Source: a virus
Strand: one strand, 5' to 3'
Length of the DNA: 40,118 nucleotides
UHGV virus genome: UHGV-0211833
Part shown: piece after piece, positions 1 through 40,118 of the stretch
Position numbering within the stretch: position 1 is the stretch's first letter
How the letters are laid out: every line of letters begins with the position of its first letter
The notes under the pieces: model-generated
What the model saw: the letters and a program-made list of their open reading frames with translations, nothing else
Told to the model about the DNA's origin: nothing
Database searches by the model: none
Made by a program: the position numbers and the translations under genes

Positions 1-303
1 ATGGAAATCAAGAAAACTGTAAACTTAACGTATATGGCAGATGACAAATCGTTTGCAATGTCAACGGTTCTACAAGGTGACGGAGCGACACCGATCGTGC
101 AGACCATGGGCTTTGACACGCCAACAGAATACAAAGATGACGGGACGCCTGTTTATGGCAAGCCCGATGACACGATTAAGGAAGCGCAGAAAGAGTTTAT
201 GGCGGCCGCAATTGCGGAGCAGAAATCGCTGTGTAAGGAAAACGGGGTTGACCCGGATTTGGTCAACAAGGTAGGCGCAGAAAAACAAACGGAGGAAAAG
301 TGA
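1..303 (+). CDS. Hypothetical protein between the tail adhesin and the lysis cassette
   Basis: 100-aa ORF. Its RBS (AAAGGA) is at the far end of the window, consistent with a circular genome. Confidence 0.75.
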   Translation: MEIKKTVNLTYMADDKSFAMSTVLQGDGATPIVQTMGFDTPTEYKDDGTPVYGKPDDTIKEAQKEFMAAAIAEQKSLCKENGVDPDLVNKVGAEKQTEEK

Positions 304-304
304 T

Positions 305-445
305 ATGAACGAGATGCAAAGGTTGGCTATCGAAATCGCAAACAAAACAATCAAAATCGCAGAGCTGGAAACGGAAAACGAAAGGCTTAATGCGGAAATT
401 TCTGCATTAAAGTCTGAAAATGAAGGCAAAAACACTAAAAAATAA
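305..445 (+). CDS. Small coiled-coil hypothetical protein (46 aa, MNEMQRLAIEIANK...)
   Basis: Read manually (below the ORF-track cut-off). GGAGG RBS upstream, ATG immediately after the previous stop. Confidence 0.65.
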   Translation: MNEMQRLAIEIANKTIKIAELETENERLNAEISALKSENEGKNTKK

Positions 446-508
446 CAGTTAATGCAAAATTTTCTGCATTAACGGGTGGGTGGGTAGGATAAAAAAGGAG
501 CTGATTGC

Positions 509-898
509 ATGGCATTACACGAACTTTATTTTGAACACTTTGAAAAACTGATTGATAATCCTGTATTTTTCGCATTCTTTTTAATCGTTCTAATCGATAT
601 TTTGACGGGCTTTTTGAAATCGCTGGTCAACAAAAAGACAACGTCCAGCAAGGGTATCAGCGGACTTATCAAGCACTCAACGCTTTTGCTGGTCGTATGT
701 ATGCTATATCCGTTTTGCGACATTTACGGAGCAAGCGGCATGGCGGACACGCTGCTTGTCTTTTATATCTTATTTTATGCAATTTCGATTGTAGAGAACC
801 TAGGCGAAATGGGCATACCGGTGCCGATGTGGCTTAAGAAGTATATCTATAAACTGTCAGACGAATACAGAGAGGGGAAAAACGATGAACAAAAATAA
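509..898 (+). CDS. Phage holin (holin_4/toxin-secretion type)
   Basis: Three hydrophobic segments, D-ILTG and [14 protein letters not shown] motifs, overlaps the lysin start. Confidence 0.9.
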
Positions 899-2126
899 GG
901 TTATCTTAAGCGTTTTGAGTACGCTCGCATTGATGTCGGTAGGCCTTACTGCACAAGCCGCCAAGGGTGACCAGGGCGTAGACTGGGCACGATACCAGGG
1001 TATCAATGGCAAGTGGGGCTATGCGCACGATAAGTTTGCCATCTGCCAAATCGGTGGCACCACTGACGGTTGGAACACGTATGATCAGAGTACGTATCGC
1101 ACACAGGTAGCCGCTACTATTGCTATGGGAAGACGTGCTCATACTTATATTTGGTGGCAAAACGTCACCACGCAACAGCAAGCTGACAAAGTGCTTGACT
1201 ATTTCTTGCCAAAAGTACAAACGCCTAAAAAGTCAATCGTGGCGCTTGACGTGGAAAGCGGCACACAGAGCACAAGCACGGTTGACTATGCACTAAATCG
1301 CATCAAGCAAGCCGGTTATACGCCTGTTTTGTACGGCTACAAAAGTTACCTGGTCAATCATCTTGATTTGGCAAGCCTAGCTAAAAAGTATCCGCTTTGG
1401 CTAGCAGCATATCCTGACTACAACGTAACCGTAAAGCCTAACTATAATTTTTTTCCGTCATATGGCAACGTGGGCATCTACCAGTTTACGTCAACCTATG
1501 TAGCCGGTGGACTGGATGGGGACGTAGACTTGACCGGCATCACCGACAACGGATATCGCAACGGGGACGCAGGCAAGCCTGTAAGCAAACCAACCGCCGT
1601 CAAACAGGGCATTGTAGCCGACAACACGCCAAAACGAGACATTTCTACAGGTTACACGGTCAAGGTCAACTTCAGCGCCCGCAAGTGGGCAAGCGGCCAA
1701 TGCATCCCGTCATGGGTCAAAGGCCGCATGTACCCGGTTGTGCAAACAGGCGGTGACAAGGTGCTGCTAGGTGGTATCATGAGTTGGATCAAACGTTCAG
1801 ACGTGGAAATCTTGCAGACGGCCAAACAAGCAACGAGCGGTATTTATACGGTCAAATCGGGCGACAGTTGGTGGTCAATCGCTACCCGTCACGGTATGTC
1901 TATGTATGCGTTAGCCAGTCGCAACGGCAAGACTATCTACAGTATGCTGCACCCAGGCGACAAGCTGACCATCAGCGGGCAGACGTCACGTGTCTACACG
2001 GTAAGACGTGGCGATACGCTGAGTGGCATCGCCGGCAGACTGGATGTATCGGTAGGCCATCTGGCGCAGACTAACCATATTAGCAACCCGAATTTGATTT
2101 TTGTTGGCCAACGGTTAAACTATTGA
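885..2126 (+). CDS. Endolysin: signal peptide, GH25 muramidase, SH3-like region and 2 LysM domains
   Basis: N-terminal signal peptide, [14 protein letters not shown] and LDGDVD GH25 motifs, [13 protein letters not shown] and [13 protein letters not shown]ysM repeats. Confidence 0.93.
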
Positions 2127-2206
2127 TGTTATAATTAAAGTATGCTCGGCAGAGTAAATATATATAGGAATTTTATTTTGTCGGTATAAAACAAGTATTT
2201 CGTTCA

Positions 2207-2240
2207 AGCCCCGTATGATGACGATACGGGGCTATTTTTT
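2207..2240 (+). terminator. Rho-independent terminator
   Basis: AGCCCCGTAT-loop-ATACGGGGCT followed by a T tract. Confidence 0.85.
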
Positions 2241-2244
2241 ATGT

Positions 2245-2279
2245 AAAAAAGACCCTTGGCGAAAACCAAGAGTCTTTTT
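2245..2279. terminator. Bidirectional terminator
   Basis: AAAAAAGACCCTTGG-loop-CCAAGAGTCTTTTT, with A/T tracts on both sides. Confidence 0.75.
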
Positions 2280-2310
2280 CTATACCACATCATAGGAGGT
2301 CTTTTTTTAG

Positions 2311-2573
2311 TTACAACTCACGACAACCACACGTTTTTGTGTTATCCTAAAAAGAGAGCAAATAAAATTATTTGCAACTCTATTATAACACATTGTTGTC
2401 CGTTTGTTGTCTTCAAACGCTGAAAACATTGATTAATAAGGCATCGTATAATTGATTTCAGATTAATTTGGAAACCGTATGAAACCGTAAAGAGCGATTT
2501 TATGCGGTTTTTGTGTTTTAGAAACATATAAAACCATATAAAACAATCAAATTGTTGTCTGTTTTGTTGTCTT
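2311..2573. other. attP region (arm-type and accessory-factor repeats)
   Basis: Pairs of TTGTTGTC direct repeats at 2393/2404 and 2552/2564, tandem GAAACCGTA (2471-2490) and AAAC(C)ATATA (2521-2544). Lies immediately downstream of the integrase. Core not pinpointed. Confidence 0.7.
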
Positions 2574-3656
2574 CTATATTTCGTCAATTGCCCTGATAAT
2601 TTTTTGATCTTCTCTTTCTTTGTATTCGTCTATCAGGTACGCATACACTTTAGCGGTTATGGTCATGTCTTTATGACCTAGACGCTTGGATATTGCGTGA
2701 AGGTCAACGTCTTTGGAAAGCAGGTAGGCTACATGGCTATGGCGTAGACTGTGGAAGTGATAGCCAGGTTTATCGATGTCGGCTTTTTTCAAAAATGAAC
2801 GCAAACTCGCATTGACACTCCCGCTGAACGGCATACCATTAGCGGTTTTAAAAATCATGTCATGGTTATTGTTTTTTAACTGCAACAAAGTACTAAGTAG
2901 GAACTTGTTAACTGCAATCGTGCGGTTGGACGAATCATTCTTAGGCGCTTTGATCGAATACGTGGTGGGCGACCATGATTTGGTTATGCTGATTGTCTGT
3001 TTGTCAAAATCGATGTCCGACCATTCAAGAGCCGTAATCTCGCCTAACCGCATACCCGTATAAATTGCCGTCAGTATCATGTAGGGGATAGGGTGCTTGG
3101 GATTGAGACTGCTTTTTATCGTTTCAACCAATCTTTTTATTTCTTCTACCGTCAAATAATCAACGCTAAGACCATGGTCACTGTTGTATACCGTCTCGGT
3201 TCGCTGTGTGAAGTCTTTGGTTATAACCTCGTCCACAACGGCCGACTTGACGCAGCTTTTGATAGTTACTGTAATTAACTGCATGGTGCTTTTTGCGTAT
3301 TTTTGGCCGATTTGGTTGAGGAACTGCTGATAATCAGCGCGAGTAACATTTTGAATTTTTACTCCATCAAAATATTTTTCTATGAGGTTACGCACGGTTT
3401 TGAATCTTTGGAGAGTGCCTGCTTGCACTTTAGGCCTTTTATATGTGTCTACCCATTGATCGTAGTAGTCTAAAAATAGTGCATCTTGCTTGGCTTTTTT
3501 TACACCATCTGCATCTTTTTCTATCGTAGCGGCATACCGTCTGGCCTCTAATTTTGTCGCAAAGCCTTGCTTGCTTGTTTGTCTTAGCTTCCCGTTTTCG
3601 TCACGATGACTGATAGTAACCTTCCAACCGCTTTTTAGTTTTCTATAACTTGCCAT
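2574..3656 (-). CDS. int: Tyrosine integrase
   Basis: Arm-binding N-terminus (GFATKLEA), TGMRLGEI, HSLRHSH, RLGH and the catalytic Y. Start placed at MASYRK behind a GGAAGG RBS. Confidence 0.95.
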   Translation of the reverse strand: MASYRKLKSGWKVTISHRDENGKLRQTSKQGFATKLEARRYAATIEKDADGVKKAKQDALFLDYYDQWVDTYKRPKVQAGTLQRFKTVRNLIEKYFDGVKIQNVTRADYQQFLNQIGQKYAKSTMQLITVTIKSCVKSAVVDEVITKDFTQRTETVYNSDHGLSVDYLTVEEIKRLVETIKSSLNPKHPIPYMILTAIYTGMRLGEITALEWSDIDFDKQTISITKSWSPTTYSIKAPKNDSSNRTIAVNKFLLSTLLQLKNNNHDMIFKTANGMPFSGSVNASLRSFLKKADIDKPGYHFHSLRHSHVAYLLSKDVDLHAISKRLGHKDMTITAKVYAYLIDEYKEREDQKIIRAIDEI

Positions 3657-3720
3657 AATATTCCTTCCCGTTGTATAATGACAATACAACTTAACATATC
3701 AAATCTTATCAAACTTATTA

Positions 3721-3759
3721 AAAAAGCCTATCCCTTGACCGAGTGGATAGGTTCTTTTA
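3721..3759. terminator. Terminator between the Sie-like gene and the integrase
   Basis: AAAAAG-CCTATCC-loop-GGATAGG-TTCTTTT. Confidence 0.65.
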
Positions 3760-3761
3760 TT

Positions 3762-4370
3762 TTACTGCACGTCTGCCGTGAATTTGGCTGGGTCGGCATC
3801 GTCGCCAGACGGGCAGAACTGCAATTCAAAGGTGCCCAGTTTGTCGGCAGAGTAGCCAACGGTTACATCTTCTTCTTTCCCGTCAGCTAACGAATCCAAG
3901 CCTGTACCGTCAATTGCATATTCTTCCAATTTGGTATCGTCTGGGTCATACACGTCTGAATCGTTGCCGATTGTTATTTCATCGCCCGTTTCGTTCTTGA
4001 TGTGGTAAATAACCTTAACAATGTATTTCGGCTGCTTATCTTCGAATTCGTTTCTCTCATCAGTCAATTCAACTGATTTGAGCGTATATGTAACTCCATC
4101 TACCTTTGCGGATTCTCCTACCTTGTGGTAAGTTTCGTCACTGTCGCTATCATCGTCATCAACGTCATCATCATCGTCATCGTAATCATCATAGTCATCA
4201 TCATCGTCCTTGCTGTTATCCTCTTTTACAAGGCTAGAAACAAGAGCACGAGCTTCTCGGGCTTCTTGTTCCTGTTTGATTTTGTGTGCTGCTATTCCGA
4301 CAATGGCAACAATCACAACAACAATGATCCAAAATACCGGCTTTTTATAAAACTTCTTTTTTTCTGACAT
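3762..4370 (-). CDS. Membrane-anchored DUF4352-like Ig-fold protein, superinfection-exclusion candidate
   Basis: KKFYKKPVFW plus a TM helix, Asp-rich linker, KVGESAKVDGVTYTL-type domain. Classic position between cI and int. Confidence 0.7.
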   Translation of the reverse strand: MSEKKKFYKKPVFWIIVVVIVAIVGIAAHKIKQEQEAREARALVSSLVKEDNSKDDDDDYDDYDDDDDDVDDDDSDSDETYHKVGESAKVDGVTYTLKSVELTDERNEFEDKQPKYIVKVIYHIKNETGDEITIGNDSDVYDPDDTKLEEYAIDGTGLDSLADGKEEDVTVGYSADKLGTFELQFCPSGDDADPAKFTADVQ

Positions 4371-4455
4371 ATGATGTCCTCCTTAAATATGAAATTCGCT
4401 ATATGTAAAAATTGCCTGTACCGTGTTATAATAACGGTACAAGCAACATTTTTCT

Positions 4456-4502
4456 TACCCGTCATGGCTTTTTACTGTCTGCTGCCATGACGGGTATTTT
4501 TT
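4456..4502 (+). terminator. 13-bp stem terminator with its T tract on the + strand
   Basis: TACCCGTCATGGC...GCCATGACGGGTA-TTTTTT. Confidence 0.7.
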
Positions 4503-5148
4503 ACAGTTCGATTGTTATACGAACTACTTTGCCGACTATTTTAGCCGGTCTGTTTCCATTCAATACGATAGGCTCGTATTTAGGGTTGTCAGGCATTAGC
4601 AGCACTTGACCACTTACGTATTTAACACGTTTTAATGTTGCTTCGTTAGTATCAAGCATTATCACTGCCGCTATTTCGTCATTTTCGACTTCCGGCTGGC
4701 TTCTAACCAGTACAAGCGAATTGTTAGGTATAGTCGGCATCATGCTATCGCCTTGAACCCTCAAATAGAAACATTTGCCATTGGGTAACTGATTAATCGG
4801 TTCCGTTACATACTCCGTAGCGTTTTCTTCGATTAAAAGCGGTTCTCCGCAAGCAATACGACTTAGAACTGGAATTTGAACCGTTTTGTAGATTGGCTCT
4901 ACAATAGTTTCAATTCTCTTTTCTTCTACTCCTCTTTTTTCGACCAAATCAGACTTGTTAACTTTAAAAATCTTGGCCATGGCTTCTATCCTATCAATAC
5001 GTGGATAAGACTCGCCGTTTACCCATCCTGTAACAGACGAATAAGAAACGCCTAGCATTTTGGCTAACTCAGCCCTCGATATATCCAGTCTATTGAGATA
5101 GTAGCGAATGTTCTCCGCCATTATTTCTTTATTACCGAGGTTCGACAT
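4501..5148 (-). CDS. cI: CI-like repressor (XRE HTH plus S24 peptidase)
   Basis: N-terminal HTH (SRAELAKMLGVSYSSVTGWVNGESYPR), ACG cleavage site, GDSM serine and TLKR lysine motifs, GGAGGTG RBS. Confidence 0.92.
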   Translation of the reverse strand: MSNLGNKEIMAENIRYYLNRLDISRAELAKMLGVSYSSVTGWVNGESYPRIDRIEAMAKIFKVNKSDLVEKRGVEEKRIETIVEPIYKTVQIPVLSRIACGEPLLIEENATEYVTEPINQLPNGKCFYLRVQGDSMMPTIPNNSLVLVRSQPEVENDEIAAVIMLDTNEATLKRVKYVSGQVLLMPDNPKYEPIVLNGNRPAKIVGKVVRITIEL

Positions 5149-5172
5149 TTTATCACCTCCCCTCATGTCTTT

Positions 5173-5304
5173 ATTATAGCAAAGCAAACAATGGTTTTCA
5201 ACAGTTAAACTAAAGAAAATAACGGTTTAACTAACAAAAAAAGGAGAAAAAAGACAAAAAATAACAGTTTAACCGTTGACATGACGATTAAACTGTTATA
5301 CACT
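5173..5304. promoter_or_regulatory. Divergent lysis/lysogeny switch: two promoters and four operators
   Basis: Leftward TTGAAA-17-TATAAT (5201-5173) and rightward TTGACA-17-TACACT (5276-5304). AACRGTTWAACYGTT-like operators at 5200, 5221, 5263 and 5283. Confidence 0.85.
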
Positions 5305-5329
5305 AAGAATGTCGAAAGGAGATGACAAC

Positions 5330-5563
5330 ATGAAAATGACATTGAAGGCATTGCGAACCCTTTACGGGTTGACGCAAAAAGAAGCCGGCCAATTGGTCGG
5401 AGTTAGTGAGAAAACTTGGCACTGTTACGAGAATTGTAAGACATTTCCACAAGCACCTACCATCGAAAAAATATCGGAGGTGTTCGGAGTTGACTATGAT
5501 GATATCGTTTTCGGCCGTTCGACTCTGCAACTTGATTGCAGAGAAAAAATTTGTGGTAAATAA
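5330..5563 (+). CDS. cro: Cro-like HTH regulator
   Basis: TLKALR...GLTQKEAGQLVGVSEKTW..YENCKTFP XRE HTH, divergent from cI. Confidence 0.88.
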   Translation: MKMTLKALRTLYGLTQKEAGQLVGVSEKTWHCYENCKTFPQAPTIEKISEVFGVDYDDIVFGRSTLQLDCREKICGK

Positions 5564-5580
5564 CAGTTTAACTGTTATTT
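5558..5580. promoter_or_regulatory. Distal operator at the end of cro
   Basis: Palindrome AAATAACAGTTTAACTGTTATTT, the best match to the switch operator. Confidence 0.8.
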
Positions 5581-5611
5581 CGTCCTTTGACAATTGAATA
5601 AGGAGGTGCCC

Positions 5612-5788
5612 ATGGAAGAAATAATCATCTTGTTTCTGACCGTTCATAACATGACAGTGGCTGAACTAGCTGACCGATACGAAGTCAGTCATGAAGAGCT
5701 GCTGAATGCGTTGAGCGGGAGGAACAGGAATATGAAACACGTCATTAGGCGAATAGCCATGGATATCGAAGGAGGGAAACTAAAATGA
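5612..5788 (+). CDS. Small HTH DNA-binding protein
   Basis: MTVAELADRYEVSHEELLNALSG HTH-like segment, AGGAGG RBS. Confidence 0.65.
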   Translation: MEEIIILFLTVHNMTVAELADRYEVSHEELLNALSGRNRNMKHVIRRIAMDIEGGKLK

Positions 5789-6135
5789 CAGACACAAGTC
5801 GTGCAATCACTATCACCATCGATGATGATTGCCTGCAGCGACTAATCAAAGAACGCCTTGATGAACTTGTCAATCAAGACGTAATAGGTGTTACGTGGTC
5901 GCTGGACCAATTCAGGCGTTATTGTTGTGCTAACAAATCTAAAGACTGGGTAAAGGCTTTTATCTTTATCCCGTTCGCTGAAGAAATTGATTGCGAAAAC
6001 GGGGGATGGCTAATTTTCCCACGAGGTAAAGGTCATTGCGCAATCATCTTCGCAAAACAAGCAAAAGACTGGATGGAGAATAACCACCACAGAATTAACT
6101 GGAGAGGAAAACTGAAAAAACTGGAGGAAATTTAA
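5785..6135 (+). CDS. DUF771 family protein (possible excisionase-like)
   Basis: WSLDQF...KDWVK...ENGGWLIFPRGKG...A..WME....INW pattern. Confidence 0.75.
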   Translation: MTDTSRAITITIDDDCLQRLIKERLDELVNQDVIGVTWSLDQFRRYCCANKSKDWVKAFIFIPFAEEIDCENGGWLIFPRGKGHCAIIFAKQAKDWMENNHHRINWRGKLKKLEEI

Positions 6136-6136
6136 G

Positions 6137-6487
6137 GTGAGCAAAAGAATAGATGATACGTTAGTGCCGGTATCGGTAGGATTGCTGGCACAACTTAAAG
6201 CGATGTCGGCATTCCGCAGATACCAAACGATGGATATTAAAGAGGTTTGGGACGAGATTGATAAGCAATGTGAAAAGGTTGAAGAAAACCTGAGCGCATC
6301 TATGAATATAGTAGCGCAAGCCCGTGCACTTTTTGAAGTCGAGAAAAGCGAAGGGAAAAAGGAAGCACAAGAACTCATTGATGAAATGATGACTAACGCA
6401 CCAGGCGAGGAAGGCAAAGTCTATATGGGTTTGGTCGCAATAACGTTGCGAAAGTTGAACAAGAAGTATGAGGAGGAAAATAAATGA
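6137..6487 (+). CDS. Hypothetical protein, paralog of 6484..6843
   Basis: ORF in operon, shares VPV..G.LA.L.AM and FE.EK..G motifs. Confidence 0.7.
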   Translation: MSKRIDDTLVPVSVGLLAQLKAMSAFRRYQTMDIKEVWDEIDKQCEKVEENLSASMNIVAQARALFEVEKSEGKKEAQELIDEMMTNAPGEEGKVYMGLVAITLRKLNKKYEEENK

Positions 6488-6843
6488 ATGAAGAAAAAGA
6501 ACCGGTAGTACCGGTACCGGCTGGTGTTTTGGCGGCGCTTGAAGCGATGTGCATACTTGGGGATAGTTGCAAGACGATCAACTACAAAGGGGTACTCGAC
6601 ACGATTTCCAGTCGCGCCGAGGAAGTTGAAGAGGGGTTAAGCGGTACTATCAGCGCATTATCGCTTTCGTATATGATGTTCGAAATTGAAAAAACACAAG
6701 GGGAAGAAGCGGCGAAAAAGTTGACGAGCGAAATCCTTGGGAGATTCCAAGGCAAGAAGAAAGAAGCTCTTGCACGATTTGTCGCTAGCGCCATTGACGA
6801 TTTTGAAAAAATGTATCGAGGTGATGAAAATGAACATCATTAA
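6484..6843 (+). CDS. Hypothetical protein, paralog of 6137..6487
   Basis: GAGGAGG RBS, coupled to the upstream gene. Confidence 0.7.
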   Translation: MNEEKEPVVPVPAGVLAALEAMCILGDSCKTINYKGVLDTISSRAEEVEEGLSGTISALSLSYMMFEIEKTQGEEAAKKLTSEILGRFQGKKKEALARFVASAIDDFEKMYRGDENEHH

Positions 6844-7030
6844 ACAATTAAAAGTGCGCAAGCTTAACAAGGAACGTGAACGCTTGCTCAACGAATTTAC
6901 GGTCGAAGATATCACTGTACAGGGCGTTTGGTCGCTTAGAAAAAGCCTGAACAACACCGCTAAAAGAGCATGTCTGATGGATGGTTTGGAAAAACTGGAC
7001 GCAAAGATCAAAGCAATCATGGAGGGATAA
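6830..7030 (+). CDS. Hypothetical protein
   Basis: GAGGTG RBS before MNIIKQLK. Confidence 0.6.
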   Translation: MNIIKQLKVRKLNKERERLLNEFTVEDITVQGVWSLRKSLNNTAKRACLMDGLEKLDAKIKAIMEG

Positions 7031-7034
7031 GAAC

Positions 7035-7367
7035 ATGAGTGAAATTAAAACAGAGCCGGAATCAAAGTACATTACGTTGGCAGTAGTTGAATACGATCCT
7101 GACGAAGGTACAAGAAACGAGGGAATTGCGGTAGAAAATATGATCGTCAGCCTTCCGACATTCTGCTGCCAAGTCAACAAGGGCGACTTGATTACGTTCA
7201 AAGAGTCCGTAGGCCCACAAATTTTCAATGGTAAGGTACTTGCTAAGCAAACATACGACGTTGAAGACGATTATTTGCCTATGTTGATGTTAGCATTTCA
7301 AAACAAATCCTTAGGAGCCCTTCCCACCGTTGAAACAAAAATTGTAGAAATGAGAGTGACTCGATAA
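7035..7367 (+). CDS. Hypothetical protein
   Basis: GGAGG RBS before MSEIKTEP. Confidence 0.65.
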   Translation: MSEIKTEPESKYITLAVVEYDPDEGTRNEGIAVENMIVSLPTFCCQVNKGDLITFKESVGPQIFNGKVLAKQTYDVEDDYLPMLMLAFQNKSLGALPTVETKIVEMRVTR

Positions 7368-7392
7368 ATGAAAAAGACGCCATCGTAAGGGG

Positions 7393-7638
7393 GTGATTTT
7401 TATGGATTATAAGAGGGATGCTTTTTTGGTGATCGACCCTGTGACGGGAGCTACAAAGCTGGTCGAACGGCCCGAAGAACCGGAACAAATTGTGAAAAGC
7501 TTTTTGAAGCAAGCCAAGAAACCGCATAGTTTGCTTTGGGCAATGGATCAGCTTGTCTATGAGGACTGGCAGAAATGGGAACCAGCAAGATGGAAGTTAT
7601 GGGAAATGTTCGAAGAGCTGAATAAACTTGGATATTAA
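7393..7638 (+). CDS. Hypothetical protein
   Basis: 81-aa ORF in the early operon. Confidence 0.55.
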   Translation: MIFMDYKRDAFLVIDPVTGATKLVERPEEPEQIVKSFLKQAKKPHSLLWAMDQLVYEDWQKWEPARWKLWEMFEELNKLGY

Positions 7639-7669
7639 AAAAACCGCCCCTGGGATAGGGCGGTAAAAA
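7637..7669 (-). terminator. Hairpin or terminator (T tract on the - strand)
   Basis: AAAAAAACCGCCC-loop-GGGCGGT. Confidence 0.55.
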
Positions 7670-7743
7670 TGAAAATGTTCCGTACAAGGAAAACTTTCAA
7701 AAGAAGCATTTATATTATAACACAAATTTAGGAGGAGAAACAC

Positions 7744-8109
7744 ATGTACAAAATCAAAAAGAATTCAAGAACATTAGAAGATGGAACCGAAATCACGACC
7801 TACAGTAGAGAAATTGAAAGTTGCAACATTCTAGAAGTTGAAGCCGGAACTACTGGCTATTGTGGCGGTGATACCGGTCATGGCGGTCGCACCTATTTTC
7901 GCATTCAAAATGAAGCATGCACGGATATGGAGATCCATAGTTATAGCGATCGGTACAACTATTACGTGTCTGATGAATGCGGGGATGAATGTGGGGTTGA
8001 AGTTGCCCTCGGGGGTGACTGTGAGCTTGAAACGATGATCCAGGCTTTGAAGTTTATCGTAAAGGTCCTTGAGGACGAATCTAAGGGAAAAATGTTAGAG
8101 GAGGAATAG
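7744..8109 (+). CDS. Conserved-looking phage hypothetical protein
   Basis: AGGAGG RBS, GTTGYCGGDTGHGGRTYFRI motif. Confidence 0.7.
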   Translation: MYKIKKNSRTLEDGTEITTYSREIESCNILEVEAGTTGYCGGDTGHGGRTYFRIQNEACTDMEIHSYSDRYNYYVSDECGDECGVEVALGGDCELETMIQALKFIVKVLEDESKGKMLEEE

Positions 8110-8111
8110 AA

Positions 8112-8993
8112 ATGAATGATTTAACAGTGCTAGAAAAATTATCAGTCAACTTCAAGCCTGGCACAATCGATTTTCCACAAGCAGAAGAACTGAAGAAACT
8201 GGTTGCTGACAAGCTTGATCAGACAAAAGGTCTGGTTGCCACTGACGAAAGCATTAAAGCAACAAAGGCATCACGTGCTGATGTCAACAAGCTTAAAAAG
8301 GCAATCGGAGATGTCAGAAAGAAATACAAGAGAGCGTGGAACGCACCGTTTGAACTCTTCGAGACAACACTCAGAGCGCTTGAAGGTGATTGCGACAGTG
8401 CGTCACAGGAACTCAAGTTGACCATTGACGGGTTCGAGGAAACGCAAAAGGAAGAGCGCAAGCAGAAGGTACAGGCGCTCATCGAAGAAATGGCGCCTAA
8501 CTACAACGTCAAAGCCGAAGATCTGCCTATCGCAGATAAGTGGTTGCTCAAGTCAACATCACAAAAAACGATCGTGCAAGAAATCGGCGAACAAATGAAG
8601 GTGCTCGTTAACCTGTACAAAGAACGTGATGAAATCGTAAAAAAGTGCATGAAGAGTGGCCTTGCTCCAGCTCCGTATATTGAAATGCACGAAAACGGGA
8701 TGTCATATATCGACGTTTCAAACAAAATTGAATCGGATCTGATCGACCGAGAAAATACGGCTGACCTCTTTAAGCAAGCCAAACAAGCCGAAGTAGCAGA
8801 ACAAAAAGCTGCTATGACGGATATTGGAGACGGGCGCTTGGTCGATAAAAATGGCGAAGTCAAGCAAGAACTGCAGCTTGTCACATTTACGCTCAAGGGA
8901 ACCAAGGAGCAACTTGATGATGTGGCCCGTTTCTGCATTACAAACGGGGTAAAAGTGGTCAAGGCAAGTAACAGAGAGACAGTGATTGAGTAG
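8112..8993 (+). CDS. DUF1351 family coiled-coil protein
   Basis: IDFP...K..RA..NKLKKAI.D.RK.YK...NAPF..FE pattern, next to SSB. Confidence 0.8.
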   Translation: MNDLTVLEKLSVNFKPGTIDFPQAEELKKLVADKLDQTKGLVATDESIKATKASRADVNKLKKAIGDVRKKYKRAWNAPFELFETTLRALEGDCDSASQELKLTIDGFEETQKEERKQKVQALIEEMAPNYNVKAEDLPIADKWLLKSTSQKTIVQEIGEQMKVLVNLYKERDEIVKKCMKSGLAPAPYIEMHENGMSYIDVSNKIESDLIDRENTADLFKQAKQAEVAEQKAAMTDIGDGRLVDKNGEVKQELQLVTFTLKGTKEQLDDVARFCITNGVKVVKASNRETVIE

Positions 8994-9005
8994 GGGGATA
9001 AAAGC

Positions 9006-9530
9006 ATGAATAGTGTTAATTTGATTGGTCGCTTGACCAAAGACGTTGATTTAAGATACACACAATCAGGATTGGCAGTAGGTCACTTCTCCGTGGCGAT
9101 TGATCGTCCTAAAAAAAATGGGCAGAGCAACGGGGCGGATTTTCCCAACTGTGTAGCTTACGGGAAGACAGCCGAAAGCCTCGCTAATTACGTTCACAAA
9201 GGCGAAATGGTCGGGGTGACGGGGTCCATCCGGACAGGAAGCTACACTAAAAAGGACGGTCAGAAGGTCTACACAACTGACGTAGCCGTAACGAGTGCTC
9301 AATTTTTGAATCCGAGACCAAATGGCGGTCAAAACAACAACGGATATCAAAATGGTAACCAAAACAACGGTTATCAAAACAACGGAAACGGTTATCAAAA
9401 CAACGGATATCAAAATAATGGCGGATATCAGCAACAGAATACGTCAAACTCGCCCAATAATGGCGATTTTAGCCAGAATAATGCGCAAAATACGCAATAT
9501 GGGTTTGACGAGAACGATTTACCGTTCTAA
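9006..9530 (+). CDS. ssb: Single-stranded DNA-binding protein
   Basis: MNSVNLIGRLTKDVDLRYT OB fold, N/G/Q-rich linker, C-terminal DLPF. Confidence 0.95.
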   Translation: MNSVNLIGRLTKDVDLRYTQSGLAVGHFSVAIDRPKKNGQSNGADFPNCVAYGKTAESLANYVHKGEMVGVTGSIRTGSYTKKDGQKVYTTDVAVTSAQFLNPRPNGGQNNNGYQNGNQNNGYQNNGNGYQNNGYQNNGGYQQQNTSNSPNNGDFSQNNAQNTQYGFDENDLPF

Positions 9531-9558
9531 CTAGTAAGCAGGGCGGGAGGGTAGGAAA

Positions 9559-10008
9559 ATGATAGGAAATCCAAGAACTATTATCAAGTGGTTATTTGAA
9601 CAAGATGAAAACAAAAAGTTTGAAATCAAGGAATTGAAACCTAAGCGATCATTGACCGCAAACGCTTATTATTGGGCGCTGCTTAATCAGTTAGCGAACG
9701 TTCTCAGGTTTGATAACCAGAAGCTGCACTTCATGATGTTACAAAGATATGGGCAGTACGAAGTTGTCAGCGTACTGTCAAGCATTGATGTAAAAGGGTA
9801 TTTCAGATATTACGAACCTATAGGACACGGGTTCATAAACAATAAAGAATTTACTCACTACAAAGTGTATAAAGGCAGCTCCGAGATGAACTCTAAAGAG
9901 TTTTCCATCTTGCTTGATGGATTGGTCAGCGAATGCAACGAACAGAGTATAGCGACCTTAACGAAGAGCGAAAGGGAGCAGCTACATTTTATTGAAGGGT
10001 GTGATTAA
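9559..10008 (+). CDS. NinB/Orf-like recombination protein
   Basis: KRSLTANAYYWALL and SSEMNSKEFSILLD motifs. Confidence 0.7.
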   Translation: MIGNPRTIIKWLFEQDENKKFEIKELKPKRSLTANAYYWALLNQLANVLRFDNQKLHFMMLQRYGQYEVVSVLSSIDVKGYFRYYEPIGHGFINNKEFTHYKVYKGSSEMNSKEFSILLDGLVSECNEQSIATLTKSEREQLHFIEGCD

Positions 10009-10296
10009 ATGGAATTTTGCATTATGAATGACAATTACCCGTTTTGGCGGAATTGTCGAGAACCTGGACTTTGTCGGCATGAAATCTTTTTCGGAACTGG
10101 AAACAGAAGGCTATCGATTGAAGATGGTCTAGTGGTTTTCCTCACACCAGAGATGCACAACATGACGAATTACGGAGTGCATTTTAATCGTGACTTTGAC
10201 TTGAAGCTAAAAAAAGCAGGCGAACGGGCATGGATTGATTATTACGGTAAGAGCAAAGAAGACTTCATCAAGCGGTACGGAAGGAATTACCTTTAG
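10009..10296 (+). CDS. Small HNH-like protein
   Basis: HEIFFG..NR..S...GLVVFL...H......GVH...F...YGRNYL pattern. Confidence 0.55.
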   Translation: MEFCIMNDNYPFWRNCREPGLCRHEIFFGTGNRRLSIEDGLVVFLTPEMHNMTNYGVHFNRDFDLKLKKAGERAWIDYYGKSKEDFIKRYGRNYL

Positions 10297-10306
10297 GAGG
10301 GACGCC

Positions 10307-11167
10307 ATGAAAAACAGCAAAATACGTGATAATAACTTCGTTGCAATTCAAGGTTGGATGATTACTAAACTCGGCTTAAAAGGCAATGCGCTGATCGTAT
10401 ATGCTATCATTTATGGCTTTTCTCAAGATGGTCGAACCCATTTCACGGGAAGCTTACAGTATTTAGCTGATTGGACGAGCGCTACAAAACCAGGTGTTCA
10501 TAAAATCCTGAGGTCGCTTGTGAACAAAGGGTTCATCAGAAAAAAAGACAAATTAATCAACAACGTGAAGTTTTGCGAGTATTACGTTACGCCACTTTCA
10601 GAGCTGAAAGGTGTTAACTCCAGTGAACGGGGTATTAAACCAGGGTTAACGGGGGTATTAACTCCAGTTAACGAGGGTGTTAACTCCAGTGAACGGGGTA
10701 TTAAACCAGGGTTAACTAATAATATAGATAATAATATAGATAATAATATAGGTGATACTACAGACGTAGTAGTAGAACCTAATTTGGTTAACATAGCAGA
10801 ACAAACGACGGACGGCGGCGACTTCGCCAAGGTAACTCAATTCTATCAAGATAATTTTGGGATGCTTAGCAGCTATCTTTACGATGACATCAGGCAGACG
10901 TATGACGATTGGAAACAAAGGTCAAAAGAGCCTGCCGAAATAATGATCAGAGCCATGCAGATAGCTCTTGAAAAGAATGTCAGAAACTGGAGATTTGTCT
11001 CTAAGGTCCTGCTGAACTGGGAAGACAAAAAGCCACAGACGTTAGCTGATGTAGAAGCGCTAGAAAAAGAACATGGAAGACAAGGACAACAAAGGAAGAC
11101 GTTGGCAGAACAGACTGAAGAAGACCGCAAGTTTAACGAAACATACGGATATTTCGCCGATGACTAG
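10307..11167 (+). CDS. Replication initiator (N-terminal wHTH, C-terminal DnaD domain)
   Basis: LGLKGNALIVYAIIYGFSQDG N-terminus, NWRFVSKVLLNW DnaD motif, internal iterons, upstream of DnaC. Confidence 0.85.
   Translation: MKNSKIRDNNFVAIQGWMITKLGLKGNALIVYAIIYGFSQDGRTHFTGSLQYLADWTSATKPGVHKILRSLVNKGFIRKKDKLINNVKFCEYYVTPLSELKGVNSSERGIKPGLTGVLTPVNEGVNSSERGIKPGLTNNIDNNIDNNIGDTTDVVVEPNLVNIAEQTTDGGDFAKVTQFYQDNFGMLSSYLYDDIRQTYDDWKQRSKEPAEIMIRAMQIALEKNVRNWRFVSKVLLNWEDKKPQTLADVEALEKEHGRQGQQRKTLAEQTEEDRKFNETYGYFADD
10610..10752. repeat. Putative replication origin: five ~22-bp iterons and AT-rich 12-mers
   Basis: 41-bp exact repeat at 10610-10650 and 10676-10716 with one more unit between, then TAATAATATAGR x3. 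Confidence 0.85.
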
Positions 11168-11179
11168 GAGGGAAAAGAA

Positions 11180-11950
11180 ATGAAAAGCGTAAGTGATGTT
11201 TTAGGTGCTATAAAGGCGCCTCCGAAAGAATGCAAAGCCGCTTATCAAGCGTGGTTGTACAATCAGCAAATGACGGATGAAGAACGGAAAGCGTTCCTCG
11301 ACAAGAAAAATGAAGAAGTAATTCAAGCGGCATTAAAGGAGGTCATGACTCCGAAGACGTGGGGCAAGAGCCTGTGGTCAGGCGGCAAAGAGGTTAAATT
11401 CTCTTTTTCTGATTGGAATTATTCTAAGCAAGAAAGCCAAGGACTCGCAAAACAAGTGGCAATTCAAGCCAAAACGTTAAGCGACCAGCTCAAAACCGAT
11501 AACTTCAATGTTGTGCTACTTGGCGGTGCCGGAGTCGGAAAAACATCACTTGCGATTGCGATGATTACTGCTTTAAGAAGAACCGGCAAAAGTGCAATGG
11601 TGATTTCGACAACGGAGCTTGTATCAAAACTAAACCGTTCATACGATTTCAAGGATGCTCAAAGAGAAATCGCCAAAGTGGAGCAAGGGGCATATGACTG
11701 TGACGTGCTTCTGCTTGATGATCTGGGCACGGAAAGCGGCGGTCGAGTGAAGGAAATCAGAACCGACATGTACGACTTGATGTATCGGATTTCTAATGCG
11801 AGAACAGACAAGACAACGATTATCACCACAAACAACACTCCTGTGGAGCTTGGCAAAATTTACAGTGAGAAAATCGTAAGCCGATTGCTGCCGAAACGGA
11901 AAGAAAGATGCATCGATATGCACGGGCTGAAAGACGTAAGGGGGCTATAG
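11180..11950 (+). CDS. DnaC/IstB-like helicase loader ATPase
   Basis: Walker A GGAGVGKT, Walker B LLLDDLG, TIITTN, SRL. Confidence 0.9.
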   Translation: MKSVSDVLGAIKAPPKECKAAYQAWLYNQQMTDEERKAFLDKKNEEVIQAALKEVMTPKTWGKSLWSGGKEVKFSFSDWNYSKQESQGLAKQVAIQAKTLSDQLKTDNFNVVLLGGAGVGKTSLAIAMITALRRTGKSAMVISTTELVSKLNRSYDFKDAQREIAKVEQGAYDCDVLLLDDLGTESGGRVKEIRTDMYDLMYRISNARTDKTTIITTNNTPVELGKIYSEKIVSRLLPKRKERCIDMHGLKDVRGL

Positions 11951-11951
11951 C

Positions 11952-12152
11952 ATGATAATCAGACAAGTTTATAATCACGAATACGCTAGCATAGTCGAAA
12001 CGGACAGTAGCTATCTGTTCTTTGGCGGTCGAAACATCGGGGCTTTTAAAGTTGGCGAAGAACTGACCGCCCCTTGCGAACCGTACAAAATCCTGATGAA
12101 ATGGAACATCAGCAAAGCGGTTGAGAACATGATCAAGGGGGTGTCTGATTGA
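11952..12152 (+). CDS. Hypothetical protein
   Basis: 66-aa ORF coupled to dnaC. Confidence 0.55.
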   Translation: MIIRQVYNHEYASIVETDSSYLFFGGRNIGAFKVGEELTAPCEPYKILMKWNISKAVENMIKGVSD

Positions 12153-12250
12153 AATTTAGAAAAGTCAACGGCGGTTGCCTGGTGTTAATCGCATTGAGCA
12201 TTTGGTTCGGTGCCATCTGGCTCTTGTGCCGATGGTTGGTAGGGGGGTGA
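12149..12250 (+). CDS. Small single-TM protein (33 aa)
   Basis: TTG start overlapping the previous stop, MKFRKVNGGCLVLIALSIWFGAIWLLCRWLVGG, fills the intergenic gap. Confidence 0.5.
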   Translation: MKFRKVNGGCLVLIALSIWFGAIWLLCRWLVGG

Positions 12251-12254
12251 CGGC

Positions 12255-12659
12255 ATGGCTAAAAAAGAAGTCGATTTGAGAGAAAGGCTTGCCAACGATG
12301 TTCTCAAAATTGTTGAAACACACGAAGCACTTATTGAAACGATTGACGAAGAAGATGTTGAAATAAAAAAGCTAAAGCGTAAGCGGGACCGCCTGCTATA
12401 TGACGTAGACAGACTGCTGTATGACGTTGTGAAAGTTGAAGACAAGTACGGTATAGGGCAAGGCTACCTTGAAGGAAGGACGCATTTCGCTGAAGGAAGC
12501 CTTGATAATCTTTCAAAGGCCGACCTGATGGGGTGGCTTAAAGCACTAGTTCAAGATTACAACGTGCTGTATGAGGAACGCAACAAATACAGAAAAATTG
12601 TCGAAGGGAAAAAGAAGAGAAAGAAAGCCAAAAACAGCGATGAAATTTCGCTGTTTTAA
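12255..12659 (+). CDS. Hypothetical coiled-coil protein
   Basis: 134-aa ORF with RBS. Confidence 0.65.
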   Translation: MAKKEVDLRERLANDVLKIVETHEALIETIDEEDVEIKKLKRKRDRLLYDVDRLLYDVVKVEDKYGIGQGYLEGRTHFAEGSLDNLSKADLMGWLKALVQDYNVLYEERNKYRKIVEGKKKRKKAKNSDEISLF

Positions 12660-12676
12660 AGAGGAGGAACAAGAAA

Positions 12677-12928
12677 ATGAAAATTGAAATTGAAAAAGAA
12701 GACTTTGTAAGATTGGCAGTGTATGCATCATGCGCTGACTTGCCTAAAGAAGAAAACAAGTGCGGAATGACCCTCAGAAAGGTCATGGATAGTCTTGATA
12801 AAGACGTTGCCAATGATGTCGCCGGCGATATGCTTGCCTTGAGAGCTAGAATTGAAATGCTTAACGGGGCAAATGTCGAAGACCTGGTGAAGACGATACT
12901 GGAAACCATGACGGGAGACGACGAATGA
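12677..12928 (+). CDS. Hypothetical protein
   Basis: GAGGAGG RBS. Confidence 0.65.
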   Translation: MKIEIEKEDFVRLAVYASCADLPKEENKCGMTLRKVMDSLDKDVANDVAGDMLALRARIEMLNGANVEDLVKTILETMTGDDE

Positions 12929-13035
12929 AAAAATACTTAGTTACCGTTGAAGTCGATGGCATCATCACTAATCGATTGGTCAAAGCAGAAACCGCTGAAG
13001 AAGCCGAGCGAAAGGCTAAGGAGGAAGAGGAATGA
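12925..13035 (+). CDS. Small hypothetical protein (36 aa)
   Basis: MKKYLVTVEVDG...AETAEEA, ATGA-coupled on both sides. Confidence 0.6.
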   Translation: MKKYLVTVEVDGIITNRLVKAETAEEAERKAKEEEE

Positions 13036-13229
13036 AATACAAAATCGCGTGCAGAACATATAGGGACTGGAACGAATGTCCTACACTTTGTGAGTCTTAT
13101 CTAGAAATTGAAGCACGGTTTTTTAAAATCGAAAACGGTTTTGTTGCCGCCTGGTTTGAAGACAACGAAAGCCGAATCCCCGATATTTACATTAACGCCA
13201 ACGACGTGCTTACAATTGAACGGGCTTAA
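13032..13229 (+). CDS. Hypothetical protein, paralog of 14389..14619
   Basis: FKIENGFV..W......PDI.IN motif shared. Confidence 0.65.
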   Translation: MKYKIACRTYRDWNECPTLCESYLEIEARFFKIENGFVAAWFEDNESRIPDIYINANDVLTIERA

Positions 13230-13303
13230 AACGTCCCTAAAAGAACCGCTAAGCGATTTTAGGAAATTAGGCTCAACGTTGTTTAGAATGGAGTGGTGAC
13301 CAC

Positions 13304-13805
13304 ATGAGCATTACTGAAGCGGTAAATATGATTCTTAAACGTTATCCCGATTATGGTTATGACATGTTCTTAGACTTGAGCAAAATCAAGGATGATGATC
13401 TGCAGGAAGCGGTACGGCTTATCGCAAGTATGAGAAAGTCATACCGTGTGAACCCCCAAGCGTTCTCGAAAAATTAATCGGGAAACGCTTAAGGATATGA
13501 TTAAAAAAGGATACACTTATAAAGGCATTGCCAGAGAAACGGGGTTGGCAGAATCGACTGTCGAAAAAAAGGTTTCGGATTATGGCTTGAAAAGGCTTTA
13601 TCATCAAATGTGCCCTCATGGTATAAGAGCTGGTGTGCAAGTGATTTGCTTGAACATCGAAACGGGCGAACGGAAAACGTTCGGTACTATCAGCAAAGCA
13701 GAAAGGGCTTTTGGGTTTGAGAAGGATCATCTGGGCTATAGAACAAGAGGCGGCAAGTGTTATATAGAGAACGGATGGGAATTTAGACGAGGAGTGAAGA
13801 AATGA
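13304..13805 (+). pseudogene. HTH plus NUMOD1-like protein split by a +1 frameshift at CCCCC (ORFs 13304-13477 and 13497-13805)
   Basis: The two halves align to the N- and C-terminal parts of intact paralog 16469..16957. Confidence 0.65.
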
Positions 13806-14113
13806 AAATTGAAAAGATTGAGAGTTATCCGTCACTGACGATAGATGAGCAGGAAACTGTCCTTACTTGGGATGCAAAGGAACGTGCATGGCATATATGC
13901 ACTGACTACCCAGCACACGCACGCAAGTATGAAGCGGCACTTGATGAGTCCAAGACTGTCAAGAAAGGCTATCGAGACGGAGCGTTAGTTATGATCGACG
14001 GGTATCTGGACGAAAGCGCATATACGGCTCGAATCAGCAAGAAACGCCATTACTCTGATGAGCAAAAAGCCAAGATGGCAGAACGTCTTAAGAATGCGAG
14101 GGAGAAAAAATGA
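13802..14113 (+). CDS. Phage hypothetical protein
   Basis: EQETVLTWD...W...TD.P.H.RK, C-terminal SDEQKAKMAERLK. Confidence 0.7.
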   Translation: MKIEKIESYPSLTIDEQETVLTWDAKERAWHICTDYPAHARKYEAALDESKTVKKGYRDGALVMIDGYLDESAYTARISKKRHYSDEQKAKMAERLKNAREKK

Positions 14114-14388
14114 AGATTAAGGAATTCAGAAAGAAATACCAAGAAGAAACATGGCGTAAAGCAACGCCACAGGAAAAGGCGATGTACGAATTTTGCATAA
14201 GCATGAAAATCATGAAGAAGACTCTTGAGCTTATCATTACAAAGCATGAACAGGGGGAAGTGACCGTTGAAGATGCACACAAGTTGGTTGACGACAGCGT
14301 TTGCGCGTTATTCGACGCAAACCAACTCCTTGACTGTACGATTAAGGATGCAAGGGAGAAGTATGGCAGAGAGATGGCGAGGCGATGA
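14110..14388 (+). CDS. Hypothetical protein
   Basis: Coupled ORF with RBS. Confidence 0.6.
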   Translation: MKIKEFRKKYQEETWRKATPQEKAMYEFCISMKIMKKTLELIITKHEQGEVTVEDAHKLVDDSVCALFDANQLLDCTIKDAREKYGREMARR

Positions 14389-14619
14389 GTGATGGCGTTT
14401 TTTAGGATATTTTACAAGCAAGTGAGTGCTACTCCACATGGAGCAGTTGAAGGCGATTTGAAATGCGTAGACGTGCAGGACTATAAAATCGAAGACGGGT
14501 TCGTACTAATTTGGTATGACACGATGGATAGGGTGAATCTCCCTGATCTAGTTATCAATACTGACCGTGTTCAAGAAATCGACCTTCTTTGGAAAAAAGA
14601 AAAGAGTGATGAACAATGA
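14389..14619 (+). CDS. Hypothetical protein, paralog of 13032..13229
   Basis: YKIEDGFVLIW...PDLVIN motif. Confidence 0.65.
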   Translation: MMAFFRIFYKQVSATPHGAVEGDLKCVDVQDYKIEDGFVLIWYDTMDRVNLPDLVINTDRVQEIDLLWKKEKSDEQ

Positions 14620-14834
14620 CTGAAACAAGGTTTGCCGTAAGGGTACCACATACAATGAGAGCGTGGTACGTTCTTATGGATTTTCCAGACGGCACAACGG
14701 AGCTTATGGTGATTTTCGGTGGCGGCGCCCCACACACGCGCGACACAACATTAACGCTTGAAGACATCAGAACATGGGGATTGCAGGACTATGACCGCAT
14801 AAAGGTGCAGACAACTGAACGCAAGGAGGAATGA
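14616..14834 (+). CDS. Hypothetical protein
   Basis: Coupled ORF. Confidence 0.55.
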   Translation: MTETRFAVRVPHTMRAWYVLMDFPDGTTELMVIFGGGAPHTRDTTLTLEDIRTWGLQDYDRIKVQTTERKEE

Positions 14835-14837
14835 CGA

Positions 14838-15350
14838 ATGATAGGAGAAATGGTAGAAGAAACGGTCACGATAAATACGCAAATGTTTGTCAGGATTTTA
14901 GCGATGGTTAGCATGGCTGAAGAATCTAACGTCTTACCGGAGGGTTGCGAATGGCTTCAAAGAAGGGTATGTGACACATTGCTTCTCCAAAACGGCTGGA
15001 GAAACAGTCAGTGTGACGACTTAATGAATATGGTTAAAGCAGAGCTTGAATTTTTAAAAGAACACAAATTTGTGGAAGATGGCATAAAAGAACGTGAAAC
15101 AAAGCCTGAAACCGACACAAGCGATTATGACCATCCGCAACGTTATACGGGTGAAGATGGTAAAGACTTGATCGACCGCATGGAAGAAGGACTGATTCCT
15201 GAAGAACAAGTGAGGGGATTCCTGAAAGGAAACGTCTTAAAGTACCTTGTAAGGTACGAAGACAAAGGCGGCATGGACGATTTACTGAAGGCAAACGAGT
15301 ATTTAAGACGGTTGGTTGCATTTGAAGACGGAGGAGATAGCGATGATTAA
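14838..15350 (+). CDS. Protein with C-terminal DUF3310 domain
   Basis: HPQRY...GFLKGNVLKYLVRYEDKGGMDDLLKANEYL motif. Confidence 0.8.
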   Translation: MIGEMVEETVTINTQMFVRILAMVSMAEESNVLPEGCEWLQRRVCDTLLLQNGWRNSQCDDLMNMVKAELEFLKEHKFVEDGIKERETKPETDTSDYDHPQRYTGEDGKDLIDRMEEGLIPEEQVRGFLKGNVLKYLVRYEDKGGMDDLLKANEYLRRLVAFEDGGDSDD

Positions 15351-15642
15351 AACGATGTTTGGAGAAACGTGCGGAACGTGCACAATAGACAAAGGCGAAG
15401 AATGTTTCAAAAGTTACTTGATCGAGGGCGACTGTGGCAGGTTCTGGGTATCAGAAAGGGAATTTAAACTGATAAAACTGCCGTTTCTTGCAACAAAGGA
15501 ACGAAAAATATATGACGAAAACGTGAACGTGCCGCTGAAGATGGAAATGTTTCGTTGTGATGACGGCAAACGGCATCTTTTGGACACTAAGTACGACTAC
15601 AAAATTATCGAAGCAATCGTTAAAGGGGGCTATAACGAATGA
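15343..15642 (+). CDS. Hypothetical protein, paralog of 15639..15950
   Basis: GGAGG RBS, shared YL..G....W....EF....LP.L and EAI.KGGYN. Confidence 0.65.
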   Translation: MIKTMFGETCGTCTIDKGEECFKSYLIEGDCGRFWVSEREFKLIKLPFLATKERKIYDENVNVPLKMEMFRCDDGKRHLLDTKYDYKIIEAIVKGGYNE

Positions 15643-15950
15643 AAATAAAAACATCAATCGGTGAATTAGTGGGTTATTTCAATGGATACTATCTTGTTGG
15701 CGAAGGAGAAGAGGAAACTTGGCTAACCAAAGAAGAATTTGAAGCAGTTAGATTGCCAAACCTAGACCCGCTTGAGGCAAGGCAGTATGAGATACTGATG
15801 CACAAAAGAGATAAGGTTGAGGCACTGACCACACTGATGCATGACGTTGTCGGCCTTGACGAAGACCCTGAAGTGCTTCCTTGCGAAACAATTAAAGAAC
15901 ACCACTATCGCTTGGCTGAGGCGATTATCAAAGGGGGTTATAACCATTGA
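15639..15950 (+). CDS. Hypothetical protein, paralog of 15343..15642
   Basis: Same shared motifs as 15343..15642. Confidence 0.65.
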   Translation: MKIKTSIGELVGYFNGYYLVGEGEEETWLTKEEFEAVRLPNLDPLEARQYEILMHKRDKVEALTTLMHDVVGLDEDPEVLPCETIKEHHYRLAEAIIKGGYNH

Positions 15951-16405
15951 GGGTGCAGGCACAATCGCATTTTGCGAAGAAAGTGGAGCTTGACGGGTAC
16001 CGATTTGATTCACAGAAGGAAGCGGCATTCTATGAACGATACATTAAGCCGAGCGGCTACAAGTTTGAGTGCCAAAAGAACTTTGTTTTGATGGATAAGT
16101 ATGAAGGGTTAGGCGTGGTCAACCTCAAGAGGACAGCGTACAGAGCCGACTTCGTAATCTATAACGAAGACGGGACCCCGAAGCATGTGTATGACGTCAA
16201 GAACGGATTTTCAGATTACGCTATCGATAAAAAAGCAAAGCTTAAATTCAATATGTTTGCCCGTTTGTATGGCTTGCCGGTTGAGGTGGTGGTTATCAGA
16301 GCGCATGATTTCAAAGTCACGATCACGGGAGCAACTAAGAAATTGGAACCCGTTGTCAAAACTGACGTGAGTTACGATTGGCAAGACGTTGTTAAAATAC
16401 CATAA
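15947..16405 (+). CDS. DUF1064 family PD-(D/E)xK nuclease (resolvase candidate)
   Basis: DGYRFDSQKEA, Y.ADF, DVKNG motifs. Confidence 0.8.
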   Translation: MRVQAQSHFAKKVELDGYRFDSQKEAAFYERYIKPSGYKFECQKNFVLMDKYEGLGVVNLKRTAYRADFVIYNEDGTPKHVYDVKNGFSDYAIDKKAKLKFNMFARLYGLPVEVVVIRAHDFKVTITGATKKLEPVVKTDVSYDWQDVVKIP

Positions 16406-16468
16406 CAGGCTCTCTGAGCGGTTTTAGACTTGAAAGGAAATACGATGGATTGAAAAGGGGGTGGCAAA

Positions 16469-16957
16469 ATGAAATTTGTAGAAGCCGTAAACTGGGTTGA
16501 GAAAAAATACGGTGCGCAAGCGTTCGACCATTTGGAAGATTACGCTGAAGACGAAGCAGCGCAAATGATTTTGAGAGAACAGAAAAAGGGGCACACAAAG
16601 CAGAAGAAGAAATATGCAAGAGGCAAGGATCCAGGGCCGAAAGTATTTCGTAAAATGGTAGAAGACGGGTACAGCTATGTGGATATAGTGGCGGCAACGG
16701 GTTTGGGCATAACCACGGTCCAAGTCAAAGTTAAAAAGTATGGTTTAAGAGAGTTTTACCACAAAATGCATCCCGAAGTCAGAAGGTCCGACGTCAAGGT
16801 ATTATGCATCAATCACACGACAGGTGAGCAAAGAGAATATGAAACTATGGCAAGCGCCGAACGTGCCTTAGGCTTGTACCGTTGCACTTTGTCGCAAAAT
16901 ATGAAAAATGGAAAAACTTTTGTGCATGGCGACTGGGAAATCAGGAGAAAACAGTGA
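16469..16957 (+). CDS. HTH plus NUMOD1-like DNA-binding protein
   Basis: GYSYVDIVAATGLGITTV HTH, V.CIN..TGE...YETMASAERALG. Confidence 0.65.
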   Translation: MKFVEAVNWVEKKYGAQAFDHLEDYAEDEAAQMILREQKKGHTKQKKKYARGKDPGPKVFRKMVEDGYSYVDIVAATGLGITTVQVKVKKYGLREFYHKMHPEVRRSDVKVLCINHTTGEQREYETMASAERALGLYRCTLSQNMKNGKTFVHGDWEIRRKQ

Positions 16958-17700
16958 GTGAAAGACTTATAGACATTGAAGATGGCTTGATAAAGCCTTT
17001 ACTGGCTCTTCTCTTAAGAGACAAGACGACAGGCGAAAATATAATTTGGGCTACTGACACGCATCCTGTTTTTATGGATGAAAAAGACATCTTGCTGCAT
17101 AGCGAAGCGATAAGGCCAAGGGTTGAAAAATCTTTAGATGAGCAAAAGACGAGGACGAAGAAGAAGGCAGAAGTCTTTACACCTACCTGGGTATGCAATC
17201 AAATGATTGACAATATCGACAAAACAGCAAAGCGAAAGACGTGGAAAGAATATGTTGATTCGAGAGTGCTGGAAATCACTTGCGGCGAAGCACCTTTTCT
17301 CGTACAGAGATACGATACCGTTACAGGGGAACCAATACCTTTAAAAGACAGGGCAGGGCTTCTTGACCGCAAACTGAAAGCCATCGGCAAAAACACATGC
17401 ACAAGAAAAGAATGGGTTGAATGGGCGATCAGGGCGTTTGAATCGTCATACGGTTACGAGTATCAAGGCGACAATCTTCTTATAGCAAGGATCAACTTGC
17501 TGCTAACGTTTGTTGACTACTATAAAGATCGTTGGGGAGAAGACCCAGACAAAATACTTTTGCGGCTCATCACAAATAGAATCGTATGGAACGTGTGGCA
17601 GATGGACGGGTTAAAGAACACAATCCCATTTAGAGAAGACAGATGCAGAATACGTGATTGGCGCAAACGCAAAACGGTTATTTTTATGGAGGAACAGTGA
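16954..17700 (+). CDS. Partial (SAM-binding half) N6-adenine methyltransferase, 'restriction endonuclease subunit M'-like
   Basis: LL.DKTT..NIIWATD, KAEVFTP.W.C..M (motif X), LEITCGEAP (motif I), YGYEYQGDNLLIAR. No NPPY motif. Confidence 0.7.
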   Translation: MSERLIDIEDGLIKPLLALLLRDKTTGENIIWATDTHPVFMDEKDILLHSEAIRPRVEKSLDEQKTRTKKKAEVFTPTWVCNQMIDNIDKTAKRKTWKEYVDSRVLEITCGEAPFLVQRYDTVTGEPIPLKDRAGLLDRKLKAIGKNTCTRKEWVEWAIRAFESSYGYEYQGDNLLIARINLLLTFVDYYKDRWGEDPDKILLRLITNRIVWNVWQMDGLKNTIPFREDRCRIRDWRKRKTVIFMEEQ

Positions 17701-17720
17701 GTGATCTTGTTTGGGAGACA

Positions 17721-17870
17721 TGGTAAAATATAGGTATAGAAAAATTACCTTTTATTTTTTATAAATTATTTATTGGTGTAACCCCGTAAAACTGATCTTT
17801 GAGTGAGTGAGTGGTTAATCGGGCGATTGATTGACGAAAACATGGCTTAAAACAAGCCATGTTTTTTATT
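17721..17870 (+). ncRNA. Putative small RNA unit, copy 1 (extended -10, conserved core, terminator)
   Basis: TGGTAAAAT, TCTTTGAGTGAGTGAGTGGTT core, AAAACATGGCTT/AAGCCATGTTTT terminator. Duplicated at 18837-18995. Confidence 0.5.
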
Positions 17871-17878
17871 AAGGAACG

Positions 17879-18067
17879 GTGATATATACGGAAGAAAGAT
17901 ATTTGCTGAAGTACAGCAACACAAAATACTATAAGCGGAATGGCCAAGGAAACATTCAAGGCACAACAAGCAACATCGATATTGCTGGGGAATGGTCCTT
18001 TCATGAATTGCAAGAAAAGGGATATTTAGACATTATTAGAATCAACAAAAGGAGCGTGTTAAAATGA
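17879..18067 (+). CDS. Hypothetical protein
   Basis: 62-aa ORF, AAGGA RBS, coupled to dut. Confidence 0.45.
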   Translation: MIYTEERYLLKYSNTKYYKRNGQGNIQGTTSNIDIAGEWSFHELQEKGYLDIIRINKRSVLK

Positions 18068-18474
18068 ATTATATGTTGGATGAAGGAGCATTCAAACCGG
18101 AATATGCACATGCTGAAGACGCAGGGATGGACTTGAGGACGCCAATTCCGTTCAATGTTTTACCACATTCAAGCTATACGGTCGATACAGGGGTTCATGT
18201 GCAGCTCCCGCAAGGAACTGCAGGAGTATTAGTTTCAAAAAGCGGATTGAACGTTAAGCACGGCATCACGTCAACGGGACTTATTGACGAAGGCTACACA
18301 GGCTCAATCAGAGTGAAACTGTATAACCATTCTGAACGCCCATACCAATTTCAAACAGGGGACAAGGTTTCTCAACTGGTGATCATTCCAGTTTCTCACG
18401 AAACGTTGAAAAAAGTGCAGAAATTCCGTAAGACCTCACGTGGAGACAAAGGTTTCGGCAGTACGGGCAAATAA
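18064..18474 (+). CDS. dut: Trimeric dUTPase
   Basis: DAGMDL, SKSGL, GLIDEGYTG, SQLVI, RGDKGFGSTG motifs. Confidence 0.93.
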   Translation: MNYMLDEGAFKPEYAHAEDAGMDLRTPIPFNVLPHSSYTVDTGVHVQLPQGTAGVLVSKSGLNVKHGITSTGLIDEGYTGSIRVKLYNHSERPYQFQTGDKVSQLVIIPVSHETLKKVQKFRKTSRGDKGFGSTGK

Positions 18475-18497
18475 GTTTTAAGGAAGGGGTAATCGTT

Positions 18498-18842
18498 TTG
18501 AATTTGAGAAAAGTCAACGCAACAAAAACTGCAAGACAAGTAAAAGTGTTTCTGAGGGAAGATTACCCCGTTTTGCTGGCGAGAGCCGGTGTTTCGCATG
18601 AATTTTTGGAATCAGAAGAAGAGGGCACTGAATTTCTCAATCAAGTAAAAGAAGCGTATTTCAAGTGTTTGCCGTTGCATAAACAGATTATCTCGTTACG
18701 GCTCAAACGAACGACCGATTACAACATCGCAAAAGAAATCGGCTATGAGATTACGCAAACGAGGCAATTCAAAATTGCGGCATACGTGGAATTTGCAGAA
18801 CGCTTAGCGGCATTGAGTGATCTTGATTTGAGAGTGTGGTAA
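18498..18842 (+). CDS. ArpU-family late transcriptional activator
   Basis: KTARQVKVFL..DY, IAKEIGYE..Q....K..AYVEFAE, DLRVW. Last gene of the early/middle block. Confidence 0.75.
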   Translation: MNLRKVNATKTARQVKVFLREDYPVLLARAGVSHEFLESEEEGTEFLNQVKEAYFKCLPLHKQIISLRLKRTTDYNIAKEIGYEITQTRQFKIAAYVEFAERLAALSDLDLRVW

Positions 18843-18995
18843 AATATAACTAAATTAAATAAAATTTAAAACACAAAAATTCTTTTTATTGTTATTAGTG
18901 GAACCTTGTCAAACTGGTCTTTGAGTGAGTGAGTGGTTGATCGGGTTTTGATTGATAAAAAAACACGGCCTGTTTTAAGGACCGTGTTTTTTATT
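18837..18995 (+). ncRNA. Putative small RNA unit, copy 2
   Basis: TGGTAAAAT, identical 21-nt core at 18918-18938, AAAACACGG/CCGTGTTTT terminator. Confidence 0.5.
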
Positions 18996-19010
18996 TTCCT
19001 TGTTTTTCGC

Positions 19011-19314
19011 TTTCTTTCAGGATTTCTGATTTTGAATTTTTGGATTTCAGATTTCCTAATTTTGAATTTTGGATTTTCTGATTTTAAAAAATGGTTCCTC
19101 CTGGGCGCCGATTATCGAAATCAGAAGCGGCGATTATCAGTATTAGTTTTATACTTTTCCTTTTATTCTTTTTTATTCTTTTTCTTTTTTATTTTATTTT
19201 TTGCCGTCTTGAAATGCTGCACAAAAAATGCAAAATTTTTCATTTTTTGAATTCCTGATTTTGAAAAATAGGCTTGACGAGCTTGTAAAAAGCCAATTTA
19301 GAAGCGGCGATTAT
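19011..19314. repeat. T-tract-rich degenerate repeat region
   Basis: Repeated GATTT(C/T)TGATTTTGAATTTT-like units, AGAAGCGGCGATTAT at 19123 and 19300. Confidence 0.7.
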
Positions 19315-19451
19315 TGGCCTGAAGAATAGATTTTGTGTGCGATGCACAATAGCCACATAGAACCAACAAGCACGCTAAAAAAGCCTGTAACGTGCTTAAA
19401 AATGCACGGGGGCAAACTCTATCAGATGAGCTTAAAACGTCTTAAAACGCA

Positions 19452-19673
19452 TTACAGAGCTTTTAACTTTTCATCGATTGCATCCCTCAACGCTTGCAGG
19501 TCTTCCCGATAGCGGTCAACACCGACTGCAGCTACTGCCTCAACAGCTTTAGCTGTGGTCATGCGTGCAAAAGCACGGGCGGCCGATTTCTGTTTTCTGT
19601 AATACACTTGCTCGGGGTTGCTGGCATCGTATTTCTGTACTGCTTTAAGTTGTGCTTCGCTTGTTTTTTTCAT
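19452..19673 (-). CDS. Small putative regulator (TSEAQ.KA..KY type), last gene of the leftward island
   Basis: 73 aa, AGGAG RBS, TSEAQLKAVQKY...KSAARAF...DL..L...I.EKL. Confidence 0.7.
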   Translation of the reverse strand: MKKTSEAQLKAVQKYDASNPEQVYYRKQKSAARAFARMTTAKAVEAVAAVGVDRYREDLQALRDAIDEKLKAL

Positions 19674-19691
19674 GATTATCTCTCCTTTTAC

Positions 19692-20621
19692 TTACTTAAC
19701 TTTATGAATTGTTGTTGGCAGATCGTCAGGGGAACTCGCGTTAATGTAAACAGGTTCAATCCACTTCAGGATACGCTCACGATCTGCACTGTCTCGTTTT
19801 CCCGTCCAAAAATGCGACCAGTGGCCACGTCTTAAATGCGGGCGGGGGCGTGCGTGCTGCTTATGATCGCCACCTTTGCGCTGCGTTTTTGCAGCGTATG
19901 AGCGATTACGCTTAATCGTGGCGCCTACACGTACCCCAACATCCCAACGTCTAACCGGGCACTTATCGGTTGCTTTCGGTGTCTTTCCGGGTTGTGTGGT
20001 GGTCGGTCTGCGCTCTTGCACGTCAGCGTTAGCAGCACATAGGTATAACAACAACTGCACTATCAGTTTAGATGCTCTTGTCGTATTGCTATTTGGCGAG
20101 CGGACAAACTCAGCGCCATAATGTCGGGCTTCTTCAATACTTAGTTTTTCGTTTTCTTCAAACGTTCTAGCATCCAAGTGAATATCCAACTGCCCGAACG
20201 CCAGAGTGTCTACGGACACAAACAGGCACTTGATCACGTCTTCTTTTTTCAGGGCAAAGAATCCGTCCATGGGTGTGTCTTGCGGGCCTGTCAGTTTAAC
20301 GGGCATGCAGATGTATGCACACTTAAACGGCAGGCGTTTCAACGTGTCGCTGGCAACCGCTAAATCGGTTTGATCGCTCAAAGTCTCAAATAGTGTCTTG
20401 TCAAAGTCGTATATAGCTTTGGCATCTTTTAGCCATGCGCCCTCAAAAACGTTGGTAAGCGCATAGCCCAACGCATTAAAGCCTTCAGCATTGGTACACT
20501 CTTTTATGATATCCAGTGATTGTTGGACGTCTTGCACTGTTGACAATTCCGGCACAACGGCTAACAGTTTATCATACCGCTTTTGCAACTCAAGCGGTAT
20601 GAGTTTTCGTTTCCTCTTCAT
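19692..20621 (-). CDS. AcrVA2/FinQ-family protein (anti-CRISPR homolog)
   Basis: Collinear motifs GAW....IY.FD, LP..C.Y, GFFA, LLYLC....D, G.R.G, RPH.RRGHW..FW.G and W..PV.IN match AcrVA2 as recalled. Confidence 0.8.
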   Translation of the reverse strand: MKRKRKLIPLELQKRYDKLLAVVPELSTVQDVQQSLDIIKECTNAEGFNALGYALTNVFEGAWLKDAKAIYDFDKTLFETLSDQTDLAVASDTLKRLPFKCAYICMPVKLTGPQDTPMDGFFALKKEDVIKCLFVSVDTLAFGQLDIHLDARTFEENEKLSIEEARHYGAEFVRSPNSNTTRASKLIVQLLLYLCAANADVQERRPTTTQPGKTPKATDKCPVRRWDVGVRVGATIKRNRSYAAKTQRKGGDHKQHARPRPHLRRGHWSHFWTGKRDSADRERILKWIEPVYINASSPDDLPTTIHKVK

Positions 20622-20682
20622 TTAAATCACCTCTTACGCTTGTTTTTCCGGATCCGTCAGTTCCTTCGACCGTGATAAGCAT
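20590..20682 (-). pseudogene. Truncated thymidylate-kinase-like P-loop fragment
   Basis: GAGG RBS plus MLITVEGTDGSGKTSV, then runs out of frame into the acr start. Confidence 0.55.
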
Positions 20683-20707
20683 TTTTTAAAACCTCGTTTC
20701 TTTAATG

Positions 20708-20740
20708 AAAAAGGCTAGCCGCACATGACCAGCCTTTTTT
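20708..20740. terminator. Bidirectional terminator
   Basis: AAAAAGGCT...AGCCTTTTTT. Confidence 0.65.
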
Positions 20741-20754
20741 AATCGTGTTTTTTC

Positions 20755-20997
20755 TTAGCCTTCAATGTATTTAGAATGGTTATAATCGTTACCATCTTCA
20801 TCAACCATGTAAAATTGATCTTCATCAGCGATTAACTCATCGATTGTAAGATTATATTCTTTGCTTTCACGTTTTAACATCTCTACATATTCTTTTTCAG
20901 GTATGATAACGCCCGTGTTGCGGTCTTTATAAAAAACAGTTGAGTCGATTTCGATGTTTGTTCCTTCATAGTATTTTTGTTCTTGTTCTTTTTTCAT
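20755..20997 (-). CDS. Small acidic hypothetical protein (Acr candidate)
   Basis: 80 aa, D/E rich, RBS present. Confidence 0.7.
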   Translation of the reverse strand: MKKEQEQKYYEGTNIEIDSTVFYKDRNTGVIIPEKEYVEMLKRESKEYNLTIDELIADEDQFYMVDEDGNDYNHSKYIEG

Positions 20998-21074
20998 GAT
21001 TCCTTACCTCTTGTCTTTCTTTTTTATTATCTTCCTTACAAGTATATAATAACACGGTATATAAGGGGCTATTT

Positions 21075-21152
21075 TTAATCTTCGTCTTTAAAAAACGGCA
21101 ACAACACACATAGCACGATTGCCGCCATTAGGTAGCCTGACAATTTAATCAT
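21075..21152 (-). CDS. 25-aa single-TM peptide
   Basis: MIKLSGYLMAAIVLCVLLPFFKDED, GAGG RBS, overlaps the upstream stop. Confidence 0.45.
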   Translation of the reverse strand: MIKLSGYLMAAIVLCVLLPFFKDED

Positions 21153-21906
21153 TATCGGCTTCCTCCTCTTCGTCTTCCTCGTATTCCCATAAATCAGCAA
21201 CCGGATCACCACCGGCTAAAAGTTTGTAGCGCATTTGATCATATGCATCGGCATCCGTCAAGCTTGCGAAGTGGCGCCCGTTTTCATCGTAAAAATCAAG
21301 CGTCTGTTCAACTGCGCTAGTTTCGATGCGGTAGTTGTCAAAATCAAAAAAGTTGCAGTAGTCCAGGATCGAACTTATTTCGGAAAGAAGCAGCTGTTCA
21401 TAAATGCAGCCTACACGAAGCGGGTCATCTCCCCAGTAGTGAGCACGGTTAAGCGTGACCGTCAACATATCATCTTTGTAGACGTACTCGCCGACTTTTA
21501 AATAAACTGATTCGTCTTCCAATTCGGCATAGACGTTTTTTTCATCAATCCCGATGTGAAGTTGTGAATCGATCGTTAATTTTTCTTCGGCTTCTTCTTC
21601 GGTCAGTGTTTCATAAACTGACTCAAAATGCGGATGCGGATTGAGCCAGTAGCCTTTTTCTTCGGCATCGTCTTCGTCGCCGATTTCGTCAATATCGAAG
21701 TTATCAATGAAGCCAGCTTTCAAGGCGTTTTCGAGAAGCTCCTTGATGTTGTCCCCGCCAAGATCTTCCCAATCGGCTCGGTTTTCCTCGCTGACGTGCA
21801 TCGTGCTGCCTGCATTCTCGCCTATGTCTTGCCATAAATCGCAAGCCTGATTCCATGTGTGCGCACCAAGAACTACGTTATTAACTTTGATTGCGTAATA
21901 TTTCAT
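21145..21906 (-). CDS. Extremely acidic hypothetical protein (DNA-mimic or Acr candidate)
   Basis: 253 aa dominated by D/E and aromatic residues, AGGAGG RBS, directly downstream of hammerhead 2. Confidence 0.8.
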   Translation of the reverse strand: MKYYAIKVNNVVLGAHTWNQACDLWQDIGENAGSTMHVSEENRADWEDLGGDNIKELLENALKAGFIDNFDIDEIGDEDDAEEKGYWLNPHPHFESVYETLTEEEAEEKLTIDSQLHIGIDEKNVYAELEDESVYLKVGEYVYKDDMLTVTLNRAHYWGDDPLRVGCIYEQLLLSEISSILDYCNFFDFDNYRIETSAVEQTLDFYDENGRHFASLTDADAYDQMRYKLLAGGDPVADLWEYEEDEEEEADND

Positions 21907-21940
21907 GCTGAAGACCTCCTAAAGTCTGTTTTAAATTCGC

Positions 21941-22004
21941 GGCCTGTCTCATCGGTGCAGGGTGGCCATGTCCTACAGACGGGGCATCAGAACCCCGTTT
22001 CGAC
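21941..22004 (-). ncRNA. Type II hammerhead ribozyme (CCGAUGA core variant)
   Basis: GUC-GAAA-CGGGG/CCCCG-UC^-UGUAGG/CCUGCA-CCGAUGA-GAC. Loop I UGGCC can pair with the 3' GGCCG (pseudoknot). Confidence 0.85.
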
Positions 22005-22414
22005 TAGTATTCAATGAATTTGATTTCGAGACTGATTTCAGCGTCAATTTCTTTTTCATTCCAAAGTTCGTTCACTTTGGAATTGGCCTCGTTGTAGCGA
22101 TCAAAGCGCCCAACCTCGTTGCAATTCTCATCTTCGACAACGAAGATAGGGCGGGCCTCGATGATCGGATCGCCTACATATCCATCTTTGCCGATCTCGT
22201 ACAGGGTATCATATGAGATCGTGTGCGTGGTTAACACACACATAGCATGTCGCTTGAACCAAGCTTTCACTTGGCCAAGTGTGCCGGTCGGCGTTGCCCA
22301 GTCCGAATCGCATTCATTGACCGGGTCATTAATGCGTCCTGCATCGAATTCCTCGAAAGAAACTGTAGTTGTTTCCATCATCAAATCTTCTTCACCGTAA
22401 ATCTTTTTCGTCAT
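22004..22414 (-). CDS. Acidic hypothetical protein (136 aa)
   Basis: Start re-placed at MTKKIYGEE behind AAGGAGG. Flanked by both hammerheads. Confidence 0.75.
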   Translation of the reverse strand: MTKKIYGEEDLMMETTTVSFEEFDAGRINDPVNECDSDWATPTGTLGQVKAWFKRHAMCVLTTHTISYDTLYEIGKDGYVGDPIIEARPIFVVEDENCNEVGRFDRYNEANSKVNELWNEKEIDAEISLEIKFIEY

Positions 22415-22431
22415 TTTAATTTTCCTCCTTA

Positions 22432-22492
22432 AGGCTATCTCATCAGTGCACGGCGCCTGTTCCGTACAGACGGGAATTTCTTCCCGTTTCGA
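22432..22492 (-). ncRNA. Type II hammerhead ribozyme (canonical core)
   Basis: UC-GAAA-CGGGAA/UUCCCG-UC^-UGUACGG/CCGUGCA-CUGAUGA-GA. Loop I AGGC pairs with the 3' GCCU. Confidence 0.9.
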
Positions 22493-22496
22493 ATTT

Positions 22497-22526
22497 ATTA
22501 TAAGTCTTGACTTAGACAAATGTCAA
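22497..22526 (-). promoter_or_regulatory. Sigma-A promoter with spacer operator
   Basis: TTGACA-18-TATAAT, TAAGTCTTGACTTA at 22501-22514. Confidence 0.85.
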
Positions 22527-22535
22527 GCGCTTTTT

Positions 22536-22736
22536 TTAATTTGTTTTAGGAAAGTTCCTATATCCCTGAATGTACCAGGTAGCGTCGCCATCCTTTTTAT
22601 AGGCTGACCAGTTCCAGCCGTAAATACCGGCATTGTAGCCGACTTCTTTATATCCTTCGGCGAAGGTGTCTACCGTGAGGGGCAAGGTTACAACCTTACC
22701 GATGATGTCTTTTCTTGTTAACTTTGCTTTCTTCAT
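22536..22736 (-). CDS. Small hypothetical protein
   Basis: 66 aa, AAAGGAAG RBS, own promoter, GYNAGIYGWNW motif. Confidence 0.75.
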   Translation of the reverse strand: MKKAKLTRKDIIGKVVTLPLTVDTFAEGYKEVGYNAGIYGWNWSAYKKDGDATWYIQGYRNFPKTN

Positions 22737-22764
22737 TTTGATTACTTCCTTTCTTTATGACTTA

Positions 22765-22793
22765 AGTATAAGTCGCGACTTAGATAATATCAA
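22765..22793 (-). promoter_or_regulatory. Sigma-A promoter with spacer operator
   Basis: TTGATA-17-TATACT, TAAGTCGCGACTTA at 22769-22782. Confidence 0.85.
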
Positions 22794-22800
22794 CTACTTT

Positions 22801-22995
22801 TTAATTTTTTTCATCGTCTCGGTCGATGACGAGTAAAGCGATGATTATAGCGGCTAGCATGATCAGCCGACCTTGACTCGTGCGCAACAGATAGAAATTC
22901 AACTGTCCGATGTACGCCATCAGGCAATCAAATATAAATTTGAGAAGGTAGCCAAAGTTAACTGCCTTTTCGATTACGAACCACTTCAGACTCAT
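22801..22995 (-). CDS. Small membrane protein
   Basis: 64 aa, hydrophobic C-terminal helix, AAAGGAAG RBS, own promoter. Confidence 0.6.
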   Translation of the reverse strand: MSLKWFVIEKAVNFGYLLKFIFDCLMAYIGQLNFYLLRTSQGRLIMLAAIIIALLVIDRDDEKN

Positions 22996-23028
22996 TCTTC
23001 ATTACTTCCTTTCGTTCTTTATGGTTTA

Positions 23029-23057
23029 AGTATAAGTCTTGACTTAGAGAAAGTCAA
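23029..23057 (-). promoter_or_regulatory. Sigma-A promoter with spacer operator
   Basis: TTGACT-17-TATACT, TAAGTCTTGACTTA at 23033-23046. Confidence 0.85.
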
Positions 23058-23146
23058 CAGCTTTTTGAAAAAATCTTCTGTCTTTTTTCTGTTATAAAAA
23101 CGATAAGCGTTAACTTATATATCTTTTATAGTTGTGTATATAGGAA

Positions 23147-23443
23147 GTGATTTGTTTGAAGCAGGTAAACCCTTTTTATAAAACGCCTGAATGGCGGGCG
23201 CTGCGACGCTTAGCGCTGAAGCGTGATCACTTTGAATGCGTTGAGTGCAAACGTCAGGGGCTAGTTAGTGACAGTCATATGCTGCAGGTTGATCATATAC
23301 AGCCATTAGACGAGCGCCCAGACTTAGCGCTTAAGTTAAGCAACTTACAATGCTTGTGCCCACATCATCACAATCTCAAGCACGGGCGATTTGACAAGAT
23401 GCAGCAACGGCCGAAGCGGTGGCTCGATGAACGGTGGGACTAA
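23147..23443 (+). CDS. Terminase-associated HNH endonuclease
   Basis: FYKT.EWR..R...L.RD...CVEC, VDHI.P, NLQCLC..HHN.KH. Confidence 0.9.
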   Translation: MICLKQVNPFYKTPEWRALRRLALKRDHFECVECKRQGLVSDSHMLQVDHIQPLDERPDLALKLSNLQCLCPHHHNLKHGRFDKMQQRPKRWLDERWD

Positions 23444-23512
23444 CCCCCCCGCCTTAAAAAAGTAGACGTTTAGGTGAAAAACGGGGACCGGTGGAGGGGG
23501 GTCATCTTCCTA
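23444..23512. other. Putative cos region
   Basis: CCCCCCGCC...GGAGGGGGG tract between HNH and terS, the usual cos position in HK97-like phages. Confidence 0.55.
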
Positions 23513-23570
23513 AAAAAAGCCCTAAAAAATACGTGACCTATTAGGTCGAGGGAGAAAGGAGCAACTAATA

Positions 23571-23891
23571 ATGGCTATTAGTTTTCAATTATCGAAAATT
23601 CGAAAGCAGTTAGAACAGGAAGTCGATGCAGATAACCCTATTATTGCTGAAAAGATTGAACGGTATATCTCGTTAACGCAACGCTATTACGAAATGAACG
23701 AAGCAGTCGGGGACACGTTGTTAGTCCCAACGCAAACTGGCGGAGTTCGTTCGAACCCAGGACTGGGCGAAATGGTAAAAATCAACGGGCAACTAATCAA
23801 TCTGTCGAAAGACATGGGATTGTCTGCTCCTCCTCCTGGGGCAAAAGCATTGGAAAATGCTAAGCGGTGCAAAGTAAGTGATCTTGTATGA
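23571..23891 (+). CDS. terS: Terminase small subunit (P27-like)
   Basis: IERY, .NP...M.KIN.QL..L....GL, directly upstream of terL. Confidence 0.8.
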   Translation: MAISFQLSKIRKQLEQEVDADNPIIAEKIERYISLTQRYYEMNEAVGDTLLVPTQTGGVRSNPGLGEMVKINGQLINLSKDMGLSAPPPGAKALENAKRCKVSDLV

Positions 23892-25564
23892 TTCACAATC
23901 AATACGTTGATGAATATATCGATGATTACAAAAGCGGAAAAATACTGCTCAATGATGAACGCAAGAAACTGATTAAGCTGCTTGAAGAAGATGTCTTGCA
24001 GAGAGATGTCTACTTTGATGAAAGACGTATCACGAATTGTATCAAATTCATCGAGAAGTGGTATTTCCCGTTACAACCTTTTCAAAAATTCATCATTGCA
24101 TTCATGTTCTTACGTTGCAAAGGCTCTGACGAATTGTTCTATTCGGACTATTTAATCCTCATGGGAAGAGGCGCCGGAAAAAACGGACTCATATCGGGTA
24201 TAACAAATTTTTTACTGTCTGACCTTAACGGGATACCGAATTACAACGTTTCCGTAATTGCTAACAGTGAAGACCAAGCCAAAACTTCAGTGAAGGAAGT
24301 ATACGACGCAATTGAACGTTCTGACGTGCTGAAAAAGGTATTCAAAAACAACATCGCTGAAATATCGAGCAAAACAAACGGTTCAGCGTTCGCATACAGA
24401 ACCTCTAACGGAAGTACAAAAGACGGTTTGCGAGACGGAATGGTTATTTTCGATGAAATACATCAGTACGAATCAAACAAAAACGTCAAGGTTCACGAAT
24501 CTGGTTTAGGCAAGACTCCGGACTCACGGGAAGTAAAAATCGGTTCTGACGGTTATGTGAGGGATGGCTATCTTGATAAACAAAAAGAAATAGCCAATCA
24601 CGTTCTCAATGGTGAAGTTCCGGCCGATACCATGTTCCCGTTCATCTGTAAATTGAACAAGCGTGAAGATGTCAATGATCCAAAAAACTGGCAGATGGCT
24701 AATCCGATGTTGTGCGAGCCTATGTCAGATTACGGACATCAGCTTTTCAGCAGAATCAAGAAAGACTTCAGGAAGTTAGTCTTTGAACCCTCTATGACTG
24801 ACGAATTCATGACTAAACGAATGAATATGCCGGCTGAAAACCTTGAACGTTCAGTAGCGCCTTATGACGAAATCAAAGCGACCAACGTTCCGTTGCCTGA
24901 TTTGGAAGGCAGAGAGTGCATAGGAGCGGTCGATTTCGCTTCGATACGAGATTTTACCGCTTGCGGTTTGTCTTTTTTAAGAGACGGCAAATACTGCTAT
25001 ATCCACCATAGCTTCGCAAGAAAAGAATTTGTGGGAAAGATTTACGGATATGGCAGGAAAGCTGATCTGCAGATGAAGAAGGTTGTTGCTCCGATTGCTG
25101 ACTGGGAAAAGCAAGGCCTTGTAACAGTAGTGAACGCCAATACCATTCAGCCGCAACTGATTGTTGAGTGGTTTGTGAAGATGAGAGAAAAATACATGAT
25201 CAAGAAAGTAATCATGGATAACTTCAGAGCGGAGCTGCTAAGAAAATGTTTTGAAGACGCCGGCTTTGAAGTCGAAGTCATCAGAAATCCTAGAGCTATC
25301 TCGGCTTTGCTCGCCCCGCGTATCGAAGACGGGTTTGCTAATCATCGTTTTGTTTGGGGCGACGACCCGATGATGAGGTGGTACACAAACAACGTTGAAG
25401 TGAAGATCGACAAAACCGGCAACAAGTCTTACGAGAAAAAAGAACAATTCAGACGCAAAACTGATGGGTTTATGGCTTTTCTGTACACGATGTACCGTGC
25501 TGACGAATTACAAGACATCGATGTGGAGAAAGAACTGAATGACATCATAGCGCTTAATTTTTAA
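23888..25564 (+). CDS. terL: Terminase large subunit
   Basis: GRGAGKNG Walker A, VIFDEIH Walker B, W..ANP, DFAS.RD, RKTDG nuclease motifs. Confidence 0.95.
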   Translation: MIHNQYVDEYIDDYKSGKILLNDERKKLIKLLEEDVLQRDVYFDERRITNCIKFIEKWYFPLQPFQKFIIAFMFLRCKGSDELFYSDYLILMGRGAGKNGLISGITNFLLSDLNGIPNYNVSVIANSEDQAKTSVKEVYDAIERSDVLKKVFKNNIAEISSKTNGSAFAYRTSNGSTKDGLRDGMVIFDEIHQYESNKNVKVHESGLGKTPDSREVKIGSDGYVRDGYLDKQKEIANHVLNGEVPADTMFPFICKLNKREDVNDPKNWQMANPMLCEPMSDYGHQLFSRIKKDFRKLVFEPSMTDEFMTKRMNMPAENLERSVAPYDEIKATNVPLPDLEGRECIGAVDFASIRDFTACGLSFLRDGKYCYIHHSFARKEFVGKIYGYGRKADLQMKKVVAPIADWEKQGLVTVVNANTIQPQLIVEWFVKMREKYMIKKVIMDNFRAELLRKCFEDAGFEVEVIRNPRAISALLAPRIEDGFANHRFVWGDDPMMRWYTNNVEVKIDKTGNKSYEKKEQFRRKTDGFMAFLYTMYRADELQDIDVEKELNDIIALNF

Positions 25565-25583
25565 GAAGGTGGTGAACAGATGA

Positions 25584-26690
25584 ATGTTTAGTTTCAAAAA
25601 GGCGAAAGGTGGCTATCCCGACTTCGATTTTATTGCTGATGACGATGCAGGGCAAAGAGCGTATTTAAAAAGAGTGGCTCTTGACGCTGGAGTCAACTTC
25701 ATTGCAAGACGCCTTGCACAAGCAACCTTCAAACACAAGAAGAATGGGAAATTTCTCCAAGATGAAGTCTGGTACAGACTGAACGCCTGTCCGAATCAAA
25801 ACCAAACTAAGACGCAGTTTTGGGAAAAGGCAATGCACGAACTTCTTTATGAAGGAGAATGCCTGATCATTTCAACTGATACGGGCGACTTGCTTGTTGC
25901 AGATAGCTTCGTTCACAACGACCGGTACGCAGTATACGAAGACAAATTCAAGGGAGTATCAGTAAACGGGTACACATTCCAAAGAGATTTTGCCATGTCT
26001 GACGTAGTCTATCTGAATTATCAGAACCCTCGCTTGTCTGCTTACACTGATAGCCTTTTCCAAGACTATGGCGCTATGTTAGGGCGCATGATTTCGGCCA
26101 ACATGAGAAATCATCAAATCAGAAGTACGTTGTCGATGGATGCAATGGATAGCATGAAGGAAGAACAGAGAAATGCATTGCAAAAGTACATTGATAAGAT
26201 TTTCCAAGCCTTCTCAAAAAAGGATGTGGCAATCGTGCCTGTCCTTCGCGGTATGGAATACAACGAACTGACAAACTCTAGTAATACAACAAAAAGCCAG
26301 TCTTTCACTGATATTTCCGACTTGCGGAAAGATGCAATCAAGACGGTTGCTGACATTTTAGGTATTCCAGAAGTGCTGCTTACAGAAACTACTTCTGATG
26401 TTTCCAACACGGAATCGTTCTTCGACAACGGGACGCTGTCATATTTTTACGGACTTATAAGCGATGAATTAAACGCAAAATTAGTTTCTTCTTATGCTTA
26501 CCGTAAGGGAGAACGGATAGAAATAGTCGGGAGAAATGCTCCTGATATGTTCAGACTTGCCGACACAATCGACAAGTTGGTTTCCTCTGGAACAGTGACA
26601 CGCAATGAAATCAGAGAACGCTTAGGACTCGAAAAAGGCGGCTCTGAGCTTGATGAATTCTACATTACTAAGAATTACGAAAGGGGGTGA
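25584..26690 (+). CDS. Portal protein (HK97 type)
   Basis: LN..PN.NQT...FW, VA..LGIP, NEIRE.LG motifs. Confidence 0.92.
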   Translation: MFSFKKAKGGYPDFDFIADDDAGQRAYLKRVALDAGVNFIARRLAQATFKHKKNGKFLQDEVWYRLNACPNQNQTKTQFWEKAMHELLYEGECLIISTDTGDLLVADSFVHNDRYAVYEDKFKGVSVNGYTFQRDFAMSDVVYLNYQNPRLSAYTDSLFQDYGAMLGRMISANMRNHQIRSTLSMDAMDSMKEEQRNALQKYIDKIFQAFSKKDVAIVPVLRGMEYNELTNSSNTTKSQSFTDISDLRKDAIKTVADILGIPEVLLTETTSDVSNTESFFDNGTLSYFYGLISDELNAKLVSSYAYRKGERIEIVGRNAPDMFRLADTIDKLVSSGTVTRNEIRERLGLEKGGSELDEFYITKNYERG

Positions 26691-26694
26691 TTAT

Positions 26695-27351
26695 ATGACA
26701 GTTTTGAATCTTAATGGTTCGGTTGTGACTGATGAAGACAAATGGTTTTACGACTTCCTGGAAATTCCGTCAATCTCGCCAAGCGACTTGACGCAAGCAC
26801 TTGAATCAGATGAAGAGATTGTTCTTAACGTCAATTCTCCAGGCGGAGCTGTGTCGGCAGGGCAAGAAATTTACACCAAGCTTCTGCAAGCACCGCAAAA
26901 CATTGTTGTGAATATTGTTGGCCAAGCGTGTTCAGCGGCTTCTCTTTTTATCATGGCGGCTGACCAAATCAACATTTCACCAGTCGGTCAAATTATGATC
27001 CACAACGTTTCCACAACTCAATCGGGGAATAAGGGGGACATGTCGAAAATGGCTGACACGTTGAGCCTATTTGACAGCTCTCTTGCCAACGCTTACGTGA
27101 AGCGTACTGGAATGGCAAAAGAAGAAGTTTTGGACTTGATGAACAAAGAAACGTGGCTTGACGCTGACAAAGCTCTTGAACTGGGCTTTGCCGATGGCGT
27201 CATCGGTTCAGAGGATGTCGAACTCGTGGCAAGCGTGGTGCCTGTTTTTTCACACTCCAAGATTGAAAAGTTGAAAGGCCTTTTGAACGGTTCTAAGACT
27301 TCTGATGGTAAAAACAATGAAAATTATTTCAAAAAATACGGAGGATTGTAA
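26695..27351 (+). CDS. ClpP-like head maturation protease
   Basis: NSPGG, ACSAAS, MIHN, ETWL.A..A...GFAD. Confidence 0.92.
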   Translation: MTVLNLNGSVVTDEDKWFYDFLEIPSISPSDLTQALESDEEIVLNVNSPGGAVSAGQEIYTKLLQAPQNIVVNIVGQACSAASLFIMAADQINISPVGQIMIHNVSTTQSGNKGDMSKMADTLSLFDSSLANAYVKRTGMAKEEVLDLMNKETWLDADKALELGFADGVIGSEDVELVASVVPVFSHSKIEKLKGLLNGSKTSDGKNNENYFKKYGGL

Positions 27352-27352
27352 T

Positions 27353-28498
27353 ATGTTCAATGTTAATAAATTAACGAATTTCGTTGCAAAACGCAGTGAA
27401 TTTGCAAATGTAGTCAAAAACGGCAAGGCGACAGAAGAAGAATCCGCAAAAGCATACGAAGAAATGATGGATGCATTGGGTTCCGACCTTACCGACTACA
27501 TCGACAGCAAGATGAAATTGGTCGAAGCAGCACCAATCAACGATGGTATGACCAATGAAGAGCGTGAATTCTTCAACGCAATTGCTAACGGCGATTTGTC
27601 GCACGGCACAAAGCAAGAGGTTGTTCTTCCCGAAACAACAGTAGATGAAATTTTTGAAGATATGGTTAAGGAACACCCGTTCTTGCAAATTATCGGCTTG
27701 AAGAACGCCGGCTTGCGTTTAAAGTTTCTCGAATCCGATGCTCAAGGCACTGCCGTATGGGGCAAAATTTACGGTGACATCAAAGGCCAACTCACGGCAA
27801 CGTTTGATGAAACAGACGCAACTCAATCCAAACTCACTGCTTTTGTGGCTATTCCAAACGATGTGGTCGAATACGGTGCTAATTGGGTCAAGACGATTGT
27901 TTCAACACAGATTCAAGAAGCTTTCGCAAACGCTCTGGAATCAGCTTTCATCACAGGTGACGGCAACGATAAGCCGATTGGCCTTACTCGCGATGTTCAC
28001 ACTGGCGTTTCCGTTACAGCCGGTGCATATCCTGAAAAGACGTCAACAGGCAAATTGACATTTGCCGATGCTGAAACTTCTGCCAAAGAGCTTGCCGGAG
28101 TTATCAAAGCTCTTTCCAAAAAGGAAAACGGTAAATCCTTTGTTGCAAGAGGCAAGACAGTTCTCTTGGTAGAGCCTGGCACATCGCTTGACATTGAAGC
28201 AGCTATGACGGTTCAAAACGTCAACGGACAATGGGTTTACGCTTTGCCATACGGTATCAACATCGTTGAATCAGAATACGTTCCTACAGGCAAGCTGATT
28301 GCTTTTGTTCCTAATCGATACGATGCTTACGTTGCCGGCAACGTTGTAATCAAAGAGTATGACCAAGCTCTCGCAATTGAAGACGGTCGTTTGTACACTG
28401 CAAAGCGTTTCGCATACGGCAAGGCAAAAGACAACACTGCCGCACTCGTTTACACGGTTGATACTTCCAAAGCAAGCGCTTCGGTATCGCAAAAGTAG
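27353..28498 (+). CDS. Major capsid protein (HK97 fold)
   Basis: P.T..DEIFED....HP.L, LE.AFI.GDG.DKPIG, YGKAKDN. Confidence 0.93.
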   Translation: MFNVNKLTNFVAKRSEFANVVKNGKATEEESAKAYEEMMDALGSDLTDYIDSKMKLVEAAPINDGMTNEEREFFNAIANGDLSHGTKQEVVLPETTVDEIFEDMVKEHPFLQIIGLKNAGLRLKFLESDAQGTAVWGKIYGDIKGQLTATFDETDATQSKLTAFVAIPNDVVEYGANWVKTIVSTQIQEAFANALESAFITGDGNDKPIGLTRDVHTGVSVTAGAYPEKTSTGKLTFADAETSAKELAGVIKALSKKENGKSFVARGKTVLLVEPGTSLDIEAAMTVQNVNGQWVYALPYGINIVESEYVPTGKLIAFVPNRYDAYVAGNVVIKEYDQALAIEDGRLYTAKRFAYGKAKDNTAALVYTVDTSKASASVSQK

Positions 28499-28507
28499 TG
28501 ACCGCTT

Positions 28508-28789
28508 ATGACAGTGAAATTGGAAGACGTCAAGGAGCACTTGCACATTTTCCATTCTGTTGAAGATAATTATTTGACTCGATTACTCACGCAGTCTCAA
28601 CAGGCTATCACTCAACAAACAGGGGTTGATACAGGCGAATTGTACGATGAGCTTGTAGTGAACCGTGTCAGGTACGCTTACGAAGGCGAACTTGATAAGT
28701 TTGTGAGCCGATTCCAAACGGACTTGCTGACACTTGCCGTATCGAACTTGAAAGACGAGGGTGATGATGATGAGCAAAAGCAAGCATAA
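28508..28789 (+). CDS. Head-tail connector (gp6-like)
   Basis: LEDVKEHL.I....ED..L, synteny. Confidence 0.8.
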   Translation: MTVKLEDVKEHLHIFHSVEDNYLTRLLTQSQQAITQQTGVDTGELYDELVVNRVRYAYEGELDKFVSRFQTDLLTLAVSNLKDEGDDDEQKQA

Positions 28790-29126
28790 AGTTGGCGACT
28801 ACAGAACACCAGTGGTTTTTTACGGTCTTGCCGATGATGACTTCTCGCCTGAACCTAATTCTGAAAGCAAAACGGAAAGTTTCAAATGCTTAGCACTATG
28901 CTATTCTCCGTCTGCCAAAGATTACGTAATCATGAATGCTCATTCCGTAACGGAGGGCGTGACGATTGTCATTCCTGATACAAGAGGCGAGTTTGTCCCC
29001 GACGTGTCAATGACCGTTAAAATCGAGGATTATCGGTTTAAAAACACTGAATGGAACGTGTTGGAAGTAGTTCCTGATCTAGAAGAAAATAAATATATCA
29101 AAGTGGTATTGGGGGCGGTTGGATGA
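28770..29126 (+). CDS. Head closure / head-tail adaptor
   Basis: GD.RTPV.F, synteny. Confidence 0.7.
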   Translation: MSKSKHKVGDYRTPVVFYGLADDDFSPEPNSESKTESFKCLALCYSPSAKDYVIMNAHSVTEGVTIVIPDTRGEFVPDVSMTVKIEDYRFKNTEWNVLEVVPDLEENKYIKVVLGAVG

Positions 29127-29563
29127 GCAAAGATATCTATTCCGGCCAGTGCGTGTCCGTTTCGATCCAGGGAGTTGACGAAGTAATCAAAGCCCTTGAA
29201 TCGCAGTATTCACAGAAGAAAGTAACTAGGGCTGAACGCAAGGCAATGGAACTTTCTGGCCGATATGTGAAAGACCATATCAACCACAACATCGTTGGAT
29301 ATAAGCGAACCGGTGCTACTGTTCGTGAACTTATCGCTGAAAAACCCCGGCGCAGAGCGGGGCAAATGACCGCAAAAATCGGTTGGAACGGCAAAGGCAC
29401 TTATCAACGTTGGCGCCTGGTTCACTTGAACGAATGGGGATATATGCGAAACGGGAAACACATTAACCCTCGTGGCGTGGGAGCTATTCGCAAGGCAGTT
29501 GAAGGTTCGCTTAAGGAAGCTGCAGAAATGCAGTTTAGGATTTTGAAAGAAACGTTGGGGTGA
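29123..29563 (+). CDS. HK97 gp10-like tail completion protein
   Basis: TGAT..E, IGW, RWRLVHLNEWGY, PRG.G. Confidence 0.75.
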   Translation: MSKDIYSGQCVSVSIQGVDEVIKALESQYSQKKVTRAERKAMELSGRYVKDHINHNIVGYKRTGATVRELIAEKPRRRAGQMTAKIGWNGKGTYQRWRLVHLNEWGYMRNGKHINPRGVGAIRKAVEGSLKEAAEMQFRILKETLG

Positions 29564-29567
29564 TTAC

Positions 29568-29936
29568 ATGCGTGACTTGATTGGGGAAATCGGCACGAAA
29601 CTTCATGCAAGGCTTCCTCCAACGATAAAAATTTGTTATTACCGTACTCCTGACGGCATTTACGATACGCTGGTTTTGATCAGACCTTATGAGGTGGAAC
29701 GGTCCGCCTTGTCGGCGAGCAACAAGTCTTTGCAGACTGCCGTTACTTTCCAGATTGATGTGCAATCAACTAACAGAATGGTTTGCAGAGAAACACAAGC
29801 GACCATTGAAGAAACCCTAAAAGAACTTGGGTATTATAGATTGAACGGTCAAGAACTCGATGATTACTTGGATAACAAGCATTACGTTCTTGCTTACCGT
29901 TACAAAATGAAAACAAAACTATATGAGGTGATATAA
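29568..29936 (+). CDS. Tail terminator protein
   Basis: FQIDVQS, synteny before the major tail protein. Confidence 0.7.
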   Translation: MRDLIGEIGTKLHARLPPTIKICYYRTPDGIYDTLVLIRPYEVERSALSASNKSLQTAVTFQIDVQSTNRMVCRETQATIEETLKELGYYRLNGQELDDYLDNKHYVLAYRYKMKTKLYEVI

Positions 29937-30575
29937 ATGGCTATTAACATCGGTTTTAAACGTTTGACCATTCAGCCTTTTAAGAAAGGCAAGTTTCCGC
30001 TTGAAAAAGACGGGGAAGCAATCGTCATTGAAGGCAAAGCTGATAACGGTGGTATGGTTTCTGCAGAACTTTCAGGTATCGCCAAGGAAGCTAAGACTGT
30101 TTCCGCATCTAACACAGGCTACTATATTTCCCGTAAGGGTGTAGGCGAGCCTAAGGTAGAATTCGAAGTACTCGACCTTCCAGTAACGGCAGAAACAAAA
30201 ATTCTCGGTCGCACGCAATCGGAAAAGGGCGTTCAGTACACTGGCGAATCAACAGAAGCTCCGTATTGCGCAATCTTGATGGAATCAAACAACGCTAGTG
30301 GCGACGTTGCGTTTGTCGGTATGTTCTATGGTGTGTTCTCACTCGATGCACTTTCCCTCAAAACAGAAGAAGTCGGTGCAGACTTTGAACCTGAAAATGA
30401 AAAGCTGACGTTCACGGCGGCGGCAAATCCAACAACTGGTGATTACCAAGGCATGTACATGGCTAAATATGCTGGCAAGGACACAGAAGCAATCAAAGAG
30501 ATTAAGGATAATGTTCTGCTTGCGTCTGTAGTAGCATCGTCACAAGACCCTGGTCACACAGGAGAACAACATTAA
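29937..30575 (+). CDS. Major tail protein (phi13 family)
   Basis: GFKR, ASN..YY....GVG, APYCAILMES. Confidence 0.88.
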   Translation: MAINIGFKRLTIQPFKKGKFPLEKDGEAIVIEGKADNGGMVSAELSGIAKEAKTVSASNTGYYISRKGVGEPKVEFEVLDLPVTAETKILGRTQSEKGVQYTGESTEAPYCAILMESNNASGDVAFVGMFYGVFSLDALSLKTEEVGADFEPENEKLTFTAAANPTTGDYQGMYMAKYAGKDTEAIKEIKDNVLLASVVASSQDPGHTGEQH

Positions 30576-30588
30576 GATAAAAAACAGG

Positions 30589-30621
30589 AAGTGGAGTGGA
30601 TTATTCCGCTCTGCTTTTTTT
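30589..30621 (+). terminator. Terminator after the major tail gene
   Basis: GGAGTGGA-TTAT-TCCGCTCT plus T7. Confidence 0.7.
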
Positions 30622-30635
30622 GAGGAGATAAAAAT

Positions 30636-30947
30636 ATGATTAAAATTAAACTTTATGACGGAGATAAGAAAAAAGTTGTCACGCACACTGCCCGTTGGGT
30701 ATCTACAAGAAAACTGCTCGAAGGTTTAGACGTTGACGGGGCGGATTATGATACTGCTTCAGAACGTATCAACGCTGAAATCGCTTTTGTAGCAAGTATT
30801 TTTGATGATGTAACCGCTGATGACATTTTAGACGGGGTAAACGCTGATAAGCTTCAGAAGTTTTTGCAAGACTTTTATTCGCAACTTTTTGGTGGAGAAG
30901 ATGAAGGCGCAAAAAAAGCGCAAAACCGCTCACGAACGAAGAACTAA
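30636..30947 (+). CDS. Tail assembly chaperone (gpG)
   Basis: Between the major tail protein and tape measure genes, F.ASIF...T.DDILDG. Confidence 0.8.
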   Translation: MIKIKLYDGDKKKVVTHTARWVSTRKLLEGLDVDGADYDTASERINAEIAFVASIFDDVTADDILDGVNADKLQKFLQDFYSQLFGGEDEGAKKAQNRSRTKN

Positions 30948-31114
30948 AAGAGAAGATTTGGGATTACGTGAGATCGATAGTTCTCAATCTCAACATTTCC
31001 TTGAACGATGTATTAGACAGTGATTTTGAAGGCATGCTGAAAATCACGTCAAGTGAGCGGAAAAAACCTAAAAAGCAAATCAGTTTATTTGAATTTATAG
31101 AGAAAGGAGAATGA
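30636..31114 (+). CDS. Tail chaperone gpGT via programmed -1 frameshift
   Basis: GCA AAA AAA G slippery site at 30909-30918. The -1 frame is open to TGA 31114 (...ISLNDVLDSDFE...SLFEFI). Confidence 0.8.
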
Positions 31115-34100
31115 GTATGGCGGAAAGAGTTTTAGGACAAGTTGCCGTTGAAATGGATTTAAAAAATCAGAAATTCATGACGAGTATTCGGAACACCACA
31201 GCGGCTTTAAGACAAGTCAAGTCTGAAATGCGAGCGAACGCATCGCAAATAGCTTTCTATGGCAGTGCTTTTAGCAATGCTGCTATGAAGGAAGAAGCTT
31301 TCAGGGCCAAGCAACAGGGACTCATAAGAGAACTCCAAGCGCAAGAAAACCAAATGAGAGTGCTGCAAAGGCAATTCAACAACTCCATAACCAAGCAGGG
31401 CGAATGGTCGTTGGCCACAGGCAAGTACGCAACGCAAATCAACAACCTTACTTCAAGAATGTATGATTTGAAAACGGCATACGTCGAAAACGCAAAAGGA
31501 ATGGCCAAAATGCGAGCCGAAACCATGGGAGTATCTGGTGCGATAAACAAGGTCGGCAAAGCAAGCATTTCAGTCGGTTCTTCTCTTCGCAGTATCGGTA
31601 GCACGATGACACAAGGTGTTACTGTACCGATTGCGGCCGGATTTGCTTACGCTGCCAAAAAGGTCATAGCTTTCGACAACACGATGAACGAAAACAAGAA
31701 CCTTATCAGAGCCGCCGGTGAAGGCGCACGGGAGACGTCAGAAAACGTCAAGAAGATGGCAGAAAACGCTGAAGTGTACTCGAACAAGTATGGTATCAGC
31801 CAACAAAAGATCGCCAACGGATATCAAGACTTAATCAAACGAGGGTACACAAGCAAGCAAGCCTTGGGATCCATGAACAATGAGCTTAAAGCGTCGATTG
31901 CCACGGGTGATTCATTCTCCGACGTCGTAAAAGTGGCCAGCCAGACAATTGAATCTTTCGGCATGAGAACCAGTTCCACCAAAGGAATGGTTAGCGCCAC
32001 AAACAAGGTGCTTAACCAATTAGCTTACGCTTCTGACCTTACGTCTACCACGTTCCAAGATACCGGTGTAGCCATGAGTTACGTTGGTGCTTCTGCTCAT
32101 CAAGCAGGTTTCAAACTATCTGAAACCGCAGCGGCAATCGGTATTCTTTCCAACAACGGTTTGGAAGCTGACAAAGCCGGTACTGGATTGCGCAAAACGA
32201 TTATTAGCCTTAATCAAGCCGCTTCTAAAATTGATTCCAAAAATTCGGTTCTTGCCAAACTTGGTGTTAAAAAAGAAGAAATTGTCGATTCCAACGGCAA
32301 GTTGAAAGATTTGGCAACTATTCTTGATGTAATCAACAAACATATCAAAGAAAGTAAAAAGGGAGAAGTTGACAAAGGCCAGGTGTTCCAATCGTTATTC
32401 GGCACCACGGGTAGGCAAGCCGGTACGATCTTAGCTGAAAATACTTCCCAACTAAGGAAACTGTCAGCAGAAGTTCAAAGCTCTACTTCACAAGATTATA
32501 TCGGTAAGTTGAGCAGAAACAACTTGAAGTCTGCACAGAATCAAATCAAAATCTTCAGACAACAGATAACGAACGCCGGCATGGATGCGGCAAGAATTTT
32601 GTTGCCTTACGTGACGAAATTCATCAAAGGCGCTGAAGATGTTCTCAAAGCATTCAACAAACTTTCTGACGGTCAAAAACAAGCCGTTGTCAACATTGCA
32701 CTTACCGCCGCAGCACTTGGACCACTCTCAATCGCATTAGGCTCTGTACTTGGTGTCATGGGTAAAGTCGCAACGGGGTCGGTCAACCTGTTTTCTAAAA
32801 TATCTCAATGGCACGCCGCACGGAAGGCATTCCAAGAAATCAGCGTAGCCGGTGAAGGAGCAAGCGGTATTCTAGCCAAGGTAGGCGCAAAGGCGCTTGG
32901 AACAGGAGCGAACATCGGTAAAATGGGCGCAACAGTAGGCGCAACGGAAGGCGCTTTGACAACCGCAACTGGTGGTGTATCAGGCTTGACCGCAGCGACA
33001 TCACTTCTCAACCCGGCAGTATTAGCTGCAGTCGTGGCCGTCGGGGGCGGAACACTGGCTTATGAGCTTTGGGGCAAAAAAGCGATTGAATCGGCAGACC
33101 GCACAAAAAGATGGGGGACGAGTGTTGATAAATCCACCGATGAATCGGCCACCTCTTTTAAGAAGTGGAGCACGGACGCAACACTGGCGCTCAATGACAC
33201 CGCATCGAATACCAACAAGAACGCTGCTGACATTACAAACGCTTTTAACGGCATGACGAAAGCAGTCGAGCATTCTGCCAAAAAACACCAAAAAGCCATC
33301 GAAGAATGGGCAAAGAGTTTTGGAAATTCAAAGGTTTCGGAAGCGGTCTTAGAAGAGGCTGATAAAGAAAGCAAAGCAATGAACAAGCACGTTGCCAAAG
33401 TGCAATCGTACAACAAACAGATCCAGGAAATTGTTCAAAGAGCAAAAGAAAAGCATGTCAAAATTACCGATGACGAGCGTGTTCAAATTGCCGCTCTTCA
33501 ACAAAAAATGACTGAAGAACAAGTTAAACTGCTCAATGTTTCAAAAAGTAAAAAAGCGCTGATTTTAAAGGCTGAATTATCGCAAGCAAATGAATTAACT
33601 TCAAAAGAATTATCCAGAGTAGTACAGACTACTGCAGATTCACTTGAAAAAGAAAGGCAAGTTTATGCAAAGCAACAGGCGGAAATCAAGCAAGGCTTGA
33701 AGAACAAAAAGCTTACTCAAGCTGAAGCCAATGCTGCTCTTGAAGCACTTCAAAAGGACCACAACAGCAAAATGAACGCTTACGGCATCGCTTTTATCAA
33801 CGCCGAAAAACAAAAGGGATATAGCAAAAAACAAATCATGCAGGACATGCTTGCTAACACTAAGATGAGTTGGGGACAAATCGAAAAAGTGTATAACAAT
33901 TATGAATCCAAAAGCAAAAAACTGAACGCTGTATCGATCGATACCACCCAAAGCATGAGCAAGCAAACAAAGAAGTTTGCAAGCGAATGGAACAGTCTTG
34001 TAATCAATCCCAAAACGCTGAAACTAAAGAGTAACGCCGTTGAGGAAGTGACAAAAGCCATAAAATCAAAAGAAACGTGGAATAAAATCAAATTCCTTGA

Positions 34101-35388
34101 AAAGAAAGGCAAATTGTCAACGAATGCAAAAGGTGTAGTGGCAGAAGCGCTTGTTCAGAGTGGAAAATGGGATGCAATGACCTGGAAACAAAAAGAAGCG
34201 TGGATAACGTACAAGGGAGCGGAAGATGTAGCGAAAGCCTTGACCGACAACGGCAAGTGGAACAGTCTTCCAATGAAAGCGAAGCAAGCTCTTGTTTCTT
34301 GCAAAGGCTCCACGGATCTTGCGAAGGTTGTTGCTGACTACAAGCTCTGGAACTACCTCCCGACCAAAGAAAAAGACATCTTGGTAAGAGACAAAGATGC
34401 AAGCAAAATCCTTAAAAAGGCCGGTGTGAATGTTGACAATTACAACAAAAAGAATATCAACAGGAAGAACCTCACTGGTAACGCAGCAAGCATTGAACAA
34501 GCGGTGAAGCAAGGGAAACAAGCAATTGAGTCTCATAACCGAAAAGGTGTCAGCACAAAATTTTTCAACGGCAATCCTTCAAACATTTTAAACGCAAGCG
34601 GTCAATCCAGGAGAGCGGTTGACGCTCACAATTGGAAAGGTGTTAATACTAAGTATTTCAATGGTAATTCCTCAAGCGCCACGAACGCAAGCAGTCGGGC
34701 TAGAGGAGGCATTGACGCATGGAACAGGAAGGGTGCTTACGGTAAAACCCTTCACGCAAAAGATAATGTTTCTGCCAATGCGCACAGTGCAATCAGGAGC
34801 GTTAATTCTTGGAATGCTCAGCGAAATCCCAAAAAAGTGACATTCACTTCGATTTTTGAAAAAATTTTCATAACTAAAAAAAGAAGACACAAGCGTTTTG
34901 GTACAAGAAACTTTGAAGGCGGACCTATGATGGTTAACGATCAGCAAGGTCCCGTGTTCCGTGAATTAGTCCAATTCCCAGGCGGGTTCTCATTCATTCC
35001 GCAAGGGCGGAACGTTTCGTTTGAAGCGCCGAAGGGGACAAAGGTTCTCAAAGCGAGCGAAACCGCAAGGAAATTCCCTGGTCTTCCGCAATTTGCGGAA
35101 GGTACCGTCAAAAAGCCTACATTCGATACTTCACTCAACTACTTGCGAGCAATTGACAATGTGTCGGGGCAAACAAGCGTATCGGTTGATAATAGCGAAA
35201 CAAATAATCGCCTTGATGCAATCGTGACAATCCTGAGCGCAATCATGAACGGAACGCTGAATGTGCAATTGCCACAAAGCCAAGTAGCAGCATTGCGGTC
35301 GACAAACGGTAAAGTTGACTTGAGAAGAGCCATGCAAGACATGAATACGCTAACAACAAGACAAACGAGGGGGTGTTTGAATGTATAA
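31111..35388 (+). CDS. Tape measure protein (TP901 family core)
   Basis: 1425 aa, helical, LSNNGLEADKAGTGLR, Trp-spaced repeats, VNDQ.G..FRELV C-terminal region. Confidence 0.93.
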   Translation: MSMAERVLGQVAVEMDLKNQKFMTSIRNTTAALRQVKSEMRANASQIAFYGSAFSNAAMKEEAFRAKQQGLIRELQAQENQMRVLQRQFNNSITKQGEWSLATGKYATQINNLTSRMYDLKTAYVENAKGMAKMRAETMGVSGAINKVGKASISVGSSLRSIGSTMTQGVTVPIAAGFAYAAKKVIAFDNTMNENKNLIRAAGEGARETSENVKKMAENAEVYSNKYGISQQKIANGYQDLIKRGYTSKQALGSMNNELKASIATGDSFSDVVKVASQTIESFGMRTSSTKGMVSATNKVLNQLAYASDLTSTTFQDTGVAMSYVGASAHQAGFKLSETAAAIGILSNNGLEADKAGTGLRKTIISLNQAASKIDSKNSVLAKLGVKKEEIVDSNGKLKDLATILDVINKHIKESKKGEVDKGQVFQSLFGTTGRQAGTILAENTSQLRKLSAEVQSSTSQDYIGKLSRNNLKSAQNQIKIFRQQITNAGMDAARILLPYVTKFIKGAEDVLKAFNKLSDGQKQAVVNIALTAAALGPLSIALGSVLGVMGKVATGSVNLFSKISQWHAARKAFQEISVAGEGASGILAKVGAKALGTGANIGKMGATVGATEGALTTATGGVSGLTAATSLLNPAVLAAVVAVGGGTLAYELWGKKAIESADRTKRWGTSVDKSTDESATSFKKWSTDATLALNDTASNTNKNAADITNAFNGMTKAVEHSAKKHQKAIEEWAKSFGNSKVSEAVLEEADKESKAMNKHVAKVQSYNKQIQEIVQRAKEKHVKITDDERVQIAALQQKMTEEQVKLLNVSKSKKALILKAELSQANELTSKELSRVVQTTADSLEKERQVYAKQQAEIKQGLKNKKLTQAEANAALEALQKDHNSKMNAYGIAFINAEKQKGYSKKQIMQDMLANTKMSWGQIEKVYNNYESKSKKLNAVSIDTTQSMSKQTKKFASEWNSLVINPKTLKLKSNAVEEVTKAIKSKETWNKIKFLEKKGKLSTNAKGVVAEALVQSGKWDAMTWKQKEAWITYKGAEDVAKALTDNGKWNSLPMKAKQALVSCKGSTDLAKVVADYKLWNYLPTKEKDILVRDKDASKILKKAGVNVDNYNKKNINRKNLTGNAASIEQAVKQGKQAIESHNRKGVSTKFFNGNPSNILNASGQSRRAVDAHNWKGVNTKYFNGNSSSATNASSRARGGIDAWNRKGAYGKTLHAKDNVSANAHSAIRSVNSWNAQRNPKKVTFTSIFEKIFITKKRRHKRFGTRNFEGGPMMVNDQQGPVFRELVQFPGGFSFIPQGRNVSFEAPKGTKVLKASETARKFPGLPQFAEGTVKKPTFDTSLNYLRAIDNVSGQTSVSVDNSETNNRLDAIVTILSAIMNGTLNVQLPQSQVAALRSTNGKVDLRRAMQDMNTLTTRQTRGCLNV

Positions 35389-36088
35389 CGGTTTTACGTT
35401 CAACGGCAAAAATTCAACTGATTTAGGAATTTTTATCGATAGCTCATATACGGTTGCAACCGCAGTTCCCAATGTGTCAACGGCCACCATTCCAGGGCGA
35501 GCGGGAACGGTTCTCTTGAACGACTCCAAACCTTCGAGCATTTTACAGACAATTCCTTTTTACGTGAACAAGCCGCCTGCTGAACAAACGAAGGCTATTA
35601 CCCAAATTACTAACTGGCTCAGGCAGAGCGTTAACGTGTACCACAATTTCAAACTAGCAAACGATTCTGGCTTTACCTATTTGGTGGCGATGACTGGCGA
35701 ACTTTCTTTCAAACGTGAAGCAAGTGATTTAAGCGGGGAACTGAATGCACTGTTTTATCCGTACAAGTTTTATGACGAAGGTTTAAAGGAAATCAATGTA
35801 ACCAACGGACAAACACTGAACAATCCAGGAACGGTTACGGCTTTGCCACGTATTGCTTTAAGCGGAAGCGGCACCGTAACGCTTAACACGTTCAAAATGA
35901 CAGGAATAGGCAACGGAGCGGTTTTGGATAGTGCAAGACAATCTTGCACAAACCTTGCCCATACAGAGCCCCTTTTCAATCGAATGAGCGGAGATTTTCT
36001 GACGTTGCCGCCTGGAAACACAAAAATAACATGGGATAATTCAGAGTTTACCGTGAAAATTATTCCTAGATGGGGGGTTATGATATGA
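35381..36088 (+). CDS. Distal tail protein (Dit)
   Basis: FTFNGKNS.DLGI, IPGR.G, PYK, NPGTV.A.P, L.PG. Confidence 0.85.
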   Translation: MYNGFTFNGKNSTDLGIFIDSSYTVATAVPNVSTATIPGRAGTVLLNDSKPSSILQTIPFYVNKPPAEQTKAITQITNWLRQSVNVYHNFKLANDSGFTYLVAMTGELSFKREASDLSGELNALFYPYKFYDEGLKEINVTNGQTLNNPGTVTALPRIALSGSGTVTLNTFKMTGIGNGAVLDSARQSCTNLAHTEPLFNRMSGDFLTLPPGNTKITWDNSEFTVKIIPRWGVMI

Positions 36089-39000
36089 CACCAATACTTT
36101 ACGAAAGCGACGAAAAAGAATTTTGGAGCAAAGGTCTTGGTCCTTTGTCTGATGCTGAAAAATGTACAGTGACAGAAGAGAGGAACGGAGCATACACGCT
36201 TTCGATGACTTATCCGATTGACGGAGCGCAAGCTGACAAGATAGCAAACAATAGAATAATCAAAGCTGATAACGCTTATGATTTGAAGAACCAATTGTTT
36301 GTCATCAAAACCGTCACTCCAATCATGACAGAGACTGGCGAAATCAGCCTTTCAGTTTACGCTGAGCATATCAGCTACATCACGAATGATCTGTCTATTC
36401 CGCCTGAACTTAGTTTGACGGGGACAGCGCAACAAGCACTTGACCAATGGAAAGACTCCCTCATCGGCGGAGACGCAAGCGGAATCACGGTTGACTCCGA
36501 TGTGACAAACACATCAAGCACGTTATTAAGCATTCAAAATGTTGCCAATGCAAGGCAAGCACTGGGCGGCGTGGAAGGCTCAATCCTTTATTGTTGGAAA
36601 GGCGAGTACAGGTTTGATAATTTGCGCATCTCTTTGAAAAAGCAGCGTGGCACAACCGCAAATACTCTTTTGAGTTACGGAAGGAATCTTCTTACGTTTG
36701 AACAAGAGCAAAACATTGCTGAGACGTATACAACTCTCTATCCGTATGCTTTGGTCACTGCCGCAGGGGGTATGATTCAAAAGTTGGTGACGATTGACGG
36801 GTATTTGGTTGATAGCAAGTATGTCAGCCACTATCCTAACCGCAAAATCAAAACGCATGACTTCACTTCTGATTTCCAAAATTATCGCATTGGTGCAAAG
36901 CCGAGCGAAAACGCAGAAGAGGGAGTGACATACGCTGACTTGGCCACAATCAAAAAATACCTTAAAGGCAAAGCTTTGCACTTCATGACAACTAATGACA
37001 TCGGAGTCCCGAAAATTTCAACGACCATCACTTTTGCCGACTTGTCAAAAACCGATGACGAACTCGCAAAATTCGAGAAGCTGAGCCTTTGCGACAAAGT
37101 CCCCGTTCGTTTTGAAAAGCTTGGAATAAACAGTACGATCAAGGTTACTCGAACGGTATGGAACGTTTTGACGGACAGTTACGATTCGATTGAACTTGGC
37201 GATTTGAATATGACCATCGGTGAAACGGTCGCAAGCGTGAGTGCTGAAACATCGGCGATCAAAACAAAAGTCAATCAAGCGAGCATGACTGCACAAATCG
37301 CCGCTGACGGAACGCACAACATCTTCCGAACGGACGATGAAACCGAACCGATAGCCAAAAAGGTAGGCGATTTGTGGTACAAAACCGATGGCAAGTACAC
37401 GTCAATGTATCAATGGGACGGCAAAGCATGGGCGCTTATCGTCAACACCAGAGATACGGCAGACGTCAGAGCTGAACTTGACCAGGCCAAATCTGATATG
37501 GCGCAAGCCAAAACAGACGCTCAAACCGCATATGACGAGGCAATCAAGGCTACCAACACTGCAAACGGGGCCAAGGCGCAGACCGATGAAGCACTCAAAC
37601 AAGCCAAACAGGCAAACGACAGTTACACCGCTTTAGCTAAAGAAGTCGCCGACAACAAGTCAAGTGTGGACGCTGATGTAGCCGATATACGTAAGGCAAT
37701 CGACGCCAACAAGGCAAGTGCCGATGCTGACTGGAAACAGGCACAGAAAGATTATGCGTCGGTCAGCGACAAGCTGACGGAAACGAGCAAAACCGTAACT
37801 GATATCAAAACAAGCGTTAACGGCATCAAAACAACCGTGGCCAACAACACCGGCAAGATATCCACCATAAGTCAGACGGTGGACGGTGTGAAGACGTCGG
37901 TAGCCGACGCGCAAGGGGATATCACGTCAATCAAAGCTGACGTTTCCGGAACAAAGCAGACGGTAGCTAATGCACAGAAAGATATCACGTCAATCAAGAC
38001 ATCGGTCAGCGGCGTACAGACTGATATTACTAACGCCAAGAAAGACATCACGTCGGTCAAGACGGATATCAGCGGTGTTAAGACGAGCGTAAGCAACGTG
38101 CAGGGCGACGTGACGTCACTCAAGACATCAGTCAGTGGTGTACAGGCAGATGTCAAAAACGCCAAAGGCGATATCACGTCAATTAAAACTGACGTGAGCG
38201 GTGTCAAGACCACCATAGCCGACCATACGGGCAAGATAACCAGTATCAGCAAGACCGTGGACGGGCTGACCACCAGTGTCAGCAACAAAGTTGATAAAAC
38301 GACGTACCAATCATACGTAACTCAAACAGACAAGGCACTGTCCGCCAAGCTGACGGCAAGTGACTTGAAAGGCTATGCTAAGACGGCAGACGTCAAACAA
38401 ACAACTGACGGACTGAGCGCAAGCATAACGAAAGTGCAAGGCAATCTTGCTTACCAAGCAAGCGAGCTTATTGGCAAAAAGAGTTTTGAAGATGGAAGTG
38501 TGGGCGACTGGTACTGTCCGGACTTAAAAACCAAAGCGACGCTTGGAAAAGGTGGTGCGCCAAGTGGATTAAGCAACTGGATTTACCCTAGCGTTGCATA
38601 CGATTTGTACTATAACAACGCAGAAACACCAGTTAAATCTGGGGATGTGTTTTATGTCGAAGCTTTAACTCCCAACTTTACAGATACAAATGTGAACGTG
38701 GCTGTGCATTTGAGATACATTCAAAACGGCAAAGTAAAATGGCAAACAGGTCCCGTTGTCGCTATCGCCCCTAGGCACTGGGGGTGGATAAAGGGTACTG
38801 TAACCGTACCCGATAGTGTAACGAGGGTTATACCGTGTTTTTCGGCAAAAAGTAATAGCGGCACGCCAGTTAAAATGTATCTATCTTATGCAAGTTTTGT
38901 GAAGCTTGATGACTACACTCAGTCACAACTCACCACGTTGTCGGGCAAGATAACCGCAACGAGCGACCGCCTGTCTTCCGTCTACACCAAGTCGGAAACT

Positions 39001-40101
39001 GACGCAAAACTAAAAACGAAGGTAGAACAGTCGGCACTTACGCAGACAAGCAACAGTTTGTCTGCAAGCATAGCCAAAAACTCTAAAATCTTATCCAGTA
39101 TCGGCTTGACGAGTGATACTGCATATATCAACGCAAACAAAATCGCTTTGAACGGTAAAACGCTGATGACCAATGCGACAATCAATGACGCTTTCATCGG
39201 CAGTTTGTCGGCTAACAAGATTACCACCGGCACGCTCAACGCTGCTAAGGTCAACCTTATTAACGTCAACGCAAGCAATATTTCGACGGGAACGCTCAGC
39301 GGCATTAAAATCACGTCAACCGGTAAAGACCCAAGCGGCACGTCTAGTACAACTAATATTCAAAGCGGATATATCGATACCAACGTTATCAACTGCAGCG
39401 ACTATATCCTAGTCGGCAAGGCGGACGCTGACCCTCGCAAGAGGTGGCAAACAAAACAGGACAAGTGGGGTATGTGGTTCCAAACACCAGCTAAATTGAA
39501 TGGTCATACTGGTAATGCGCCTAGTGATTGGCAGAGCGAATGGCAAGGCTTTATCCGTGGGGACGGTTGGAATTATCAAACGGCAACCGTTACTGGCAAC
39601 GGGGCGAGCGGGATTGCCGTTGCGATAACACCGCAACAGATATGGGGCAGACCGTATGGCGGAGATTACTTCCAAATCGGCGTGTGGGAGCCTAGCTATG
39701 GTGCAGATTCAGTAAACGGAAAGAAATTTGAGAACGGCTGGTGCTCACCGAGATTTGTCATCGATGTAACAGGTCAGCTCACGGGCCACCCTCATTCCAT
39801 TACTTTAGGCGATACGGAAGACTATACAGGAACGTACAACCACGGCAACTTAAACATTCTTGACGGTAACTTACACGTCAAGCCGGTTTACGCTAATCAC
39901 GGCATACGTACCGCATGGGTATCGTGGTCGGATTGGGGCAGTAACCAAAAAATTCCATGCATTGTGCAGGACAAAGACAACTGGGGCGGCATAGCTTTTC
40001 CGTCAAACGGACGAGTGGTTCTGTTCACGCATAGCTACCGCATCAATACGGACGGTTTGCCAAGAGATAAGGCAAGTGTCTACAACGGCTGGGGAAGTTA
40101 A
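36085..40101 (+). CDS. Tal/tail spike-adhesin: baseplate hub domain, coiled-coil stalk, CBM-like and C-terminal receptor-binding regions
   Basis: GLGPLSDA..C.V.EERNG.Y.L...YP N-terminus, GDLWY, heptad repeats, LSANKITTGTL.A motif. Confidence 0.88.
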   Translation: MTPILYESDEKEFWSKGLGPLSDAEKCTVTEERNGAYTLSMTYPIDGAQADKIANNRIIKADNAYDLKNQLFVIKTVTPIMTETGEISLSVYAEHISYITNDLSIPPELSLTGTAQQALDQWKDSLIGGDASGITVDSDVTNTSSTLLSIQNVANARQALGGVEGSILYCWKGEYRFDNLRISLKKQRGTTANTLLSYGRNLLTFEQEQNIAETYTTLYPYALVTAAGGMIQKLVTIDGYLVDSKYVSHYPNRKIKTHDFTSDFQNYRIGAKPSENAEEGVTYADLATIKKYLKGKALHFMTTNDIGVPKISTTITFADLSKTDDELAKFEKLSLCDKVPVRFEKLGINSTIKVTRTVWNVLTDSYDSIELGDLNMTIGETVASVSAETSAIKTKVNQASMTAQIAADGTHNIFRTDDETEPIAKKVGDLWYKTDGKYTSMYQWDGKAWALIVNTRDTADVRAELDQAKSDMAQAKTDAQTAYDEAIKATNTANGAKAQTDEALKQAKQANDSYTALAKEVADNKSSVDADVADIRKAIDANKASADADWKQAQKDYASVSDKLTETSKTVTDIKTSVNGIKTTVANNTGKISTISQTVDGVKTSVADAQGDITSIKADVSGTKQTVANAQKDITSIKTSVSGVQTDITNAKKDITSVKTDISGVKTSVSNVQGDVTSLKTSVSGVQADVKNAKGDITSIKTDVSGVKTTIADHTGKITSISKTVDGLTTSVSNKVDKTTYQSYVTQTDKALSAKLTASDLKGYAKTADVKQTTDGLSASITKVQGNLAYQASELIGKKSFEDGSVGDWYCPDLKTKATLGKGGAPSGLSNWIYPSVAYDLYYNNAETPVKSGDVFYVEALTPNFTDTNVNVAVHLRYIQNGKVKWQTGPVVAIAPRHWGWIKGTVTVPDSVTRVIPCFSAKSNSGTPVKMYLSYASFVKLDDYTQSQLTTLSGKITATSDRLSSVYTKSETDAKLKTKVEQSALTQTSNSLSASIAKNSKILSSIGLTSDTAYINANKIALNGKTLMTNATINDAFIGSLSANKITTGTLNAAKVNLINVNASNISTGTLSGIKITSTGKDPSGTSSTTNIQSGYIDTNVINCSDYILVGKADADPRKRWQTKQDKWGMWFQTPAKLNGHTGNAPSDWQSEWQGFIRGDGWNYQTATVTGNGASGIAVAITPQQIWGRPYGGDYFQIGVWEPSYGADSVNGKKFENGWCSPRFVIDVTGQLTGHPHSITLGDTEDYTGTYNHGNLNILDGNLHVKPVYANHGIRTAWVSWSDWGSNQKIPCIVQDKDNWGGIAFPSNGRVVLFTHSYRINTDGLPRDKASVYNGWGS
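37790..38290 (+). repeat. Coiled-coil coding repeats (DITSIKTDVSGV..)
   Basis: GATATCACGTCAAT(C/T)AA recurring with 21-aa periodicity. Confidence 0.75.
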
Positions 40102-40118
40102 AGAAAGGAATGATATAA

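Follow-up and report, generated by a model that had tools for sequence, protein, structure and literature searches.

We consider it fairly probable that a temperate phage, whose host is probably Ligilactobacillus ruminis, carries a mobile acr-aca cassette at 19452–23057 of the window (the whole 40,118-nt stretch analysed). In this reading, three promoters are likely repressed by an Aca13-family protein via a palindrome, a defence gene distinct from cas12a is likely silenced by an AcrVA2/FinQ-family protein, and type II hammerhead ribozymes, two in number, are predicted to cut before ribosome-binding sites (RBSs). The cassette comprises seven ORFs and a 25-aa peptide, all on the minus strand, between an arpU-like gene (18498–18842, +) and a packaging-type HNH endonuclease (23147–23443, +). 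A minus-strand block of ~3.6 kb between plus-strand genes, as described in an earlier reading of the letters alone (the sequence-only reading), is therefore present. That reading had taken the genome to be lytic; the phage is instead temperate, with an integrase (2574–3689) and a CI-type repressor (4501–5187). The host assignment to L. ruminis is probable, on the basis of one NCBI name and 43% G+C. Phage-collection DNA searches gave no relative save one 66-nt match.

Promoters of the sigma-70 consensus type begin at three places, 23057, 22793 and 22526, with 10, 10 and 12 of 12 consensus positions matched, respectively. By promoter and palindrome match, P1 was placed at 23029–23057 with operator O1 at 23033–23046, P2 at 22765–22793 with O2 at 22769–22782, and P3, the 12/12 promoter, at 22497–22526 with O3 at 22501–22514, all on the minus strand; from the usual spacing, the P3 transcript would start near 22490. 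The palindrome TAAGTC-NN-GACTTA, which the sequence-only reading had seen as common to all three promoters, was found in each of them (at 23033, 22769 and 22501), with no further copy in the window even when 2 mismatches were allowed. In all three copies the inverted repeat lies between -35 and -10, in the register of the validated Aca13 site, where 4-bp half-sites with a 2 bp gap end at the -10 box (PMC12282945 supplement).

The last gene of the cassette (19452–19673, −) encodes a 73-aa helical repressor candidate, placed in the Aca13 family by homology, profile and predicted structure. It is 37.5% identical to a homolog in locus L021 (E 1e-7, search within the loci), which in turn matches AcrIIA32 residues 92–141, the Aca13 domain (E 1.2e-5). 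A profile holding both proteins hits the Aca13 domain of AcrIIA32 (E 0.003), and both fall in phrog_2277; a direct search against AcrIIA32 with close alleles alone gave no match. Four helices were predicted (pLDDT 87), and the viral fold search with this model gave no match. CasPR (CapR plus AP2 domains) was considered as the identity of the protein and dropped. The small regulator suspected earlier is, by homology that is transitive and by profile, classed as a distant Aca13-family repressor, a placement with which the operator register agrees, and it likely represses the three strong promoters via their common palindrome.

As in the acr-aca13 operons of Streptococcus phages (PMC12282945), a small non-HTH helical repressor follows the acr gene, the inverted repeat keeps the same register and more than one promoter is controlled, which for the window is a prediction. 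In contrast to those operons, the window comes from another host family, the cargo is of the AcrVA2 family and not AcrIIA, and the regulator has 11 extra residues and differs at four DNA-contact positions, with K92, W99, R107 and S111 of Aca13 reading Q8, Y15, V23 and K27. Moreover, window-type cassettes form about seven allele-operator pairs. The operator sequence follows the regulator allele, not the intervening acr allele, in 26/27 loci with both, although the independent units are about seven allele classes, not 27 loci. Nearest-neighbour operator prediction was right in 18/18 cases by the regulator N-terminus and in 14/18 by the acr allele, and regulator positions 23 and 27 vary together with the operator. 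The window operator is common to loci whose acr gene is only 63–68% identical and differs from that of L001, despite a 98% identical acr gene. In L241, the regulator allele is paired with the wrong operator left half; imperfect palindromes occur in L231, L232, L236, L245 and L247.

The neighbouring gene (19692–20621, −) encodes a 309-aa AcrVA2/FinQ-family protein, identified by sequence homology, which upholds the AcrVA2-like gene of the sequence-only reading. The homology to AcrVA2 (PDB 7CI1; E 4.5e-12) extends over residues 59–295, with the N-terminal 58 residues outside the alignment. W63, D74, H262, R264 and H267 align with W79, D89, H286, R288 and H291, the AcrVA2 residues reported as functionally important (10.1101/2022.11.29.518452), all five being kept when the 7CI1 chain numbering is taken as shifted by one. 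The HxRxxH motif is present in 115/120 among the homologs listed; no relative of the protein was found in one-per-species genomes. AcrVA2 proper down-regulates cas12a mRNA (10.1101/2022.11.29.518452), and most members of the family occur without Cas12a. The window protein is distant from AcrVA2 and its probable host is without reported Cas12a: L. ruminis surveys list types I-B, I-C, I-E, II-A and III-A, and type V (Cas12a) is absent from the lists. Its homology makes it likely that the protein silences some gene of host defence, though not cas12a. A terminator-like hairpin with a U run (20702–20741, −; -17.9 kcal/mol, from fold and sequence) stands before this gene.

The two hammerheads of the sequence-only reading were recovered by Rfam and by a structure scan. 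HH1 (22429–22494, −) is a type II hammerhead with a canonical core and a pseudoknot between loop I and the 3' tail, predicted to cut after 22469, and the RBS of the 136-aa ORF follows it. A P3 transcript starting at 22490 would lack stem II, in which case HH1 would be expected to cut only RNA reading through from P1/P2. HH2 (21938–22005, −), also type II and with a pseudoknot, carries the U4C core variant and is predicted to cut after 21978. Rfam Hammerhead_II scored HH1 at 39.8 bits (E 9e-6) and HH2 at 33.8 bits (E 3e-4), the latter under the gathering score of 37. A fast whole-window Rfam scan at the gathering threshold listed neither, and a sensitive scan found both. The structure-aware scan returned the same two and no others across the window, whereas 100 shuffles averaged 0.02 hits each and never gave 2. 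The core CUGANGA, GAAA and NUH cleavage triplet are present in both, HH2 departing from the canonical form by U4C, a reported natural hammerhead variant that lowers activity in vitro; the HH2 centroid fold lacks stem I. The hammerhead alignment (17 sequences) has stems I and III closed and stem II open, with covariation: 93.5% of cells are paired (31–47% in slid controls), and 7 pairs show two-sided change. Two of these are among the 4 pairs of the pseudoknot, in which 94% of cells are paired. The catalytic core positions are invariant except U4C, while stems and pseudoknot covary.

All 17 hammerhead hits in the 37 related loci share the strand of the acr gene and lie upstream of it by at most 1.9 kb; none was found elsewhere in 312 kb, nor in 74 other terminase loci. 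Hammerheads co-occur with the AcrVA2-family gene, as the sequence-only reading had suggested looking for, in 14/37 related cassettes and stand directly before it in 3. They are absent from 16/30 cassettes with enough upstream DNA and are thus dispensable. Alignment borders between relatives coincide with the edges of the ribozymes, at 22005 and 22411, and L239/L240 carry an HH1/HH2 hybrid with no gene in between; by sequence comparison, the hammerheads mark exchange points of cargo genes. In the window, the acr gene lies 1.3 kb behind HH2 and behind the terminator-like hairpin, and what the predicted cuts would free is therefore the acidic ORFs rather than the acr gene. The proposal that the RNA is processed into separate mRNAs thus stands as far as the hammerheads are placed to cut before RBSs, but not for the acr gene.

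Clustered type II hammerheads of prophages (RF02276; Perreault et al. 2011, PMC3088659) resemble those of the window in their open stem II, loop I pseudoknot and tandem copies bracketing single genes, and processing into single-gene mRNAs was proposed for them. The hammerheads here differ in belonging to a cassette that is likely under Aca control and includes an AcrVA2-family gene, in standing directly before that gene in three relatives and in coinciding with exchange points. The sequence-only reading knew of no described coupling of hammerheads to acr genes, and none was found in print; however, coupling to an anti-defence gene was published in 2011, ardA being hammerhead-flanked in Agrobacterium and hammerhead-preceded in Legionella (PMC3088659).

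The remaining ORFs, all on the minus strand, begin with a 64-aa ORF with one hydrophobic segment and no family (22801–22995), also present in L012, L013, L239, L240 and L243. A basic 66-aa ORF (22536–22736; pI 9.6, no family) had been absent from the earlier list. The 136-aa acidic ORF (22004–22414; pI 4.34) is bracketed by HH1 and HH2 and ends in a stop codon that forms the 5' edge of the latter. It is followed by a 253-aa acidic ORF (21145–21906; pI 4.05), whose N-terminal ~80 aa and C-terminal ~155 aa also exist as separate proteins, by a 25-aa hydrophobic peptide (21075–21152), and by an 80-aa acidic ORF (20755–20997; pI 4.35) identical to copies in lysin-adjacent cassettes. The 25-aa peptide is kept in 9 related loci with mostly synonymous changes and, with the 64-aa ORF, accounts for the two small TM peptides noticed earlier. 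A hairpin at ~21095–21130 was rejected as a terminator because it lies within the 25-aa ORF and is broken by synonymous changes in relatives. The three ORFs described as very acidic orphans are indeed acidic and without family match, but relatives exist (36 proteins for the 253-aa ORF). The 253-aa model (pLDDT 80) matched no fold clearly (E 0.037 at best in the PDB, highest Z 3.9), so that a known family is still possible, and gave one unnamed viral fold match over 77 columns. Atlas hits were without name or weak, and no cargo gene matched a known inhibitor in Pfam, PHROGs, NCBIfam, PDB sequence or fold search.

The sequence-only reading had proposed an anti-immunity operon at the leading end beside cos, which enters first and encodes several inhibitors on an RNA that processes itself into separate mRNAs; this we regard as possible but doubtful. 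The HNH gene does adjoin the cassette, but cos is probably at 23489–23498 (+), between HNH and terS, rather than at 23450: the motif there is conserved in terminase relatives, and the Listeria phage B025 record starts at a matching motif. The cassette lies 0.4–4.0 kb away from this probable cos, with its promoters directed inward from that side. Among the related loci, the cassette follows the lysin in 20/37, is beside HNH in 6 and sits in another kind of element in 3. HNH-adjacent copies all belong to the cos-type lineage, whereas lysin-adjacent viral records had Terminase_3 over the cut-off in 9/12 and a cos-type terminase in 0/10 tested; cassette positions sort with terminase type. Most relatives sit in the accessory slot that follows the lysin in temperate siphophages of Firmicutes, such as Lactobacillus phage JCL1032 and Listeria phage B025, and JCL1032 likewise has an AcrVA2-family gene between endolysin and attP. 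In the window lineage, by contrast, the cassette stands in inverted orientation with the late activator on one side and HNH/cos on the other, and the post-lysin slot is empty. Leading-region placement thus has the nearby cos and this sorting on its side, but the cos cases amount to one relocation event, because their terminases are 97–99% identical, and the post-lysin loci count against it. Moreover, the acr gene is furthest but one from the end, the lack of a known inhibitor among the cargo weighs against the proposal, and the assumed entry order, last-packaged end first, is that of lambda.

It is unlikely that the cassette targets rival mobile elements or the lysogenic host instead of host immunity, through a FinQ-like conjugation block or superinfection exclusion by small membrane peptides. 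FinQ, of the same family as AcrVA2, inhibits F transfer and lowers transfer-gene mRNA, blocking conjugation and not immunity; the cassette has two membrane peptides, cassettes L230–L232 lie in an element without phage genes detected nearby, and type V is missing from the L. ruminis surveys. On the other hand, small size and acidic charge are typical of Acr proteins, L. ruminis very commonly carries CRISPR-Cas (55% to 96% depending on survey), and Aca13 with its promoter layout marks proven acr loci in Streptococcus phages (PMC12282945). Quite improbable, in our view, is that the hammerheads are passengers, recombination-prone linkers spread with cargo genes whose cleavage matters little for expression. 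They occur in under half of the cassettes, a plain hairpin replaces them before the acr gene in most, and, in phages and bacteria that are unrelated, the same linker type flanks small genes that are for the most part unknown (150 neighbours included one ArdC and one Cas_VVA1548-family gene, and a further 131 contained no recognised anti-defence family). However, recombination alone does not require an invariant core with covarying stems and pseudoknot, and similar arrays from prophages cleave both in vitro and inside E. coli (PMC3088659).

Under the preferred reading of an autorepressed acr-type cassette, P1–P3 would fire on incoming DNA without repressor, and the 73-aa regulator, encoded last, would then turn them off. 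Each cut in the cell would yield two pieces, an upstream one that ends with the hairpin of stem III and a downstream one that begins with a 5'-OH on the stem I hairpin, 55–70 nt before the start codon, which may affect RNA stability; the 5' end of the cargo gene would therefore be the same whatever precedes it. Promoter-operator and hammerhead-RBS units would be the short homologies where cargo genes swap. A further-reaching version seems rather unlikely to us: the hammerhead-RBS units would be insulators and recombination joints of a plug-and-play, Aca13-controlled anti-defence cassette that moved to the first-entering end on joining a fixed-end cos phage, with the AcrVA2-family protein destroying, in L. 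ruminis, the mRNA of a defence that does not use Cas12a, be it Cas9, Cascade or another, and repressor specificity switched by a few residues of one helix.

Taken singly, the parts of the cassette all belong to known kinds; no publication describing them together was found. Searches on hammerhead, prophage and anti-CRISPR gave none on such a combination by title or abstract, their scope stopping short of subscription papers and bioRxiv supplements; those on self-cleaving ribozymes in phage anti-defense since 2020 gave nothing, and for hammerhead and ardA only PMC3088659 was relevant. In the main text of a 2026 Aca survey, 'ribozyme', 'hammerhead' and 'AcrVA2' are all absent. The allele-operator series offers a specificity code that is ready to use for the non-HTH Aca13 fold, and it singles out the acidic cargo genes as candidates for anti-defence. 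What self-cleaving ribozymes do in phages is an open question (PMC6765202), and the cassette makes that question testable, as it does, in a culturable gut species, the question of what AcrVA2 relatives target in hosts without Cas12a. Natural controls are at hand, in that the same acr gene exists preceded either by a hammerhead or by a plain hairpin and occupies two positions in the genome.

The genome had been taken as lytic by the sequence-only reading. However, it carries an integrase and a CI-type repressor, which points to a temperate siphophage; a holin and lysin (509-2126), an ArpU-like late activator (18498-18842), replication genes, HNH, portal, ClpP, capsid and tail genes were also found, and both terminase subunits are of the cos-associated type. 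The host is probably Ligilactobacillus ruminis, judging from the genes and composition: the 73-aa ORF has a counterpart of 99% identity under this species name, and the G+C content of about 43% is the same as that given for L. ruminis in PMC7016997. Outside the cassette, a 272-aa ORF (16882-17700, plus strand) weakly matched N6 DNA methylases (E 0.021) and is a possible anti-restriction gene.

The anatomy described earlier for the cassette (19452-23057, minus strand) was upheld: promoters with one palindrome, two hammerheads, acidic ORFs, an AcrVA2-like gene and a regulator. The order is promoter P1, a 64-aa membrane peptide, P2, a 66-aa basic ORF, P3, hammerhead HH1 (22429-22494), a 136-aa acidic ORF, HH2 (21938-22005), a 253-aa acidic ORF, a 25-aa membrane peptide and an 80-aa acidic ORF, followed by a terminator-like hairpin, the 309-aa acr gene (19692-20621) and the 73-aa regulator (19452-19673). 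P1-P3 were the best three among 11 consensus promoter matches in the window, a number expected from shuffles and unremarkable in itself. Each holds the same 6-2-6 palindrome ending on the -10 box, and no further copy was found in the window.

Several smaller features were noted. After the hairpin and before the acr gene comes a 30-codon ORF (20590-20682, minus strand); its first 15 residues resemble the P-loop region with which a thymidylate or nucleoside kinase begins. The same remnant is present in five compared loci (L001, L002, L004, L014, L226) and may have been left behind when a cargo gene was lost. A possible extended -10 promoter without operator (about 21046-21054, minus strand) precedes the 80-aa ORF; its spacing equals that of the operator-bearing promoter in L004/L014, and it takes the place of the 3′ arm of a hairpin intact in L012/L013. 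A 101-aa acidic cargo gene (L003:5632-5937 and relatives) recurs in 12 related cassettes and is absent from the window; its product had no match in Pfam, PHROG or PDB and is an anti-defence candidate. T-rich degenerate repeats (unit about 22 nt) occupy 19015-19270, in the stretch that separates the late activator from the end of the cassette, and many related contigs terminate close to the cassette.

Both hammerheads match Rfam Hammerhead_II, one over the cut-off and one under, while 0.02 matches per shuffled window were expected by chance. Among 37 acr-gene loci (14 viral, 23 metagenomic), 14 contain a hammerhead and 7 are too short upstream to judge; after merging four duplicate pairs, the count is 11 of 26. 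All 17 matches lie on the acr strand, upstream of the gene by at most 1.9 kb. In L236, L245 and L247 the hammerhead is immediately 5′ of the acr gene, a place taken by a plain hairpin in most other loci. The stems and pseudoknot covary in an alignment of HH1, HH2 and 15 of the 17 relatives' copies. The ribozymes are placed so that they could cut the cassette RNA, as proposed, but the acr gene itself is placed behind the terminator-like hairpin. By usual spacing, P3 would start at 22490, one base within HH1, so that the complete ribozyme would be present only in P1/P2 read-through RNA. In Firmicutes, RNA that begins with a 5′-OH at a hairpin may be shielded from decay at its 5′ end. At 22421-22434 (minus strand) the HH1 pseudoknot strand can alternatively pair with the Shine-Dalgarno in a weak 4-bp hairpin, and HH1 folding might release the ribosome-binding site. 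DNA similarity between the window and its relatives stops at the ribozyme edges, and L239/L240 carry an HH1/HH2 hybrid without the intervening gene, the outcome expected of recombination between the two.

Hammerheads co-occur with an AcrVA2-family gene in these acr loci; no AcrVA2 homolog was found near hammerhead linkers outside this phage group. The same linker type occurs in 122 viral loci, with a stop codon at most 8 nt before it in 69/85 distinct copies (control 3%) and a ribosome-binding site plus ATG within 60 nt after it in 74/85. Its neighbours are mostly unknown small genes, with one ArdC and one Cas_VVA1548-family gene in the 150 neighbours (out of 173) that were scanned, and no recognised anti-defence family was found among 131 of 136 neighbours from cellular genomes. 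The linker is therefore general to small-gene islands and not particular to acr loci. In an unrelated virus, the ArdC gene (L126:4088-5023) lies immediately 3′ of a type II hammerhead. Low-G+C gut phages of one large group (L091-L212, e.g. L123, L094, L121) have a single hammerhead each, within 2-3 kb of consecutive short genes oriented opposite to the flanks; the same-strand share is 92% just downstream and about 25% beyond 1 kb upstream. In several of them, terminase genes lie on the opposite strand about 3.5 kb upstream of the hammerhead.

The 73-aa regulator was joined to the Aca13 domain of AcrIIA32 via an intermediate homolog in L021. This link is distant, and direct search with close regulator alleles alone did not recover the domain. 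For Aca13, a repressor of non-HTH type, binding to an inverted repeat located between -35 and -10 has been demonstrated (PMC12282945), and the window palindrome has the same spacing and place relative to the -10 box as that validated repeat. Among relatives the palindrome varies, stays symmetric and tracks the regulator allele, with half-sites TAAGTC (window, L012), TAAGCT (L013), TAACAT (L001, L007), TAACCT (L004, L014), TAACAC (L002, L003, L005, L008, L009) and TACCGT (L011). The pairing was fixed before the metagenome loci were retrieved. Nine metagenome loci had a common allele already known from the earlier set; the predicted operator was present in 8 of them (two being duplicates of other loci), L241 being the exception. 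Two loci with the L011 allele share its left operator half, and three pair a new allele with its own imperfect repeat. Overall, allele and operator agreed in 26/27 loci containing both, a count inflated by shared descent, with about seven allele classes as the independent units. In a nearest-neighbour test on 20 of the 27 (omitting duplicate L240 and six with imperfect repeats, including L241), the operator was predicted correctly in 18/18 cases by the regulator versus 14/18 by the acr gene, which is situated between operator and regulator. Within the first 40 residues, four substitutions separate the TAACAT allele from the TAACCT allele, one of them at position 27, aligned with Aca13 contact residue S111. 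More distant Aca13-like genes follow lysins in L224 and L225, likewise with a TAA-N3-N2-N3-TTA layout at the -10 box. Aca control of adjacent operons is described as common in PMC13551039.

Over residues 59-295, the 309-aa protein could be aligned to AcrVA2 (E 4.5e-12); it retains all five residues reported important in AcrVA2 (10.1101/2022.11.29.518452). According to the same source, homologs are mostly found without Cas12a and include the conjugation inhibitor FinQ. CRISPR systems reported for 91 L. ruminis genomes were only I-B, I-C, I-E, II-A and III-A (PMC7016997); frequency data are given in PMC6070500 and PMC8269257. Because homologs usually occur without Cas12a and the survey lists no type V, this AcrVA2/FinQ family member probably has a target other than Cas12a.

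Terminase relatives share a conserved motif in the interval from HNH to terS, and the record of Listeria phage B025 starts at the corresponding motif in equal gene context. By this analogy, cos is probably near 23489-23498, beside the cassette as proposed, though not at about 23450. Given that cos, the cassette would lie 0.4-4.0 kb from one genome end with its promoters pointing inward. In lambda-like cos phages, DNA entry is last-in-first-out. The cassette is next to HNH in 6/37 loci, with one more having the arpU flank only; it follows the lysin in 20/37, lies in an element without detected phage genes in 3/37, and is unplaced in 7/37. Those three (L230, L231, L232) share the same acr-aca cassette and a 1064-aa coiled-coil protein, in what is possibly a plasmid or integrative element. 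Among the 12 lysin-adjacent viral records, Terminase_3, a headful type, exceeded the cut-off in nine, matched weakly in one and was absent from two fragments; a cos-type terminase was found in 0/10 tested. This sorting is compatible with the proposed leading-end advantage, but it comes from one lineage, and most loci have the cassette after the lysin.

Clustered hammerheads flanking prophage genes, ardA among them, have been described with cleavage shown, and processing into single-gene mRNAs was proposed by the authors (PMC3088659); hammerhead function is regarded as unresolved in PMC6765202. In the literature searched, no hammerhead was found within an Aca-controlled or AcrVA2-family locus. 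The individual components are already known, and their combination was not found in print. What is new is the joining of hammerheads, Aca13-type control and an AcrVA2-family gene in one cassette. Locus comparison adds the Aca13 allele-operator series, ribozymes that may serve as exchange joints, and a packaging-linked relocation of the cassette, seen in one lineage.

Follow-up and report, generated by a model that had tools for sequence, protein, structure and literature searches.

What a homologue of AcrVA2, the Cas12a-directed protein of a Moraxella bovoculi prophage, may be silencing in a phage of lactobacilli is the question raised by the minus-strand gene at 19692–20621 of UHGV-0211833. 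The whole 40,118-nt stretch of DNA analysed here is referred to as the window. The original prediction placed the gene in the AcrVA2/FinQ family, its phage in the Lactobacillaceae, and its target possibly outside Cas12a.

Family, fold and key residues

The gene starts at an ATG and encodes a 309-residue protein whose membership of the AcrVA2/FinQ family is near certain. A phmmer search of the PDB retrieved AcrVA2 (PDB 7CI1) at E 4.5e-12 over query residues 59–295, with the runner-up at E 0.66, and a profile of 54 homologues matched AcrVA2 residues 6–319 at E 7e-37, the sole match at E ≤ 1. An AlphaFold model built from 150 sequences (pLDDT 88.6, pTM 0.89) superimposes on AcrVA2 (PDB 7CI2) with a Z score of 18.4 and an rmsd of 4.4 over 254 residues; the next entry scores Z 3.3. 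This model replaced an earlier, weaker one, built from 27 close sequences and unresolved at the C-terminus, with which Foldseek had matched the AcrVA2 fold at E 4e-9. The profile and structural comparisons with AcrVA2 that had been proposed as a check are both significant and bear out the family assignment. Annotated FinQ proteins, the fertility inhibitors of IncI/IncF plasmids, were matched by tblastn at E 3e-12 to 4e-13 with ~25% identity over residues 67–305. The protein also matches PHROG 6160 (E 9e-33), and PF26125 is precomputed on 120 of 120 homologues among the matches listed; a scan of local copies of Pfam and NCBIfam with the protein itself gave no match. The family comprises 3,955 clusters at 50% identity (E ≤ 0.001). 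A search of species-representative genomes found no relative (0/401 Lactobacillaceae genomes, run without a positive control), so the gene family appears there as strain-level phage cargo.

The functional residues of AcrVA2 are retained. Mutation of W79, D89, H286, R288 or H291 impairs AcrVA2 function (bioRxiv 10.1101/2022.11.29.518452), and all five are kept here as W63, D74, H262, R264 and H267 (phmmer alignment; the PDB chain is offset by one residue). The predicted RPHxRRGHW motif is present as RPHLRRGHW at residues 260–268, and all 150 aligned sequences have R264 and H267. Of the three AcrVA2 acids that bind the Cas12a 620–636 peptide, only two align to acids here (D83, D115); the same study describes that site as dispensable.

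The protein thus shares with AcrVA2 the whole fold, the five residue equivalents, a length of ~310–320 residues and the setting of a prophage accessory gene. It differs in its ~18–20% identity, in a host genus with no detected Cas12a, in having neither AcrVA1 nor a known Aca beside it, and in two features discussed below, namely three interchangeable N-terminal alleles within one phage population and an upstream ORF derived from tmk. With FinQ it has in common the C-terminal motif and a target other than Cas12a, the latter likely for our protein, but it is phage-borne, belongs to a Gram-positive host and has no tra region nearby. The third comparator, ORF32 of Lactobacillus phage JCL1032 (PF26125/phrog_6160 family), is 31% identical and sits between lysin and attP, as do most relatives of our gene; the upstream region and downstream gene differ, and ORF32 is unannotated.

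Head alleles exchanged on a common C-terminal part

Close homologues fall into three N-terminal classes, A, B and C, with the window protein in class A. The allele-variable N-terminal and middle domains (res. 1–186; 20064–20621, minus strand) are predicted, from AcrVA2 and FinQ, to act as a target-recognition head. The conserved C-terminal part (res. 256–309; 19695–19856, minus strand) carries H262, R264 and H267 and is common to alleles A and B by alignment. Over the N-terminal ~190 residues, the alleles share 42–54% nucleotide identity. Among 27 aligned proteins, identity to the window protein across residues 106–186 is 78–89% in A, 42–44% in B and 23–29% in C; across residues 256–309 the corresponding ranges are 87–96%, 89–98% and 69–93%. 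Mean nucleotide identities follow the same pattern, with 86% within A, 84% within B, 54% between A and B and 42% between A and C for residues 29–186, and 82% within A, 84% within B and 83% between A and B for residues 256–309.

Codon trees were computed for 30 full-length genes (20 A, 7 B, 3 C), omitting L010, L079, L080, L084, L086, L087, L088 and L092 as truncated, frameshifted or duplicate. The tree of residues 29–186 contains three deep clades, and B forms a single clade with support 98/96. In the tree of residues 192–309, A and B are interleaved, and B as a clade is rejected for the C-terminal part (p-AU 7e-6; 30 genes, residues 256–309). Class C is set apart over residues 192–255 and nears A and B only in the last 54 residues (73–74%). 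Because the N-terminal tree splits A from B and the C-terminal tree mixes them, recombination has joined different heads to a common tail, and alleles A and B have been exchanged. The exchange is visible in individual phages: the window is 88–94% identical to L083/L084 on both flanks of the gene, yet the N-terminal part of the L083/L084 gene is allele B. Two prophages on one contig carry alleles B and C.

What the heads do can be read by analogy. The AcrVA2 study reports that the C-terminal His/Arg residues are required for decay and dispensable for binding, and that FinQ and AcrVA2 have the C-terminus in common while their N-termini have diverged (bioRxiv 10.1101/2022.11.29.518452). An editorial on the 2026 version adds that the C-terminal part of AcrVA2 associates with ribosomes (PMC13728456). 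The freely recombining C-terminus common to A and B suggests that the swappable N-termini are target-recognition heads. Since the AcrVA2 His/Arg residues serve decay and not binding, and FinQ diverges at its N-terminus, the head alleles likely aim at different targets. Alternatively, discrete alleles could result if old lineages mixed and their 3′ ends became homogenised, with the target unchanged. Neither head swapping nor an upstream target copy was found described for the AcrVA2 family in the literature searched.

Phage cassette, host and probable target

The window is a temperate phage genome with integrase, CI, holin, GH25 lysin and terminase genes, which place the AcrVA2-like gene on a mobile element. 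The gene belongs to a minus-strand accessory cassette (19452–22995) between an ArpU-like regulator and the HNH/terminase genes. It occupies either of two phage positions; most relatives carry it after the lysin, adjoining att, a slot left vacant in the window. The cassette is highly mosaic among relatives. Directly downstream lies a putative 73-residue partner gene (19452–19673, minus strand; phrog_2277), a homologue of which stands 3′ of the AcrVA2-like gene in relatives; a 66–90-residue partner occupies this position in 31 of 32 assessable loci, with three of 35 loci cut off. The partner is a candidate regulator or cofactor. Upstream are an 80-residue acidic accessory gene (20755–20997, minus strand) and the rest of the cassette (21075–22995, minus strand), consisting of 25-, 253-, 171-, 66- and 64-residue ORFs, four of which were compared with known families without a match. 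A scan for promoters gave 10 sites against 7.9 expected, so only the perfect sigma-70 consensus (12/12) at 22526–22497 on the minus strand stands out. A terminator-like hairpin (20707–20739, minus strand) separates the 80-residue gene from the leader described below. No known Acr or Aca was matched among the cassette neighbours tested by family and PDB searches; three window neighbours and one from a relative compared with the PDB, and two with the Atlas, gave nothing usable.

Several further features of these cassettes were noted. The partner gene occurs in at least four sequence types, which do not track the head allele. A terminator-like hairpin stands 20–80 nt before the start of nearly every copy of the AcrVA2-like gene, with scant room for a promoter, and expression may depend on read-through or processing. 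The 25-residue mini-ORF (21075–21152, minus strand) is conserved, hydrophobic and acidic at its tail, and it adjoins the AcrVA2-like gene upstream in L012, L013, L072–L074, L077, L083, L084 and L087; it may be type I toxin-like or another membrane peptide. The acidic ORFs at 20755–20997, 21145–21906 and 22004–22519 (minus strand) are shuffled modules common to the cassettes of relatives, gave no Pfam, PHROG or PDB match, and are anti-defence candidates. Several post-lysin cassettes (L003:5632–5937 and many relatives) have in common a 101-residue gene, without a PDB match, immediately before the AcrVA2-like gene. Between arpU and the cassette, positions 18933–19300 form a long, AT-rich, non-coding-looking stretch containing short repeated T-rich units, which partly recurs at 17695–17870 in alignments with relatives. 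A 272-residue ORF on the plus strand (16882–17700) weakly resembles DNA methyltransferases (E 0.02 in Pfam, E 0.002 in PHROG) and is possibly an orphan or truncated methylase.

The host is most likely Ligilactobacillus ruminis, a gut bacterium, because the flanks of related prophages match strain DSM 20403. Specifically, the L001 flank contains DinG at 98% identity to DSM 20403; L084, which matches the window at 91–99.6% identity in three long blocks, lies on the contig that also carries L089, and the flank of L089 matches DSM 20403 at 98.5% identity over 4,654 nt. The expectation of a Lactobacillaceae host is borne out through these relatives and narrowed to one species. An attB for the attP core of the window was found in none of three genomes.

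Cas12a was found in none of 33 Ligilactobacillus genomes (species representatives, searched without a positive control), and Cas9 was found in 13 of the 33. For 91 L. ruminis genomes surveyed elsewhere, the CRISPR types listed are only I-B, I-C, I-E, II-A and III-A, with II-A commonest and no type V (PMC7016997). These counts support the prediction on this point, and the target is likely a protein other than Cas12a. The idea is not new, since the AcrVA2 study already infers non-Cas12a targets for a family spread beyond Cas12a hosts; for ~1,800 orthologues, among which sequences of these phages may already be included, it leaves open both the targets in bacteria lacking Cas12a and the part that sets specificity (bioRxiv 10.1101/2022.11.29.518452). 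A true anti-Cas12a protein, kept for rare Cas12a-bearing hosts, would account for the full-length homology to AcrVA2, and the genus search covered species representatives only and had no positive control. We nevertheless regard this as very improbable given the genus-wide count, the type list of the survey (PMC7016997), the low identity to AcrVA2, and the presence of three divergent heads within one host species.

Judged by eye from N-termini and the order of the genes, the type strain has one type I-C and one type III-A locus. None of 26 I-C spacers matches the window (best 24/35 nt), the III-A array being mostly masked, and Racr-like solitary repeats, even in their best matches, did not resemble the I-C and III-A repeats more than shuffled sequences did. 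An LSKT-like motif, [SG]K[TS], is absent from the first 45 residues of all 17 type-strain cas N-termini and of the two in L076.

Separately, relatives carrying the att arm of the window (2360–2470) integrate beside CRISPR loci (host G002:C30:136225 and 108328). L002 (7390–7514) and L071 (6390–7016) are integrated between the III-A array and cas6, with the same core in L005, L082 and L091, and the cas6–csm5 block is missing from the L071 flank. L076 (6377–7103) is integrated upstream of a type I cas3 locus that is I-E-like there and I-C in the type strain. Other relatives (L003:7321, L007:7351 and the end of L014; L001:7449 and L089/L090:6427) are integrated at the 5′ end of a competence gene, which we take to be comGC-like, or just before dinG. 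Near the related prophage of the type strain, L034:8104–10686 holds a 557-residue ORF whose N-terminus carries a Walker A-like motif, and then a methylase-like ORF; this may be a defence pair and would exemplify a P-loop-type candidate target.

The reading we favour, and consider probable on the whole, is that of a putative co-translational silencer made by the lysogen that lowers the level of a defence or rival-element protein. We infer its expression, mechanism, target class and allele-dependent specificity as follows. The lysogen would express the accessory cassette; the variable N-terminal head would bind one target protein at its emerging N-terminus, and the conserved HxRxxH C-terminus, engaging the ribosome, would set off decay of the target's mRNA. 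The level of the target would then fall, whether a host defence gene product (from a I-C, I-E, II-A or III-A cas locus, or another) or a product of a rival element, and the three head alleles would aim at different targets. That the protein acts instead as a weapon between elements has the precedent of FinQ. The silenced gene would then belong not to host defence but to a superinfecting phage, to a conjugative element or to the lytic programme of the prophage itself. In orientation and placement the AcrVA2-like gene resembles a lysogenic accessory gene, mostly adjoining att, and co-resident prophages carry different alleles, which fits such a role. We judge it a minority possibility, given that a [LG]x?[SG]K[TS] motif is missing from the first 40 residues of every window ORF and that the small acidic neighbours appear to resemble an anti-defence cluster more.

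An upstream ORF derived from tmk

Just upstream of the AcrVA2-like gene, a nucleotide match revealed a 50-bp segment (20634–20683, minus strand) copied, at 45/50 nt (90%), from the 5′ end of the L. ruminis thymidylate kinase gene, tmk, and spanning its codons 4–19 with the P-loop. At E 4e-13 this is the best match among the 33 genus genomes, the next having 82% identity. The first 16 codons of a 30-codon, putatively translated ORF with its own RBS (20590–20682, minus strand) are tmk-like, and this leader ends inside the AcrVA2-like gene, whose first 32 nt it reads in a different frame. The leader begins MLITVEGTDGSGKTSV, compared with MFITFEGTDGSGKTSV in host Tmk. Five changes separate leader and tmk, three of them synonymous and located in the P-loop, the other two conservative and hydrophobic. 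The 11 P-loop codons thus carry three changes, all synonymous (p 0.018 by simulation, for a region picked after the fact), and the overall substitution pattern is unremarkable (p 0.14–0.15 by simulation). Because none of 118 Tmk proteins carrying the motif share the two hydrophobic changes, the changes in the leader probably arose in the phage.

The leader occurs in six of 35 loci (the window, L001, L002, L004, L014 and L071, of which L002 and L071 are near-duplicates), with identical sequence and always together with allele A and the 80-residue gene. Its core has four matches among viral contigs, all of them these leaders, and comparison with phage and plasmid collections gave chance-level matches only. 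L003 has an identical head (100% nt, residues 29–186) without the leader.

We lean towards the leader being a recombination leftover, such as a captured scrap, the remnant of a phage tmk since deleted, or an attachment site surviving as a relic. Its overlap with the RBS would at most reduce translation, making it an attenuator. Its single origin and patchy distribution, the mosaic cassette and the leaderless L003 head, which marks it as dispensable, are what such a leftover would produce. Less easily explained are the reading frame and P-loop, intact despite five substitutions, and the two hydrophobic changes unmatched in Tmk proteins. In addition, a close-relative scan of viral contigs found no full tmk as donor, and the att sites known are located 3′ of the gene, with none at the leader.

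A more pointed possibility makes the leader a tag of the target or a decoy, with allele A recognising an N-terminal P-loop peptide of GSGKT type, in Tmk or in a defence NTPase. The close match to L. ruminis tmk, an ATG behind an RBS placed directly on the start of the gene, and the purely synonymous P-loop changes are consistent with this, and K13–T14 of the leader occupies the position of K14–T15 recognised in Cas12a. A chain of 30 residues is too short to clear the ribosome tunnel and expose the motif, so decay in cis by the leader is unlikely. According to the AcrVA2 study, Cas12a residues 1–30 bind AcrVA2 and trigger no decay, as a decoy would (bioRxiv 10.1101/2022.11.29.518452). We consider it doubtful that allele A recognises such a peptide, and similarly doubtful that the 30-residue leader acts by binding and damping the protein or by adjusting its own expression: the leader is confined to identical copies in six loci, all allele A, the same head lacks it in L003, the overall substitution pattern is ordinary, and Tmk is essential.

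A low-power survey of 62 viral homologues, in which 15 short ORFs with an RBS from 34 distinct upstream regions were compared with 3,851 N-termini (host proteomes being absent), found no comparable copy before distant homologues, which counts against a tag or decoy. Its one match was read as a truncated fragment of the homologous ORF that sister loci have upstream; the window leader was recovered as a positive control, and 0/320 shuffles matched. No tmk-type copy was found in three other L. ruminis phage cassettes either, and inspection by eye of the regions before finQ (one plasmid examined), Mcat4, JCL1032 and H1 revealed no evident leader-type ORF.

At its most ambitious, the tag or decoy reading extends to the whole family: AcrVA2-like proteins would be reprogrammable silencers whose heads are swapped on a fixed ribosome-engaging tail, some loci carrying an upstream copy of the target peptide as decoy or tag, with allele A seeing a Tmk-type P-loop peptide. 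We offer this as speculation that is rather unlikely to hold in full.

The family assignment is ordinary in itself, and the modular architecture and odd leader add to it. Should the leader name the target, it would provide a rule for finding targets across the family. Should the heads set the target, the family would provide a platform, ready for use, with which genes of Gram-positive bacteria could be silenced in a protein-specific way. The swapping of three heads offers a natural handle on the target question of the AcrVA2 family; with three natural heads on a common tail in one culturable commensal, both the targets and the part that sets specificity are directly testable.

Follow-up and report, generated by a model that had tools for sequence, protein, structure and literature searches.

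The window, the whole 40,118-nucleotide stretch of DNA analysed here (UHGV virus genome UHGV-0211833), carries the genes of a temperate cos-type siphophage, with an integrase, a CI-like repressor, replication functions, a late activator, an HNH protein, terminase, and head and tail proteins. Its lysin is closest (55-56%) to those of Lactobacillus/Lacticaseibacillus phages. A cassette on the reverse strand, from about 23060 to 19450, occupies the space between the late activator and the HNH gene. It has three consensus promoters, followed by small genes without a known family, several of them strongly acidic. Promoter P1 (23029..23057, minus strand) precedes a 64-aa open reading frame (ORF; 22801..22995, minus), and P2 (22765..22793, minus) precedes a 66-aa ORF (22536..22736, minus) whose stop codon lies 10 nt ahead of the -35 box of the third promoter, P3; neither protein belongs to a known family. 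Behind P3 come a type II hammerhead ribozyme (HHR1), a 136-aa acidic ORF, a second hammerhead (HHR2) and a very acidic 253-aa ORF (21145..21906, minus; 65 D+E, 16 K+R), again of no known family. No terminator-like site was found on the minus strand between 23057, at P1, and 21218, and P1 and P2 are the likely sources of RNA that reads through into HHR1. A scan of the window for tRNA and tmRNA genes found none.

All three promoters share a palindromic operator-like site, AAGTC-NN-GACTT. The window has three exact copies, one for each cassette promoter (22502..22513, 22770..22781 and 23034..23045), and every palindrome ends on the first base of its -10 box, that of P3 filling part of the spacer and overlapping the first -10 base. 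The number of copies is not by itself significant at one mismatch (17 of 100 shuffled sequences reach three), so that it is the exact match and the identical -10 position that give these operators their weight.

The gene that closes the cassette encodes a 73-aa helical protein (19452..19673, minus; phrog_2277). Of 16 loci surveyed, two end before this gene, and in one no operator was seen; in all 13 that have both, the five operator types go with the five alleles of the terminal protein without exception. Since the operator tracks the allele while the genes between them vary, the 73-aa protein is likely to be the repressor of the cassette promoters; linkage by descent could also give this pattern. 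Within the survey, which includes L125-L138 and L143, two alleles with a slight difference in the middle helix pair with operators distinguished by a single base in each half-site. The protein is modelled as a confident four-helix fold (pLDDT 89.6), with a best Z of 4.6 among unrelated helical chains; Foldseek gave no match, and searches by family and by fold gave no known Aca. Searches with this model neither favour nor disfavour a DNA-binding role. Operator and 73-aa protein together are likely to form an undescribed repressor-operator series of an anti-defence cassette.

Near the cassette end is an AcrVA2-like gene of 309 aa (19692..20621, minus; phrog_6160), which brings a homologue of a known anti-CRISPR family into the cassette. 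Its product matches AcrVA2 (PDB 7ci1) with a phmmer E-value of 4.5e-12 and keeps the C-terminal RPHxRRGHW stretch; PF26125 is found on 120 of 120 homologues among those listed, and the ESM Atlas score is 0.98. Among 115 candidate stretches from GTDB genome contigs there was no relative. AcrVA2 homologues are described, in the part of the study available, as widespread on mobile elements and mostly without Cas12a (bioRxiv 10.1101/2022.11.29.518452). The gene content suggests that this is likely an anti-defence cassette, with its target left open by the usual lack of Cas12a beside AcrVA2 homologues.

Several other features were noted in and around the cassette. The block 20590-21085 (minus) holds a gene for an acidic protein of 80 aa, which has a promoter-like site of its own, a terminator-like hairpin (20734-20717) and a 30-aa frame starting MLITVEGTDGSGKTS, which we take to resemble the N-terminus of a thymidylate kinase; the block also stands ahead of the AcrVA2-like gene in L125, L126, L128 and L138. 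A conserved 25-aa hydrophobic frame, possibly a small membrane peptide, lies over the stop codon of the upstream gene (about 21074-21151, minus, in the window; 5880-5954 in L136; 5878-5952 in L137). Outside the cassette, a motif of 49-54 nt that contains GAGTGAGTGAGTGG and has a hairpin close by occurs in two copies about 1.1 kb apart (17695-17867 and 18811-18979); these flank the dUTPase and late-activator genes and may serve in regulation or recombination. A non-coding sequence between the cassette and the late activator (18987-19273) is strand-biased and of low complexity, contains short imperfect repeats and is kept in L001. Two non-coding stretches of L001 (4570-4700 and 6255-6315) lie at gene boundaries where other cassettes carry ribozymes. 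They comprise a 120-nt leader, which presumably contains a BoxA-like word, and a GC-rich 55-nt spacer ahead of a ribosome-binding site (RBS); neither stretch matched Rfam at E 1.

The hammerhead ribozyme HHR1

HHR1 occupies 22432..22492 on the minus strand. In the direction of transcription it comprises U11.2/C11.1 (22492-22491); G12-A13-A14-A15.1, that is GAAA (22490-22487); a 6-bp stem III closed by a GAAA tetraloop (22486-22481 with 22476-22471); the triplet G-U-C (22471-22469), in which U22470-C22469 correspond to U16.1-H17; a 7-bp stem I with an 8-nt loop (22468-22462 with 22453-22447); and the CUGAUGA core (22446-22440). A 2-bp stem II (22439-22438 with 22491-22492) follows, and AGGC in loop I (22458-22455) can form a 4-bp pseudoknot with GCCU in the 3' tail (22435-22432). 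The conserved hammerhead core (C3-U4-G5-A6-N7-G8-A9, G12-A13-A14-A15.1 and U16.1-H17) is complete, and three helices of 7, 2 and 6 bp surround it, with the G10.1-C11.1 pair in place. The topology is that of type II, in which loops close stems I and III and stem II is open, and the loop I/3'-tail pairing has the at least four pairs of such pseudoknots. Cleavage is predicted between C22469 and U22468.

The initial annotation had proposed a minus-strand type II hammerhead with every core element, cleavage at 22469/22468 and a pseudoknot between loop I and the 3' tail. Each of these elements is where it was placed, and the covariance-model check that had been suggested gave a match: in a 6-kb search with laxer filters, RF02276 (Hammerhead_II) aligns over its full length to 22429-22494 with 39.8 bits (E 1.2e-5), above its gathering cut-off of 37 bits. 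A scan of the whole window in the faster gathering mode gave no match. A hammerhead descriptor matched the window twice, at HHR1 and at 22001-21949, and 60 dinucleotide shuffles gave 0.033 loose and 0 strict matches per window.

Folding of the 64-nt HHR1 segment yields stems III and I at -19.8 kcal/mol (z -2.56), a value reached or bettered by 4 of 200 shuffles. In the 321-nt context of a read-through transcript, the thermodynamic model gives pairing probabilities of 0.90-1.0 for stem III and 0.65-0.84 for stem I. For stem II the model probability is 0.0, implying that this stem relies on tertiary contacts that the model ignores. When HHR1 was aligned with seven relatives chosen by the likeness of stem I, 93.1% of the 144 cells were paired, against 22-56% in slid controls; these figures are not to be read as probabilities, because the aligned sequences are related and the structure was taken from one of them. 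Five of the 18 pairs have changed on both sides, two of them in the pseudoknot, and all four helices are touched. Judged by its sequence, HHR1 is a real and ordinary type II hammerhead, with an intact core and with stems and pseudoknot that covary.

Against named phage records, the ribozyme gave a single match, of 66 nt, in a Roseobacter phage, and the ribozyme pattern gave none among GTDB genome contigs. On the plus strand, stem III (22468-22489) scores as a terminator-like hairpin that may stop antisense RNA; it could be a chance occurrence, with 5.2 such sites expected in the region. Sequencing runs with the sequence included no listed RNA run, and four runs gave no coverage of 22200-23100; neither outcome bears on expression.

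The junction with promoter P3

The promoter that had been noted ahead of the ribozyme is borne out: P3 (22497..22526, minus), TTGACA-18-TATAAT, agrees with the consensus at 12 of 12 positions, and its -10 box lies 6 nt from HHR1. Where, then, does its transcript begin? Transcription starts favour a pyrimidine-purine step about 7 nt from the -10 box. Twenty-four of 25 distinct promoter-like sites in the cassettes, from which we draw the start-site prediction, have such a step 7 nt past the box, the exception being a poor match. The 10 nt that follow the P3 box contain a single step of this kind, C22491|G22490. The P3 transcript is thus predicted, and is likely, to start on G22490, which is the catalytic G12 of the hammerhead. 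In the pseudoknot hammerhead, as described in the text available of PMC11300833, G12 is the general base and pairs with A9, and the G10.1-C11.1 pair adjoins it.

RNA started on G12 lacks the 5' strand of stem II and would therefore be likely to cleave itself poorly. Stem II would be present in the DNA and, if this start is right, in read-through RNA only. The initial annotation had suggested that a local start might clip the second helix (stem II here); the rule followed by 24 of 25 promoters and the lone C22491|G22490 step strengthen that suggestion, the start itself still being a predicted one.

Could P3 RNA be cut all the same? Hammerheads that lack helix II (minizymes) are generally less active but are sometimes comparable (PMC544870, in part), so P3 RNA might still cut. 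All transcripts would then be processed, those of P3 included, either through an earlier P3 start or because the pseudoknot replaces stem II, and HHR1 would be a plain constitutive trimmer of 5' ends. Besides the comparable minizymes and the predicted nature of the P3 start, a close relative in L146/L147 (the same as L133/L134) lends this some substance; a promoter and some 24 nt of leader precede it, its stem II has 3 bp and a 101-aa gene follows, which makes promoter-proximal cutting plausible within the cassette family. An earlier P3 start, however, would have to fall on a pyrimidine at 5-6 nt, C|G12 being the sole pyrimidine-purine step at 10 nt or less from the -10 box, and minizymes keep a covalent A9-G12 link that would be absent from a transcript starting at G12. 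We regard cutting of all transcripts as unlikely.

The downstream gene and the ribosome-binding site

The RBS AAGGAGG (22424..22430, minus) follows the ribozyme closely. The pseudoknot strand had been described as ending directly at it; the two are indeed adjacent, with one base, U22431, between them. The gene slot behind HHR1 is filled in the window by a 136-aa ORF (22004..22414, minus; ATG at 22414), which is acidic, as had been stated (29 D+E against 13 K+R). Its product had no match in PHROG, Pfam, NCBIfam or PADLOC; there are six close homologues, three of them of 227-231 aa, and the best ESM Atlas score, 0.80, serves as a lead only. In L001 the 136-aa sequence forms the end of a 231-aa ORF, with no HHR1 present, and HHR1-type ribozymes were found ahead of four different genes. 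A 171-aa frame (22519-22004) that would run from a TTG through HHR1 into the 136-aa gene was rejected: the TTG lies inside the promoter spacer, without a Shine-Dalgarno (SD) sequence upstream.

The closeness of pseudoknot and RBS raises the idea of a translational switch: paired with loop I, GCCU would leave the RBS free, and folded back as CCUU/GAGG it would hide it, with cleavage or the choice of start site tipping the balance. The cut product of the window does fold a CCUU/GAGG hairpin in a pseudoknot-free model, where the last four SD bases are no more than 13-27% unpaired; when GCCU is kept in the pseudoknot, all seven SD bases are 91-98% unpaired. In the relatives, too, AGGAGG is partly paired in the pseudoknot-free model. 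The hairpin is weak, however (-2.1 kcal/mol), and needs an extra A that is unique to the window. The three relatives that were folded (L143, L146 and L148) form a different weak structure, so that the conserved SD-hiding alternative fold of a translational riboswitch is kept in 0 of 3, and no ligand domain was seen in HHR1. Nor is the spacing special: in the comparison set described below, 14 of 50 hammerheads have an SD no more than 2 nt from the pseudoknot end (a few negative values stem from misplaced pseudoknots), which makes the abutment in HHR1 ordinary. The distance ranges from about 0 to 36 nt and is 20 nt in HHR2. Cleavage also offers no obvious trigger, we infer, because loop I and the tail share one RNA before and after the cut. 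Together with the four different downstream genes and the copy of the 136-aa sequence that has no HHR1, these observations leave the earlier proposal that folding or cleavage could tune translation of the 136-aa gene unsupported. The case for HHR1 as a translation switch is weak, and we think the balance mechanism very unlikely.

The second hammerhead, HHR2 (21941..22004, minus), lies 490 nt downstream of HHR1. It was found by the descriptor and matches RF02276 with 33.8 bits (E 4.5e-4), below the gathering cut-off of 37. Its stem II, of 3 bp, shares bases with the stop codon of the 136-aa ORF, and cleavage is predicted after 21978. The core is CCGAUGA, and the U4C change that this represents lowers activity in vitro (PMC3088659, in the text available). 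HHR2 has the usual order of stop codon, ribozyme and RBS, and HHR1 and HHR2 flank the 136-aa gene in the manner of clustered prophage hammerheads, here in a phage context. Ribozymes of the HHR2 type are also present in L001/L137, L135, L136 and L143, behind different genes.

Comparison with other phage hammerheads

A pattern derived from the ribozymes of the window found 123 loci (133 matches) in 9 of the 64 parts of IMG/VR (about 920 stretches estimated). After five matches with short flanks had been dropped, the remaining 128 fell into 59 clusters. At most 10 nt separate the hammerhead from the stop codon of an upstream ORF in 46 of the 59 (shifted controls, 2-4 of 58-59), a layout that is a common feature of the set and not a defining one; 50 of 59 stand ahead of an SD and an ORF. 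The pseudoknot has at least four pairs in 51 of 59, and a 2-bp stem II occurs in eight. HHR1 departs from the stop codon-ribozyme-RBS layout in that it has no ORF stop within 10 nt and a promoter at 6 nt. A sigma-70 type promoter (at least 10/12) within 60 nt was found in 0 of the 59 clusters, by a test that is blind to other types of promoter. The unusual feature of HHR1 is its promoter junction only.

Further pattern scans for unrelated fusions of a promoter to G12 found none. One match was of the stop-codon type, one was a contig already known, and the 32 promoter-led matches included no hammerhead; such scans miss variants, because spacer or stem lengths and exact boxes are fixed. The genes behind the 50 comparison hammerheads encode one ArdA, three DUF932, three HTH and four other proteins, and 39 have no Pfam family; this tally has no control set, and we claim no anti-defence enrichment from it. 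One unrelated phage (L142, 900-1560) has a tandem array of three type II hammerheads that are nearly identical, and a stop codon precedes each of them.

Related cassettes and the history of the junction

The 14 viral loci with an AcrVA2-like gene occupy two genome positions, and their middle genes are shuffled. Most lie behind the lysin; in L136 and L137 the cassette is reversed next to the HNH and terminase genes. A hammerhead occurs within 6 kb upstream in five of the 14 cassettes and is absent from the other nine, implying that the ribozyme is dispensable for the cassette.

Two other contigs repeat the junction of -10 box, 6 nt and G12, namely L136 (also present as L141, L148 and L149) and L143; the promoter spacer is 17 or 18 nt long. 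The gene behind it encodes 132 aa in L136 and 89 aa in L143, compared with 136 aa in the window. Rfam at E 0.05 did not report the fused copies of L136 and L143. HHR1 differs from them in three and two of 71 columns, respectively, all in loops or in the spacer before the RBS, while the neighbouring genes differ at 13/201, 61/765 and 21/195 positions (6.5-10.8%). This low divergence points mildly to selection.

In one contig of run X10, the start of the 136-aa gene and an HHR1 stem I are combined with a stem III of the HHR2 type and a stem II of 3 bp, behind a TAA; this ribozyme (window position 22471) is likely to be a recombinant. Since relatives show forms with a leader, with a stop codon and without HHR1, the form fused to the promoter looks derived, and the ribozyme appears to move with the leader and not with the gene. 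Most likely, the promoter-G12 junction arose in one lineage by loss of the usual upstream gene or leader, and the three close relatives in which it is seen may share it by recent descent.

Such a history would also suit a ribozyme that is no more than a passenger, a former gene-boundary module stranded at the promoter by a deletion, with little effect on expression, and kept through recent descent or as a sequence for gene swapping. The nine cassettes that have no hammerhead accord with this, as does the confinement of the fusion to one lineage, with none among the comparison clusters or the promoter-led matches and the one remaining match of the stop-codon type; the X10 contig fits exchange between ribozyme halves. 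On the other hand, the differences among the three fused copies all spare the core, the stems and the pseudoknot, albeit with only two or three per pair. We judge a passenger to be quite unlikely.

Proposed role of HHR1

How might a ribozyme work that shares its first catalytic base with a promoter start? With slightly more confidence than doubt, we propose that HHR1 heads the gene slot and cuts read-through mRNA from P1 and P2 after C22469, and that P3 RNA, which would start on G12 without stem II, cuts poorly. Cutting of read-through RNA is proposed because no terminator-like site was found on the minus strand between P1 and the ribozyme and because stems III and I form in the modelled 321-nt context. 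After infection or induction, before the 73-aa protein accumulates, P1, P2 and P3 would fire together. RNA from P1 and P2 would cross the P3 region, fold the full ribozyme and split at 22469/22468, with G12 as general base, the 2'-OH of G8 as acid and the pseudoknot holding stems I and II. The downstream piece would have a 5'-OH and a first base paired in stem I, would carry the pseudoknot and would present an open AAGGAGG. P3 would add primary transcripts, uncut or slowly cut, that share stem I, the pseudoknot and the RBS and are 22 bases longer. Any gene in the slot would thus be read from a near-identical structured leader, separate from the genes upstream. HHR1 would mark a boundary for processing rather than sense a signal, giving the downstream mRNA a fixed, hairpin-capped 5' end.

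Cutting need not stabilise the mRNA, because RNase J1, for which a 5'-OH can be a point of entry, degrades the 5'-OH product of the glmS ribozyme in B. subtilis; in Bacilli, mRNA is stabilised by a blocked 5' end or a strong SD (both points from the available text of PMC3997798 and PMC11780869). A stronger version of the proposal holds that the choice of start site gates the ribozyme, RNA from a repressor-controlled P3 remaining uncut and triphosphorylated and read-through RNA being cut to a 5'-OH, pseudoknot-capped form, and that the whole is a selected natural insulator, with a standard leader for interchangeable anti-defence genes. That much we consider a credible but fairly unlikely extension.

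Relation to known systems

Self-cleaving RNAs placed between promoter and RBS fix the 5' end of the mRNA in synthetic insulators of the RiboJ type. HHR1, in contrast, is natural, and would act on read-through RNA and not on that of the adjacent promoter; its insulation is putative. Operons of acr and aca genes follow a recognised logic of strong promoters, inverted-repeat operators and a small terminal repressor. The present cassette resembles these operons and the AcrVA2/FinQ family (bioRxiv 10.1101/2022.11.29.518452, in the part available) in its strong promoters with inverted-repeat operators, its small, variable, acidic genes, its terminal protein that tracks the operator and its AcrVA2 homologue with a C-terminal HxR stretch. 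It differs in that the 73-aa protein matched no known Aca in searches by family and by fold, and the anti-CRISPR activity of the cassette is putative.

Type II hammerheads that flank prophage genes have been known since 2011. Perreault et al. (PMC3088659) describe, in the parts of the text available, type II hammerheads with a pseudoknot, 2-bp stems II and prophage clusters that flank single genes of changing identity, ardA among them. Three such clusters cleave, and clustered prophage hammerheads were active in vitro and, when cloned in E. coli, in vivo. HHR1 shares with this type (RF02276) the topology, the core, the short stem II, the pseudoknot of at least four pairs and the clustering round single prophage genes. 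It differs in following a promoter and not a stop codon, with a predicted start on G12, a layout not found in the main text of that paper through part of its discussion. The closest parallel in gene context is the triple cluster round ardA in Agrobacterium tumefaciens (PMC3088659, in part), which likewise flanks a gene of anti-defence type in a mobile element and which cleaves in vitro and in E. coli. Here, however, the AcrVA2-like gene serves as the marker and is found about 1.8 kb downstream, beyond the terminator-like hairpin at 20734-20717, and the genes that adjoin the ribozymes have no family.

Three type II hammerheads are active in cells of Desulfovibrio vulgaris, as detected by cyPhyRNA-seq (PMC8782182, in part). 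Like HHR1 and HHR2, they lie by hypothetical or phage-like genes, two of them close together; the available text describes no promoter overlap for them. The glmS ribozyme of Bacillus subtilis (PMC3997798, in part) offers a parallel in a Firmicutes mRNA, since self-cleavage in the 5' leader leaves a 5'-OH on the coding piece, as is predicted for HHR1. Cleavage of glmS is gated by a ligand and leads to decay by RNase J1, whereas HHR1 lacks a ligand domain and would yield a product whose first base is paired in a hairpin. We found no report of natural hammerheads in anti-CRISPR operons, or of a start on G12, in literature mostly outside subscription journals, and the alignments of 2011 may hold such cases; the hammerhead used in PMC10651486 is, in the text available, an engineered one.

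What the many phage hammerheads do for their phages is still unproven (PMC3088659 and PMC8782182, in the parts available). The present locus is a convenient test case, since near relatives have the promoter on G12, a normal leader, a stop codon or no ribozyme at all. If the RNA of the adjacent promoter is left uncut and read-through RNA is cut, the position of a start site would be a simple gate for a ribozyme, and ribozyme processing would be tied to the early burst of anti-defence genes.
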